DNA from: Escherichia coli 042
Lineage (GTDB): Bacteria; Pseudomonadota; Gammaproteobacteria; Enterobacterales; Enterobacteriaceae
Length of the DNA stretch: 64,000 nt
NCBI RefSeq assembly: GCF_000027125.1
Contig: NC_017627.1
Strand: one strand, 5' to 3'
Part shown: piece by piece, positions 1 through 64,000 of the stretch
How positions within the stretch are numbered: the stretch's first letter is position 1
How the letters are laid out: every line of letters starts with the position of its first letter
Notes under the pieces: model-generated
The model's database searches: none
The model's input: the letters and a program-made list of their open reading frames with translations, nothing else
Told to the model about the DNA's origin: nothing
Program-made: the position numbers and the translations under genes

Positions 1-161
1 ACGCCCGGCCACAACCCGGGGTAAATGTTCTTCAAAGTGAAGACGTAAAGCTTCAGTGATCCAGGTCCGGTGTTTCATACGATAGTGTCCATTAAAAATG
101 ATGGACATTATTTTTGTAGAGCCGGAGGAAACAGACCAGACGGTTTAAATGAGCCGGTTAC

Positions 162-368
162 GATGGTGTGTCATCTCTGCATTGAGAGCGGCTTCAACGC
201 TGAGCTTTTTCAGCAGCCGATCAAACTGACTGAGGTCTTCAGGGGTTTTGAGGTTTTTGGCCAGTTCGTTAGCCAGAGCCTGTAACTGTTTTTCGTCCAT
301 AAATTAACCTTCATTTGATGCTGGATTGAACATATCAAAATCAGGCAATTACACAAATCTATGTACAG
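162..368 (-). mobile_element. IS256-family insertion sequence fragment (terminus plus first ~47 codons of transposase, then diverges into a stop)
   Basis: About 207 bp identical to the 5-prime part of the IS256-like copies at 59508-60139 and 62689-63333; ORF begins MDEKQLQALANELAKNLKTPEDL and breaks after MTHH. Confidence 0.5.
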
Positions 369-1157
369 ACTCAACCGGGTTGATGAACTCCTGCCATGGA
401 ACGTAGTACTCACCAATAAATAAGCGTCAATACGGTGCTCCGTTGACGCTTACGAATGGTGGAATGACTGAGTGGACCTAACTGCAGGGCGATAGCCCGG
501 ACAGATAATTGCTCGTCGAATCTTAGACGTAATGCGTCTGGCAAATAAGAGCGAAAACCGGTGATATCTTTTGCTGTCTGAGAATTCATCGTTCGTGTCC
601 ATCAATATAGATGGACGCGATTGTTGCCAGACAGGACAACCATCACAAGACGTTACAGACGGAGCGCTTACTTTTGTGAAATTAATCAAAAAATATAAAA
701 TCACGACTTAATACGGAAAAAACTCTGTGCTACTCAGAACTGTCCGGTCATACTTCCCGACCGGATATTAAAAAAAGCAAATCTCATAAACTTCTTTCAG
801 CCTTCTGAATCCCTGGAGTAATGAAGGCTGCTTTTTTCGTTACACCCTTCCCCGGCTGCGCCGGTGGCAGTGTTCAGCCCTTTTTCGGGCAAACTGCTGC
901 CAGTCTGTCCGGGGCGCAACACCGGCAGCCCGTCGCCATGCTTCTGCCGCTTCCATCCAGCGTCCACTGACCTCCAGAATAACGGCCCGGCTTCCGGCAC
1001 GCTGCCAGCGCCAGACCTGACCGTTCCGTGAACTGTTTCTGAATCCATTCATCTTTATCACTCCTCTTTAACCCGTCAGTATTATGGTGTTAAATAATCT
1101 ACTGAATTGGCTTCCTTTCGGGTACGGAAGTTATTTCCTTTTAAGCCTTATTTCCCT

Positions 1158-1186
1158 GCCTCCTCTCTGATGGAGGCTTTTTTTTA
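1158..1186 (+). terminator. Hairpin plus T-run (plus-strand intrinsic terminator-like) abutting finO stop
   Basis: gcctcc...ggaggc stem followed by a run of 9 T on the plus strand. Confidence 0.35.
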
Positions 1187-1744
1187 TTTCTCATCAAGCA
1201 CGGCCTGAAGTTCTGCCTTTATCCGGTTCTGGCGGCGGATTTTATCCAGACGCGCTGCCGCATACGCTTCCTCCTCCTGAGAAATATGCTCCGTCACATA
1301 CCCTTCCGTGTCATACCGGCAGGCACCGGCTTTCATGGCACACAGATAGCTTTCTGAACGGGTGATGGCCTTCAGCGCCCTGCGCAGTTTTTTATGCGAG
1401 AGCGGGATATTCCGCTGCGCCACGTCTTCCAGTAACACGTCCCGGATACCGCAGGCCAGAAGCCGGGGCGTGTCACCGTCAAACAATCCCGGCCACCAGG
1501 GCTTCAGGGTGTTCACGGCCTCATCCAGTGTGGGCAGGTTCAGATAAATGGACAGCGCCTGTCTGGCCTGCGCTTTTTTTGCCGCCAGCTCTGCTTCCCG
1601 GGCTGCTTTCTCGGCCAGCTTCTGCTTTTTCACCTTCCACTTTGGTGGCGTGGTGACATTGATGATGGTTTTCCGGCTGCGGACAGGCGTCTCCCCTTCC
1701 GTTTTCCGCTTCAGTGTCAGTACCGGTCGCTTCTGCTCTGTCAT
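1184..1744 (-). CDS. finO: FinO fertility inhibition RNA chaperone
   Basis: 186 aa, [20 protein letters not shown]... near-identical to F/R100 FinO from memory; sits at distal end of tra operon. Confidence 0.95.
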
Positions 1745-1798
1745 GCTGTGTTCTGCCTCTGACGAATCATCCTGTTACGGTCAAAGATACCACACCCG

Positions 1799-2545
1799 TC
1801 ACAGCGCCAGAACGCCCAGCACAGCCAGATGACAGGCGTAGAATACCGGGAAAAAATCCCCGGGCCAGAAACGGGGTAATGATTTTCCTGCACACGACAC
1901 CAGACCAACGGTCAGCACCGTCATCACAAGACCGGCCACCGCCGCTGCATCACTGGTGGCAAGGTTAAGCGCCGGAATAACAGCCAGCAGGCAGGCGACC
2001 AGCGCCAGACGTTCCGCTCTGTCTTCCGCCCGGTACAGCCGGTGGCTGACTGCCAGCATCAGCAGCCCGGCAATGCCGTAACTGGTGCCGGACAAAGGCC
2101 CCCACAGGGCCATCAGAAGAATGGCCGCTGCTGTACGCCACCCACTGCGCGTTTCACACCACGTCAGCACCTGTGCCGCCACTGCAAAGGCAAACAGGAT
2201 ATTCCCCTCATACCAGGGAAAGCCTGCCAGATAATATGCGAACTGGGCAATAATTCCCCATCCCCACAGCCGGTTAATGGCTGGTTGCCGGATATGCGCA
2301 TGACGGGACAGATTCAGCCCCCACACCAGGGCAAAAAGCGGAAAGGCTCCTCGCCCGGTCAGAAACATCCATTCCTGCTTCAGCTGGAATATCAGATTGA
2401 TGTGGTCCAGTACCATCAGCACCAGTGCCACCGTTTTGATGATATCCCGCTGTCCGGGTGACCAGACCAGAAACGACTGCAACCAGGTATCGGTCCGTGC
2501 AGCCAGTGAATCGTTACGTGTCGTGTTCGTGTTATCCGTTGTCAT
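1799..2545 (-). CDS. traX: TraX pilin N-acetylase
   Basis: 248 aa polytopic membrane protein in conserved position between traI and finO. Confidence 0.92.
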   Translation of the reverse strand: MTTDNTNTTRNDSLAARTDTWLQSFLVWSPGQRDIIKTVALVLMVLDHINLIFQLKQEWMFLTGRGAFPLFALVWGLNLSRHAHIRQPAINRLWGWGIIAQFAYYLAGFPWYEGNILFAFAVAAQVLTWCETRSGWRTAAAILLMALWGPLSGTSYGIAGLLMLAVSHRLYRAEDRAERLALVACLLAVIPALNLATSDAAAVAGLVMTVLTVGLVSCAGKSLPRFWPGDFFPVFYACHLAVLGVLAL

Positions 2546-2564
2546 CAGCGTTTATCTTCCTGTA

Positions 2565-5500
2565 TCAGTCTCCGCCCAGGGTTTTCTCTTTCTGCAGGTC
2601 ACGGACCATATCCCGCTCCATCTGCTGCAGACGCTCCTGCAGCAGATTTTCCCGGGCAACCTCCCGGACCGCTTCCCGCTCCCGTTGTGATTCACGCAGC
2701 ACACTCTCCGGCAGTGCGGTTTCCCGTTCAGAAGTGGCAGTCCGGTCACGTTCCTGCCCGGCAATCTCCCTGACAGCCTGCTCTGTTTTGCCATCCGGCA
2801 GGTCAGGTTTGTTCTCTGCCATTTTACGGACAATTTCATCTGCGCGACGTTCCGTTTCACGGCGGATGGCCTCTTCAGCCTGCCGCTGTGCCAGCACTTC
2901 AGCTGTAACCGGTTCACCATTTCCGGCCCCCGGCTGGACGCTGTTATCCGGGATATCCCCCCACACGCGGCCACCGGTGATGGCACCGGGATTCCACGGA
3001 CGACCTTCACCGGCAATTCTCACCACCACACCGCTGTCAGGATTATCACGGGCAATCCGGACACCATCCTGCATATTATCAGCCAGCAGGCTTTCTCCGT
3101 TACGGCTGCCCTGCAGGGCCACGAACTGCGCATCCCCGCTGCCCTTCACCCGTCCTTCACCGCTGAATCCCCGCAGCCCGTTTCCGTCATCCGTGGTCAG
3201 TGGGTTCAGCCAGATACCGGCGGACCTGCCGTTACGGTCAAACGCCGGCAGTGCCACATACGGCTGCGGATATTTACGTCCCGGTGCAATAAACCGTGCA
3301 GGGCTGTCTCCCCCGGCCAGCCCTGCCTGACGGAGAACGGCACGGCCTGCCGCCACGTCCCGCAGTTCCCGTGCCGTACTGAACAGCCGCTCTGCATTCA
3401 TGACCTCCCGGTCCGGTTTCGGTTCAAACACATCGTGGGCTGTTCCTTTCTGTACGGCATTGTTAATGGCATCCGTCCAGCCCTGACGGTTATCGGTGTA
3501 CACCTGCACATGCTGCTTCATACGCGACAGGGCCACGTAGGCTGACTCAAAGCCTGCCATCAGTTTCCGGTTACCTTCCGTGCCTTCAAGCGCGATGGCA
3601 AAGGTTTCACTCGCCCCCTGCGCACCGTGGGCGGTGATGGCATAGGCCAGGTCAATATGTTGCTCTGCCCGCTCCTGTCCGGGGCGAATCACCCGGGTCT
3701 GCTGTCCGTCCGACAGCGTGACACTGTCACCGGAAACCGCTGTCACCGTCCAGACGCTGTTGGCCACATAACCGCGCTCCCGGTCACTCTTCGTGAAGCG
3801 CATCCGGTCGCCGGTTCCCACCCGGATGGTGTCCGGGGTGTACAGTGTGACGCCTTCAGCCACCGCCTCCCGGGGCGAAATCAGCCGCGTGTTACCTTCC
3901 GCATCCTGCAGGGTTATCAGCCCGTCATCCTTACTGACACCGGCAATCCGGTGATACACATTATCCACCAGGGCAAGGGCATCCGGGTTATTCTCCCAGG
4001 TGGAGAGACGACGCAGTTCCCCGTCGCGTATATTCGCTGTATTCAGGACAGGCACCATGACCTGCTCTTTCCCCAGCTCACCGGCCTTTTCCCGTGCATC
4101 ATGAATCATGCTGTTCAGTACGCGCCGGTCCTCATTCAGGTGCGTGACAATCAGCGTCTGCTCCCGTGCTTCCGGTGTCCTGCCGGTATAGTCGCGGACA
4201 ATGGCTTCATACAGTGTCATGGGGACATCCGGGAAAGCCTCGCCTTTCAGCATCGCCTTCTGCTGCGCTTCTGCCAGTTTCGCTTCCTGGCTGTGACTGA
4301 ACTCCGTCACGGAGTGCTCCGGTGCCCATGCGCCCTCCAGACGTGGCACCTGAGACGGTTTCACACTCTCAAGCCCGGACAGTGCCCTTTCCACATCCCG
4401 GTTAATCAGGCTGTATACCGCCTCCCGCAGTTCCGGCGTCTGACGCACAATCTCCTTCATGATGACCACATCGGCAGCACTGCGCGTCTGCTGGAGACGG
4501 AAAGGCTGACCGGGCGCGATGGCCTGCAGCTGGTCCGTGTCACCGCTGGCCACAGCACGACCGCCACCGGCCGCAATCAGGGCGTATGCCCGTGCCATGT
4601 CGGTATTGCCCACCATTGAGCTCTCATCGAGCAGGAACAGCGTGTTGCTGAAATCCGGCGTTTCTCCGCTGCGCTGCTGCAGCTGCGTGTCATGCAGAAA
4701 GGACGCCAGCGTCTGTGCATCCACGCCGGCGCTGCGCATCTCACCGACCGCACGGTGCGTGGGCCCCAGCCCCACAACTCGGGGACGCTCACTCGCCGGC
4801 AGCATGTTCACGGCTGACATCACCGCCCGGAACTGTGTGGTCTTACCCACACCGGCATAACCCTGTACCACCGTGAAACGGTCGGACGTTTCCAGTATCA
4901 TGCGGGTGGCGGCACGCTGTCCTGATGTCAGTTTCTCCATGAGTTCGCCAGGTACTCTCTCCATCAGCGGCGTGACCGCCTCCTTACCTTCGAGAATATG
5001 GCGAAGAATGCTCTTTTCTGCCTCATACGACGCACGGGAAACCAGCAGGCCTGTGCCATAGCCTTTTGCCACATCCACATACAGTAAATCACCGCGTTTT
5101 ATCTGCGCATTGATTTCCCCTCCCAGTTCAGTAAAACCGGTTCCTTCTGCAGCAAACGACTTCGCCTCTGTCAGCAGGTCCACCATGCTGAAGGCCAGGT
5201 TTTTACTTTCCAGCACAGGAAGGGCCAGATGAATGGCCTGGTGTGCCGGCGTGTGCAGCCCGGCTTTCTGCAGACTGATAGCGGTTTCCAGCGATGTCTC
5301 ACCGGCCCGCGCCTTTATCTGCTCAGAAACCACCGTAAAGGAGGGATGGCGGGCAAGTTTTTCCGCAGTACGGGTTTCATCCAGTGAGGAATACAGCCGG
5401 ACATCACGACCGCTGCGGGCCAGACCGTTCAGGGTGGCGTTGTCCATTGCCATCTGTGTGACGGAGGCAAACACCGTCGCACTGTCACTGACGGAATGCC

Positions 5501-7835
5501 CGGGCGTTTCCACCCAGCCGTTCTCCAGCTTCAGTGCCGTGAACGGTGAATCGCTCACAGGCAGGGAGGCCGGTTCAGCCCGCCCCGGCACAACAACCGT
5601 CATCGCATCTTCACTGACGGATGCCACCTGCAGGCGGTCACCGCCGGAGACGCGGAGTCCGGGAATTTTCCCTGTCACCCTCAGTCGCTCGCCGTCTGCC
5701 ACCGGCATTTTTTCCGGCCGGAACAGCGACCAGCTGCTGTCCAGGGAGGAAATACGCACCACCTGCGTTTCGCCCTGCGCATCCCGCAGGGTCAGGCTGT
5801 GACTCTGCGCTGTCACCCGGTCTATCACATAGCGGTCATGACTGCGTGTCTCCGGGTTCCACTGCTCCATCACCATCCCCGGTCGGTACATATCCCGCAG
5901 ATAACGGCTCCGGCTGTCCAGCCAGACCGGTGACAGTGCAGTCATGGTCACCTCAGGGTGTCCGAGCACGCCCTGCGTTTTCAGCTCACTGCGAATGGCC
6001 TGTGTCAGTATGGCCTGTTCCCGTACCCCGCTGACCTGTGCCACGCTCTCTTCTCCGGCTTTCACGCTGGCCGCAAAATCTCCGGCCAGCCGGGCATAGC
6101 GGACATTACGGTCCGGTTCACTGATGATGGTGGCCGGTCGCTGTTCTCCGCCCTGCCAGCGATATGTGTTCACCCCGGCATCCTTCATGGCCATCAGCGC
6201 ACTGCCTGTACCGGTTCGCTGCCCGCTGTCGGTTATCAGGACCTGTACGTTATGACGTGCGGCACCGTCCAGCAGGGTTAACGTCTCTTTCAGGGAGAGT
6301 TTTTCGCCCTGGTCGACGATAACAGTACTGCCCGGCGTGAAGGCCATGCCCTCCTGCAGCTGACGACGTCCGGTTATCAGCTCACCGGACAGCCGTTCAT
6401 CCTGCTTCAGGTTCATCTGCGAGCGACGGTCAGCGGCGATAATCTGCATCTCCCGCCCCTGCTCCCGGGCCATCATGACCAGTTCAGCCACCCGCTCACG
6501 CTGCCCGGCTGCACCGCCCTGCCCGGAAACAATGGCCAGCGACGGACGGTCCTGTGCCAGAACACTGACCGCATCGCTGTAACCAGCCGTCCGGGGGACA
6601 CTTTTCTCCGGATGTACGGTCACCCGGTTCTGTTTCATGATGTCACGACTGAGTGCCCGGACGGACAGCTCATCGAGCACATGAATTCCTGATGTGAACA
6701 GCCCCTTCTCACGGTCGAGGGGGATAAGCTGCTCACGACTGATGGCCTCATCGATACCGGCGCGTGCCCGTTCAATCACACCATTTTCCGGCGGCAGTAT
6801 ACCGACCGTTCTGGCCAGCACGTCCGTGTACGTAAACTGCACTTTTCGTTCACTTAATCCGGCAATGGCCTGTGTCACCGCCTGCTGCACATCCGGCCCC
6901 TCCTGTGAAACAGCCCCGGGCGCCTGCGTGTGGGTCTCCGCACGCTGATCCGCCGCGTCACGATATGCCCGGATGTCGAACCCGGTTTCCTTCAGCGTCT
7001 GCATCCATTCAGCCATTCTGACTTCAGGATCGACGTGCTGTTTGGATTTTCGCGTATCCAGTGCCGCCACATCCCGGGATTTCAGTGAGGCCCCTTCACC
7101 GACGGCCTCCCGGATAGCCTGTGAGCGTCCGGAGAAGGCTTCCACCGGTACGCCCGGCATCTCCCACATACCGTGCTTACCGACCACTTCGGTTTCATAG
7201 CCCAGTGCCTCAACCTGCTCTTTCAGTTTTTCCCGGTAGAGCCTGCCAAAGGCAATCTGATTAGCGTACACATTCTCAATGAACCCCGTTTTCCCCACTT
7301 TGTCACTGCTCAGTGTCTTCCACTCACCGTTATGCTGCGTGACATTAGCCACCACCGCATGCGTGTGTAACTGTGGTTCCTGATCGCGACTGGTGTCGTG
7401 GTTAAACAGTGCCATCACCAGATTACCGGTCAGTACCGTTTCTGACTGTCCGTCCGTCATCACCCGTGTGGAGGCCAGCGCCTCCACCTGACGAACAGCA
7501 AAGTCCACGGCCTGGTTATGTGCATCAATCAGGCGCTTATCGCCACCTAACATGGCCATCATGGAGACACTTTTGGGGGCGGAGAAGGTCAGGTCGTAGC
7601 CGGGACGATGCTTATTACTGCCATCCTGCATGCGGCTTAGATCCGCTCCGTCCGGCAGCCTTCCCTCCAGAAGACGGGTAAAAACATCCTTATCGACACT
7701 GCCCTGCAGTCCCAGCTGTTCAGCCCCCCTGCCGGCCCAGCGTTCTCCCATGCTGCCCAGTACATAGTAATTATCCTTGTCGGTATAATAGTTACCGGCA
7801 CTTCCGGCCGATCTGACCTGCGCGATACTCATCAT
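2565..7835 (-). CDS. traI: TraI relaxase/helicase
   Basis: 1756 aa, same length as F TraI; N-terminal relaxase region, helicase Walker A GYAGVGKT, long C-terminal domain. Confidence 0.97.
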   Translation of the reverse strand: MMSIAQVRSAGSAGNYYTDKDNYYVLGSMGERWAGRGAEQLGLQGSVDKDVFTRLLEGRLPDGADLSRMQDGSNKHRPGYDLTFSAPKSVSMMAMLGGDKRLIDAHNQAVDFAVRQVEALASTRVMTDGQSETVLTGNLVMALFNHDTSRDQEPQLHTHAVVANVTQHNGEWKTLSSDKVGKTGFIENVYANQIAFGRLYREKLKEQVEALGYETEVVGKHGMWEMPGVPVEAFSGRSQAIREAVGEGASLKSRDVAALDTRKSKQHVDPEVRMAEWMQTLKETGFDIRAYRDAADQRAETHTQAPGAVSQEGPDVQQAVTQAIAGLSERKVQFTYTDVLARTVGILPPENGVIERARAGIDEAISREQLIPLDREKGLFTSGIHVLDELSVRALSRDIMKQNRVTVHPEKSVPRTAGYSDAVSVLAQDRPSLAIVSGQGGAAGQRERVAELVMMAREQGREMQIIAADRRSQMNLKQDERLSGELITGRRQLQEGMAFTPGSTVIVDQGEKLSLKETLTLLDGAARHNVQVLITDSGQRTGTGSALMAMKDAGVNTYRWQGGEQRPATIISEPDRNVRYARLAGDFAASVKAGEESVAQVSGVREQAILTQAIRSELKTQGVLGHPEVTMTALSPVWLDSRSRYLRDMYRPGMVMEQWNPETRSHDRYVIDRVTAQSHSLTLRDAQGETQVVRISSLDSSWSLFRPEKMPVADGERLRVTGKIPGLRVSGGDRLQVASVSEDAMTVVVPGRAEPASLPVSDSPFTALKLENGWVETPGHSVSDSATVFASVTQMAMDNATLNGLARSGRDVRLYSSLDETRTAEKLARHPSFTVVSEQIKARAGETSLETAISLQKAGLHTPAHQAIHLALPVLESKNLAFSMVDLLTEAKSFAAEGTGFTELGGEINAQIKRGDLLYVDVAKGYGTGLLVSRASYEAEKSILRHILEGKEAVTPLMERVPGELMEKLTSGQRAATRMILETSDRFTVVQGYAGVGKTTQFRAVMSAVNMLPASERPRVVGLGPTHRAVGEMRSAGVDAQTLASFLHDTQLQQRSGETPDFSNTLFLLDESSMVGNTDMARAYALIAAGGGRAVASGDTDQLQAIAPGQPFRLQQTRSAADVVIMKEIVRQTPELREAVYSLINRDVERALSGLESVKPSQVPRLEGAWAPEHSVTEFSHSQEAKLAEAQQKAMLKGEAFPDVPMTLYEAIVRDYTGRTPEAREQTLIVTHLNEDRRVLNSMIHDAREKAGELGKEQVMVPVLNTANIRDGELRRLSTWENNPDALALVDNVYHRIAGVSKDDGLITLQDAEGNTRLISPREAVAEGVTLYTPDTIRVGTGDRMRFTKSDRERGYVANSVWTVTAVSGDSVTLSDGQQTRVIRPGQERAEQHIDLAYAITAHGAQGASETFAIALEGTEGNRKLMAGFESAYVALSRMKQHVQVYTDNRQGWTDAINNAVQKGTAHDVFEPKPDREVMNAERLFSTARELRDVAAGRAVLRQAGLAGGDSPARFIAPGRKYPQPYVALPAFDRNGRSAGIWLNPLTTDDGNGLRGFSGEGRVKGSGDAQFVALQGSRNGESLLADNMQDGVRIARDNPDSGVVVRIAGEGRPWNPGAITGGRVWGDIPDNSVQPGAGNGEPVTAEVLAQRQAEEAIRRETERRADEIVRKMAENKPDLPDGKTEQAVREIAGQERDRTATSERETALPESVLRESQREREAVREVARENLLQERLQQMERDMVRDLQKEKTLGGD

Positions 7836-10186
7836 CAGAAATCATCTCCCGGCTCAACATCCTCCCCACGCTCCCGGTGCACATTAATGTTCACCTCTTC
7901 ACGACGCTGCATCTGCTGCTGGATGTCCGGATGATTTTCCTGTTGCCATGCCTCATAAGCGGCCATATCCACCACTTCACCGGATTCACTGATCCCGGGT
8001 GGCAGTTGCTGTTCCATCTCTTCTTCCGGTTTCATTTTCAGCTCCTGCTCGATCCCCCCTGCCGGAACACTCACACCTGCATCTGACTTCTTATCATTGA
8101 TGACAGAAGACACTGGCTGTTGTGACTGTTGTGACTGTTGTGGCTGTTGTGGCTGTTGTGGCTGTTGTGGCTGTTGTGGCTGTTGTGGCTGTTGTGGCTG
8201 TTGTGGCTGTTGTGGCTGTTGTGGCTGTTGTGGCTGTTGTGGCTGTTGTGGCTGTTGTGGCTGTTGTGGCTGTTGTGGCTGTTGTGGCTGTTGTGGCTGT
8301 TGTGGCTGTTGTGGCTGTTGTGGCTGTTGTGGCTGTTCAGCCTGAGTTACGTCTTCTCCGGAGGCAACCTCCGGTTCGAAGAGGCTGGCCATCTGGCGAC
8401 CTTCTGCTTCCCTTGCAGCAAGTACGGCACTCAGACGGTTCTCCATTTCCGGGTTGATGTCACGCGGAATAAACTCCGGAGCGACCTTCGGTCGTGTCTG
8501 ATATTTCAGGGAGAGTTTGACTGCCGGATACGGTCCGGGCAGAGTGACATAGCAGGTCAGATCCGGCAGAGACTGAATGTCGGAATAACTGACCAGCGTC
8601 TGACGCTCCATATCCTTACCGGTCGATACCCCGTCACGTACCGGGTCAGCACCGTAAGAATACTGCTCGCTGGCTTTCAGGTGCTCTTTCTCACCAATTT
8701 CACCGGCAGCGAACTCTGCAATCTTATGGCTGGGAGAACGGAAAAAGGCACGGGTGTTCATGACGTCAAACAGCGTGGCCGCCGCTTTCTCACCGTAGAT
8801 ATCTTCCAGCTGGGCATAGGACTGGATACCAAACACATAACAGCCACCGAACTTACGGGCTTCCGGCAGGATCTCCACCAGGTCCGGCAGTTTGTGTAAC
8901 GTGGGTAACTCGTCACAGAAAAACCACACACGACGATTACGGTTTTCTCCCATTGCCAGCAGACCACGAATGGCAATGGACAGCCACATGGAGATCACCG
9001 GCTTCAGGGAGGCATGGGTGTCGGCATTCGACGAGATAAACAGCCAGCCGTTTTTCTGATCTTCCCGGACACCACGCATCCAGTCACGGATGGTAAAAGA
9101 CTCACCGTTATGCTCAATCCCCTGCAGGTAACGGATGGCTTTCACGTAGTTGGTCAGCACAGCACGGATGGAAATCGCCGTTTTCTCAATTTTCTCTTCC
9201 ACCAGGTTGGCTGCCGGTGAATTACGCAGGAAGGTACGCAGTTTTTCAATTTTGATGGAAAGCAGTGTGTCCACCAGTTTGCTGTAGCTGCGGTTGGGGT
9301 CATTACGCATCAGGTACGCCGCTTCCGCAAAAATGGTACGTCCTGAACCCTGCCAGAACGGGTCCTCTTTTGTGCCCATCGGGATCAGCGTGTTCGCGGT
9401 ATTATCAAAATCCGGCTGTGTCAGGCACTCCTTCCACAAATCCCAGGCGGCACAGCGGGCATCCAGCGGATTCAGGATTTTATCGATGGAGGGATCATAG
9501 TAACTTTTAACAAATTCCCCCGAACGGTCATAAATCACCACCATATCTCCACGCTGACGGGCGTAGTTGGCCAGACGACGGATAACTTCCGACTTACCGG
9601 CCCCGACCGTGCCGTGCAGACAGAAGTTCTGGATTTCGGAATCCCGGATAATCGGCAGGTCGCCAATCCGTATATCGGAGTCCTTGCCGTCTTTTTTCAG
9701 CATCCGGGCAACATCTTTCGGGTTTTCCGTCAGCTGACGACCACCTGTAACTTCATTTTCGCTCTGTTGTTTACCCTGACGCCCCAGAATCCAAGAGACA
9801 ACAAAGAAGGTGATCAGGCAAATAACCAGTGCCACGACAGACGCCAGAACGAATGCGGACCATAGCTGCTCACCGCACCAGATCATATATTTATCATGCA
9901 GTACCTGGGCAGCGTTCATCCGGAAGGTTTTGCCGTAATACTGGATCTCATATACTGGCTGGGACTTGATTAAATCCCGCATGCCTTCCAGCGTGGTACA
10001 CCACCAGTAAATACAGCCGTTCACAAACGTCTGCCAGCTTATTTTTACCCATAAAATCAGACCAACGAGTATCCAGAAAAAAATAAACAGGCAGTAAAGC
10101 ATGATATTGGCGATCTGGCTGAACATGCGGATACGCATGGACGCAATCTGACCGCCCTGGGTCATATCCTTTGCGTTAAAACTCAT
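7835..10186 (-). CDS. traD: TraD type IV coupling protein with expanded C-terminal QQP repeat
   Basis: 783 aa, [22 protein letters not shown]..., Walker A GTVGAGKS; stop overlaps traI start (TGATG). Confidence 0.97.
8116..8333. repeat. Tandem 9-bp repeat (CTGTTGTGG/CTGTTGTGA), about 24 copies, encoding (QQP)n in TraD
   Basis: Perfect head-to-tail 9-mer array visible directly in the sequence. Confidence 0.95.
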
Positions 10187-10236
10187 GATGAAACTCCGGG
10201 AAAATCTGGAACAGGGCAGAAAAGGATGATGTGGGG

Positions 10237-10977
10237 TTAATTCACAGAAACAGACCAGGTGTACCCTGTATGCCGGTGGTGATACCCGCCTGCAGTCCTG
10301 CCGGAAGAGACCTTCTCTGTAACAATGTCAGTCAGGCGCAATACTTCAGACCAGTCACTCCCGTGCGGAAACTGGATCTGAATAAAAAGGCGTACCCGTT
10401 CACGGTGATCCAGAACTGTGTCCGGTTCATAAAAACGGCCACTGTCAGGAGAAACACGGGACGTTTTATTGATGAGATCATACTTATCGGCAGGAGACTG
10501 CGATGACAGAGACCAGGTAATATTTTCGCCCTGATGACCATCAATACGACTGCTCCCCGGCGTCCATGCAATTTCCTGCGCACTCGCCACGATGATCTCC
10601 CTGGAGACTTCTGCCAGCTTTCTGGGTGTACCGAATACCGGTGCCAGCACACACAGGGACAACAAATTACAGCTGACCGCTTCCGGTTTAAGCGAATTGC
10701 TCCCGGATTTTTCAGGAAAAGATATTTTTGTCAGTATTTCAGTTAATTCCTTATGCCTGAGAGAATTAATAAAGTACATGATAAGCATCATGAGAAACAA
10801 TATAACAATAAGCCCTCCGATAACCACTAAAAGGTTAGTATCAATATTATTGCTGTACAGATAGTCTTTAGTGGTCACTGTATTATCCTGTATCACCGGG
10901 GGGTATTCAGTTACAGGCTTCTCAGTAAATTGATTATTCTCACCAACATATTCAGCGATATTGTCTGATGTCATAAT
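10237..10977 (-). CDS. Hypothetical single-pass membrane protein inserted between traT and traD (not a canonical F tra gene)
   Basis: ORF 10237-11040; likely start ATG at 10977 with GGAG about 9 nt upstream; one TM helix [25 protein letters not shown]; AT-rich 5-prime half. Confidence 0.5.
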
Positions 10978-11176
10978 GACTTTCTCCGGAAGATCCCGAC
11001 TTCGCCGGCAACACTTCACGGTCGCACAAAGAATTTGCACAACCGCTCAGTGTTTTCATATTTATTTCGGAAACGCCGGGAGGTGACAAAATTTATTTTG
11101 TTACATCCCGGGGTTGGACAACGAGCAACGCGAGGCGTCAGCAAGGAGGCCGGTCAGATCAGCCTCCTGACGAGGT

Positions 11177-11908
11177 TCAGAGAATATTTGCGATTGATTT
11201 GGCCAGCTGGTCTTCGAGAACAGGCTTCGCCTCTTCAAATTTCAGGTTAACCTTGTTCGCATTTGAGACCACACGGGTCTGGTATTTATGCTGGTTACCC
11301 GTTTCAGTACTGGTCTGAATTTTCGCACCGGATGTGCCCTGACGCAGGGCGGCAACATTATCCGTTGTCACCGTTGCCTTAGTACGCTCTGCAATCTGTA
11401 CATCCGTGATCATGGTATAGTTCACATCTTCCACCATCGCATCTGCAGCCATACCCACCAGACCGGCAGCAAGGCCTACACCGAGTGTGGCACCGGCAGA
11501 ATTTGAGTTATAGCCGGTAATACCGGCACCTAACGCTGCACCAACAGCTGCGCCTTCATAACCACGGTTCAGCCATCCCTGAGACTCCCGCAGATCCATC
11601 TTATCAGCCTTCAGCACATTCGCCTGAATCCAGTAGTAGGCTTTATCCGGAGAAGTCACCACCTGATATCCTTTTGCTTTCACAGCATCAGCAATTTTGC
11701 CCTGCAGCCCACTCATGTCTTTATCAGACGTGTTTTTGATCTGCAGAAATACCGTGCGTTCGCTGTCGGGTTTAAGCCAGATGGTCTCACTCATCTGAGT
11801 CTTCACCTCAAGGTTACGCTTCTTGATTGCTGTGCTCATCGCACCACACCCTGAAAGGGCCAGAGTGGAACTGACCAGTGCAACCATCATCAATTTTTTT
11901 GTTTTCAT
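11177..11908 (-). CDS. traT: TraT surface exclusion / serum resistance lipoprotein
   Basis: 243 aa from [21 protein letters not shown] (lipobox), near-identical to F TraT from memory. Confidence 0.95.
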
Positions 11909-11939
11909 CAAATTACCTTTATTACAAACCACAGTTTTC

Positions 11940-12443
11940 TTATCGCCTGTCATCATAGTCCTGCCAACAAGTCCCAAAAGTATTTCCTGCTGAATCAAAT
12001 CCTCCATGCATAGCTAATCCTGTTGCCGGATTAGTACGATAAAAATCCACATAATCAAAATTCACATCATCAAAATCCAGATGCAAATCTTCATTAGTTT
12101 GTTCATTTACCTGAGATTGCATCCATTCTCTTACACTTACACAACCACTAATTCGCCTTAATTCGTATAGTGTACCAATGATAAAAACCATCAGGCTTAA
12201 TAACGGAGAGAGTAAGGAAGATAATGGCATCAGTATATACCAAACGCCTTTACTGAATTTAAACTCATCCGACACATGCCGTTTTTTTCGTATTTGAGAA
12301 AACAACCATATAAACAATCCCTGCCATAGTACAATAAAGCACAGGATAAAAATTGTTTCGGCACTCCCCCAATCAGCCAGATAACAGGCAATGAACTGTA
12401 TCACCGTCACCAGAGCAATATGAGCTAAATTTTTCATTATCAT
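11940..12443 (-). CDS. traS: TraS-like entry exclusion inner membrane protein
   Basis: 167 aa hydrophobic protein in the traG-traS-traT position; assigned by synteny. Confidence 0.6.
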
Positions 12444-12457
12444 CTCCCCATACGATA

Positions 12458-15280
12458 TTATTGCTTGTGCTTATCCTGATACTCCTTTGCTCTTTTCATC
12501 AGTTCCTGTGGACTGTCAGCACCAGGCATTCTTTCCTGACCCGATTTTTCTTCATTATATTTATTATTCTGAGATAATGCCTCTGTTTTATGGTGATTTT
12601 GTAGTTCAGAATACTGTCTTCCTACAATATTTTCTTCGCCACGTATGCTGCTCTGAGTATCTCCGATATTGCCACGATATTCTGTGACCATATTATCAAC
12701 CTGATGTTTTACATCATTACGGATATTACTGTCCTGCGTTCTTTGCTCAATAATGGCCTGATGTCCCTGATGGTCAGCAATAATATTCTGGCTGCCACCG
12801 CCCGAAGGTACGCTCTCCATTCCTTTACCGATGTCCCCACGGGATTCACGCCAGGCATTATCAACACCAGGCTGTACCTGTTCCTGCACAAAAGACCACG
12901 CCATAGCCCGACGGCGTTCTGCAATCTCCGGCGAACTGGTATTTGTCAGAATAGCTTCTGCATCCTGCGGTGCGCGTTTCATCACATACTGTGCAAACTG
13001 TTGCGACAGGTCTTCACTCATCTGCCCGCTCATGCTTTCAGTACGGGAGGCCATTTCCGCATATTCATGGCTGCGGGTCATATTCGTCGTGTACTGGTCG
13101 TAACTCTGTTTCGCTGAGTTCAGGGCTGCAGACAACTGATCCACACGGGAATCGGCATTATTGTCCGTATGGCTGCCGGATTCACTGACCTTGCGACTGG
13201 TAAAGTAATCGCTGGCCTCTTTAAAGTCTTGTGTAGCCCTGGCATCGATATCATGGCGAGCATCATGGCTGGCCCGTGAACCACTGCTGGCCTGATGCGC
13301 ATCCTCATCACTCCAGTCAATACTTGCCCGACCACCACCTCTAACACCTGCGCCACCACCAACACCAAGAATTTTAGGTTTAACCCCCCATTCAGCATGA
13401 ACATCGCCATACATCCCCGCAGAACCTCTCGTACTTCTTGATGCCAGTTCTCTTGTTGCCTGCTCATTACTGATATTATGCGCCTTCGCATAGCTTTCCA
13501 CTGCACTGCGCATACGGCTGGCCATCATGGAGTCCTGTGCACTCATGGTGCTGTCAGCGCCACCGGTGACAGAATCACTGCTCCCCCGGTTAGAACCAAA
13601 CTGACTGAGCGAGTTCCAGGCACTGGCAATACTGCTGCTGAAACCATGCAGGGCACTTTCTGCTCTGTTCGACGCCTCCCGGGCCATTTCCTGTTGTGCC
13701 GCTGCAATCTGACGCGTTGCATTGATACCAACCGGTAACCGGGACATCGCTCCGCTTGCATCCATCACCATATTACCGTCACGGGTCTGTGTGGCAGTTG
13801 CGCCACTGCCGGTCTGGTACATCATCTGACCAAACGACGTGGTGCTGTTGGTGCTCCAGCTGAAGCCGTTCACGTTTTCCGTCTGCATGTTGCCGTAGGA
13901 GTAATTACCGTCAACCACACTGCCTGCTGCACTGGCCGTCGGACTGATAGAGGAAGAGGCGAAGTGGCTGTACACGCTGGAAAAACCTGCGCCAAGGCCT
14001 TTTACCATCATCCATGACAACGGGGGGATCATGGCTGAAAGATACCCGGCAGTAGAGGCCAGGTCAGAGTATTTCAGCTGTATCTGAGAGAGTTCAGACA
14101 GCACGACCGGCGCACCATTCATCTTCGCATAGAATGTCATGGCACTGTTCAGAATGGCATACAACAACGGCCAGGTCTGCAGCCACATCAGGGCAAACAC
14201 ATAGCCTTTCAGGACGGACAGTGTCAGTTTGTTGAAGACAGCTGCCAGTACCAGAAGCGGGAAAATACCAATGGCAATTCCCGTCAGGATAGTCTGTACC
14301 ATTGGCAGGTTTCGCATTGTCACATGACCGATAGAGACATGCGCCAGACGTTGCTTCTCCATCGATGACGTGGTGGCCAGATTCACCAGGCTGGCGGTGT
14401 CACCATTACGGGCGGCATTACTGGTGATACCCTCTTTCAGGGCATTCATGGTGACGTTCTGGCGCATAATCTGGCTGGCAGACTGACTGGAGCCGTAGAA
14501 ATAACTGTAACTGTCACTGACCAGTTGTCTGAATAACAGGTCCGGGTCCGGTCTGCCGCCAAATATCTGCTGCACATAATAATGCCAGGTCTTGCCTCCC
14601 GTCTTTGTATCGAGATTCAGCCTGTCTTTCAGCGTGACCGACGCATCCTTACAGGTTATGAAATTATTATTGTTGTCATAAACGCCCCGTAGCGGGCTGG
14701 GTCGGGAAAAAATCAGCGTGTAGGGGTCAGCGGAGGCCATCAGATCTTCCAGCGTGTATTTATGATTCAGGTAAATATCACCCAGCACGCAGTTCTGGAC
14801 GTAGTCCTGGAACAGATTGATGATTTCCGGATTCCGGGACAGGAAATCGGTGCTTTTCACAATCAGATTCGCCCCGAACAGCATGCCTGTCTTGCTGTAG
14901 GTGACGCTGTCCGGTTGGGTGAATATCATCTCGTAGCTGACCACCATCGCATGCCCGATACGTGTCGTCAGTGAAAGTGGCATCGCCAGACCGACCGGCA
15001 CATTATCCACCCGATGGACTTTGACCAGGTCACTGTTATCAATAATCTGCACCGATGTGCGGACATTAACCAGCAGGCTGATAAGCACAAACACCGCCAC
15101 CCAGCCCAGTAAATCCATCACGTTGTGCCGCTGTACCCACATAAAAGCCACAGCAACAACAGACAGGGTGAGCGCAATTTTTTCAATGGAATCCCAGGTC
15201 CGGGTACTCATAAATGCTGCAATGGCATTCAGGTTGTTACGCAACCACTCACCACCGGCAATCACATAAACTTCATTCAC
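12458..15280 (-). CDS. traG: TraG mating pair stabilisation / entry exclusion protein
   Basis: 940 aa, N-terminal polytopic region and large periplasmic C-terminal domain; F TraG length. Confidence 0.95.
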   Translation of the reverse strand: MNEVYVIAGGEWLRNNLNAIAAFMSTRTWDSIEKIALTLSVVAVAFMWVQRHNVMDLLGWVAVFVLISLLVNVRTSVQIIDNSDLVKVHRVDNVPVGLAMPLSLTTRIGHAMVVSYEMIFTQPDSVTYSKTGMLFGANLIVKSTDFLSRNPEIINLFQDYVQNCVLGDIYLNHKYTLEDLMASADPYTLIFSRPSPLRGVYDNNNNFITCKDASVTLKDRLNLDTKTGGKTWHYYVQQIFGGRPDPDLLFRQLVSDSYSYFYGSSQSASQIMRQNVTMNALKEGITSNAARNGDTASLVNLATTSSMEKQRLAHVSIGHVTMRNLPMVQTILTGIAIGIFPLLVLAAVFNKLTLSVLKGYVFALMWLQTWPLLYAILNSAMTFYAKMNGAPVVLSELSQIQLKYSDLASTAGYLSAMIPPLSWMMVKGLGAGFSSVYSHFASSSISPTASAAGSVVDGNYSYGNMQTENVNGFSWSTNSTTSFGQMMYQTGSGATATQTRDGNMVMDASGAMSRLPVGINATRQIAAAQQEMAREASNRAESALHGFSSSIASAWNSLSQFGSNRGSSDSVTGGADSTMSAQDSMMASRMRSAVESYAKAHNISNEQATRELASRSTRGSAGMYGDVHAEWGVKPKILGVGGGAGVRGGGRASIDWSDEDAHQASSGSRASHDARHDIDARATQDFKEASDYFTSRKVSESGSHTDNNADSRVDQLSAALNSAKQSYDQYTTNMTRSHEYAEMASRTESMSGQMSEDLSQQFAQYVMKRAPQDAEAILTNTSSPEIAERRRAMAWSFVQEQVQPGVDNAWRESRGDIGKGMESVPSGGGSQNIIADHQGHQAIIEQRTQDSNIRNDVKHQVDNMVTEYRGNIGDTQSSIRGEENIVGRQYSELQNHHKTEALSQNNKYNEEKSGQERMPGADSPQELMKRAKEYQDKHKQ

Positions 15281-16650
15281 AGTGAATTCCCTCCGAAGTG
15301 ATAGTTGTTCTGGTAACGGCTGAGCATACGGGCGGAAAGCTGCTGACGCATGTAGCTCATCTGACGTTCGACAACCAGCAGCGCATCCTGCTGGACCTGT
15401 ACCTGACTCTGGAAAATGGCAATCTGTTGCTGTGCCTGATTCAGATTCTCCAGAACATTGTCCATCACAGCCTGCGGATAGTTCCCGGTGGCAATCATGG
15501 CCCGGGCCTGCTGAAGCAGTTCCTGAATGTACTGGAGCATGATGTCGTAGCCGATATAGTCCGTCAGCTGGTAAACGACGCTGTTGGACACACCGAGCAT
15601 CTGCGGGTCAATCAGATATTTAAAAACGGGAATGGTGGTGCTGGAAATAAACCCCTGTTCCCGGGCGTCAAGCGGAGTGTCACTCACTGCTTTATTCTGA
15701 ATACTGGTCAGCAGTTTTGTAATCTGTGACTTCAGGGCTTTATCCCGGGCGATGGTCACATTTGCATCCGCCACCACCTTCAGACACTTGTCCGAATCGT
15801 TGCAGTGGTAAATTTTTGCCGTTCCCCCCTCCATAATCGCCCGGAGGATATCGCGGTCAGTGGTACTCGCCGGCAGGGGGGTAATCTCGCTGTCTTCCCC
15901 AAAAATCAGCGTACCGGTGAGCGTCATGATAAATTCTTTCAACTCTTTGTTGCCGTCAAACATTCTGTTTTTTTTCAGCGCCTCCCATATGATATTCTGG
16001 TTTTTCAGCACCCGCTCCTTGTCCTTGTCGCTGGCTTTGTCACGAACAGATGAGGACTGCCCTCCGACCGTGCACCCCTGACGAGATGCGGCCCAGTCGG
16101 CGAAGATATTGCTTTCACTGCCAATGTCCTGACAAACTTTCTGCTGAGATTCCTGCGTCTGAGGGAACAGCCCCCCCACAAGCCCCTGTGCCACCTGACA
16201 GGAACTGAGGTTCATACTGTTAATGTCACTTGCCATTTTCTGCAGGAAGTCTTTTGCGGTTTTTATTTCCGGCACCGTTGTCTGCAGGGCAAGGTCAAAA
16301 AAGTAACCGGCAGCATTGCTCATAATCTGCTTAACAAAACGCTGCAACTGATCGCCATTAATAAAACTGAACGAGCCGAGATAGGCGTCGATGCCGCCAC
16401 ATCCGGCATTGATATCCGGCAGCGTCATGGAAATCAGCTGGATATTTTTGACCTGGGTGCGGGCATACAGGGAGCCACCATAGGCATACCCGGCGGCCTG
16501 CCCCTGCCAGACGCCCGCCTGGGTGACATTGGACGCAAATCCCAGCTTATTAAAGAACTGATTCATGTCGCTGTTCACATCCGCTGACGCTGCGGGTGTG
16601 ACCGTCAGTAAAACGGCACAAAGAACCAGAAGAGGTTTAATGCGAGGCAT
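15277..16650 (-). CDS. traH: TraH pilus assembly protein
   Basis: 457 aa with signal peptide; F TraH size and position. Confidence 0.93.
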   Translation of the reverse strand: MPRIKPLLVLCAVLLTVTPAASADVNSDMNQFFNKLGFASNVTQAGVWQGQAAGYAYGGSLYARTQVKNIQLISMTLPDINAGCGGIDAYLGSFSFINGDQLQRFVKQIMSNAAGYFFDLALQTTVPEIKTAKDFLQKMASDINSMNLSSCQVAQGLVGGLFPQTQESQQKVCQDIGSESNIFADWAASRQGCTVGGQSSSVRDKASDKDKERVLKNQNIIWEALKKNRMFDGNKELKEFIMTLTGTLIFGEDSEITPLPASTTDRDILRAIMEGGTAKIYHCNDSDKCLKVVADANVTIARDKALKSQITKLLTSIQNKAVSDTPLDAREQGFISSTTIPVFKYLIDPQMLGVSNSVVYQLTDYIGYDIMLQYIQELLQQARAMIATGNYPQAVMDNVLENLNQAQQQIAIFQSQVQVQQDALLVVERQMSYMRQQLSARMLSRYQNNYHFGGNSL

Positions 16651-17029
16651 CGTTATTCCCCTCCCTGAAACTGTTCTCCCGGCGCATACGGCGTTTCAGC
16701 CGGAATATCCTGATCCCCCCGTTTATTAATTCATTCAAAGGGTTCCTGACGTATACGATAAGAAATCCACCTGCAAACGCCCATAACGTATACGGAATGA
16801 CATACATCAGGATGTTCCACATATAACGAAAATTATTTAATTCCGGGTCAGCTTTCCACGAATCAATACAGGCATCAAAAATACTGTGCATAATCACCCA
16901 TAAAAAAGTTCCGGCAGCAACGAACACAAAAAACAGATCAAAATATATATCAGAAACCCTGCATTCATAATCATAATCCCGTTTAGTTTTTCTGTTTTTT
17001 AGTTCCGCATCATTTCTTTTTTCTTTCAT
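16637..17029 (-). CDS. trbF: TrbF-like small membrane protein
   Basis: Position between trbJ and traH; start chosen at internal Met (MKEKRNDAEL...) to approximate F TrbF length. Confidence 0.5.
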   Translation of the reverse strand: MKEKRNDAELKNRKTKRDYDYECRVSDIYFDLFFVFVAAGTFLWVIMHSIFDACIDSWKADPELNNFRYMWNILMYVIPYTLWAFAGGFLIVYVRNPLNELINGGIRIFRLKRRMRRENSFREGNNDASH

Positions 17030-17297
17030 TATAAGTTTCCTCTGATATTTCTGATGATTCATTCAGACCGGTCATGCGGCTGTAATATATTTCAGACACC
17101 AAAATCCATCCCACAATTGCTCCCACAAAAAACACAACAGAAACAGAAAAGGTAAGACACAGCGAAACGACAATTTCCACAGGGCTGGCGGGATAAAAAA
17201 GCCCCTGACGGATAAAGGGGATATTCAGGCTGACGATTATTCCCGTCGCGACGCCGGATATTCCGGCAATGAGTAACACCACCTGCTTATTTCGCAC
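17010..17297 (-). CDS. trbJ: TrbJ-like small membrane protein
   Basis: About 95 aa hydrophobic protein after trbB; probable GTG start. Confidence 0.45.
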   Translation of the reverse strand: MRNKQVVLLIAGISGVATGIIVSLNIPFIRQGLFYPASPVEIVVSLCLTFSVSVVFFVGAIVGWILVSEIYYSRMTGLNESSEISEETYNERKKK

Positions 17298-17832
17298 CTT
17301 TTTCCTCTCCGTACATCTGCAGAACGGTATCCATCCGCGCCATAAAACTGGCGGCATCCGTTGCCCCCTGCAAAAGCGGTAATGCCTCAAGTGTGTTGAC
17401 GTTGACCAGGAAGGTGGTCGGTGTGGCCACCGGGATATTCGGGAAGAAGGTCTGCATCACGTCCGGTGGCACCGGTAATGCTTCCGGAAAGGCAGTATCC
17501 CCCTGACCATCCAGGGTGTAGGGAAAAACGGAAAAGCCGTACTGCTGTGCCATCTGCTTCAGTACCGGGTCAAACTGGTGACAGTAAGGGCAACGCCCCT
17601 GCATAAACAGCACCACCTTCCAGTCGGCCAGGTTAACCTGCCTGCCGTTGCTGAGGCGGAACCAGCGGGGAGCCGGCTTTTCTGTCCGGGCTGATGTGTC
17701 TGCTGCCGGTTGTGCAGGCTGCGCGGCCATGCCCTGCGGATTCCAGAGTCGTTCAATTTCATCCCGGGTGGAGGCCTGCACACCTGTGGCCATCATCAAC
17801 AAAATGACCGGCAGTAATTTAGTGAGAGACAT
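17287..17832 (-). CDS. trbB: TrbB periplasmic thiol-disulfide isomerase
   Basis: 181 aa, signal peptide, thioredoxin CPYC motif. Confidence 0.9.
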   Translation of the reverse strand: MSLTKLLPVILLMMATGVQASTRDEIERLWNPQGMAAQPAQPAADTSARTEKPAPRWFRLSNGRQVNLADWKVVLFMQGRCPYCHQFDPVLKQMAQQYGFSVFPYTLDGQGDTAFPEALPVPPDVMQTFFPNIPVATPTTFLVNVNTLEALPLLQGATDAASFMARMDTVLQMYGEEKGAK

Positions 17833-18103
17833 GTCCGCCCTCCTGCTGCCCTTCCATCATGGCCTGCTGCCTGGCTTCCAGTGCCTCACGCTCTTCCAGG
17901 CTGACACGTGCAATCCATGCATCCAGCACCTGGTATGCGCCGAACAGCACAAGGATGGCCGCAATCAACTCCGCCAGAAAAAAAGCCATCCAGGGTTTGC
18001 TGTAAACAAGACGGGCGACGATATGAAACCAGACACCCAGGGAAAATACCCACATACCCGTAATATCAAGCCGGGGTAAAGAGAATCTGCATTTACTTAT
18101 CAT
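17819..18103 (-). CDS. traQ: TraQ pilin chaperone
   Basis: 94 aa, same length and position as F TraQ. Confidence 0.88.
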   Translation of the reverse strand: MISKCRFSLPRLDITGMWVFSLGVWFHIVARLVYSKPWMAFFLAELIAAILVLFGAYQVLDAWIARVSLEEREALEARQQAMMEGQQEGGHVSH

Positions 18104-18374
18104 GTTAAACTCCGGTTATTATTTACATGAGAATATTCATGTCTGTAATATTCGCGTTTGTGTGATATTAATCAGATCAACCTCATTATTTTGTATGGTT
18201 TTTATTACCGTTTTATATGACTTAGCCTGTCATAAGCCCCTTATAAAAAACCACATCACTCCGGACCATGCCGATGACAACATAATACAGATAAATATTC
18301 TTCTGAACCTGTCGAAGCTCGTAACGTTCGGTAATGAACCAATAACCATTGGAACAACCATTGCTGCGCCCTGA
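18102..18374 (+). CDS. artA: ArtA-like ORF antisense to the traQ-trbA region
   Basis: Only plus-strand ORF within the tra operon at the position where F artA lies; assigned by position only. Confidence 0.3.
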   Translation: MLNSGYYLHENIHVCNIRVCVILIRSTSLFCMVFITVLYDLACHKPLIKNHITPDHADDNIIQINILLNLSKLVTFGNEPITIGTTIAAP

Positions 18375-18568
18375 TTCATAATTGCACCACACAGAAACCA
18401 GAGACTGGCGGTAAGCACATATAAACACGCGATATTAATAACAAGGAAAACCAGTGAACTCAGGAGAAACATTTTCCTGTCATTACGCTCAGAAAAGAAA
18501 TAACCGGCAATAATGACAAATATTAACAGAACAACACCTGTAAACATTTTCAAATAATCTTCACTCAT
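18230..18568 (-). CDS. trbA: TrbA small inner membrane protein
   Basis: 112 aa hydrophobic protein between traF and traQ. Confidence 0.8.
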   Translation of the reverse strand: MSEDYLKMFTGVVLLIFVIIAGYFFSERNDRKMFLLSSLVFLVINIACLYVLTASLWFLCGAIMNQGAAMVVPMVIGSLPNVTSFDRFRRIFICIMLSSAWSGVMWFFIRGL

Positions 18569-18583
18569 AAATCAAATCCGCGA

Positions 18584-19327
18584 TTAAAAATTTGGTTTAA
18601 AATCTTCAGAAACGTTCAGGAATTGTTTTGCCAGGTCGTCCTGCGAAATAAAGCCGTATGATAACGGGCGAACACTGCCCTGTTTCGGGTCAACCAGCAT
18701 CATGGCCGGGAAATATTTCACGCCGAGGCGCTGCGCCTGCCCCTGGTCAGTCCGGGAATCCGGCAACAGCGGATTAATCACGCCATCCACGGAAACGGGA
18801 ATAACACTCAGACCATACGTATCCCGGAAGCCATTAATGACCTGCGCCAGCTGCCCGTCGATGGGGTCCTGCCCCCGGTAAAAAAACATGATGCCGTAGT
18901 GTTCAGCCAGTTTCGCAATGGCCTGTCGCTGCTGCGCCTGGTCTGCCGCCAGCTGGTTCCGTACCGTGCCGTTGTAATGGCTGTACTGCAGGTTATAGTC
19001 CAGTTCGGGATGTGCCAGCATGGCCTTTTTAGCACTCATGGTGAAAAGCCCGGCCTGCTGAGTCCAGTAATTCTGCAGCCGGAAATATTTAACAAAATTA
19101 TCCACGCCGGGATACAGAATGGCTTCGTACAGCGCCCGCTTTGTTGCCGTCTGCAGCGCGGCCAGTTTCTGCATAATATCCGGCTCCTGACGGGGGGCTG
19201 CAGGTACAGGTTTATTTTCTTTTTCCTTCGGATTTATTTTCTCGTTATACCACTGCCAGCCTGCATCTTTCCCTGACGCCGGAAAAATAAAGCAGCAGAG
19301 TAACAGTGGCAGTAATGCTTTATTCAT
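18584..19327 (-). CDS. traF: TraF thioredoxin-like pilus assembly protein
   Basis: 247 aa from MNKALLPLLL..., signal peptide; F TraF length. Confidence 0.9.
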   Translation of the reverse strand: MNKALLPLLLCCFIFPASGKDAGWQWYNEKINPKEKENKPVPAAPRQEPDIMQKLAALQTATKRALYEAILYPGVDNFVKYFRLQNYWTQQAGLFTMSAKKAMLAHPELDYNLQYSHYNGTVRNQLAADQAQQRQAIAKLAEHYGIMFFYRGQDPIDGQLAQVINGFRDTYGLSVIPVSVDGVINPLLPDSRTDQGQAQRLGVKYFPAMMLVDPKQGSVRPLSYGFISQDDLAKQFLNVSEDFKPNF

Positions 19328-19580
19328 CTTCATTCCTTTCATCATTTTTTCTTTCATCATCTTTCTGCAGGCCAGTCAGGGCAGAAAAACAAAAATACAG
19401 AATAAACAGGAGCACACCGGAGTAAAAAATAACAAAACAAGCAGCAAGCATCTCACCTGCAGTGGTTTCTTTTACCGTATCCCACGACCAGATAATTACC
19501 GGGGAAATGACAATCGCTGTAATCAAAAGCCGGATAAGAAAATCAATAAAACGGTTCGACGTGAATATGACTTTCATCAT
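19320..19580 (-). CDS. trbE: TrbE small membrane protein
   Basis: 86 aa, same length as F TrbE, between traN and traF. Confidence 0.8.
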   Translation of the reverse strand: MMKVIFTSNRFIDFLIRLLITAIVISPVIIWSWDTVKETTAGEMLAACFVIFYSGVLLFILYFCFSALTGLQKDDERKNDERNEDE

Positions 19581-19603
19581 TTCCCCCGGTTATTTTCCAT
19601 ACC

Positions 19604-21454
19604 TTACTGTCCTGCCTGTTTCAGCTGGTCAGCAATCTGCTCTTTCACTTTCTGCGTCAGAACGCCACTGTCCGGGATTTTCTGGTTATTCATCAGGTCT
19701 TCGTAGAAGTTAGTGAAATCCAGTCTGTCGAACTGAATTTTCTGCAGCTCATCAACCGTAATCCCCCGACAGTCAGGATGCTTCGCACTGCCAAACCCGA
19801 TACGCAACTGCCCGTTACGCCCCTGCTGCTGAACTATCTGCGCCAGCTTCGAATCAAACTGACAGTAGCTGCGTTTTTTCTGCAGACAGACCCCCAGCAC
19901 CTTTTTCGAACAGAACTCACCCACACTCACCGTCAGTTTATTGTCCTTTGCCTTTCCCAGCGCCTTTTCTTCACTGTTACACTTCGCCAGCCCCACATCC
20001 TGACCCCAGCCGCCATCCTTACAGCAGTTACTGAAGCCGGCTGCGGCCTTACGGCAGAATTTCGCCTCACCCGTGAAAGCCCTGACATCCACACCATTCA
20101 GGGCGGCAACATCCTTACCTGCGGCGGCAAGCGCAGCCAGCTGTGATACTGCTTCACCAAAATCACTGCTTTTTCCGCTCTGTGCCTTATCGCATTCACC
20201 GTCAAGGCAGAAGACATCACCACCACAGACCATCACTTTTCCTGATGTTTTTGACTCGCAGGAGTACGTGGCGTACTCATGCAGACAGGTTCCCTCATCG
20301 GAATAAAACGCGCACTGACGTGAGGCCAGCGTACAGGCCGGATTATCGACATATTTCTGACAGGTGCCGTTATCTGCGGACTGAGTGACATATTTATCCC
20401 GGTATGCCCAGCATGCCTGTGTGATGTTCCAGGGTTTACCTTCCATCACTCCGGTTTTCGTACCACCCGGCTCTGAACACTCAGTGCCTGTCAGCACGCC
20501 ATCCGCTTTATTAAACGGACAACTCTCCACCCACTCCACCCGGGGAACCCATTCTTTATCACGGACCTTCATCCTGAGTTTCAGCGTAAAGGTGGAAGCA
20601 CCACTGACAAGCGATTCATAGACTTTCCTGTCACCATTCCCGTGCGGGAGGCAATTACCGTTAGCAGTACAGCCACTACCGGTCAGAACCTGCCCCTGTG
20701 TCACCTGCAAACCTGTCGCCCCGGACAGGGGGTAAGTATCCGACTGCCCGTTTGCCAGGCCGACATTAAAGGTTGTATTCATGAAGGTATAACGGGAGTT
20801 CAGGAAGAAAAAAGCGGCGTATACAGACAATGATGCACTTTCCACTGTACCGGTTACCGGAGCCGTGACACTGAACACCAGTTTCAGACCGTTCATACTG
20901 AACCGGAACTGTGAGTGCGGTATCGTCACCTCACGATATTCATCCGTGTATTTCCAGTCCCCGGTGATACTGGCAGTCCGTGTGCAGTACTCCTCCACCA
21001 TCGTGTCCCGCTCACAGGTATAGTTTGTGAACTCACTGCGGTTTATCTGCTGCGCACTGCACTGCTGCCCGGTGTTTCCCACAATGCTGTCAGCCCGGTT
21101 CACCACATCCCTGCCGGTCTGAATGAACGGTGCATCCGGTGACAGAATGTCTTTCGGCTTGTTCATGAAGGACTCTGTGATGGTTTTTCCGGTTTCACCT
21201 GTCGCCCATTCCGTGGTGCCGTCATTTTTCAGGCCGCCATCCCCGCCGGCAGTCACGCCACCGTAATATTTTGTCTCGTCCGGATTCGCGTTATAGCCGG
21301 GGATACTCTCCTGTGGCTTAAAGCTCTGAATACTGCCTGTACCCTGCCCCTGAATCTGACGGGCAAAATCAGAACCGGCCCGGTAATCACTGTTGCTGTC
21401 AGCCTGTGCCATGCCGGCAACCAGAGCCAGTATCAGAGGTAAAATACGTTTCAT
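19604..21454 (-). CDS. traN: TraN outer-membrane mating pair stabilisation protein
   Basis: 616 aa, signal peptide, cysteine-rich C-terminal half. Confidence 0.95.
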   Translation of the reverse strand: MKRILPLILALVAGMAQADSNSDYRAGSDFARQIQGQGTGSIQSFKPQESIPGYNANPDETKYYGGVTAGGDGGLKNDGTTEWATGETGKTITESFMNKPKDILSPDAPFIQTGRDVVNRADSIVGNTGQQCSAQQINRSEFTNYTCERDTMVEEYCTRTASITGDWKYTDEYREVTIPHSQFRFSMNGLKLVFSVTAPVTGTVESASLSVYAAFFFLNSRYTFMNTTFNVGLANGQSDTYPLSGATGLQVTQGQVLTGSGCTANGNCLPHGNGDRKVYESLVSGASTFTLKLRMKVRDKEWVPRVEWVESCPFNKADGVLTGTECSEPGGTKTGVMEGKPWNITQACWAYRDKYVTQSADNGTCQKYVDNPACTLASRQCAFYSDEGTCLHEYATYSCESKTSGKVMVCGGDVFCLDGECDKAQSGKSSDFGEAVSQLAALAAAGKDVAALNGVDVRAFTGEAKFCRKAAAGFSNCCKDGGWGQDVGLAKCNSEEKALGKAKDNKLTVSVGEFCSKKVLGVCLQKKRSYCQFDSKLAQIVQQQGRNGQLRIGFGSAKHPDCRGITVDELQKIQFDRLDFTNFYEDLMNNQKIPDSGVLTQKVKEQIADQLKQAGQ

Positions 21455-22101
21455 TTCCCGGAATCTCCTTTCCCTGCCAGTAAATCATGAGCCACCTGCC
21501 GGCAGTCACCCGTGGCGGCAACTTTCTCCAGCGCCTGCCTGACGCGCAGATTTCCCCGGATGATGTCGTGCCCCTGGCTGCAGAACACCACCAGGGCCGG
21601 AACGCTGCGAATGCCGTACTGTGAAAACAGCGTCGGGTCGATCTGAACACCATCAGTTGCGCCGTCTTTCACCAGGGACAACACGGCGTCAGCCGTGGCC
21701 TTCAGGTCGTTGTTCACCATGCCCCGCAGCGTGGCGGGAATACCGTAGTGCCGGGTTTCGCTCAGCATCCTTTTCAGCCCCTCTTCGGGTATGGAAAACG
21801 ACACAAAATACAGGGCACCCTGCCGGGGTTTCCCGTCCTGCGAAGCCTGCTGTTTACGAACCAGCTCATCCAGAAAATGGTTATCTGAACGCTGAAGGGG
21901 GTTTTCCAGCACCTGTTTCTCCGCCCAGGCTTTCAGCTGATGGTCAGGTTTCTCTCGCAGTTGTCTGCTTAAATTTTCCTGCTGCTTCAGGAACTGGCGG
22001 TTTTCAGTTGTGTTCACATTTTCTGAAGCATGAACAGCAAGATGCATCCCTGCTGTCAGAGCAAAAAGTGCAAATATTTTCCGGTTCATGATATTTCTCA
22101 C
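21451..22101 (-). CDS. trbC: TrbC periplasmic pilus assembly protein
   Basis: 216 aa with signal peptide, between traU and traN. Confidence 0.9.
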   Translation of the reverse strand: MRNIMNRKIFALFALTAGMHLAVHASENVNTTENRQFLKQQENLSRQLREKPDHQLKAWAEKQVLENPLQRSDNHFLDELVRKQQASQDGKPRQGALYFVSFSIPEEGLKRMLSETRHYGIPATLRGMVNNDLKATADAVLSLVKDGATDGVQIDPTLFSQYGIRSVPALVVFCSQGHDIIRGNLRVRQALEKVAATGDCRQVAHDLLAGKGDSGK

Positions 22102-22409
22102 TTTCTGCTATTTACAGGCATGAACTCATCAGAAAAAAGATAATTGAGAAAAACAGCCATAAACACACATGTAAATGTCACCTTCAGATATAATCTGACA
22201 AGTGTCACTTGTTCTGATATATCTGCCTTCTTCCATTCATGAATAATTTCAGCGAGAAAACTGTCAGGTGCAAAATAAAATAATATAACGGGCACCATTA
22301 CAAGACCAAAAGGAAATAAATTTAATGTTCTGCTTATCAGCCTGAGCAGCACAGCACCTATTTTCCTGAGGTGCTGAATATATTTACTGTCCATTGTTGC
22401 CATTTTCAT
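22098..22409 (-). CDS. Hypothetical small two-helix membrane protein inserted between traU and trbC
   Basis: 103 aa, hydrophobic segments IGAVLLRLISRTLNLFPFGLVMVPVILFYFAP and VTFTCVFMAVFLNYLF; strongly AT-rich relative to flanking tra genes. Confidence 0.45.
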   Translation of the reverse strand: MKMATMDSKYIQHLRKIGAVLLRLISRTLNLFPFGLVMVPVILFYFAPDSFLAEIIHEWKKADISEQVTLVRLYLKVTFTCVFMAVFLNYLFSDEFMPVNSRK

Positions 22410-22432
22410 TTCCTCTTATTCATTAAAATGAT

Positions 22433-23425
22433 TTACAGGAATACACAGTTACGTTTACGCCACATCAGGTAGCCGAAGTTTTTCTTTGTGTTGGGCGGAT
22501 TTTTTCCCGTCTCCCAGCGCATCACACTGCGCCCGAACGGATGGCACTGTCCGCTGTCCGGATACATATTCACCATCTGATAACGCCAGCGTTCTTTGGG
22601 CAGGATTGGGGACGGATATTCATTACAGACGGCGTTATTTTTCCCGATGGTTTCCATAATCATGCCCTGACGGTGCAGCTTGAATGCCATGCGTTCACTG
22701 ACCAGCAGGGAGGACTGCAACGGACTGGACTCATTACTCACCCAGCCATTGAACGGGTACATACTGCCCTGCGAACCGGCACACCAGAACAGAACATCGA
22801 GAGGCATATTAAAGGCACTGGCAATGGCATCTGCTGCGCAGGCCCCCTGTGCTATCGGATTGGCAAAAATGACGGCTTCCGGGTTGAGAATGGTGGTCAG
22901 GCTGCTGTCCGTCCAGGTGGGGTCGATTTCAGAAAGATAAGCGATATCCAGGTCACCACCTTCCAGACAGCCCAGCGATGTGATGATGTTCAGCCAGTAC
23001 GTCAGCGGGTATTTGTACCAGTGAACGTGATAGAACGCCCCGTTCACCTGCTTCTCATCCTTTTTCGCCGTTCCCTGTGCCGTTTTACCAAAAGCCGGCA
23101 GGCTGAAGCCCAGGTTAACCATGCATCCCGGTGATCGGGTGACGTCCGTCAGCGCCATCGGCTCCCAGTAACCAATGGCCAGCCCGATACGCCTGAACAG
23201 CGGCGGCGGTGCCGGACAAATCTGAATGGGCATCGACGGGTTCGCCGTGTCGGGGACCTTACCCTGACTGACTTTGATACTGCCCAGCGAGAGCGGGAAA
23301 ATACAGCTCCAGCAGATATCCGTGATCGGGTTTACAAAACGCCCCTCACAGGCAGAATCCGCAGACGCCGCAGGGACATGACCGGCGAGAAGGAATAACA
23401 TCAGCAGCCACAGTCTTCGCTTCAT
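22433..23425 (-). CDS. traU: TraU pilus assembly / DNA transfer protein
   Basis: 330 aa with signal peptide; F TraU length. Confidence 0.95.
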   Translation of the reverse strand: MKRRLWLLMLFLLAGHVPAASADSACEGRFVNPITDICWSCIFPLSLGSIKVSQGKVPDTANPSMPIQICPAPPPLFRRIGLAIGYWEPMALTDVTRSPGCMVNLGFSLPAFGKTAQGTAKKDEKQVNGAFYHVHWYKYPLTYWLNIITSLGCLEGGDLDIAYLSEIDPTWTDSSLTTILNPEAVIFANPIAQGACAADAIASAFNMPLDVLFWCAGSQGSMYPFNGWVSNESSPLQSSLLVSERMAFKLHRQGMIMETIGKNNAVCNEYPSPILPKERWRYQMVNMYPDSGQCHPFGRSVMRWETGKNPPNTKKNFGYLMWRKRNCVFL

Positions 23426-24054
23426 TTTCTGCCCTCCTCTGCCGAAATAAATTCCACCTTCAGGAAGCGATCGCCGGGAACGGCGCTCACCCGTGCCGGG
23501 ACCTGATCAATGCCGAGGCGCTGGCAGAGCACACCGTTCTGGTCAAAGTAAATACGGCTGTCCAGCACTTTCTGCATCTCCGGGATACTGCCCTGCACGA
23601 GGATAATTTTGCTCTCCAGTGTGGGCGGCGTCTGGCGTTTCATCCAGGCCACCTGCGCCGGATCATCGCCATTGATGAAATACAGCGTCTGGTTAAAAGG
23701 AACATACTGCAGCGGATTCATCACTTCACCCTGACGGGCAAACACCCGCCCTTCGTTATCCCGGATATCCGCAGCCAGTCTGACGGACGGGTCAAACAAC
23801 CGGCTGCTGTATTTCTCCGTGCGTCCGATACCGGGCACGGCAGGGGGCCGCAGACTGTTGCGGATCACCCGCTCCTTAAAGGCATCCATTTTCCGGCCCA
23901 TCTCACCGGACTGCTCCAGTGCCGTCAGGCGCTGCATGATCACCGTCAGCATGTCCGGCTCCTTTACCGGCCACAGATCGCCCCAGGTGCCAAGATCGGC
24001 GGCGGCCACACTCTGCCCCCATATCAGCAGGGCAATCAGCCCCCGGCATCTCAT
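23422..24054 (-). CDS. traW: TraW pilus assembly protein
   Basis: 210 aa from internal Met MRCRGLIALLIWGQSVAA (signal peptide); the longer ORF extension is probably not translated. Confidence 0.9.
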   Translation of the reverse strand: MRCRGLIALLIWGQSVAAADLGTWGDLWPVKEPDMLTVIMQRLTALEQSGEMGRKMDAFKERVIRNSLRPPAVPGIGRTEKYSSRLFDPSVRLAADIRDNEGRVFARQGEVMNPLQYVPFNQTLYFINGDDPAQVAWMKRQTPPTLESKIILVQGSIPEMQKVLDSRIYFDQNGVLCQRLGIDQVPARVSAVPGDRFLKVEFISAEEGRK

Positions 24055-24437
24055 GGTTCCGCCCTCATTCGCCGGGCAATATCCTGCTGGATTTCCCGGG
24101 TGATATCCGGTGCCCCCTGTACCACGGCAGGCGACACCAGAATGACCGCGTGGTGTTTCTGCTGCCATGCCTGCAGGCTGGCTTCCAGTGCCGTGTTAAA
24201 ACGCGCTGAAAGGGCTTTTGACTGTGCTTCTGACAGTTGTTTCTGACTGGCGCTGTCAAAAAACGCATCCACGGTCTGTTTCATGTTGAAGGCGGCAGTC
24301 ACCGGTGCGTTCAGTCTGACAATGCCATAACTGATGGCTGCGTTCAGTAACACCATTGCCAGGCATCCCGGCACGGTCCACCACCAGTGGCTGCGTCGGG
24401 GGGCTGTAACGTCAGTCGTTTTTTGCGTTGTGGTCAT
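24051..24437 (-). CDS. trbI: TrbI
   Basis: 128 aa, same length as F TrbI, one TM helix. Confidence 0.9.
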   Translation of the reverse strand: MTTTQKTTDVTAPRRSHWWWTVPGCLAMVLLNAAISYGIVRLNAPVTAAFNMKQTVDAFFDSASQKQLSEAQSKALSARFNTALEASLQAWQQKHHAVILVSPAVVQGAPDITREIQQDIARRMRAEP

Positions 24438-27061
24438 GCAACACTCCTGTATTTCTCATGTTCTTCCAGCCAGGCCTCCAGCGAAGCCATCTCCGGCCCC
24501 GATTTCTTCCACGCCAGCTGCCACACCGCCTCATGAATACTCATACCCTCTCTGCGTTTCTGCTGCACAAACTCAAAATCCGGGCCGTCAGAGCTGTACA
24601 TGGCACGGCTTAACGGGTCCACAAACAGACGGTGCCAGGAGGAATGGTTTTCCACCTGCAGCAGGAAGGAACTGAACCACTGGTCTTTGGCCGCACCAAA
24701 CTTACCAATCATGTCGCGCTGCAGTGGCAGGAACTGGTCCGGATACAGCTGGTTGTATTTCGCGAACTCCTTCGCACTCTGTTTGAGGATAATTTTGTAG
24801 GAGGAGTTACCCCATGCCGCGCGGGCCGCACTGGAGGCCTTGTCAGAGTCAAAGTCGACGATGTTCTGTGTGATGGTGATATAGGCACCGGTATGACGGC
24901 GGGCGGTACGGTAACCTTTCTCAATAAATTCACCGACCTTGTGATTTTTGAAGTCCAGCAGACGCCAGCCTTCATCAATGACGTTCAGTTTCTTGAGGTT
25001 ACGCGGCGTGCGGTACATCCGGTTCTCAATGTAAATGATAAGGCTGAACATCACCGCAACCAGCAGGGACGGACGGTCTTCCAGTCCGCCCAGCTCCAGC
25101 ACCACCATTTTCGCATCATCCCGCAGGGACGGCTCATCGGAGTTGAAATACTGGCCATAAGTGCCGTTAGCAGTGTACTGGTCAAGCAGCACAATCATTT
25201 CGTCCAGACGGCTGCGGATAGTCGGTGACTCTACATACTGGTCGTTATCACGGGCGTTTTTCAGGAAATCCACCACATCATCGATGCGCGCCTTATTCTT
25301 TTTAGCCAGCCAGGAGGCCCTGACCGCCTGCAGCAGCAGACCTTCATGCACTTCATCCAGGTTACCGTTGGGGCTGGCCATCACCGACAACTGGTCGCGG
25401 ACACGCTCCGCTGACTGGTCAATATCGGTGATGTTCGCAAACGGGTTAAAACGCAGGGTTTCACCGTCCAGATATACGCCCCCCATGTTCTCACACAGGG
25501 ACTTGTAGCCATCCCCCATGTCGAACACCACGGCAAAGCCCCCGGAGTCCAGCACGCTGCGGATAAGTGGCTGTATCAGCCCGGTTTTACCGGCCCCGGA
25601 GGTGCCACAGACCGCCATGTTGTAGTTGGTGTTATTCATCCCCCGGAAGAAAATATCGATAAACGCCAGCTGATTACGGTAGGTGGGTGCCAGCAGACCT
25701 GCCGGTGTCAGGGGGTTATCCGCCACTAACGGCATCAGGTTGGCCACATTAAAGCTCTCTGCGCGCTGTACCACTCCGGCCTCTTTCAGCTGTTTAAACA
25801 ACCCTTTCCCGGCCATAAAGGGCAGGCAGGTCAGGAAATTGCGCATGTGGTTAAAGCGCGGTGAAATCAGCTCAAAACCGTTTTTACGGAAGCTGTTCAG
25901 GATGTCCTGCTCCACTTCCAGCGCCGTTTCATTATTGTCCTTGCAGAATGCTGTGATGTTGAGGAAGTAGGACACGACAGAGGACTGACCGGAGCCCAGC
26001 CGCTGACGCAGTTCCCCCCACTCCTTCGCCTCTTTCTCCACGGACGGAAACCATTTGGCATAGGAGGTCTTCGACTTTTTCTCCAGGTCCATGTACTTCA
26101 GGTTGGCTTCGCTGTGAGTTTTCACCTGGTCTTCCACCACCAGAGTCAGCGTCAGGATGAACGGACAGGAGATGGACAGTTCCGGGTTCAGCAGGTTGCT
26201 GTAGTTGTCGGCCATGTTCCACAGGAAGGCGATTTCCGGGTTACGGGCCAGATGGAAATTCAGGATGCGGGCCGTGCTGTTCCTGCCGTTCTCACGCAGG
26301 CCCAGCGTCAGGTAATCCGCCCGGACTTTCAGGTCAAAACTGTCCTCCACACACTGATAATTCAGATCAGAATACGGGTCCAGCTGACGTCTTTTCGGAT
26401 ACAGGGAGTCCGGGTTATGGTTAATCATCTCCCCGACAATATCGATAAAGGCCTGTGCATCCACCGCCTGTGTGGTGATACTGGCCCCCTGTAACGACGC
26501 CCGGATGATTTTCACCAGGTTTTCCATTTCCAGAATGTCAGCCCGGCTTTTTTTCTTCGAGGGAGAACAGTACGAGAAGAATACCCGGTAATGGCGCAGG
26601 GTCAGGGGCAGATTCATCCCCTCCGGCAGCGGAAACTGTGTCGCTGCCGCGTTCATATAATAGGCACGGGTAATGGCGTTAAACCGTTCAGCCTGTTCAC
26701 CGGACCAGGAGAACTCACGCAGCCCGTATTCAATTCTGTCACCAACAAGCTGACTGGACATCAGATGGATGCAGAACGGCACTCCGCGCGGCAGTTTGGT
26801 GCGCAGCATGTGGTCGAGCGCCTCCACAATGGACTCATTCGCCCCATTGATGGGAATGGCTTCCAGCATAAAGCCCATCGTGGTGTCATTCATGAACAGA
26901 CCGGATTCCTGGTTATAATCACGGTACGGCAGCAGACGGCTGAACTGCGGGAAGCTCATTTCGCCCAGAACTTCATTGGCCTTTGCGGATTCGTCAGGCA
27001 GTTTCAGTGCTGTGACGAGGGAGTTAACCGCCTGAGTGACGGCCTCAAGTGGGTTATTCAC
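24434..27061 (-). CDS. traC: TraC VirB4-like ATPase
   Basis: 875 aa, same as F TraC; Walker A GTSGAGKT. Confidence 0.97.
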   Translation of the reverse strand: MNNPLEAVTQAVNSLVTALKLPDESAKANEVLGEMSFPQFSRLLPYRDYNQESGLFMNDTTMGFMLEAIPINGANESIVEALDHMLRTKLPRGVPFCIHLMSSQLVGDRIEYGLREFSWSGEQAERFNAITRAYYMNAAATQFPLPEGMNLPLTLRHYRVFFSYCSPSKKKSRADILEMENLVKIIRASLQGASITTQAVDAQAFIDIVGEMINHNPDSLYPKRRQLDPYSDLNYQCVEDSFDLKVRADYLTLGLRENGRNSTARILNFHLARNPEIAFLWNMADNYSNLLNPELSISCPFILTLTLVVEDQVKTHSEANLKYMDLEKKSKTSYAKWFPSVEKEAKEWGELRQRLGSGQSSVVSYFLNITAFCKDNNETALEVEQDILNSFRKNGFELISPRFNHMRNFLTCLPFMAGKGLFKQLKEAGVVQRAESFNVANLMPLVADNPLTPAGLLAPTYRNQLAFIDIFFRGMNNTNYNMAVCGTSGAGKTGLIQPLIRSVLDSGGFAVVFDMGDGYKSLCENMGGVYLDGETLRFNPFANITDIDQSAERVRDQLSVMASPNGNLDEVHEGLLLQAVRASWLAKKNKARIDDVVDFLKNARDNDQYVESPTIRSRLDEMIVLLDQYTANGTYGQYFNSDEPSLRDDAKMVVLELGGLEDRPSLLVAVMFSLIIYIENRMYRTPRNLKKLNVIDEGWRLLDFKNHKVGEFIEKGYRTARRHTGAYITITQNIVDFDSDKASSAARAAWGNSSYKIILKQSAKEFAKYNQLYPDQFLPLQRDMIGKFGAAKDQWFSSFLLQVENHSSWHRLFVDPLSRAMYSSDGPDFEFVQQKRREGMSIHEAVWQLAWKKSGPEMASLEAWLEEHEKYRSVA

Positions 27062-27220
27062 ATGAATTCCTTAGTTGAAAAATAAAGCGAGAAATGCGGT
27101 AGCCATGAAGGGAATACCTGTAATTAACGCGCCATTTCCCGGCGCATATACAAAGATTTCGGTTTTCTGAATATCAACTCATGTTCATCCGGAATTAAAT
27201 CAATATGTTCTGCGACTGAC

Positions 27221-27442
27221 TTATGCATAATGTTTTCTCTGCTTTTCCTGATACGCCTGACATTCAACGCACAACGTCACACCGGGAAATATTTTCCGCC
27301 GGGCTTCCGGAATAGGATTTCCGCATGCTTCACAGAGATAAACAGGAATACCATGAGCATTTATTTTCTGGCGTATCCGGTTTATTCCTGTCATGGTCAG
27401 TTGTTCTGTTACTGAATATGCTTCATCGACTTCATCACTCAC
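27221..27442 (-). CDS. traR: TraR DksA-like zinc-finger protein
   Basis: 73 aa, CxxC...CxxC motif (CEACGNPI...CVEC). Confidence 0.9.
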   Translation of the reverse strand: MSDEVDEAYSVTEQLTMTGINRIRQKINAHGIPVYLCEACGNPIPEARRKIFPGVTLCVECQAYQEKQRKHYA

Positions 27443-27576
27443 GGAATATTCCTCCCGACATGTTCTGACACGCTACCGCCCATCCCTTTTCACGCACAGG
27501 GCACTCGTTTTACAGGCAGATTTTGAATACAGAAAGCCCGCCGGCATTGCCGGCTGATATACAACTTCAGGGCCAG

Positions 27577-28092
27577 TTAATTAATACGTGGTTTTCCCCA
27601 CGCAGACGGTTTAATAACAAAAAACACACTGGATGGCTGATGATAAACATCCTGATTATCAATATAAGGCGCTATCCATAATGCAGCCGTCTGCTCACCC
27701 GTTCTTAGCGGGCGGGGAGGTGTTACCGGCGCAACTGAACTGACCGGAACAATCGTTTTCACTTCCCGGGCAGCCGTAAACAACGGACGTGGTGCCAGCA
27801 GTTTCTGCTCCGGAAGTGCCGTCACCGCAGGTCTGCTGCCGGACGGAGTGGTCGCGGTGACGGTCTGCACCGGCATTGTCCGGAAGTTCCCTTCAGCCAG
27901 GCGCGGCAGTGATGCCGCAACCGGCTTTGCTTCTGAGGACTGCTCCAGTTTTTTGGCCTTCTCATTGGCCTGCTCCATCGTCATACAGGTATCGGATGTG
28001 GTGGCGTTACACTCAAATTCCGTATTTGTTCCTGCGCAGCCGGAAAGTAATAAGGTTCCCAGCAGAGGAATAAATAAAGAAATCTGTTTCAT
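27577..28092 (-). CDS. traV: TraV outer-membrane lipoprotein
   Basis: 171 aa, lipobox LLLSGC. Confidence 0.9.
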   Translation of the reverse strand: MKQISLFIPLLGTLLLSGCAGTNTEFECNATTSDTCMTMEQANEKAKKLEQSSEAKPVAASLPRLAEGNFRTMPVQTVTATTPSGSRPAVTALPEQKLLAPRPLFTAAREVKTIVPVSSVAPVTPPRPLRTGEQTAALWIAPYIDNQDVYHQPSSVFFVIKPSAWGKPRIN

Positions 28093-28403
28093 TGCCCTTC
28101 TCCTTTTTTATTACTCCCCACAACAGCAGAAATTAACTCTGCTGTCAGATTTGTTTTTCCTGCACAGGGTTGTCCGGAGACTACTGTATTTCCCGGAGAA
28201 GAAAATAAGCTCATCGATATACCCTTCTTCATCACACCGACAGCTGCCATATTAAAATTGTGCGGCAATGATTCAGAACTGAACAGCTTCGGAGCAGGAA
28301 GAACTATTTTTGTGGTGCAGTTACTGAGAACAGCATTCATAAAATCATCTGATACGCTTTTATCCGGTACAGAGCGTGCAGTAATAATATTAATATTACG
28401 CAT
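28089..28403 (-). CDS. Small ORF in the trbD/trbG position
   Basis: Position between traP and traV; start chosen at the internal Met nearest the traP stop. Confidence 0.4.
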   Translation of the reverse strand: MRNINIITARSVPDKSVSDDFMNAVLSNCTTKIVLPAPKLFSSESLPHNFNMAAVGVMKKGISMSLFSSPGNTVVSGQPCAGKTNLTAELISAVVGSNKKGEGQ

Positions 28404-28977
28404 GTTCATTTTTATCTCCGTTGTTTCTGTTTGCCCTGTCATCAGGGAAATAAACATGGCATTTCCTGATTTTTTCCGACAGAGAAGTGTCTTCTGCAAG
28501 AACTTCCTTCAGACGCTCATCTGCTGTTGCCACACGGACACATTTCATTTTTCCGGGTCGCACCGGATATTTCCCGGCGCCTGCCGCAAACGACATATAC
28601 ATAAGTGCCAGCGTTGCCCAGAATGCGGTGACCAGTTGCATCAGTGACCGGTCAGTCTCCCTGACATAATCTGCAGCATCAGCAGCACGGTAACGGCAGA
28701 TTTTCTCTTCTGCTCCTGGAAGATCATGCAGAGAAGGCAAACATTCTCTTACAGGAAACTGCCCGGCAGGGGCTGTTTGTCTTACGAAGTCAATTTCCTG
28801 AACCAGTAATTTTCCTGGTGTGGTGTTGTCCTTCCATAAAACAAACAGAGCCATCAGGGCCATTGTGGCCAGCGGCCAGATAACCACAAACCTGACGACC
28901 CACAGCAGCCAGCGAACGACAAACGCCACACGGAATGTCAGTGCATCACCCGCCATTTCCGCCCTCCTTGCCGGCAT
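28396..28977 (-). CDS. traP: TraP
   Basis: 193 aa membrane protein downstream of traB. Confidence 0.85.
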   Translation of the reverse strand: MPARRAEMAGDALTFRVAFVVRWLLWVVRFVVIWPLATMALMALFVLWKDNTTPGKLLVQEIDFVRQTAPAGQFPVRECLPSLHDLPGAEEKICRYRAADAADYVRETDRSLMQLVTAFWATLALMYMSFAAGAGKYPVRPGKMKCVRVATADERLKEVLAEDTSLSEKIRKCHVYFPDDRANRNNGDKNEHA

Positions 28978-30397
28978 CCCCGCCCTGCGGGTTCTTGTCT
29001 CCGGACATAAACTGCTGCGGATTCAGATTGCCCAGCTGCTTCAGCATCTGGTCGGTGTTAAAACCGTTCAGGTGGCTTTCTGCCGAGGGAGGATTCGGCA
29101 CAGGGCTTTCCGGGTTACCCTCTTCCGCTGTACTCTGTGACTGCTCCAGCGCCATTTCCTCCACGGTTTTCAGCTGGAAGCCGTCCTGGAACACCACGGT
29201 CACTTCGTTGCCCGCACCAATCGGTATCACCGGGTGATACTGTTCGGCACGTTTGATGTAGTAGTCACTGAGCGTCTGTGCGGCTTTCGATGCGCCGCCA
29301 CCGATACCCATTTTAAGGACATCGCCGGCCCCGTAAGCGGCTGTGGCACCCAGCCCGACAGCCGGCTGGGAGGCGCGCTCCATTCCCTGACCGATACCGT
29401 CAACAAATCCCGCGCCCCATGCCCAGCCGAGGATTTTGCCGTTACGCATCACCACTTCGCCCTTGATACCGTTTTTACCCCGGAAGCTGACATGCCCCTT
29501 AATCGGCATATCAATGGTTTTGCCATTCTTCAGGCAGCTGATATTACGGGTGCGAACAATAGCACGTTCACTGGAGACATCCCCCCAGGCTTCCAGCCCC
29601 ACAAAACATCCCGTTGCGTCATACGTCTTGCTGTTCGGCATTTCCACCAGACCGGTGATACGCAACTGCATCGGCACCGTGGATTCATTACCGGTGACTG
29701 AGGCATTGGCATCCGCCCCTTCAATCAGCATGGCTTTCGCAAAACTTCCTGACGGAATGTACGGCAGCGATGGTCCCTGTTTTCCCTCATTACGGGTAAA
29801 CACCTTACGCTGTATCCGGTTAGGCACCGGCACAGACTGGTACGTCACCTGTGGTGGTGGCGTGACACCATTCCCGGGATAAAACGCCGTCGGCGGTGGA
29901 ACAGCAACGCTGCCCTGCGGCGGGAAGGATACGGGGGTGTTTCCTGGCTGTGGTTCGCCTTCCGGCCCGGGCGGTGAGGCTGGCGTCTGCGGTACAGGCT
30001 CACCGGTCGCGGTGACGGGATTTGCACCCAGGGCTTTTACCTGCTCTGCCAGGGCAGCATTATCCTGTCCCAGCTTTTCAATACGACGCTGGTCATCACC
30101 GCGCTGTTTGTTCAGGACATCCAGTTCACGACGGATTTCCTCATACTGCTTCTGCATCTGCGCTGCCGTCACCTGCATCTCTGTGGTGGCATGCTGACGC
30201 ACCTTGTCATCAAAGGTCGTATCCACCACACCGGTCATATCCGGCACAGGCTCCTGTTCAGCCACCGCCTCACCGTTACCGGACATGTCCACATCAGACA
30301 GATACAGTGCACCACCAATCGCGGATGCTGCACCGACAACCACAATCCCCAGCCACAGGTACTGCTTGCGTTTCACAATGGTATTGATACTGGCCAT
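28946..30397 (-). CDS. traB: TraB (VirB10-like)
   Basis: 483 aa, N-terminal TM helix, proline-rich linker, C-terminal domain. Confidence 0.95.
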   Translation of the reverse strand: MASINTIVKRKQYLWLGIVVVGAASAIGGALYLSDVDMSGNGEAVAEQEPVPDMTGVVDTTFDDKVRQHATTEMQVTAAQMQKQYEEIRRELDVLNKQRGDDQRRIEKLGQDNAALAEQVKALGANPVTATGEPVPQTPASPPGPEGEPQPGNTPVSFPPQGSVAVPPPTAFYPGNGVTPPPQVTYQSVPVPNRIQRKVFTRNEGKQGPSLPYIPSGSFAKAMLIEGADANASVTGNESTVPMQLRITGLVEMPNSKTYDATGCFVGLEAWGDVSSERAIVRTRNISCLKNGKTIDMPIKGHVSFRGKNGIKGEVVMRNGKILGWAWGAGFVDGIGQGMERASQPAVGLGATAAYGAGDVLKMGIGGGASKAAQTLSDYYIKRAEQYHPVIPIGAGNEVTVVFQDGFQLKTVEEMALEQSQSTAEEGNPESPVPNPPSAESHLNGFNTDQMLKQLGNLNPQQFMSGDKNPQGGDAGKEGGNGG

Positions 30398-31125
30398 CAG
30401 TTGCCCTCCCCGTCACGGATGACATACACATCCATGCGCGCACCTGCCAGTAACTGGCTGGCAGGCTGGCTGAACATCACGGCACGGGTTCCCGGCTGCC
30501 AGAAATCACTTTCCCGGATATTCAGGGCAGACAGCGTTTTATTTTCCACGGCAAAGCGGACCATCTTCAGGTGATTCCCCGTCCATACGGCATCTGCCAC
30601 TGAAGACAGCCCCGCCGGGGCCTGCAGGGTTTCCTTTGTCACAGGAACCTGATACCAGCCTGCAGGTAATTTTCCGCCACGGACAGCCTGGCTGATGGTC
30701 ACAAGCAGGGATTCGTAAGGCGTGGACGTTTCCCACGCACCGGCTTCTTCTCCGGTTCCGCGCAGGTCACTGACCAGCTGAATGGTACGCCCCGCGCCTT
30801 CACGGGGAACGGCCTGAATGGAAAGATTCAGACCACGTTCTGTTTCCAGAATGAACGTAAAGGGCTTTTTGTTGACGGTGGCAACCACCACACCGCCGGA
30901 GGCGGTCTGCTCATTATTGGTCAGGGCACCATCCAGACTGTTCACGGCGATAATCCGGTCACCGGGAACGGTAAACAGATTCGGGCTGGTATTGCTGATG
31001 GCAATACTGGCCTGACCACCGTTCACCATTGGCACCACGGTGGGGGACAGCGTACCGTTTGCGGCCATCACGCTGCAGGAAAAAAACAGGCTGCCGAATA
31101 TTATTGCCGTATTATTTTTTCTCAT
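30397..31125 (-). CDS. traK: TraK secretin-like protein
   Basis: 242 aa, same as F TraK. Confidence 0.95.
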
Positions 31126-31678
31126 CGTCTGTTTCCCCGAAATTATCCAGCCAGGTCACCCCGTTTTCCCGCTTCAGAATAAGGATGTAATGTTTGATAT
31201 CAGTGAAAGGTTTTGAATCACCAATCCAGGTTTTAAGCACACCACGAATTTCCACACGGCCATACTGAGGCCAGACACGAACACTGGTCTGGAAAAAGGC
31301 TGAGTTCACGTTATCGTTTTTAATACGCTTCGCTTCTTCAGCCAGAATAACTTTCATCTGGTTCTGTGCGCCCGGGCGGATATATTGCAGAAGCGCCTGA
31401 TGTGAGGCATCGACGGTTTCTGATGAAACATTCAGACGGAGGGCAATAAATGACAGCGCCATCTGCTGTAAATAAGAGGCGTCGGCACTGTTCTGTGACA
31501 CGGCAAAGGGCACATTAAATCCCATTGGGGTCACGGCAGTGCGTTGCTCATTCTGAAGACGGTAGTTATTCACCCCCTGAATGACGTTAACAGAGAGGCT
31601 GAGAACAATAAGCACTGACATAAATATAAAGGCGATGGCCATTACACGACTGGTACTTAAACGGGCACCGTGTTCCAT
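31112..31678 (-). CDS. traE: TraE
   Basis: 188 aa, same as F TraE. Confidence 0.95.
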
Positions 31679-31699
31679 ATAACAATCCTGGTATCAGTT

Positions 31700-32011
31700 C
31701 TATTTAATCCACTGCCGGAAACACGAATCGGGAACATTATGAAAAATACCGCGCAGCAGGGCTGTTGGCATATACCAGTAAATCAGGTCACGTAACCAGG
31801 AACTGCCCCGCCCTTTTTTCAGTTTTTTAATCCCGAAATAAACCAGAACCGCTGCACCAATACCGAACAGATATTTTGATGTTGTGATACCCCAGCCAAT
31901 ACAGACTGCTGCGGGGATCAGTTCATCCAGTGGCAGGCCAAACCAGCGGCTCTGGTTGGTCAGTGTTTCCGGGAAACGATATTTCTTAAGTTTATTCTCG
32001 TCTCCCGACAT
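31700..32011 (-). CDS. traL: TraL
   Basis: 103 aa small membrane protein following traA. Confidence 0.9.
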
Positions 32012-32025
32012 CGTTTTATTTCCTG

Positions 32026-32391
32026 TCAGAGGCCAACGACGGCCATACCCACAGCAATAAATACAGAGATGATGGCAAAACCGGCCAGGAACTTGACGTT
32101 TTTGGTCATCATGTACATGACCGCACCGACCAGAACTTCAGCCAGAACAACCCATTTAACAACACTGGAGTCCTTACCGAAGGTCGCCTTAACCGTGGAG
32201 TTACCACTCTGCATCAGGTCCTGACCTGCCCCCTGGGCGGCCATTGCCAGTTGCGGGAAGAACATCATCAGAACAGCAGCAGGGATCACAGCGCGAACCA
32301 GGCGAAGCATATTCAGACGAGTGAATTTAGAAAAAAACGATTTCTTTTCAACGGGCGCAGAAGCACCCTGAACACTTAAAACAGTATTCAT
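32026..32391 (-). CDS. traA: TraA propilin (F-pilin)
   Basis: 121 aa, leader plus mature pilin ...[67 protein letters not shown]. Confidence 0.97.
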
Positions 32392-32424
32392 ATGATTCCT
32401 CTGTTTAATATTGATAGATAAAAA

Positions 32425-32652
32425 CTAAAGTTCTTTAAATGTTGACTCGTTCTCTTCGATCACCTCCCTGAATATTTCTTCATTATAGAAATCAGGAAAC
32501 CGTTTCAGATGATCTCTGAGACGGATCTGAACCTCTATAGTTTTACTTCTACCGCTACGATCTTTGGCCCGAATAAGTTGGTTATTTGTATCTTCATCGA
32601 GATACACTGAGACTGTTCTGCTTATCCCGCCTCTCGCGTTACGCCTCCTCAC
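32425..32652 (-). CDS. traY: TraY (R100-type, 75 aa ribbon-helix-helix oriT accessory protein)
   Basis: 75 aa basic protein immediately upstream of traA. Confidence 0.85.
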   Translation of the reverse strand: MRRRNARGGISRTVSVYLDEDTNNQLIRAKDRSGRSKTIEVQIRLRDHLKRFPDFYNEEIFREVIEENESTFKEL

Positions 32653-32745
32653 TCAATTCACCTCTGTTTCCCGACTAATAAAATCATGATTGCACAGAAA
32701 CCGACAAAAAAAAACACACCAAAATTGGCGTGCCTTATTTAACAT

Positions 32746-33432
32746 TTACTTAACACCATAAAATTCACGAATTATACTTAATAGCGAATCTATTTCTCCT
32801 TTATAGATACATGACACTCTGAATAAATCAAAGTGTTCAAAAAATTCTTTTATTTTCCGTTTAACTGGTTTAATTCGATCCTCAGATGCTCTGTCTGTAA
32901 TACCCAACTCTCTGGCAATTGTTGCGTGACCAACACCCAGCATATAAAAAGAGAAAACAACCAATGTCCCTGGAGAAAGATCATTCCATATCGTTAATTT
33001 ATCAGAAGTATTTGTATTACTTCCACTCTGATTTAACGCAAAAAATGGATAATCAGGAAACGGATTAATTTGCCATAAAACAACAGATTCGTCATTATAA
33101 AAAGAAACATTCTCCATCCTTATCTGATAGATTTCGCCATGAAAATTAAAACGACGACAAAATGCAGAGCCATGTCCAAGAGCCTGGCATTCCAGTTCAA
33201 GTGATGAAAGAAAAATTTCAACCTGCAGACGTATATAACTCTCTCCGGATAAGGGTTTATCTTCTCTGGAAAAGAGTTCAATAAAAGCCCCATTGGCATA
33301 AAGGATTTTCCGGTTTTTGTTACGGACACAAACCGGAACGGGAGAATTTCTGTAGATATTCTGAACGTTAAGGATGTATTTATTTACAGATTGACTGTTA
33401 AGTGGCCTTTCTCTACGATCCAGCGCACACAT
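32746..33432 (-). CDS. traJ: TraJ transcriptional activator of the tra operon
   Basis: Start at ATG 33432 (MCALDRRER...) preceded by GGAGG; the longer ORF to 33492 is probably leader. Confidence 0.85.
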
Positions 33433-33505
33433 AGGAACCTCCGTTAAGGATTCTATGGACAGTCGATGCAGGGAGGTCTGAACTCCCTGCATCGGCGATT
33501 TTCAG
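33427..33505 (+). ncRNA. finP: FinP-like antisense RNA (antisense to traJ leader, RBS and start)
   Basis: Plus strand carries the complement of the traJ RBS, then stem-loop gcagggag...ctccctgc and a U-rich tail; ends approximate. Confidence 0.5.
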
Positions 33506-33625
33506 TTTCAATTTTTAACGTGGCATTAACCACGTAATTAATATAACCTTTATGCGGTTAATTGTCATCAAATTGAACCAGATCAAAATCCTGTTATTTG
33601 AAGCAAATCAACTTTTAATTCTTTT

Positions 33626-34009
33626 TTATTCCTCATCATTTTCTGGAAAGAACCTCTCCATCTCAGATGACACCTTATCCCTGATATCTTCGACCATATT
33701 CGCATATTCAAACTTTGGATTCCCGGAAACATGAGGGCTTAGTGACTCAATACCTAAAATCTTAGCAACTGTTGACTGTGTTTTTACCGCACATTCAAGA
33801 AGTACCTTATTAAACTCAGCCTGATTGAACGCTGACTCTTTACGCTCCATCTGAGCCTCATATACACGAAGCCCTAATTCGAGAAGCATAGTGGATATGC
33901 TTGAGAAACTTACATCTGTACTTTTAGCTCCTTCTGCACGTCTTCTTTCCACAATTTTATTTATTTTATAGACAATTTCGTCACTGACATAAGCCTGCAC
34001 TTTCGCCAT
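33626..34009 (-). CDS. traM: TraM relaxosome accessory protein
   Basis: 127 aa, MAKVQAYVSDEIVYKINKIVERRRAEGAK... Confidence 0.95.
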   Translation of the reverse strand: MAKVQAYVSDEIVYKINKIVERRRAEGAKSTDVSFSSISTMLLELGLRVYEAQMERKESAFNQAEFNKVLLECAVKTQSTVAKILGIESLSPHVSGNPKFEYANMVEDIRDKVSSEMERFFPENDEE

Positions 34010-34430
34010 ATGTATACCTCTTTATTTTCTTATCGAATCAAATTTATTTCACATATAAAAAAATGACAATTCATCGATGAATCGAATCGTGACGCAAGTT
34101 ACGAAAATTACGATTCATGCAGCAAATCACATCACGAATTGAATCTAGAGTCAATTCGCTTTAACTCGTTGTTTTATTATTACTGATTCATCTATGAGTT
34201 GCGTTAAATTCATTGGTGAATCATATGCGATTCACCAATGAATCCTTTTTATAATGTAAAATAAATTAAAATACATTATTTAAAACATAAGTTAATGATT
34301 CAAATAGCAAATCAGCAAAAACTTGTTTTTGCGTGGGGTGTGGTGCTTTTGGTGGTGAGAACCACCAACCTGTTGAGCCTTTTTGTGGAGTGGGTTAAAT
34401 TATTTACGGATAAAGTCACCAGAGGTGGAA
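34010..34430 (+). promoter_or_regulatory. oriT: oriT (origin of transfer); nic site predicted between 34341 and 34342 on the plus strand
   Basis: F-type nic motif GTGGGGTGT/GGTGCTTTT at 34333-34350 between traM and orf169; AT-rich region 34020-34300. Confidence 0.85.
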
Positions 34431-34432
34431 AA

Positions 34433-34942
34433 ATGAAAAAATGGATGTTAGCAATCTGCCTGATGTTTATAAATGGGATCTGCGAAGCCGCCGATTGCTT
34501 TGATCTTGCAGGTCGGGATTACAAAATAGACCCGGATTTACTGAGAGCGATATCATGGAAAGAATCCCGTTACCGGGTTAATGCCATCGGTATTAATCCG
34601 GTAACGGGATATGGCAGCGGACTGATGCAGGTAGATTCCCAGCATTTTAACGAACTGGCCCGCTATGGAATTAAGCCGGAACATCTGACAACAGATCCCT
34701 GCATGAACATTTATACCGGTGCTTATTATCTGGCAATAGCCTTTAAAAAATGGGGCGTCTCCTGGGAGGCCGTTGGTGCATACAATGCCGGATTCAGGAA
34801 GACCGAACGCCAGAACCAGAGACGTCTTACCTACGCATCAGAGGTTTACCGGATTTATACCTGGATAAAGAGCAGTAAAGGCATCCGGGTTCCGACCACG
34901 AAGAAATCACTTTCCCAAATTAACAGTGTGCAGAACAATTAA
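34433..34942 (+). CDS. Orf169 / gene X lytic transglycosylase-like leading-region protein
   Basis: 169 aa from [19 protein letters not shown]; soluble lytic transglycosylase-like [10 protein letters not shown]...GLMQV. Confidence 0.9.
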
Positions 34943-35200
34943 TATTGTATACATTGTCAAATACCGGTTATGCCGCGACAGCGGCATGGAAGGCCACACA
35001 CAAAAATATCATATGAGTGATAATGCTGACTGGCCGAAGCCCCGCAAAGCGGGACCCCATCTTATATATATCCGGTAACTGCACAGCCTCCTGCCAGACC
35101 ATTTTTCGCGGGCACAATATTTACAGACTACCGAAAAGCCAGTTGATGAAATTGAGGCATATCAGACGACACAGCAATGCCGCAGGATGATAATATAAGT

Positions 35201-35228
35201 AAAGCCCCGAAAAATTTTTCGGGGCTTT
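35201..35228. terminator. Bidirectional hairpin terminator between convergent orf169 and the yubP-like gene
   Basis: aaagccccgaaaaatttttcggggcttt. Confidence 0.5.
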
Positions 35229-35238
35229 ACTTATATTA

Positions 35239-36060
35239 TCATGACTTCCACTCCCTGAACTGTTCGGCAATCATCCATAATGCTTTGTTGATTCGGATAT
35301 CACCGTCAATGCCTGTAATGGCTCTTGTTCTGGTATTTTTACCGGAGGCACTTCGCCCCGATAATCCACCTTTTATCATATTCTCCTGAACCCGCTGCCA
35401 AGTTGTCCAGAGATCGTTCTGTTTATCCTCCCAACGGCGGGGAGTAATTATTTGTTCTGGCGTCACTGGCGTTTTATTTTCATCTTCGTACCTAGCCATC
35501 AATGCAGCTCTGCCAAATAAATGTTGTTCGTCACTGTTAAGATGTATCTCTTTCATTGTCTCCATATTTTCAGTGACTTTATCAAAGACACCGAGCACTT
35601 CATACGCTCCCTCAATAACCTGCCCGACAATATCACCTTTATGTGGAACGCGGATTTCGCCAAAATTATTCCCACACACCAGGCCATTTGTGCAGACAAA
35701 ACGAAAAATTCCTGGGATCATCTGATAACTGGATGAACCATCATGTGAATTAAGCAGGATAATTTCAGGAACTTCTTTCCCGTTAATATGCCCTTCCCTG
35801 CGAAGACGTAACATATGTTTACTGTATTCGCGGCGTCCCAAATCACGAACCCGACTCTGACAGGCAAAGAACGGCTGGAAACCTTCATCACGTAACTTAT
35901 TGATGATATTGATGGTTGGGATATATGTATAACGCTCACTCCGGGATTCATGTTTATCACCAGAAAAGACAGATGGAACAAACTGCATTAATTCGTCATC
36001 CGTTAACGGGCGCTCACGGCGAATAGAATTATATCGACCAAAACGGGAAGCTAATCGCAT
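35239..36060 (-). CDS. Conserved leading-region protein (YubP-like, 273 aa)
   Basis: 273 aa ORF next to orf169; family assignment from memory of F leading-region gene order. Confidence 0.7.
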   Translation of the reverse strand: MRLASRFGRYNSIRRERPLTDDELMQFVPSVFSGDKHESRSERYTYIPTINIINKLRDEGFQPFFACQSRVRDLGRREYSKHMLRLRREGHINGKEVPEIILLNSHDGSSSYQMIPGIFRFVCTNGLVCGNNFGEIRVPHKGDIVGQVIEGAYEVLGVFDKVTENMETMKEIHLNSDEQHLFGRAALMARYEDENKTPVTPEQIITPRRWEDKQNDLWTTWQRVQENMIKGGLSGRSASGKNTRTRAITGIDGDIRINKALWMIAEQFREWKS

Positions 36061-36170
36061 AACAGTAACTCCTTTATGAAGGCATAAAATTAATAAAATT
36101 TTTTTCGCTTAATATCATCCCCCCTCGGTTATCGTTAACAAAAAGACAACAATTCCGAGGGGAAGGACCA

Positions 36171-36467
36171 TCAAATCAGGTCAGTTCGGGACTGACCAAC
36201 CTGCCGAGTGAAAAGCAGTAACAGCGCGATCAACTCATCAGCGTTTTTTCTGACAAGAGGAGTATGATTCTCCAGGCTATCCAGTAAGTCATGCAGCTCA
36301 TTATTGACCTGATGGAGCACCTTAAAGAGTGCACCAGAATCCCGGCAGCTCTGATATGCAAGATTTGCCTGAACAGCACGATTCTGCATGATCCCGATTT
36401 GTGCGATTGCGTCTTTCTGCTGATCGCCTGTTGGCTGATAAGTGGTGTTAAAAGAAAATGCGCTCAT
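36171..36467 (-). CDS. Hypothetical leading-region protein (98 aa)
   Basis: ORF immediately downstream of Frpo-like repeat A. Confidence 0.45.
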   Translation of the reverse strand: MSAFSFNTTYQPTGDQQKDAIAQIGIMQNRAVQANLAYQSCRDSGALFKVLHQVNNELHDLLDSLENHTPLVRKNADELIALLLLFTRQVGQSRTDLI

Positions 36468-36483
36468 AATTCCTCCTGTATCT

Positions 36484-36944
36484 GATGTTTTCAGCCCCCA
36501 TCATCTGTTGAGTTTCGGGAGCCGCGGTTTTGACGTTTTGCGGGGACCTGCCTTTTGTTCCCTCCGGTATTCACCATCACCTGTTTGAGAACCTTCGCCG
36601 CAAGGGGCATCACTGCCACGGCCTGACGCACCTGTCCTGGGCAGAACGCAAAATTTTTTACCGGGTTTTAGGTAAAAAATTTTGTGGTCTGTTCATTTAC
36701 CCTGGACAGTCAGTGCGGCAGGTTGTGGCTGTATCAGCCCCCGGCGACAGGGGCTTAAACAGGTGAATGGCACCGGACACAACAACGGGCAGGGACCCGC
36801 CGCAACGACGTGAAGCGCGGTTTGCGAAACGGCGTTGCGCCTTACATCCCGGCGGCCTTTTGCCGGGATGCCAGGAGCGCAGGCCACGGCGCGACAGAGG
36901 CGGCGCGACCGGAACGGTCGCTGCAAGCCCGGGGTTTCGCGTCA
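36484..36944. repeat. Frpo-like repeat A (putative single-stranded DNA promoter element)
   Basis: Near-identical to 42053-42506 and 45451-45900; internal palindromes such as aaaattttttaccgggttttaggtaaaaaatttt. Confidence 0.7.
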
Positions 36945-37316
36945 GGGATGGAAGCCCGCCAGGGGGACGCCCGGAAAAGACACTGCCAGGAGAACAACAA
37001 AACAGACAATAATCAGGGCAGCAGTAATCAGAGTCAGAACAGGAGGAAAAAGAGAATAATCAAAGGGAAGGTGATGTGATTTCTGACAGGTCATAAACAG
37101 AGAAGGCGGGGGAAAAGAACGGGCGCCGCAGGCGCGCGTTCTTCCCCGTTCCCGGAGGGAAACGGCCTTCCTGGCAGTCTGGTTGTTCATGCCCGCACAA
37201 TGCCAGCAAGGAGAAAGGGGCCACCGGCGAACCAGCAGCCCCTTTATAAAGGCGCTTCAGTGCAGTCAGACCAGCATCATCCCTGAAAAGGCGGGCCTGC
37301 GCCCGCCTCCAGGTTG

Positions 37317-37478
37317 CTACTTACCGCCGGATTCGTAAGCCATTGTTGCCGTAACTTCCCTGTATCCGTCCTTCAGCCGGACTTCGCACAGACGATTCCG
37401 GGTCAGGAATGTGAATATCAACAACGTGCAGCACACGATTAATACGCACCAGATAAGGGCGTTTCCCGGTAGTTTCAT
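37317..37478 (-). CDS. hok: Hok/Gef-family membrane toxin (flmA/hok-like)
   Basis: 53 aa [53 protein letters not shown] with AGGAGGAG SD; not in the supplied ORF track because it is nested in the mok-like frame. Confidence 0.85.
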
Positions 37479-37536
37479 GGTTTACTCCTCCTTGCAATTT
37501 GCACGGTAAGAGGCCATACTGACGTGGACTAGACAT
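37321..37536 (-). CDS. mok: Mok-like overlapping reading frame
   Basis: 71-aa ORF overlapping hok in another frame. Confidence 0.45.
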
Positions 37537-37560
37537 GCAGAGGCCTCGTGGGTTAATGAA
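37485..37560 (+). ncRNA. sok: Sok-like antisense RNA (approximate)
   Basis: Plus-strand promoter-like ttgcaa-17 bp-catact opposite the mok start; ends not determined. Confidence 0.3.
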
Positions 37561-37685
37561 AAATTAACTACGGGGCTTTTGTCCTTCTGCCACACGACAC
37601 GGTAACAAACCACCTTCACGTCATGAGGCAGAAAGCCTCAAGCGCCGGGCACATCATAGCCCATATACCTGCGCACTGACCACAC

Positions 37686-38033
37686 TCACTTTCCCTGAAA
37701 ATAATCCGGTCGTTCAGCCAGTTCACGGGCTATCAGTTCATCCGCAAACAGTGGTGCATGCCTGTTGATACGTTTCTCCAGATTCCGCCGTCGTACCGCA
37801 GCCTTACGTTCTTCGCTCCAGCGGCGCACCGGGCGGTCAGAAATAAAATCCAGACAGACCGCATACCCTGCTCCGGCAACCCAGCGTGACATAACGGATG
37901 CCGGTGCAGGCTGCCCCGCCTCCACCACTTCTGAAACCAGTTCATGCTCGCCAGGACAGGGATAAGGCAGTTTCCAGCGCAGTGAGTAACGCCACTTCAC
38001 GCCGCCTCCCGGAGTTTGTTCGGCACCATCCAT
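37686..38033 (-). CDS. Hypothetical ORF overlapping the 3-prime end of psiA
   Basis: 115-aa GC-rich ORF; may be non-coding hok mRNA leader. Confidence 0.25.
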   Translation of the reverse strand: MDGAEQTPGGGVKWRYSLRWKLPYPCPGEHELVSEVVEAGQPAPASVMSRWVAGAGYAVCLDFISDRPVRRWSEERKAAVRRRNLEKRINRHAPLFADELIARELAERPDYFQGK

Positions 38034-38716
38034 CGCTCCATCTCACGGACGGCATGACCGGCCTCCCTTGCCGCCATACCAGCCTCTGCGATGACCTGCC
38101 AGAACGGCATATCCTGCCACTGCCAGCGTTCCATTCCGGCCAGTGACGGGAAACGCTCGCCCCACTGCCAGAACAGGGTTTCCAGGTCATGCTCTGCCAC
38201 CCGGTCACTCCAGCGTGCATGCCAGCTTCCAACTGTTTCCGGCGAATGGAATGCCAGTTCGACTTCAGCCTGAGCGACCAGCGCCTGGTACGCACGGGCT
38301 TTCTGCTCTGCCTCCCGTGCCTGCTGGCGGCTGTACTTCTGCATGACCAGCGCGGATTTATGGCGACTGCGCTCCCTGACGCGGAACCGCACCGACGGAA
38401 ACAACCGCTCTGCTGCATCACCGGGAAGGGGAAGGAGGCAGACCTCGCCCTGTGTTTCAATCAGCACATCGACGGCATACAGCCACTGAAGACGGCTGCC
38501 GTGCAGTTCTTCTGCGGTCAGGGATGGCATGAAAAATCGCAGGTCAGACAGCGAAATCCTGCGGCTTCCGTTCAGACAGCGGAAAAACGCTCCCGCATAC
38601 GGATATTCCGCCAGCGTGTTTCCCTGATGGCGGCGTTTTTCCGTCTCCGCCACCGCCCGCCATGCGGCCTGTTGCTCTGCGCTGAGGGGAACCAGTGTCT
38701 GTGATCGTGCGCTCAT
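37997..38716 (-). CDS. psiA: PsiA
   Basis: 239 aa [32 protein letters not shown]..., matches F PsiA from memory. Confidence 0.95.
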
Positions 38717-39147
38717 GCCTGACCTCCTTCCGCCATCAGGATATGAATGATGTCGTTAACGCTGTACCCCTGCGCATCCAGTGACGCCGCCAGTGCCAGT
38801 GAATGGCTGACAGCTTCCGGTGCAAACCGCCGCTGCACCTGAACCACCGCAAACGGCTCACCACCGGCATTCACCAGAACCAGCACCCAGACCTGAGAGA
38901 CATCGCCCGGTGAACATAACGCCAGGTGAAAACATTCGTGGGCAGGCGTGAAACGGACCTGGACGGGGAAAAATCCACCAAACTCGCTGCCGTACTCGCC
39001 GTTCATCGTCCAGTTGTCCGGCGCATCCAGTTCCCGCATCACGGCGTGTGTCAGCTCACGACGTTCATCACTTCCGGCAGCCCGGATATCTTCATATTCC
39101 TGTGCGCTCATGGTCTGTAATACATTCAGGGTCAGTTCAGTTTTCAT
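38713..39147 (-). CDS. psiB: PsiB anti-SOS (RecA-inhibiting) protein
   Basis: 144 aa [40 protein letters not shown]... Confidence 0.95.
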
Positions 39148-39201
39148 CACAGTATCTCCCTTGCTGCCGCCCCGTCTCCGGCGGGGCGGTGTGGTTGTTC
39201 A

Positions 39202-41160
39202 TCAGGCGGCATCAGCCAGGTTATCGGTGCGTTCAGTGGCATCTGTCTGTGGATGTGGTGCACACATCCAGCCTGGAACCCAGCGGTTGTCTTTCATATT
39301 GTGCTCTGCATGTTCAGCCGCATCACCTTTCTTCATCTTCTCCGCGTCCCGTGCGGCACCGGACAGCCCTGCCTCATTCAGGGCTGCGATAATCTGCGGC
39401 TTTTTCAGGTGTCCGAAGAAGTTTGCTTTTGTCGGCTGCCACCAGTCACGCATGTGAAAGCCGATGGCGCTTTCCAGCGAGTCAAGCGGACTGCGTGACG
39501 TGTGACCACACTCGCGGGTCTGAACGCCGTGGATGCTGCACGCGGTACAGAAGCTGAGCAGGGATAACAGCACCTCCTGGCTGAGTGACAGGAACGTCGT
39601 CATATCCCGTTCCCATCCTTCCGGCAGCAGGGCAGCAAAACGAGAGTGTTCTGCCATCAGCGCCATGAATGCGGCACCTTCCTTCCCCGACGGTGCATCG
39701 CTGGTCAGCGCATAATGCTCACATTCCAGGCGAATTCTGGCGGGACTACTATGCGCTTTGCTGCCAAACACATTCAGGCAGAGCGTCCATGCCAGCAGTG
39801 TCAGGGATTTGTCCGGTTGCTGCATCAGTGCCGCCTGGACTGCCAGCGTGCGTTCGGAAGACATTTTCGTCAGCAGTGGCAGACTGATTTCCTCCACTGA
39901 CGCTTTTTCCTGCACCTGTTCCGTGCGGTCAGCGTCGTCAGCCGCATCATCCTCACTGCGTAACTGCACACCACGCTGGACACATACGTTTCCATAACGC
40001 CAGGACACCACCACTCCACCTCCGGCACGCATCTCCGGCGTCCACGCTCTGACCTTCGCCATGCAGCGCATCAGCTTCATTTCTGCTTCCAGCAGGTCAG
40101 ATTCCTCACACTGATTTTCCAGCGCGTCGTAACGCGTCATCAGTTCGTTCAGACGTTCTTCTTCCGCCTCCGTCAGCACCGCTTCCGGCTCCGGCAGACA
40201 GCGGTATGTTCCGGCATCCTCACGGCACTCACCGACAGGCTCCATGCGTCCGGCGCACCATCCCCAGCCTTCGGCTTCCCGAAGGAACTCTGCAACAGCC
40301 TGGAGTTTTTCCAGCAGGGCGGCATCGAGCGCAACACAGTCCACATAGCCACCCTCGTCGTCGCTGAACAAATCAGTGCGCAGTTCATCTGGCGAGAAGG
40401 CATCAGCCCCCACAAAGCGGAATTTACTGTTCCCCGCCACCGCCACTTCACTTTCGGTCACCAGACGACGAATGGTCTGTACTTCCGGTTTACCGCCCCA
40501 TCCCGACTGGCAGGCGGCTTCAAACACCTGCACCTGACGCGCGGTGTCGTTCTCCAGCGCCAGCGCCTGACAGTGCTCTGTGGTGATGCGGTCTTCTGCC
40601 AGCGCATCGAGGATGACAGGCGCAAGGTCTGCCAGTTTCAGCATTCGCTGAACGTGGCGGGGCGAATAGCCCAGCAAATCACCGATTTGTGCAGGCGTTT
40701 TGCCTTCCTGCGCCATCGCACGGAATCCGGCAATCTGTTCGGCAGGGTGCATATCCCGACGATGACCGTTTTCAGTCATTGATGCAGCCGTCGCCAGCTC
40801 CTGCGGAATAACCTTCACGCGTACAGGCCAGTCAGCCGGAATGATGCCACGCTCTGCCAGCATGTTGAGTGCTGCCAGTCGGCGACCACCTGCGGCGACA
40901 CCGTAACGGTCACCAGGCAGGGTATGCACGACCAGATTCTGCAACAGGCCAACGCCCTTAATGGACTCCGCCAGTTCGCTGACGGACTCTGCGGAATACG
41001 GCACAGTGCGCACATTCAGCGGTGATTTAATCAGTGAAGCCAGCGGCACACTCACTTCCTCCGTCTGCGCCAGCAGGGCAGACAGGACTGTTTCCTGCGT
41101 TTTTGCATATTTACGGCTTGCTTTGCGGGTGGTTTCTGGTTCACACTTCGTTACAGGCAT
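39202..41160 (-). CDS. ParB-like nuclease-domain leading-region protein (652 aa)
   Basis: N-terminal ParB/Srx-like region LQNLVVHTLPGDRYGVAAGGRRLAA; conserved position between ssb and psiB. Confidence 0.85.
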   Translation of the reverse strand: MPVTKCEPETTRKASRKYAKTQETVLSALLAQTEEVSVPLASLIKSPLNVRTVPYSAESVSELAESIKGVGLLQNLVVHTLPGDRYGVAAGGRRLAALNMLAERGIIPADWPVRVKVIPQELATAASMTENGHRRDMHPAEQIAGFRAMAQEGKTPAQIGDLLGYSPRHVQRMLKLADLAPVILDALAEDRITTEHCQALALENDTARQVQVFEAACQSGWGGKPEVQTIRRLVTESEVAVAGNSKFRFVGADAFSPDELRTDLFSDDEGGYVDCVALDAALLEKLQAVAEFLREAEGWGWCAGRMEPVGECREDAGTYRCLPEPEAVLTEAEEERLNELMTRYDALENQCEESDLLEAEMKLMRCMAKVRAWTPEMRAGGGVVVSWRYGNVCVQRGVQLRSEDDAADDADRTEQVQEKASVEEISLPLLTKMSSERTLAVQAALMQQPDKSLTLLAWTLCLNVFGSKAHSSPARIRLECEHYALTSDAPSGKEGAAFMALMAEHSRFAALLPEGWERDMTTFLSLSQEVLLSLLSFCTACSIHGVQTRECGHTSRSPLDSLESAIGFHMRDWWQPTKANFFGHLKKPQIIAALNEAGLSGAARDAEKMKKGDAAEHAEHNMKDNRWVPGWMCAPHPQTDATERTDNLADAA

Positions 41161-41218
41161 AATCATCCCCTTATAATTGCTTATGTCCTGCCGGACGTTC
41201 GCGCGTCCGGCACCTCTC

Positions 41219-41452
41219 TTACTTAAGAATGCCGAAATTCCGGATGACATGGTTCATCCAGTACCCGGCACCGTCCTCAAAATTCCAGGTACGCCAGACC
41301 AGGCCACTGTTATTGCGGACAACCAGGCGAAAATGCGTTCCCTGATCATCCTCGATAAAGACATTCCGGTACTGTGCGGCAACGGCTTCAGCCTGTTCGC
41401 GGGTAAAGGAGCCGTCAGGCAGCCCCTGAAATATTCTGAAATATTCGCTCAT
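41219..41452 (-). CDS. Small conserved leading-region protein (YubL-like)
   Basis: 77 aa from [10 protein letters not shown]..., between ssb and the ParB-like gene. Confidence 0.5.
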
Positions 41453-41507
41453 CCTCATCTCTCCGGTGATGCCCCGCACTGGACGGGGCGGTTGTCACTG
41501 TCTTAGT

Positions 41508-42035
41508 TCAGAACGGAATGTCGTCATCGAAGTCATACGCGGGTTCAGACGGCTGCTGAGGCTCGGGCTGCGCGGCCTTACGTCCACGGCCTTTCGTTTT
41601 CGCGCCACCTTTTTTCAGTTCCGGCTGTGATTCCGGCTGAGGCTGACCGCTGAACTGTTGCGCCTCTTCCGGCTGAGTCTGAGTACCTGCGGCACGTCCC
41701 AGCATCTGCATGGTGCCCGTGGTCTTAACAAGAATTTCGGTGACGTAACGGGTGATACCGTTATCCTCCCAGCTACGGGTGCGAAGCTGACCTTCGATGT
41801 AGACCTGCGCGCCCTTGCGCAGATACTCACCAGCCACTTCCGCGAGCTTGCCGAACAGCACCACGCGATGCCATTCTGTCTGCTCCCGCATCTCCCCCGT
41901 CTGTTTGTCACGCCAGCTTTCTGACGTGGCCACCTGCAGGTTTGCCACTGCGCCCCCGTTGGGGATGTAACGGATTTCCGGATCTTTTCCCAGACGACCG
42001 ACAAGAATGACCTTGTTAATGCCACGAACTGCCAT
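41508..42035 (-). CDS. ssb: Plasmid single-stranded DNA-binding protein
   Basis: 175 aa from [23 protein letters not shown]..., acidic tail DFDDDIPF. Confidence 0.95.
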
Positions 42036-42052
42036 GATGTGTCTCCTTCTGT

Positions 42053-42690
42053 TGATGTTTTCAGCCCCCATCATCTGTTGAGTTTCGGGAGCCGCGGTTT
42101 TGACGTTTTGCGGGGACCTGCCTTTTGTTCCCTCCGGTATTCACCATCACCTGTTTGAGAACCTTCGCCGCAAGGGGCATCACTGCCACGGCCTGACGCA
42201 CCTGTCCTGGGCAGAACGCAAAATTTTTTACCGGGTTTTGGGTAAAAAATTTTGTGGGCTGTTCATTTACCCTGGACAGTCAGTGCGGCAGGTTGTGGCT
42301 GTATCAGCCCCCGGCGACAGGGGCTTAAACAGGTGAATGGCACCGGACAGAACAACGGGCAGGGACCCGCCGCAACGACGTGAAGCGCGGTTTGCGAAAC
42401 GGCGTTGCGCCTTACATCCTGGCGGCCTTTTGCCGGGATGCCGGGAGCGCAGGCCACGGCGCGACAGAGGCGGCGCGACCGGAACGGTCGCTGCAAGCCC
42501 GGGGTTTTCACGCATCGGACCGTAGCGACAGCCCGAAACCGCGCCAGCGGGTTCGGCGGAGACTGGCGGGTGCGCCAGCAGCTGCCTGTCGGAGTCGGGC
42601 CTGACGACCGGATGCCGCCAGGCAGCCGGGAGCCGAAGGTGCGCCCGGCAGACAGGACAACACTGCAGTAGTCAGAATCAGAGCGGCAGG
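42053..42690. repeat. Frpo-like repeat B, immediately upstream of ssb
   Basis: Near-identical to repeat A over about 450 bp and to repeat C over about 600 bp. Confidence 0.7.
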
Positions 42691-42700
42691 AAAAAGAAGA

Positions 42701-42784
<84 letters not shown>

Positions 42785-42961
42785 ACAACAACATCATCAG
42801 TAACAGACAAATGACAGGTCTGAAAAGACAGAAGCCCCCATCAGAACGTCCGCGTAATGAAAGGGGCGGCGCGTGAGCGCGGCCCCTTTCAGCGCCACCG
42901 GCGCGCGGTCTTTTCCCGGCGCGGACAGACGGGCATTTATCCTCCCGCCAGCCCTGTGTCA

Positions 42962-43525
42962 TCAGGCACGCAAACGAATAATCATCGTCGGGACATCGGT
43001 ATAAGCAAACGTGCCGCGCGGCAGCTCCTCGCGGATGTCAGAAAACGGTAACAGCTTCTCCTGCTGGCGCGGCCCGTTCAGACAGACGGCAACCAGCACG
43101 CCCCCCGGACGCAACAGGGAAAAAGCCCGCAGGATATGCCGGATATCCTGCCCGTGGATGAACGGCGGATTCATAATGATCCGGCTGTAATACTGCACCG
43201 GCTGCCATTCCATGAAGTCGCCACACTGTACCCTGACACCGTTAAAATTTTCCCGCAGATACCGGACCAGCCCGCTGTTAATCTCCACCGCATCACACAT
43301 GGCCTCCGGCGCGGTATCCCGAATCGCCCGCAGTATGGCCCCGGTGCCGGCAGAGGGTTCCAGAATGTGATCACGGTTGCTGATTTCCGCCAGCGTCACC
43401 AGGCGATCACAGACCGGGGCAGGACTCACAAAAAGCTGAGATTCAGCCCGGATTTCAGCAACCGGCGCGGCGTTATCCAGCCTTGCGCGCATCAGCCGGA
43501 TACGTTCTCTTAACTGACTGTGCAT
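42962..43525 (-). CDS. Small orphan SAM-dependent N6-adenine DNA methyltransferase-like protein
   Basis: 187 aa; motif I-like EPSAGTGAI followed by NPPF (motif IV); no adjacent restriction gene. Confidence 0.75.
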   Translation of the reverse strand: MHSQLRERIRLMRARLDNAAPVAEIRAESQLFVSPAPVCDRLVTLAEISNRDHILEPSAGTGAILRAIRDTAPEAMCDAVEINSGLVRYLRENFNGVRVQCGDFMEWQPVQYYSRIIMNPPFIHGQDIRHILRAFSLLRPGGVLVAVCLNGPRQQEKLLPFSDIREELPRGTFAYTDVPTMIIRLRA

Positions 43526-43571
43526 GTCATTATCTCCGTCATCCCCCGGGGATTTCCCGGGGGGATATACC

Positions 43572-44933
43572 TTATTTCTGTGGGATTTCCGTGATTTTCA
43601 TGTCGGTAATATACACATTCACCAGGCGGAAATTATTGTCCATTGTGCGGCGGTAGCGGTATGCCCCGTGGTCTTCTGTCTCTGCCACACTGCGCACGGC
43701 CTTACAGTCCCGGGGCAGGGCGGCCCACTGCGCCTTTGTCATTTCCCGGAAACCTTCCCCCGGATAGTTGACTACCGGCGGACGCTTCGCGGCCTGACTG
43801 GCGACGGCAGCCTCTTCTGCCGATGGTGCTTTGTAGTCCGTGATGCGATCGGGCGTCACTTTCATCGTGCCGCTGTACCCGAGAAAACTGTAATTTGGCG
43901 TTGTGACTGAACTCACCGCCCCGTTGCTTTTGTTCACGCGGATGATGGTCAGCCACTCGCCCCGGCTGAAAACCTGTCCGCCCGGCTCAAAATCCTGTGT
44001 CCGGGTAACCACGCCGCCGCTTTCGTCCAGCATGGCACGCTCATAGATCAGGCGGTTCTGATAGTGGTTAACCCAGCGTTGCTGATGCTGAATCTGCCGT
44101 TCATGACAGCGGATCGCAATTTCGCGGGCCTGCTCCGTGGTGATGATGTCATCATCCAGGGCCGACCATAACGATCGACTTCCTTCATACTGGCTTTTTT
44201 CTGCCGGGCGCGGATACCTGTCCAGCGGGAAACAGGCGCTGATATGGTCATGACTGCTGATGAGTTTTGCCATATTCAGATCCAGCGATTCAGCCCGCCA
44301 CATCGTCAGATATTTCTGCGACTGTGCGATGGTCTTTTCCGCCTTGCGCAAATCAGCTTCGATTTTTTTGATACGACGCCAGCGAACGTCCGGACGTTCT
44401 TTATACTTCGCGTGAAGCAGTGCCGACCGCGCCCGCTCTTCCCAGTATTCCGCACGTTCAAAGAGCATCACAGCACGTTTCATACCGTTTTCAATACGCT
44501 GTGCATCACGACGGGCGCGGCGTTCGCTGTGATGCCCCACAAGAATGGGCTGACCGGGCGGGATCATCGCGGCCAGTCTTTCCACTTCATCAAGTGCCTG
44601 TGCGGATTCACTGGCCCGCTTTCCGCTGTATCCGGTAAACCGCTCCGCCCGTGCTTCCTGACGTTCAGCGAGCGTGCTGTCTTCATCCTCAATCTCTCCG
44701 GCAAGTGAGAGGAGCACGTCTTCCCGGCCCGGTGTCCAGGCTGGCGCGACAAACAGCGCCTGTTTGGGTGCCCAGCGAAAACCGGCATCATGCACTTTTT
44801 TATACGTCTCCGGGTCAAGACGTGACGCGGCATACAGGCGCAGTTTGTTGTCATCCGGTGAGTAGGTCGCGCGGTACATCTGCACAGGGCTGGCGGCTTC
44901 CGGGGCGGTCATGGTGATTGCTGCTAATGTCAT
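43572..44933 (-). CDS. Conserved leading-region hypothetical protein (453 aa)
   Basis: Long ORF with charged coiled-coil-like middle region; no catalytic motif recognised. Confidence 0.55.
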   Translation of the reverse strand: MTLAAITMTAPEAASPVQMYRATYSPDDNKLRLYAASRLDPETYKKVHDAGFRWAPKQALFVAPAWTPGREDVLLSLAGEIEDEDSTLAERQEARAERFTGYSGKRASESAQALDEVERLAAMIPPGQPILVGHHSERRARRDAQRIENGMKRAVMLFERAEYWEERARSALLHAKYKERPDVRWRRIKKIEADLRKAEKTIAQSQKYLTMWRAESLDLNMAKLISSHDHISACFPLDRYPRPAEKSQYEGSRSLWSALDDDIITTEQAREIAIRCHERQIQHQQRWVNHYQNRLIYERAMLDESGGVVTRTQDFEPGGQVFSRGEWLTIIRVNKSNGAVSSVTTPNYSFLGYSGTMKVTPDRITDYKAPSAEEAAVASQAAKRPPVVNYPGEGFREMTKAQWAALPRDCKAVRSVAETEDHGAYRYRRTMDNNFRLVNVYITDMKITEIPQK

Positions 44934-44984
44934 AAAATGTTCTCCTTCCGTCTGTTGCCGCCCCTCGCGGGGCGGCTCACCTCA

Positions 44985-45215
44985 TCAGTTAAAAGCGCGT
45001 TTCAGTTCGAGTGTGCGGAGCACCTGCCCGAAAGCCGTATTTTTCATGGCGGGGATGTGTACACCACGTCCCCGGTGAAAACTCCGGGCAATGTGTCGCC
45101 CGAAGGCTTTCAGCACGGGGTCAATTTCCGGCGCGGGGATGTCTTCGCGTCTGAAACGGGGATGACGGCGGGGCTTTACAGCCGCTGCGGAAGGTGAAAC
45201 AATACTTACTGTCAT
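44985..45215 (-). CDS. Small hypothetical protein (76 aa)
   Basis: First ORF downstream of Frpo-like repeat C. Confidence 0.3.
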   Translation of the reverse strand: MTVSIVSPSAAAVKPRRHPRFRREDIPAPEIDPVLKAFGRHIARSFHRGRGVHIPAMKNTAFGQVLRTLELKRAFN

Positions 45216-45450
45216 AAATGCATCCTTATGACTGTTGACTGGAGCCGCAAAAACTGTTCGTGCAGTCTCTGCAGCATGGATTAAGCAGGTTCCTGACCTG
45301 CTTTTTTCATATCTGCATCTGACGCTTTCCGGTGTTTTCCTCCTTCTGTTCCTGCGTTCTCATTACCTGCCAGCCGGATGACTGACAGAACACATAAATG
45401 CGTATTGCCGGAGCCTGAAATAAATCCTGATTTTTAAAGAACATCACCCG

Positions 45451-46060
45451 TTGAGTTTCGGGAGCCGCGGTTTTGACGTTTCGCGGGAACCTGCTGCTGT
45501 ATTCCCTGTGGTATGAACTTCACCCGTTTGAGAACCTTCGCCGCAAGGGGCATCACTGCCACGGCCTGACGCACCTGTCCTGGGCAGAACGCAAAATTTT
45601 TTACCGGGTTTTGGGTAAAAATTTTTGTGGGTTGTTCATTTACCCTGGACAGTCAGTGCGGCAGGTTGTGGCTGTATCAGCCCCCGGCGACAGGGACTCA
45701 TACGGGTGTGTGGCACCCGGCAGGCAATGAGCAGGGGCCCGCTGCAACGACGAAGAGCGCGTGCGCGAAACGGCGTTGCGCCTTACATTCCGGCGGCCTT
45801 TTGCCGGGATGCCGGGAGCGCAGGCCACGGCGCGACAGAGGCGGCGCGACCGGAACGGTCGCTGCAAGCCGGGGGTTTTCACGCATCGGACCGTAGCGAC
45901 AGCCCGAAACCGCGCCAGCGGGTTCGGCGGAGACTGGCGGGTGCGCCAGCAGCTGCCTGTCGGAGTCGGGCCTGACGACCGGATGCCGCCAGGCAGCCGG
46001 GAGCCGAAGGTGCGTCCGGCAGACAGAACAACACTGCAGTAGTCAGAATCAGAGCAGCAG
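45451..46060. repeat. Frpo-like repeat C
   Basis: Shares about 600 bp with repeat B including the tail ...cactgcagtagtcagaatcagag. Confidence 0.7.
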
Positions 46061-46247
46061 ATAAAGGAACAACAACATCAGGAACAGTTCCATAACATAA
46101 GAAAGAAACACTCCTGAGTCAGACACATCACAGACGGGAAGGGTAACGGGCGACGCGCCAGCGTGGCCCGCTTCCCTTCCGGCAGGCGTCAGCCTGCCAG
46201 GGGTTTTCGCGCGGGCTGACAGGCGGCCTCCACCGCCTGCCCCTGTA

Positions 46248-46439
46248 TCACCTGTTTCTGCTGCCCTGTAAGATGTAGTGACCGCCCAGGAAAACCGCCT
46301 GCTGATTCGCCACAAAATCGCAGATTTCATCAACAATCTGCGCGGTGGTGAGCGGTTTCTGCCCCATTTCACGACGCCGCGCATTAATCACGGCCCTGTA
46401 ATTACGCAGAATTTCGCGGGTTTCCGTGCTGATATTCAT
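46248..46439 (-). CDS. Small hypothetical protein (63 aa)
   Basis: ORF overlapping the stop of the upstream gene by 4 bp (operon-like). Confidence 0.35.
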   Translation of the reverse strand: MNISTETREILRNYRAVINARRREMGQKPLTTAQIVDEICDFVANQQAVFLGGHYILQGSRNR

Positions 46440-46858
46440 GACATCGTCTCCCCGTCCAGCGCCTGCAACACAACGTCCATTGCTTCGCGTTCCTCCCTGA
46501 CGAATGCGTCACCGTCGCCCCCGTTCTCACTCCCGACGGCATACAGGCGCTTCATTTCACTGCCTGCCAGCGCCATCACTTTTTCCAGCATCACCGCCGG
46601 GACTGTCACCTGACGGCTGGCGTGCTTTTCCTCCATCAGTTCACGAACAACGTCGTGAACAACGCTGACATCCGCACCATGCTCAAAGGCATCGTCCAGC
46701 CGCTGCATGACGGTTTCCAGCTCATCGTCTGTCAGACTCCAGTCCTGGGCTATGTGACGCACATCCCCACGAGTCAGCACCACGGCAAAAACGCATTCAC
46801 TGTCCGGCACGTCTGTATCCAGCACTTCGCGGATAATTTCTTTAACAGTACAGTACAT
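46436..46858 (-). CDS. Hypothetical leading-region protein (140 aa), paralog of 48561-48995
   Basis: Shares MY.T...E...RQVTVPA..L pattern with the 144-aa ORF. Confidence 0.5.
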   Translation of the reverse strand: MYCTVKEIIREVLDTDVPDSECVFAVVLTRGDVRHIAQDWSLTDDELETVMQRLDDAFEHGADVSVVHDVVRELMEEKHASRQVTVPAVMLEKVMALAGSEMKRLYAVGSENGGDGDAFVREEREAMDVVLQALDGETMS

Positions 46859-46904
46859 GTTCTCGTCTCCTTTACAGGGGCGGCATTGCCGCCCCGTCCG
46901 TTAA

Positions 46905-47330
46905 TCAGTCCAGCGCCGCATAAATCGCGTTACATTCGGGGTGAAATTCGATGTGGCTCCACAACTGCGCATCGCGCATCCTGTACAGGTGAGTCAGCCC
47001 TGCGCTACCGCTGTCGTGGTACAGCCACAACTGGCGGTTAATCACAAGGGAGGTCAGGATGATGCCTGCGGCATCAGCACTCACGGTACGGTCAAACCAG
47101 TTTTCACCGTTAACCAGATGAAAACGGTCGCCATCCGGCATCATGTAACCGCCACCGTCCGGCAGGCGGATGAAGTGCCAGAATCCGCCTTCATATTCCG
47201 GCATCATTTTTTTCGCCAGCGCGTACACAGATGCCTCGGCATACAGAAAATCCAGGCCAAACAGGTAAGGCAGAAAGGAGAGACGGTCGCACTCTTCAAC
47301 ATTCAGAGTGACAGGTTTCGCATATTGCAT
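46905..47330 (-). CDS. klcA: KlcA/ArdB-family anti-restriction protein
   Basis: 141 aa [25 protein letters not shown]...[21 protein letters not shown] resembling KlcA/ArdB. Confidence 0.8.
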
Positions 47331-47366
47331 GATGTTTTCCTCCGTTGTTCACATATTCCGCGACAC

Positions 47367-47600
47367 CGGGCGGTGCCGTGCCTCCATCTTTGCCGGGCCT
47401 GCAGGGTTGCAAGGGCGCAAGGGAAGCCGCAGCCTGACGCACACGGCTGGCGGGAGTTGGAGGGTGAGACCGCGAAATCTGAGCGGGTGAACGACCGGAA
47501 AATCACGGCAGACGGGAAGGAGGGACCGGGTGACCGCAGCGGTTCACCTTACCTTGCAACCCGCCCGCAGAAGCCCGGCTACGATGGAGGCACGGCACAG
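47367..47600. promoter_or_regulatory. Long imperfect inverted repeat (about 230-nt hairpin) upstream of klcA; candidate ssDNA promoter distinct from the Frpo-like repeats
   Basis: Arms 47367-47415 and 47548-47600 are reverse complements (ccgtgcctccatc / gatggaggcacgg; gggttgcaagg / ccttgcaaccc). Confidence 0.45.
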
Positions 47601-47745
47601 CCCGCACACGACGCTGAGGCCACATAACTGAAAACCCACAAGGCCATGCCCCGCATGGCCGGGTAAAGCGGAGCCTGCGGCGACATCCTTTTGCTCTTTC
47701 CGGGGACCGGCTGGAAAAGGCGGAGATTTTTCCCCGCCAGCGTCA

Positions 47746-48561
47746 TCATTTCCGGATTTTCGCCAGTGCATCCGCCATGCTGCGGATTTCATCCCGTGCC
47801 TCCAGAACAACCTCCCGCAGAATATCCCGGTCAAACCAGCGACGGGACGGTTCATCCGGTATACGCAGCACATCACAGACCAGACCACTGGACAGGATAT
47901 GCTCCACACACTCACTGACCAGATACATTTCCACCGCCGAAAAACGTGCTCCCCGGTTCAGGATAGCATCGAGCACCACGGGCAGATTTTCGTCATCTTC
48001 ATCAAGCCAGCAGGGGTAATCGCTTTCCTTCACAACCAGACGAAAGCGGCGCGTCTGGCGGGTCAGCAACGTCTGACCGGTGGTGGTCAGCGCCGCACGG
48101 ATACGCCGCGCATCTTCTGCCACCCGGCAACTGACACTGCATACTGCATCGCGCACCGCATCAAGAACCGCCCTGATTTCTTCCTCCGTCAGCCATTCAC
48201 CGGCATACGGGAAAGACACCTGCGTTCCGTCTGCCGGAAGTACCGGCAGCGACTGCCACTGACTGCCGGACAGAACAAGTTCCGCTCCGGTTCCGGTCAG
48301 TTTCTGAATGGCAGAGGCCAGGAGCGGCGGCAGTACGCCGCCGTGACGGTTGATAAGTAACGTCGCCAGCCGGGGCGCATCCAGCCGCACGTAAATGCTG
48401 ATCCAGCCCGGATAGTGCGGATTCAGTTGTTCAATATCCGTCTCTTCCGGCCAGCCCTGCGCCAGCAGCAGGTTACGGGCGTGGCGATAAACCAGTGCAT
48501 TCAGCGTTTTGTTCATGATTAATGGTCTCCCTGAATCGCCGCCCGAAAGCGGCGATAACAT
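47746..48561 (-). CDS. Hypothetical leading-region protein (271 aa)
   Basis: ORF contiguous with the upstream 144-aa ORF (stop/start adjacency). Confidence 0.5.
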
Positions 48562-48995
48562 CAGTCGTTTTCGTGTGTGTTGTTTTTCAGCAGGGCGCGG
48601 GCCTGATTAACCACCGCCTGACGGCGGGTGACACATTCCGGGACGGCGAGGCCATGATCCCGGGCGGCCCATTCACGTTTCCACAGTGCCTGTTCGGCGG
48701 TCTGAATCAGGGACGCCAGCAGTTCAGCCGGGACGGTCACCTGGCGGTTTTCTCTCACGTTATTGATGATCTCCATCGCCACGCCGGAAGAAATACCGGA
48801 TTCAGTCCGCTGGTCTTCCGGGATGTCCTCCAGGCGCGCCAGGACAGTCCTGATTTCATGATCGGACAGGGAAATATCCATTCCGTCAGCGAGGGCCTGA
48901 ATTTCTTCCGGGGACCAGATAACCAGCATCAGCGGCGTGTCTCCCGGATACTGCGCTGCCAGCTCCCGGCATAGCGTTTCGCATGTTCCGTACAT
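48561..48995 (-). CDS. Hypothetical leading-region protein (144 aa), paralog of 46436-46858
   Basis: Conserved [10 protein letters not shown] motif and N-terminal MY.TCE. Confidence 0.5.
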
Positions 48996-49008
48996 TCTCG
49001 TCTCCTTC

Positions 49009-49230
49009 TCAATCTTTGAAGCAGGAATCCAGTTCCAGAATTTCGGTATACGCCTCCATGAACAGGCGATTGGCGCGATACAGCGTCTGGCGTGTCAGGC
49101 GTTCAACAAGCACATCGGAATCAAAGCGACAGCGATGCTCCATATCGTTCAGCCTGGCCCGAAGGTCACACATGGTGTTGGCCACCTCCGCCACGTCGGC
49201 GCGAAGTTTTTCGTGTCCGGCATAGTTCAT
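49009..49230 (-). CDS. Small hypothetical protein (73 aa)
   Basis: ORF directly downstream of the methyltransferase gene. Confidence 0.35.
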   Translation of the reverse strand: MNYAGHEKLRADVAEVANTMCDLRARLNDMEHRCRFDSDVLVERLTRQTLYRANRLFMEAYTEILELDSCFKD

Positions 49231-49914
49231 TTACGCAGCCTCCGGTTCAAACCAGTTATCATTCGCGGCCCCCTGCTGCATGGCCCGTTGCACGGCGGCC
49301 AGTCGTTGCTGTCCGGCACGGTGATACTGTTCAAGCAGCTCGATACCGATATACCGGCGTCCGGACTGAAGGGCGGCGACGCAGGTTGAGCCGCTGCCTG
49401 CAAACGGGTCCAGCACAATCGCGTTCGGGTGTGTGAAGCTCTCAATCAGCGGTTGCAGGCTGGTAACGGGCTTTTCAGTCGGGTGATGACGATTGCCTGA
49501 ATATTTCCAGCCCAGCACGTCGGGCAATGGCTTCTGAGGCAGCGCCGGACGTCCTTTTGCCAGGATGTAGGCGCATTCGTGGCGATAGCCCACATATGCG
49601 GCCTTCGATGTGTAGGTTTTGGTAAACACCAGGTGGCCAACCACGCTGAATCCCGCATTTTTCCAGGCGGCCATAAAGCGATCGACGCGGTTCCAGCCAT
49701 AGAAGCTCACCATTAACGCGTCTTTTTTGAGTACGCGGTACATTTCATTACAGGCTGGTTGCAGCCATTCATCGGTTTTATCGCCGGCGATGGTGCGCCC
49801 GGAACGGTCACGGAAACCGACGAGATACGGCGGGTCGGTGAGGATGAAATCGACAGCATTGCCCGGAAACGTGGCCATAACACGCACGCAGTCACCCAGG
49901 ATAAAACGGGACAT
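49231..49914 (-). CDS. Orphan DNA adenine methyltransferase-like protein (beta-class amino-MTase motif order)
   Basis: 227 aa; DPPY motif (ILTDPPYLVGF) N-terminal and FxGxG-type DPFAGSGST C-terminal; no cognate endonuclease nearby. Confidence 0.85.
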   Translation of the reverse strand: MSRFILGDCVRVMATFPGNAVDFILTDPPYLVGFRDRSGRTIAGDKTDEWLQPACNEMYRVLKKDALMVSFYGWNRVDRFMAAWKNAGFSVVGHLVFTKTYTSKAAYVGYRHECAYILAKGRPALPQKPLPDVLGWKYSGNRHHPTEKPVTSLQPLIESFTHPNAIVLDPFAGSGSTCVAALQSGRRYIGIELLEQYHRAGQQRLAAVQRAMQQGAANDNWFEPEAA

Positions 49915-50249
49915 AACAGCACTCCTTCTCTTACAGAGGGCACCGGGAGGGCACCCCTGTGGTGCCCGTTCCCCGCTGCCTGTGGGCTGTTCACCGCGTC
50001 CGGTAACGGGTCAGGCCGACCGTGGAATACCGCAGCCGTCGTCTTTTTGACGGCAAGGCTATGCCGCGAAAGCGGCTTGAAGGGCGTTCATCAGAAAAGG
50101 GCTCCCGGCTGGCGTACACTGTCACCAACGCCAGCCGGGAGCGGTAAAAGCGCCCGTCCCGTGCCCGGCCGGACGCGGGACACTGACCACAGGCAGCGTT
50201 CCTGCCGCGCCGCGTCAGCCGGCGCAGTAAAAAGAGGAGCCCGGCGACA

Positions 50250-50431
50250 TCTTTTGTCACCCGCCAAACAAAACCCAAAAACAACCCACACCCAACCCAA
50301 TAAAACACCAAAACAAGACAAACAATCATTGATTGATGGTTAAAATGGGGTAAACTTGACAAATAAACCCACTTAAAACCCAAAACATACCCAAATACAC
50401 ACCAAAAAAAACACCATAAGGAGTTTTATAA
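50250..50431 (+). promoter_or_regulatory. parC: parC-like centromere/promoter region upstream of parM
   Basis: A/C-rich repeated motifs (aaaccc, acccaa, aaaaca) upstream of the parM RBS. Confidence 0.55.
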
Positions 50432-51394
50432 ATGTTGGTATTCATTGATGACGGTTCAACAAACATCAAACTACAGTGGCAGGAAAGCGACGGAACAATT
50501 AAACAGCACATTAGCCCGAACAGCTTCAAACGCGAGTGGGCAGTCTCTTTTGGTGATAAAAAGGTCTTTAACTACACACTGAACGGCGAACAGTATTCAT
50601 TTGATCCAATCAGCCCGGATGCTGTAGTCACAACCAATATCGCATGGCAATACAGCGACGTTAATGTCGTTGCGGTGCATCACGCCTTACTGACCAGTGG
50701 TCTGCCGGTAAGCGAAGTGGATATTGTTTGCACACTTCCTCTGACAGAGTATTACGACAGGAATAACCAACCCAATACGGAAAATATTGAGCGTAAGAAA
50801 GCAAACTTCCGGAAAAAAATTATATTAAATGGTGGGGATACATTCACAATAAAAGATGTAAAAGTCATGCCTGAATCTATACCAGCAGGTTATGAAGCTC
50901 TACAAGAACTGGATGAGTTAGATTCTTTATTAATTATAGACCTCGGGGGCACCACATTAGATATTTCTCAGGTAATGGGGAAATTATCAGGGATCAGTAA
51001 AATATACGGAGACTCATCTCTTGGTGTATCTCTGGTCACATCTGCAGTAAAAGATGCACTTTCTCTTGCGAGAACAAAAGGAAGTAGCTATCTTGCTGAC
51101 GATATAATTATTCACAGAAAAGACAACAACTATCTGAAGCAACGAATTAATGATGAGAACAAAATATCAATAGTCACCGAAGCAATGAATGAAGCACTTC
51201 GTAAACTTGAGCAACGTGTATTAAATACGCTCAATGAATTTTCTGGTTATACGCATGTTATGGTTATAGGCGGTGGCGCAGAATTAATATGCGATGCAGT
51301 AAAAAAACACACACAGATTCGTGATGAACGTTTTTTCAAAACCAATAACTCTCAATATGATTTAGTTAACGGTATGTATCTCATAGGTAATTAA
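50432..51394 (+). CDS. parM: ParM (StbA) actin-like partition ATPase
   Basis: 320 aa [32 protein letters not shown]..., essentially R1 ParM. Confidence 0.97.
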
Positions 51395-51396
51395 TA

Positions 51397-51747
51397 ATGG
51401 ACAAGCGCAGAACCATTGCCTTCAAACTAAATCCAGATGTAAATCAAACAGATAAAATTGTTTGTGATACACTGGACAGTATCCCGCAAGGGGAACGCAG
51501 CCGCCTTAACCGGGCCGCACTGACGGCAGGTCTGGCCTTATACAGACAAGATCCCAGGGCCCCTTTCCTTTTATGTGAACTGCTGACGAAAGAAACCACA
51601 TTTTCAGATATCGTGAATATATTGAGATCGCTATTTCCAAAAGAGATGGCCGATTTTAATTCTTCAATAGTCACTCAATCCTCTTCACAACAAGAGCAAA
51701 AAAGTAATGAAGAGACCAAAAAAAATGCGATGAAGCTAATAAATTAA
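51397..51747 (+). CDS. parR: ParR (StbB) centromere-binding protein
   Basis: 116 aa MDKRRTIAFKLNPDVNQTDKIV... Confidence 0.95.
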   Translation: MDKRRTIAFKLNPDVNQTDKIVCDTLDSIPQGERSRLNRAALTAGLALYRQDPRAPFLLCELLTKETTFSDIVNILRSLFPKEMADFNSSIVTQSSSQQEQKSNEETKKNAMKLIN

Positions 51748-51762
51748 TTCAATTATTATTGA

Positions 51763-51799
51763 GTTCCCTTTATCCACTATCAGGCTGGATAAAGGGAAC
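51763..51799. terminator. Hairpin terminator after parR
   Basis: gttccctttatcca ctatcaggc tggataaagggaac, perfect 14-bp stem. Confidence 0.5.
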
Positions 51800-51985
51800 T
51801 TAATCAAGTTATTTCATTAGCAATGATCACATAAAATAAATACAGTGTCGTTATTATGAAATTATTTCACGGCACTTATAAAAAACAGTACCAATAATCA
51901 AACCTGGTGAGTTCGCAATGTCTGGCAATAACGTTTTTGATGGGTTGTTTTCCAGCCCGGAGCGCGATATTGCCACCAGTCACAG

Positions 51986-52246
51986 AAACACCGAGAACAC
52001 CAGATTTCAGCGGTCGCTGAATTTGAACGAGATCTTTTACTTGAACGAACTTATTCAGGGATAGCAAGAGCACGGGATGCAGGAAAACGTTTTGGTCGCC
52101 CACCGGTATTAAATGAAGAACAAAAACAGAAGGTGCTCGAACGCATTAAGTCTGGGGCAAGTATAAGTGCTATTGCCAGGGAATTCCGAACCACACGGCA
52201 AACAATTCTGAGAGTTAGAGCGAAACAGCAAACTGTTACTGTATAG
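51986..52246 (+). pseudogene. Serine recombinase (resolvase) C-terminal fragment
   Basis: Translates to ...[59 protein letters not shown]... with no start codon and no N-terminal catalytic domain. Confidence 0.6.
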
Positions 52247-52262
52247 AAAATAGTCTTAGCGT

Positions 52263-52448
52263 GGGATTCCGTTTTCCAAGCGGACCCCAAGGAAGACTAC
52301 ATCGCGTTCATGCCGAAACCGAATGTAAGAACGGCATTGCATAATCTTGCAGTGGCGATCGAACATTACAATGAAAACCATCCGCACAGTGCGTTGGGTT
52401 ATCGCTCTCCGCGAGAATATCGACGTCAGTGGGTAACGTTAACTTAAG
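52263..52448 (+). pseudogene. IS3-family-like transposase C-terminal fragment
   Basis: Translates to ...[27 protein letters not shown], typical integrase-core C-terminus; no upstream ORF. Confidence 0.5.
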
Positions 52449-52595
52449 ATACAACCCCTGTCTGGAAATAAGGGGGCAAGAACACATTGACACTGTAATA
52501 TGGCATTGTATAAAACTCCGCCCCAATAATGAGTTTCATTTGCATTACTCCCATTTGCTGGTCATCCACTCGCCTGTTTACAAGGATAGCGTTTA

Positions 52596-53594
52596 ATGAA
52601 GAAGGTCCTTTGCGCGTTAGGCTTGATGTTCACCGCCGTCAGTTCCGCGCTGGCAACAACCTACCCCCTGACGATTGAAAACTGCGGCTATCAGGAGACC
52701 TTCACCCGGCCGCCGGAGCGCGTGGTCGCGCTGGGGCAAAATACGGTCGAAATTCTGCTGCTGCTCGGGCTGCAAAAGCAGGTGGTCGCCAGCGCCTTCT
52801 GGCCGACCAGCGTTTTACCGCAGCTGGCTGAGCAAAACGCGAAGATTAAAACCTTGACGGTGGAAATTCCGAGCCTGGAATCGGTGCTGGCGCAAAATCC
52901 TGATTTCGTTCCCGCCCAGTTGCCGCTGCTGCTGGGGCCGGAAAGCAAAGTCGCCAGGCGTGAAGATCTCGCCACCGTCGGCGTGAACAGCTACGTCTCA
53001 CCGGGGATGTGCGCCACCAAAAAGGCCACCGGCGATATGTACGGCAGCCGGAAAAAGCTGTGGGATATGACCTGGCTGTATCAGGAAATTAGCGATTTTT
53101 CCCGCATTTTCAACGTCGAAGATCGTGGTCAGGCGCTGATTGCCGATTTCAAAAAACGTGAAGCCGACCTGCGCCAGGAGTTTGGTAAAAGCAAAAAGGA
53201 TCTCTCCTTCGTCTTCTGGTTCTCCAGCGCCTCACCTTCGGCCGATGCCTATGTCGGCGGCAAAAACAGCGCCTCCGGATTTATCGCCAGCGTGCTGGGC
53301 GGACATAATGCGATTACCTCCGAAACCGAGTGGCCCACGGTGAGCTGGGAGAGCATTATTGCCGCCAACCCGGATGTGATCGTGGTCGCCAGCCTAGATC
53401 GTAACCGCTGGGCGCTGGATAAGGCCGAGGAAAAGATCAAATTCCTCAAAAGCGATCCCGCCGTCAGCCAGCTGGAGGCGGTGAAAAAAGGCCATATCGT
53501 GGTCATGGACGGTCAGGCGATGAATCCGACCATTCGCACGCTTTACGGCGCGGAGCAGGTGGGCGAGCAGCTGAGAAAAATGGGGCTGAACTGA
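52596..53594 (+). CDS. ABC transporter periplasmic substrate-binding protein (iron/siderophore-type)
   Basis: 332 aa with signal peptide; GC-rich; followed by FecCD-like permease remnant. Confidence 0.8.
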   Translation: MKKVLCALGLMFTAVSSALATTYPLTIENCGYQETFTRPPERVVALGQNTVEILLLLGLQKQVVASAFWPTSVLPQLAEQNAKIKTLTVEIPSLESVLAQNPDFVPAQLPLLLGPESKVARREDLATVGVNSYVSPGMCATKKATGDMYGSRKKLWDMTWLYQEISDFSRIFNVEDRGQALIADFKKREADLRQEFGKSKKDLSFVFWFSSASPSADAYVGGKNSASGFIASVLGGHNAITSETEWPTVSWESIIAANPDVIVVASLDRNRWALDKAEEKIKFLKSDPAVSQLEAVKKGHIVVMDGQAMNPTIRTLYGAEQVGEQLRKMGLN

Positions 53595-53890
53595 TGAGCG
53601 TCGCCGCGATTGAGACGCGCCGCAGCATACTGCTCACCGGCTGGTGTGTACTGGCAGCGATCGTGCTGGCGCTGGTGATCGCTGTGGGCGTCAGCGTTGG
53701 CGAGCTGGCCATCCCGCTGCAGAATGTCTTTTATGCTATCAGCAACAGAACCGGCTTAACCGCTGAGCCGCTCAACCGTATCTATGAGAGCGTTATCTGG
53801 GATTTCCGCCTCAGCCGCGCGCTGGTCGCCGCCTGCTGCGGCGCCGGCCTCGCTATCTGCGGTGTTGTGCTGCAAAGCTTGCCGGCATGA
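53594..53890 (+). pseudogene. FecCD-family ABC permease, N-terminal fragment only
   Basis: 98-aa ORF with permease-like N-terminus that switches frame at about 53887 into an ATPase C-terminus. Confidence 0.6.

Positions 53891-64000: not shown

Follow-up and report, generated by a model that had tools for sequence, protein, structure and literature searches.

What does a perfect hairpin do when it lies between a DNA methylase gene and the parC locus of a plasmid, where it could end transcription, shape a messenger RNA or act in single-stranded DNA (ssDNA)? We addressed this question in Escherichia coli 042, in a window of 64,000 nucleotides (the whole stretch of DNA analysed, from contig NC_017627.1, to which all coordinates refer). 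Our answer, which we hold with good confidence, is that the hairpin is a side branch of a class 3 ssDNA promoter (ssp3) driving the operon of an M.EcoGIX-family methylase, and that its perfect stem arose from one quasi-palindrome mutation. The first-pass annotation had described a perfect 14-bp stem at 50100-50141. The perfect repeat exists, and it is actually 15 bp long and shifted one base to the right, 50101-50115 (GCTCCCGGCTGGCGT) being complementary at 15 of 15 positions to 50128-50142 (ACGCCAGCCGGGAGC). Its placement between the methyltransferase and parC was correct, with the methylase coding sequence on the left and the parC repeats and parM on the right, and the minus-strand tail that it had read after the stem is present as CCTTTTCT (the complement of 50093-50100). 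The features of the immediate surroundings are as follows.

50101 to 50142, plus strand: the hairpin under study, with perfect 15-bp arms and a 12-nt loop, ACACTGTCACCA
49231 to 49914, minus strand: DNA methylase gene (PF01555), the first gene downstream of the module described below
50432 to 51394, plus strand: parM, parC/parM beginning at ~50260

The methylase Shine-Dalgarno sequence, AAGGAG, is the complement of 49922-49927. Fold prediction, proposed as a check by the first-pass annotation, gave -22.3 kcal/mol for the 76 nt around the hairpin as ssDNA, compared with -10.6 +/- 2.35 kcal/mol for shuffled sequences (z -5, with 0 of 200 shuffles equally good). Among 200 simulated 64-kb sequences that preserved the dinucleotide transitions, only 2 contained a perfect inverted repeat with arms of 14 bp or more and a loop of 3-60 nt. 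The hairpin is not attributable to chance. An Rfam search returned no family matching 49.9-50.3 kb at E <= 1.

The strand on which such a structure could act depends on the direction of conjugative transfer. The window is an F-like plasmid, in which the traJ 5' UTR and FinP were located at 33.4 kb, followed by the origin of transfer.

34335 to 34347, plus strand: oriT nick-site sequence GGGGTGT/GGTGCT, by sequence match

In F-type oriT, the strand that carries the nick sequence is the transferred strand. As the nick sequence lies here on the plus strand, this strand is the one transferred, and it moves into the recipient in the 5' to 3' direction, the sequence at 34.3 kb ahead of that at 50 kb. 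Measured from the nick, the module that contains the hairpin is ~15.8 kb into the leading region. Genes of this region are encoded on the minus strand, and the incoming plus strand is thus their template; the one exception is an ORF adjoining oriT (from ~34434, plus strand), which we read as a homolog of F orf169. The longest inverted repeat of the whole window is also in this part of the plasmid, ~0.9 kb from oriT, where the arms of a perfect, spacerless palindrome at 35187-35242 (ATGATAATATAAGTAAAGCCCCGAAAAA / TTTTTCGGGGCTTTACTTATATTATCAT) pair over 28 bp.

The hairpin does not stand alone on the transferred strand, as it is enclosed in a much larger fold that is itself part of a portable module.

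49937 to 50257, plus strand: the whole portable module, ~320 nt, present also in F, in pESBL and in more than 5000 plasmids of PLSDB
49974 to 50198, plus strand: the large transferred-strand stem-loop, ~225 nt, the unit that is retained in relatives of as little as ~75% identity

The module ends 22 nt short of the methylase start codon, and at the other end its homology with F and pESBL stops at ~50257, which is the parC start in the window. As ssDNA, plus-strand 49915-50260 (346 nt) folds at -106.1 kcal/mol, compared with -72.5 +/- 4.2 kcal/mol for shuffled sequences (z -8), and a long basal stem between 49974-50004 and 50168-50198 encloses the hairpin. That plus-strand 49974-50198 folds into this large stem-loop during conjugation is strongly supported. 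We also applied the search threshold of Wen et al. (energy below -75 kcal/mol for 300-nt ssDNA segments, DNA parameters) to 672 segments of the transferred strand between 34.0 and 50.8 kb. The lowest energy among them, -99.5 kcal/mol, was that of the segment starting at 49925, in the module region. The other stretches that passed -75 kcal/mol were two Frpo copies, two regions at 45.4-46.1 kb and one at 47.3-47.7 kb. The Frpo-type (class 1) copies are near-identical (~36.49-36.93 kb and ~42.06-42.50 kb, in the stretches 36475-36950 and 42050-42700), form long stem-loops (-145 kcal/mol for 461 nt) and have between them a match to the sok antitoxin RNA (37476-37647). The stretch at 47325-47675 is upstream of an antirestriction (KlcA/ArdB-like) gene (46905-47330) and may be a class 2 promoter, and the one at 45425-46075 lies near, without overlapping, an Rfam match to the AS-pc01 antisense RNA (45210-45306). 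When the module was compared with the window by blastn, it matched only itself, and neither Frpo copy (36.5 and 42.1 kb) was hit.

In a three-way alignment, the ~340 nt from the methylase start to ~50257 share ~95% identity with the sequences that precede the methylase gene in F and M.EcoGIX in pESBL-EA11, and the methylase protein (N6_N4_Mtase) is 91% identical to M.EcoGIX of pESBL. According to Wen et al. (NAR 2025, PMC12672017), six ssDNA promoters were found in pESBL, of which the one upstream of M.EcoGIX forms its own class 3. The same authors report that the class 3 start was mapped by 5' RACE, with 5' RACE and RNA-seq placing transcription initiation in early transconjugants, and that classes 2 and 3 are conserved in F, where a 2026 preprint names the class 3 element ssp3 (bioRxiv 10.64898/2026.01.09.698686). 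The region in the window is immediately upstream of an M.EcoGIX-family methylase in the leading region, is similar in sequence to the pESBL and F elements, and folds on the strand that is both the transferred strand and the template of the downstream gene. Its 300-nt ssDNA energy of -99.5 kcal/mol is below the -75 kcal/mol cut-off, so that the module passes the detection threshold of Wen et al., and it shares with class 3 of pESBL (IncI1; PMC12672017) the position directly upstream of an orthologous methylase, the strand and the large ssDNA fold. With the class 3 of Wen et al. as reference, the module and methylase identities make the region, as judged from sequence, an orthologue of an element already published (December 2025), not a free-standing hairpin. 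One of the two roles that the first-pass annotation had offered, part of another ssDNA-structured element, is thereby borne out, as the hairpin branches from a ~225-nt stem-loop homologous to the published class 3 promoter. The window differs from pESBL and F in its upstream neighbor, which is parC/parM here and a DUF1281 gene with a terminator-like hairpin there. That hairpin, noticed on visual inspection next to the upstream end of the module in both plasmids (GACGGGCGG-GCAA-CCGCCCGT followed by TTCTTTTCC), was not relied on, the terminator scan having made no call.

More distant relatives define which parts of the module are conserved. Scanning genomes with the methylase protein gave 40 loci, and at 10 of them the region upstream of the methylase is 74-81% identical to the module. 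These ten divergent loci, from Raoultella, Enterobacter, Citrobacter, Erwinia, Hafnia, Edwardsiella and Entomohabitans, are homologous to it only over 49931-50196, that is, the big stem-loop and the 5' UTR. An alignment of 13 sequences, down to 75% identity, and its RNAalifold consensus led to the following elements.

49974-85 / 50187-98, plus strand: basal helix 1, compensatory changes at four pairs
49994-50003 / 50169-78, plus strand: helix 2, compensatory changes at two pairs
49945 to 49973, plus strand: small hairpin in which four pairs covary, within the predicted 5' UTR just downstream of the putative start at ~49981
50073 to 50080, plus strand: invariant CGGCTTGA, paired in the consensus with 50011-50018
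50082 to 50155, plus strand: side-branch domain, with closing stem GGGCG 50082-86 / CGCCC 50151-55 and an asymmetric purine-rich bubble
50179 to 50184, plus strand: candidate -10 mimic GACACT on the right arm, CACACT in relatives

The consensus contains a three-way junction, the arms of which are 50011-18/50073-80, 50006-10/50158-62 and the GGGCG/CGCCC stem, and it is this third arm that bears the hairpin. In the branch bubble, the left side (50087-50100) is variable in sequence and length (11-14 nt), and the right side is GGTAAAAG (50143-50150). TAAAAG (50145-50150), within this bubble, was considered as a -10 box and rejected, as divergent relatives carry GGAAAAGC there. The individual minimum-free-energy folds disagree in the apical domain, and the consensus three-way-junction fold is 15-25 kcal/mol above the predicted minimum of each sequence; the model uses only the helices supported by the comparison. 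The paired columns of the alignment hold 61 G·T against 3 A·C on the plus strand, and the transferred strand folds more stably than its complement in 13 of 13 sequences, which therefore points to selection on the plus-strand fold, not on an mRNA.

We propose that the host sigma-70 RNA polymerase would recognize promoter boxes that form only when the strand is folded. The first two junction arms (50011-18/50073-80 and 50006-10/50158-62) would carry an unbroken template strand and, if they stack, TTGA (50077-80) and CC (50158-59) would form TTGACC, a -35-like box, over the template GGTCAG (50009-14). The candidate -10 box, GACACT, would lie below helix 2 on the right arm with its A and T kept unpaired, and in 13 of 13 aligned sequences A50180 is opposite C49992 and T50184 is opposite T49988. 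In a -10 element, the bases at these A and T positions are the two that sigma-70 flips out. A purine preceded by C sits seven bases beyond GACACT, so the start is predicted opposite ~49981, with a 67-nt 5' UTR that opens with the covarying hairpin. From there, transcription would run leftwards into the methylase gene, and complementary-strand synthesis would abolish the fold and turn the promoter off. The hairpin, as the third junction arm, would be upstream of the -35 box and probably untranscribed. We infer the -35, -10 and +1 assignments from the sequence and the modeled fold, in which the candidate boxes lie 15 nt apart on the template side, a short spacing. A linear scan of both module strands with a sigma-70 PWM gave nothing above background, the best candidate being CAGAAA-17-TACACT with a score of 4.9 against a 99.9th percentile of 5.4; the same scan is uninformative on the Frpo copies as well.

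The Frpo/ssi elements of class 1 (F, ColIb-P9; Masai and Arai 1997; Couturier et al. 2023) resemble this model in that a transferred-strand stem-loop, upstream of leading-region genes, offers promoter boxes to the host polymerase and is active only while single-stranded. However, they share no sequence similarity with class 3, which is much more GC-rich, and consist of one long hairpin, whereas class 3 is branched at a three-way junction and has no clear linear -35/-10 match. At the minus-strand origin of M13/f1, the sigma-70 holoenzyme recognizes a promoter mimic of adjacent or stacked ssDNA hairpins, with bases of the -10 region unpaired. In contrast to the element studied here, that origin yields a short RNA that primes DNA synthesis rather than an mRNA, and the two have no sequence relationship.

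The branch domain is conserved beyond what a passive arm would need, with an invariant GGGCG/CGCCC, a fixed stem length and a conserved motif at its loop, and this conservation suggests that it does more than close a loop.

50115 to 50120, plus strand: -10-like hexamer TACACT, TAAAAT or TAAACT in divergent relatives (TAnAnT)

The hexamer begins at the last stem pair, and its A is the first unpaired base. TAnAnT is kept across every lineage, the remaining loop being variable; TTGAAG, GGGCG and CGCCC are invariant, and the stem has 15 positions in the aligned lineages, with the exception of a one-base gap in L145. It is possible, if rather unlikely, that the branch hairpin is a second RNA polymerase site, a fork-junction mimic that captures the sigma-70 holoenzyme or primes complementary-strand synthesis. 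If the TTGA helix were stacked on GGGCG/CGCCC and the hairpin stem, TTGAAG would stand 18 bp from TAnAnT, with the double-strand/single-strand junction exactly at -12/-11, and the variable length of the left side of the bubble (11-14 nt) is what would be expected if it were looped out. The conservation of TAnAnT in all lineages, the invariance of TTGAAG, GGGCG and CGCCC and the near-fixed stem length all favor such a site, as does the fact that TACACT is the best -10-like hexamer of the module. However, TTGAAG matches the consensus at 4 of 6 positions, the best linear -35 partner of TACACT, CAGAAA with its 17-nt spacer, scores below the 99.9th percentile of background, and the preprint reports no roadblock activity for ssp3 (bioRxiv 10.64898/2026.01.09.698686). 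A geometric argument weighs on the same side: the 12-nt loop cannot give both a non-template -10 and a template to +1, so productive initiation within the branch seems not to be possible. We would tentatively suggest, from the conserved motifs and the modeled stacking, that the branch might be a conserved sigma-70 fork-junction mimic that docks the polymerase beside the productive promoter or starts a primer RNA. If this were true, the perfect-stem allele would be a natural variant with altered polymerase capture.

Within the class 3 promoter, which remains our preferred setting for the hairpin, the perfect stem is the exception. A metagenome scan in which the flanks were fixed and the hairpin left free gave 120 loci. 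In 100 of 103 distinct module copies, stem positions 3, 4 and 6 from the base are mismatched (purine-purine), and in most relatives only the top 9 bp of the stem pair. The common left arm, GCGAC(G/A)GG, compared with GCTCCCGG in the window, leaves tandem G·A/A·G and G·G or A·G mismatches. The identical 86-mer is present in 85 of the 5000 best-matching PLSDB records. The nearest relatives (L010 and L098) have 5 differences from the window in 343 nt, and three of the five are clustered, at 50103 (G>T), 50104 (A>C) and 50106 (G>C), each of them restoring a Watson-Crick pair with the unchanged right arm. One further copy, L107, is also perfect; it has a pESBL-like background, with 14 differences from its nearest neighbor, and its stem position 6 is T:A, matching the A in its own right arm.

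On this comparison, the perfect 15-bp stem is a rare derived allele and not the conserved state. Template switching in a quasi-palindrome characteristically leaves a cluster of substitutions in one arm, every one of which improves complementarity. Each of the clustered changes in the left arm turned a mismatch into the complement of the other arm, and we therefore attribute the perfect stem to a template switch within the quasi-palindrome, in which one templated mutation would have copied the right arm into the left arm. Such a switch seems to have happened at least twice, in the lineage of the window and in that of L107. Quasi-palindrome hotspots in E. coli show the same cluster of one-arm substitutions, each mismatch becoming a Watson-Crick pair; unlike them, the case in the window is a natural polymorphism in a plasmid regulatory element. 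The perfect stem, in place of the 9-bp stem with three mismatches of pESBL and F, approximately doubles the stability of the branch. As ssDNA, the branch domain folds at -25.2 kcal/mol in the window, -16.0 in pESBL, -12.8 in F and -9 to -14 in the divergent relatives, which makes it ~9-12 kcal/mol more stable here than in pESBL and F. The element itself is already known, and the features peculiar to this window are the perfect-stem allele and its origin.

Two readings would move the function of the module from the transferred DNA to a minus-strand transcript. At its right end, the module carries a segment, GTAAAAAGAGGAG (50227-50239), that complements the Shine-Dalgarno region and allows the entire module to close, and the minus strand folds well too (-101.9 kcal/mol); if transcription started to the right of the hairpin, the module could act on methylase expression as an attenuator or an extended, structured 5' UTR. 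We consider such an mRNA leader improbable, because the strand asymmetry described above, in both the wobble counts and the stabilities, favors the plus strand, and because the homology with the divergent loci stops at 50196 and the anti-Shine-Dalgarno-like segment is thus not conserved. In addition, no promoter-like site was found on the minus strand to the right.

The remaining role offered by the first-pass annotation, a terminator for transcription coming from the par side, is not supported. A Rho-independent terminator would consist of the 15-bp GC-rich hairpin followed by CCUUUUCU and would stop minus-strand transcripts before the leading region. The minus-strand RNA hairpin of this allele is indeed very stable (-34.6 kcal/mol, z -5, by the RNA fold prediction that had likewise been proposed as a check), and 5 U are found in the 8 nt after the stem. 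However, the loop is 12 nt long, the U tract is interrupted and the terminator scan makes no call. No minus-strand promoter-like site was found upstream of the hairpin, and parM is transcribed away from it. The RNA hairpin is strong only in this allele: in both pESBL and F it folds at -20.1 kcal/mol, no better than shuffled sequences (z -2.0 and z -0.2, respectively). The stem has three mismatches in 100 of 103 copies, and the wobbles, which are G·T on the plus strand, become A·C in a minus-strand RNA. A terminator is very improbable because of this lack of conservation, because the strand is the wrong one and because there is nothing to terminate.

Finally, the module overlaps an annotated gene.

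49991 to 50284, minus strand: RefSeq "hypothetical protein", 97-103 aa, also annotated at L001:3092-3385, L002:6785-7090 and L004:4395-4706

That a small protein is encoded over the module, the hairpin being incidental coding sequence, is hardly credible even with such ORFs annotated in pChi7122-2, F and pESBL, since a 1-nt indel divides the copies approximately half and half (53 of 103) and the N-terminus lies in unrelated flanking DNA that differs among plasmids, the F and pESBL products aligning over their C-terminal 58 residues only and a Pfam search giving no match; on these grounds, we regard this ORF, which lies in GC-rich structured DNA, as spurious.

The main result is therefore the correct label, as the hairpin belongs to the promoter described in December 2025 and to neither a terminator nor a "hypothetical protein". 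The module governs how fast an incoming IncF/IncI plasmid expresses its methylase, which is single-strand-specific and protects from restriction, and it thus bears on the establishment of resistance plasmids; more than 5000 sequenced plasmids carry it. For those who study these promoters, the comparison provides a covariation-supported three-way-junction architecture with a conserved unpaired A and T in a -10-like box, a conserved -10-like loop, and natural alleles with perfect and mismatched stems that are directly comparable.

The methylase gene and the module are not always found together. For 21 methylase homologues, no class 3 module was detectable within 450 nt upstream (L126, L130-L135, L139-L142, L150, L151, L153-L155 and L158-L162), one of them, in Klebsiella pneumoniae ATCC 13883, being 96% identical in protein; the methylase gene has therefore been paired with other upstream regions in other plasmids. 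Conversely, some plasmids have two module copies ~1.3 kb apart (L033:969-2663, and also L016, L079, L105 and L124), in the order parM, module, DUF1281 gene (308 aa; PF06924 and PF18406), module, methylase, and the second copy is predicted to drive the DUF1281 gene. The window has a single copy and no DUF1281 gene, as recombination between two direct repeats would give.

In six metagenomic contigs (L026:7887-8903, and also L032, L048, L083, L100 and L113), the module is broken within the GCCGC-GAAA-GCGGC hairpin, at the equivalent of window ~50066, by an element that encodes an IS110-family transposase (PF01548 and PF02371). These seemingly truncated copies were considered as evidence for a minimal core right of 50066, a reading that was rejected in view of the insertion. 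In L007 (4228-4385), three 28-nt repeats, GTTCACTGCCGTACAGGCAGCTTAGAAA, with 60-61 nt spacing, abut the module at the equivalent of window ~50002. We take them to be type I-F CRISPR repeats, and in the plasmid the module sequence that starts GGTAACGGGTCAGG has CC before it; this locus looks like a spacer against the leading-region module that seeded a chimeric assembly.

Follow-up and report, generated by a model that had tools for sequence, protein, structure and literature searches.

Resolvase and IS3-family transposase remnants as a probable three-layer scar at the edge of the eitABCD cargo in an IncFII plasmid segment of Escherichia coli 042

Two short coding fragments of mobile elements lie side by side between the partition genes and the GC-rich eitABCD genes of this plasmid segment, and the question is where they came from and whether they mark the place at which cargo and backbone were joined. 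We analysed the whole 64,000-nucleotide stretch of contig NC_017627.1 (hereafter the window), which is a segment of an R100-like IncFII plasmid with ParM at 50432-51394 and ParR at 51397-51747, according to profile search. An earlier note, made from the sequence alone, had described adjacent C-terminal fragments of a resolvase and of an IS3-family transposase at 51986-52448, and had read them as a recombination scar. Both fragments are real, are encoded on the + strand and lie far beyond chance by Pfam, NCBIfam and DNA identity, and these two unrelated remnants do form a recombination scar at the edge of the eitABCD cargo. We consider it very probable that the scar is non-functional and has three layers, left by successive mobile-element events that are all older than this plasmid.

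The left fragment is the 3' remnant of a Tn3-family resolvase gene, tnpR (52003-52246, + strand), which begins at codon 117 of 196; 80 codons (117-196) and the TAG stop are kept and the 116 codons on the 5' side are absent. The translation of 52003-52246 matched Pfam HTH_7 (PF02796) over profile positions 1-44 of 45 (E 3.5e-11; 43.5 bits, cutoff 23.8), and matched the Resolvase catalytic-domain profile (PF00239) only over its last 28 positions (117-144 of 145, E 2.7e-4). The remnant has kept the HTH domain and has lost the catalytic serine domain and the res site; the full catalytic domain with its serine nucleophile is present in the intact relative. At the DNA level, 52003-52250 was 98-99.6% identical to the 3' part of intact 196-aa genes annotated as 'recombinase family protein'.

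In plasmid pCFSAN004181P (NZ_CP012499), this parent gene is divergent from a gene for a 994-aa transposase (DDE_Tnp_Tn3, E 3.9e-146). The intact transposon is 3815 bp long, with tnpA and tnpR between perfect 38-bp inverted repeats GGGGTCCGCTTGGAAAACGGAAAATATCCCACGCTAAG (GGGG...ACGCTAAG), and near-full-length copies of it were present in 186 plasmid records. Target duplications of 5 bp (TTTTG and TGGAA) flank two copies, and 2 of the 4 intact copies examined (L005 and L019) have none. Given the transposase match, the 38-bp repeats and the target duplications, the parent is a genuine Tn3-family transposon, active and cryptic, whose tnpR is the gene in question. A literature search for a name of the 3815-bp transposon returned none. 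One copy (NZ_CP051657, L018) lies inside orfA of a different IS3-family element with a clean TGGAA duplication, which points to at least two landings of the transposon in IS3-family elements.

The last 290 bp of the transposon (in NZ_CP012499, NZ_CP099345, NZ_CP051657 and others) are 97.2% identical to 52003-52288. Relative to the intact element, the window lacks tnpA, res, 116 of the 196 tnpR codons and the other repeat; the comparison with the intact element found no tnpA, res or second repeat anywhere in the 64 kb. The remnant does include a tnpR-proximal terminal inverted repeat (52255-52288, - strand), which the earlier note had missed and which separates the two coding fragments. It starts 8 bases after the tnpR stop, matches the tnpA end of the intact element in inverted orientation and keeps 34 of the 38 bp, reading inward as GGGGTCCGCTTGGAAAACGGAA[AATA]TCCCACGCTAAG with a 4-bp internal deletion by alignment. 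This deletion is common to pKF3-70-like plasmids, pKF3-70 being identical here, and the full 38-bp repeat is present in p1517k (L004), L005 and L017-L019.

The right fragment belongs to an insertion sequence. It corresponds to the right end of an ISEc48-like element (IS3 family, IS2 group; 52289-52484, + strand), the last 196 of 1336 bp, and comprises codons 242-293 of orfB (52289-52444; 52 codons kept) with the stop at 52445-52447 and the 42-bp right terminal repeat (about 52443-52484), which ends in ...AACA with the tip ...GGGGGCAAGAACA. The translation matched Pfam rve_3 at positions 27-67 of 67 (E 6.1e-9) and the NCBIfam 'IS2 transposase TnpB' at positions 241-288 of 301 (E 1e-18). The reference for an intact copy was NZ_CP122920, in which an 'ISEc48 family' element interrupts a porin gene; 191 of the 196 bases (97%) were identical to its right end, and the alignment stops at the last base of the IS. 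Four independent IS copies likewise agree through 52484 and diverge right after it. The intact ISEc48 and the remnant are alike in the transposase C-terminus and the right terminal repeat; the remnant lacks orfA, the programmed -1 frameshift site, the DDE residues and the left end. In particular, the OrfB remnant begins at residue 242, seven residues past the catalytic E235, and all three DDE residues are lost. A search for further ISEc48 sequence in the window gave a single match (52289-52454) and none elsewhere. An IS3-family element of Klebsiella (L009, 82% identity) was considered as the parent and was displaced by ISEc48 at 97%; the Shigella pINV and pO157-like copies, considered as intact parents, are both themselves partial.

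That the two fragments might be one intact gene read in another frame has practically no chance of being right. They do share a reading frame, since 52004, 52289 and the stop codons all fall at position modulo 3 = 2, but the resolvase stop (52244-52246) intervenes and the two come from unrelated families, each matching the 3' end of its own intact gene at about 97-99% identity. Nor does any frame carry one intact gene across the region: the longest ORFs in the other frames reach 72-79 aa, lie on the minus strand and match no Pfam family. Comparison with plasmids bearing intact elements, which had been proposed as a check, yielded the intact 196-aa tnpR, the 3815-bp transposon and the intact ISEc48. 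The boundaries of the scar needed adjustment. Resolvase homology begins at 52003 and not at 51986, bases 51986-51993 being backbone and 51994-52002 filler, and on the right ISEc48 sequence runs past the stop codon (52445-52447) for another 37 bp to 52484.

The seam between the two remnants is exact. Transposon sequence ends precisely at the tip of the repeat (52288), and ISEc48 begins at 52289; all the IS-family DNA matches start at this base, the first after the repeat tip. A 96-nt query spanning the seam between repeat and ISEc48 found it in 151 plasmid records, including ColV-type virulence plasmids whose resolvase gene is intact and in which IncFII par surroundings are missing. The junction with the backbone, described below, was found in 75 records, and from these counts the inner seam is the older and the more widespread of the two. 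Since a seam at the exact repeat tip is expected of transposition and rare for random deletion, the Tn3-family element probably inserted into ISEc48 orfB, with AAGGA as a putative target duplication.

The counterpart of such an insertion would be a reciprocal junction, in which left ISEc48 sequence (...GAAAACGAT[G/A]AAGGA) is followed by the tnpA-side repeat (GGGGTCCGCTTGGAAAACGG). A synthetic 120-nt query, composed of left ISEc48 ending in ...AAGGA and the tnpA-side repeat, did not find it among 72,556 plasmids (PLSDB). The matches with 68% coverage were a related Tn3-family repeat beside the C-terminus of an IS5-like transposase, a chance similarity, and the single match at 93% (L016) was a different rearrangement of the transposon and ISEc48. 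Neither the reciprocal junction nor an AAGGA duplication in those plasmids thus speaks for a simple insertion, and the seam could instead have come from a deletion or rearrangement ending at the transposon tip, such as a transposase-mediated adjacent deletion. The two intact copies without duplications (L005 and L019), which mean that end rearrangements occur, and the other transposon/ISEc48 junction in L016 are also in its favour. We nevertheless regard this origin as unlikely, because transposition is expected to leave a break precisely at the GGGG tip and two other copies have clean 5-bp duplications, one of them inside an IS3-family element. The transposon end makes the seam in either case, and the anatomy is unchanged. 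Insertion of the transposon into ISEc48 is the reading that we carry forward.

We then focused on the backbone side. The earlier note had placed the fragments 'immediately after' a parMRC terminator, and this does not hold: a hairpin lies at 51758-51804 (+ strand), 10 bp after the parR stop, and is followed by about 200 bp of backbone that include 25 codons of a truncated gene. The hairpin (inverted repeat I1) has an MFE of -29.7 kcal/mol and a z of -6.5, no shuffle folding equally well; it is terminator-like, without a clean U-tract, and was uncalled by a simple terminator pattern. The stretch 51748-51879 is conserved in many IncF plasmids and the hairpin is part of this conserved IncFII backbone. 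The simple promoter and terminator pattern scan of 51600-52700 gave nothing beyond chance and no promoter-like site on the + strand, and an Rfam scan (evalue mode) of 50000-53500 gave no match.

Homology to eit-free IncFII plasmids (L007 and L006) stops at 51993, inside a 136-aa gene. The window keeps its 5' remnant (51918-51993, + strand), the first 25 codons; 22 of these agree with the intact homologue (L007 4161-4571). That homologue scored 94 bits (cutoff 50) against NCBIfam NF052490 AcrIF11, for which the 25 codons of the window are too short to be scored. AcrIF11 is a family of anti-CRISPR ADP-ribosyltransferases, and the gene is intact just downstream of parMR in eit-free IncFII plasmids; it follows that the pKF3-70-like lineage lost its AcrIF11-family gene. 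After the remnant come 9 bp of filler, AGAACACCA (51994-52002), present in neither parent and resembling the preceding backbone GAAACACCG. Homology to ColV-type plasmids (p1517k, L004; L014) begins exactly at 52003, in the middle of tnpR.

The true junction of backbone and cargo is thus at 52002/52003. The remnants had been taken to mark the join itself; they do lie at the cargo edge, but the junction is the 5' edge of the resolvase remnant and both remnants are cargo. A 96-nt query over the junction of backbone and tnpR matched 75 plasmid records, and all other records matched only one half, either the left 39 nt (51955-51993) or the right 48 nt. The outer junction arose in a single event and has been passed on unchanged within the pKF3-70-like lineage with its R100 backbone. 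At 52002/52003 we found no IS, repeat, res site or microhomology, only the 9 bp of filler, and an IS-mediated or site-specific origin was rejected since the junction has no such signature. We infer a join by illegitimate recombination, for which the lack of these signatures is the one basis.

A chimeric ORF (51856-52064) crosses the junction, with the 25 AcrIF11-like codons followed by out-of-frame tnpR. In some records it is annotated as a 69-aa hypothetical protein (WP_012881112.1), for which Pfam gave no family. In the window, an A-run that is 1 bp shorter (about 51880) removes the upstream start of this ORF and leaves 48 aa.

Region 51750-52600 was 99.4-99.5% identical to 74 plasmid records, among them pKF3-70 and a set of IncFII plasmids of ~70 kb, and had a full-length match in 34 complete RefSeq E. 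coli genomes. The pKF3-70-like plasmids (NC_013542 pKF3-70, NZ_CP032205, NZ_CP135724 pMTY1223_IncFII) have the same locus at this identity, and they share both the junction at 52002/52003 and the loss of 4 bp from the repeat. Between parR and eitA they carry pseudogenes annotated as 'recombinase family protein' or 'helix-turn-helix domain-containing protein' and as 'integrase core domain-containing protein', and in dozens of these near-identical plasmids PGAP calls both remnants 'incomplete; missing N-terminus' pseudogenes. What sets the window apart is a few SNPs, two indels of 1 bp and an eitB-eitC deletion of 999 bp that is absent from those plasmids; unlike them, it has no ISEcp1-blaCTX-M-14 insertion after eitD. 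The published descriptions of pKF3-70 and pChi7122-2 cover eitABCD together with its promoter and its location downstream of par, and leave the resolvase and IS3 remnants unmentioned; a literature search for the scar or for ISEc48 found no paper that mentions either remnant.

The ColV-type module (NZ_MW800638 p1517k_F64:A-:B27; K. pneumoniae p4710) was 98.8-99.3% identical over 52003-55930. It shares with the window the seam between repeat and ISEc48, the ISEc48 remnant, the eit operon and the downstream immunity gene. In contrast to the window, it has an intact tnpR (196 aa), the full 38-bp repeat and a complete immunity gene with its HNH neighbour, and its upstream context is an IS110 and replicon-adjacent sequence instead of parMR. 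The ColV copies examined were already without tnpA and part of res, and no record has the complete intermediate.

At the right end of the ColV-derived block (55715-55930, - strand), the breakpoint at 55930/55931 falls in a bacteriocin immunity gene; homology to ColV goes no further than 55930, equivalent to position 12932 of L004, within the immunity CDS (12717-12974). From 52003 to 55930 this homology is unbroken except for the window-specific eitB-eitC deletion. Since it runs through both remnants and eit from 52003 on, the remnants belong to the cargo, and both arrived with it as one block. This bears on the reading that sequence alone suggests for adjacent remnants between low-GC par and high-GC eit, namely that both truncations arose in one event when eit joined the backbone and that the seam between the remnants is the boundary. 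We hold such a single event to be very unlikely, as the seam between repeat and ISEc48 is present in ColV-type plasmids with an intact resolvase and without IncFII par, its 151 records outnumber the 75 of the backbone junction, and backbone homology ends at 51993 while cargo homology starts at 52003. The rise in GC content coincides with the beginning of eitA (about 52596) and lies ~600 bp rightward of the actual junction, the remnants themselves having 44-47% GC.

Beyond the block, 55931-57117 has no match in the ColV plasmid or in the eit-free IncFII plasmid examined (L011) and holds a RelE/ParE toxin-antitoxin pair (56349-56901), and a 200-bp stretch at 57130-57346 is similar to what precedes tnpR directly in the ColV plasmid. 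NZ_CP041358 (L020) and six similar large-plasmid records have the eit/immunity/RelE block with homology that starts at 52334, inside ISEc48; this is a further, independent truncation of the scar. Near its right edge the window contains a perfect 1299-bp inverted repeat (58841-60139 and 62702-64000), comprising copB/repA-leader sequence and the 5' part of an IS256-like transposase gene, with two tandem 1239-bp IS3-family copies (98.4% identical) between the arms (60140-62617). The repeat reaches the end of the window; an IS could have duplicated the replicon region in inverted orientation, or the assembly could contain a fold-back artefact.

The cargo genes are all on the + strand and constitute a putative iron-uptake module, eitABCD, whose product families are a periplasmic binding protein, FecCD and ABC ATPase fragments and an MFS transporter. 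eitA is located at 52596-53594 and eitD ends at 55637. Between them, a 5' remnant of eitB is fused to a 3' remnant of eitC at 53882/53883, where 999 bp are missing; compared with pKF3-70, the ColV-type plasmids and pRHBSTW-00320_2, the deletion covers two-thirds of eitB, on its 3' side, and one third of eitC, on its 5' side. The deletion junction was found in 0 of 253 eit-bearing plasmid records with a junction-spanning query, and no overlap or microhomology was present at it. Either the deletion is private, and would be expected to inactivate the transporter, or it is an artefact of the assembly or the sequence.

The eit promoter region (52487-52515, + strand) has its -35 box TTGACA at 52487-52492, followed by TGGCATTGTATAAA; the box starts 2 bp past the ISEc48 tip at 52484. 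In pKF3-70 the eit promoter comprises a Fur box, the -35 TTGACA and the -10 TGGCATTAT (PMC2797631). The promoter spacer of the window lacks 1 bp (CTGT-AATATGG) that pKF3-70 and pRHBSTW-00320_2 have.

The data establish what the remnants are, where the breakpoints lie, that the inner seam came first and that the intact transposon is active elsewhere; from this we infer the order and mechanism of each event, and a direction from a ColV-like plasmid to IncFII, as follows. The right end of an ISEc48-like IS would have been sitting 2 bp upstream of the eitABCD -35 box when the 3.8-kb cryptic Tn3-family transposon (tnpA, res and tnpR with 38-bp repeats) inserted between codons 241 and 242 of the ISEc48 transposase gene, its tnpR end towards eit. 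This insertion would have created the exact 52288/52289 seam, and the state with intact tnpR would survive in ColV-type plasmids. Later, a block that starts at tnpR codon 117, includes the IS remnant and eitABCD and ends in the immunity gene would have been joined to an R100-like IncFII backbone by illegitimate recombination, destroying the AcrIF11-family gene downstream of parMR. The IncFII form is likely the derived one and the direction likely from a ColV-like plasmid to IncFII, because tnpR, the repeat and the immunity gene are truncated or damaged there (truncated, damaged and truncated, respectively) and the ColV form is intact in all three; this follows the logic of intact versus truncated features and not a phylogeny.

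Neither remnant is predicted to act and no function is indicated. The transposon is left with one damaged repeat and the ISEc48 fragment with one end; because the remnants have no catalytic residues and no complete set of ends, the scar should be inert and eit stranded. It could be argued that the remnants persist by function, whether through read-through into eitA from the promoter of the truncated backbone gene, a role of the ISEc48 end in the eit promoter or a short HTH peptide from the resolvase tail: parMR, the backbone fragment, both remnants and eitABCD are all on the + strand, the IS tip is 2 bp from the -35 box, and conservation was 100% over two 96-nt junction queries among the full-length matches listed. 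We find this most unlikely, though. Recent clonal descent explains the conservation, the whole region being 99.4-99.5% identical; the pKF3-70 eit promoter and Fur box lie outside the IS (PMC2797631); the sole in-frame start in the resolvase tail is a GTG that would give 37 aa; the searches reported above found no Rfam match and, by simple scan, no promoter-like site on the + strand; and other plasmids have eit with a shorter IS remnant (homology from 52334). An inert scar remains the preferred reading.

The same arrangement leaves room for one far-fetched proposal, to which we give very little credence: the gain of eit would have cost the globally successful pKF3-70-like IncFII lineage the AcrIF11-family gene beside parMR, and the orphaned promoter of this gene would now read into eitABCD and give a Fur-independent burst of expression early after conjugative entry.

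The kind of feature is familiar and its pseudogene annotation is already public, and the scar has little weight on its own, as routine debris of plasmid evolution. It is also a case in which a jump in composition sits about 600 bp from the true recombination junction. With no complete IS or transposon around it, the eit module would be stranded and would move only with larger segments. Finally, the breakpoints at 51993, 52002/52003, 52288/52289, 52484 and 55930/55931 are lineage markers, and they tie the eit module of the pKF3-70-like resistance plasmids to ColV-type virulence plasmids.
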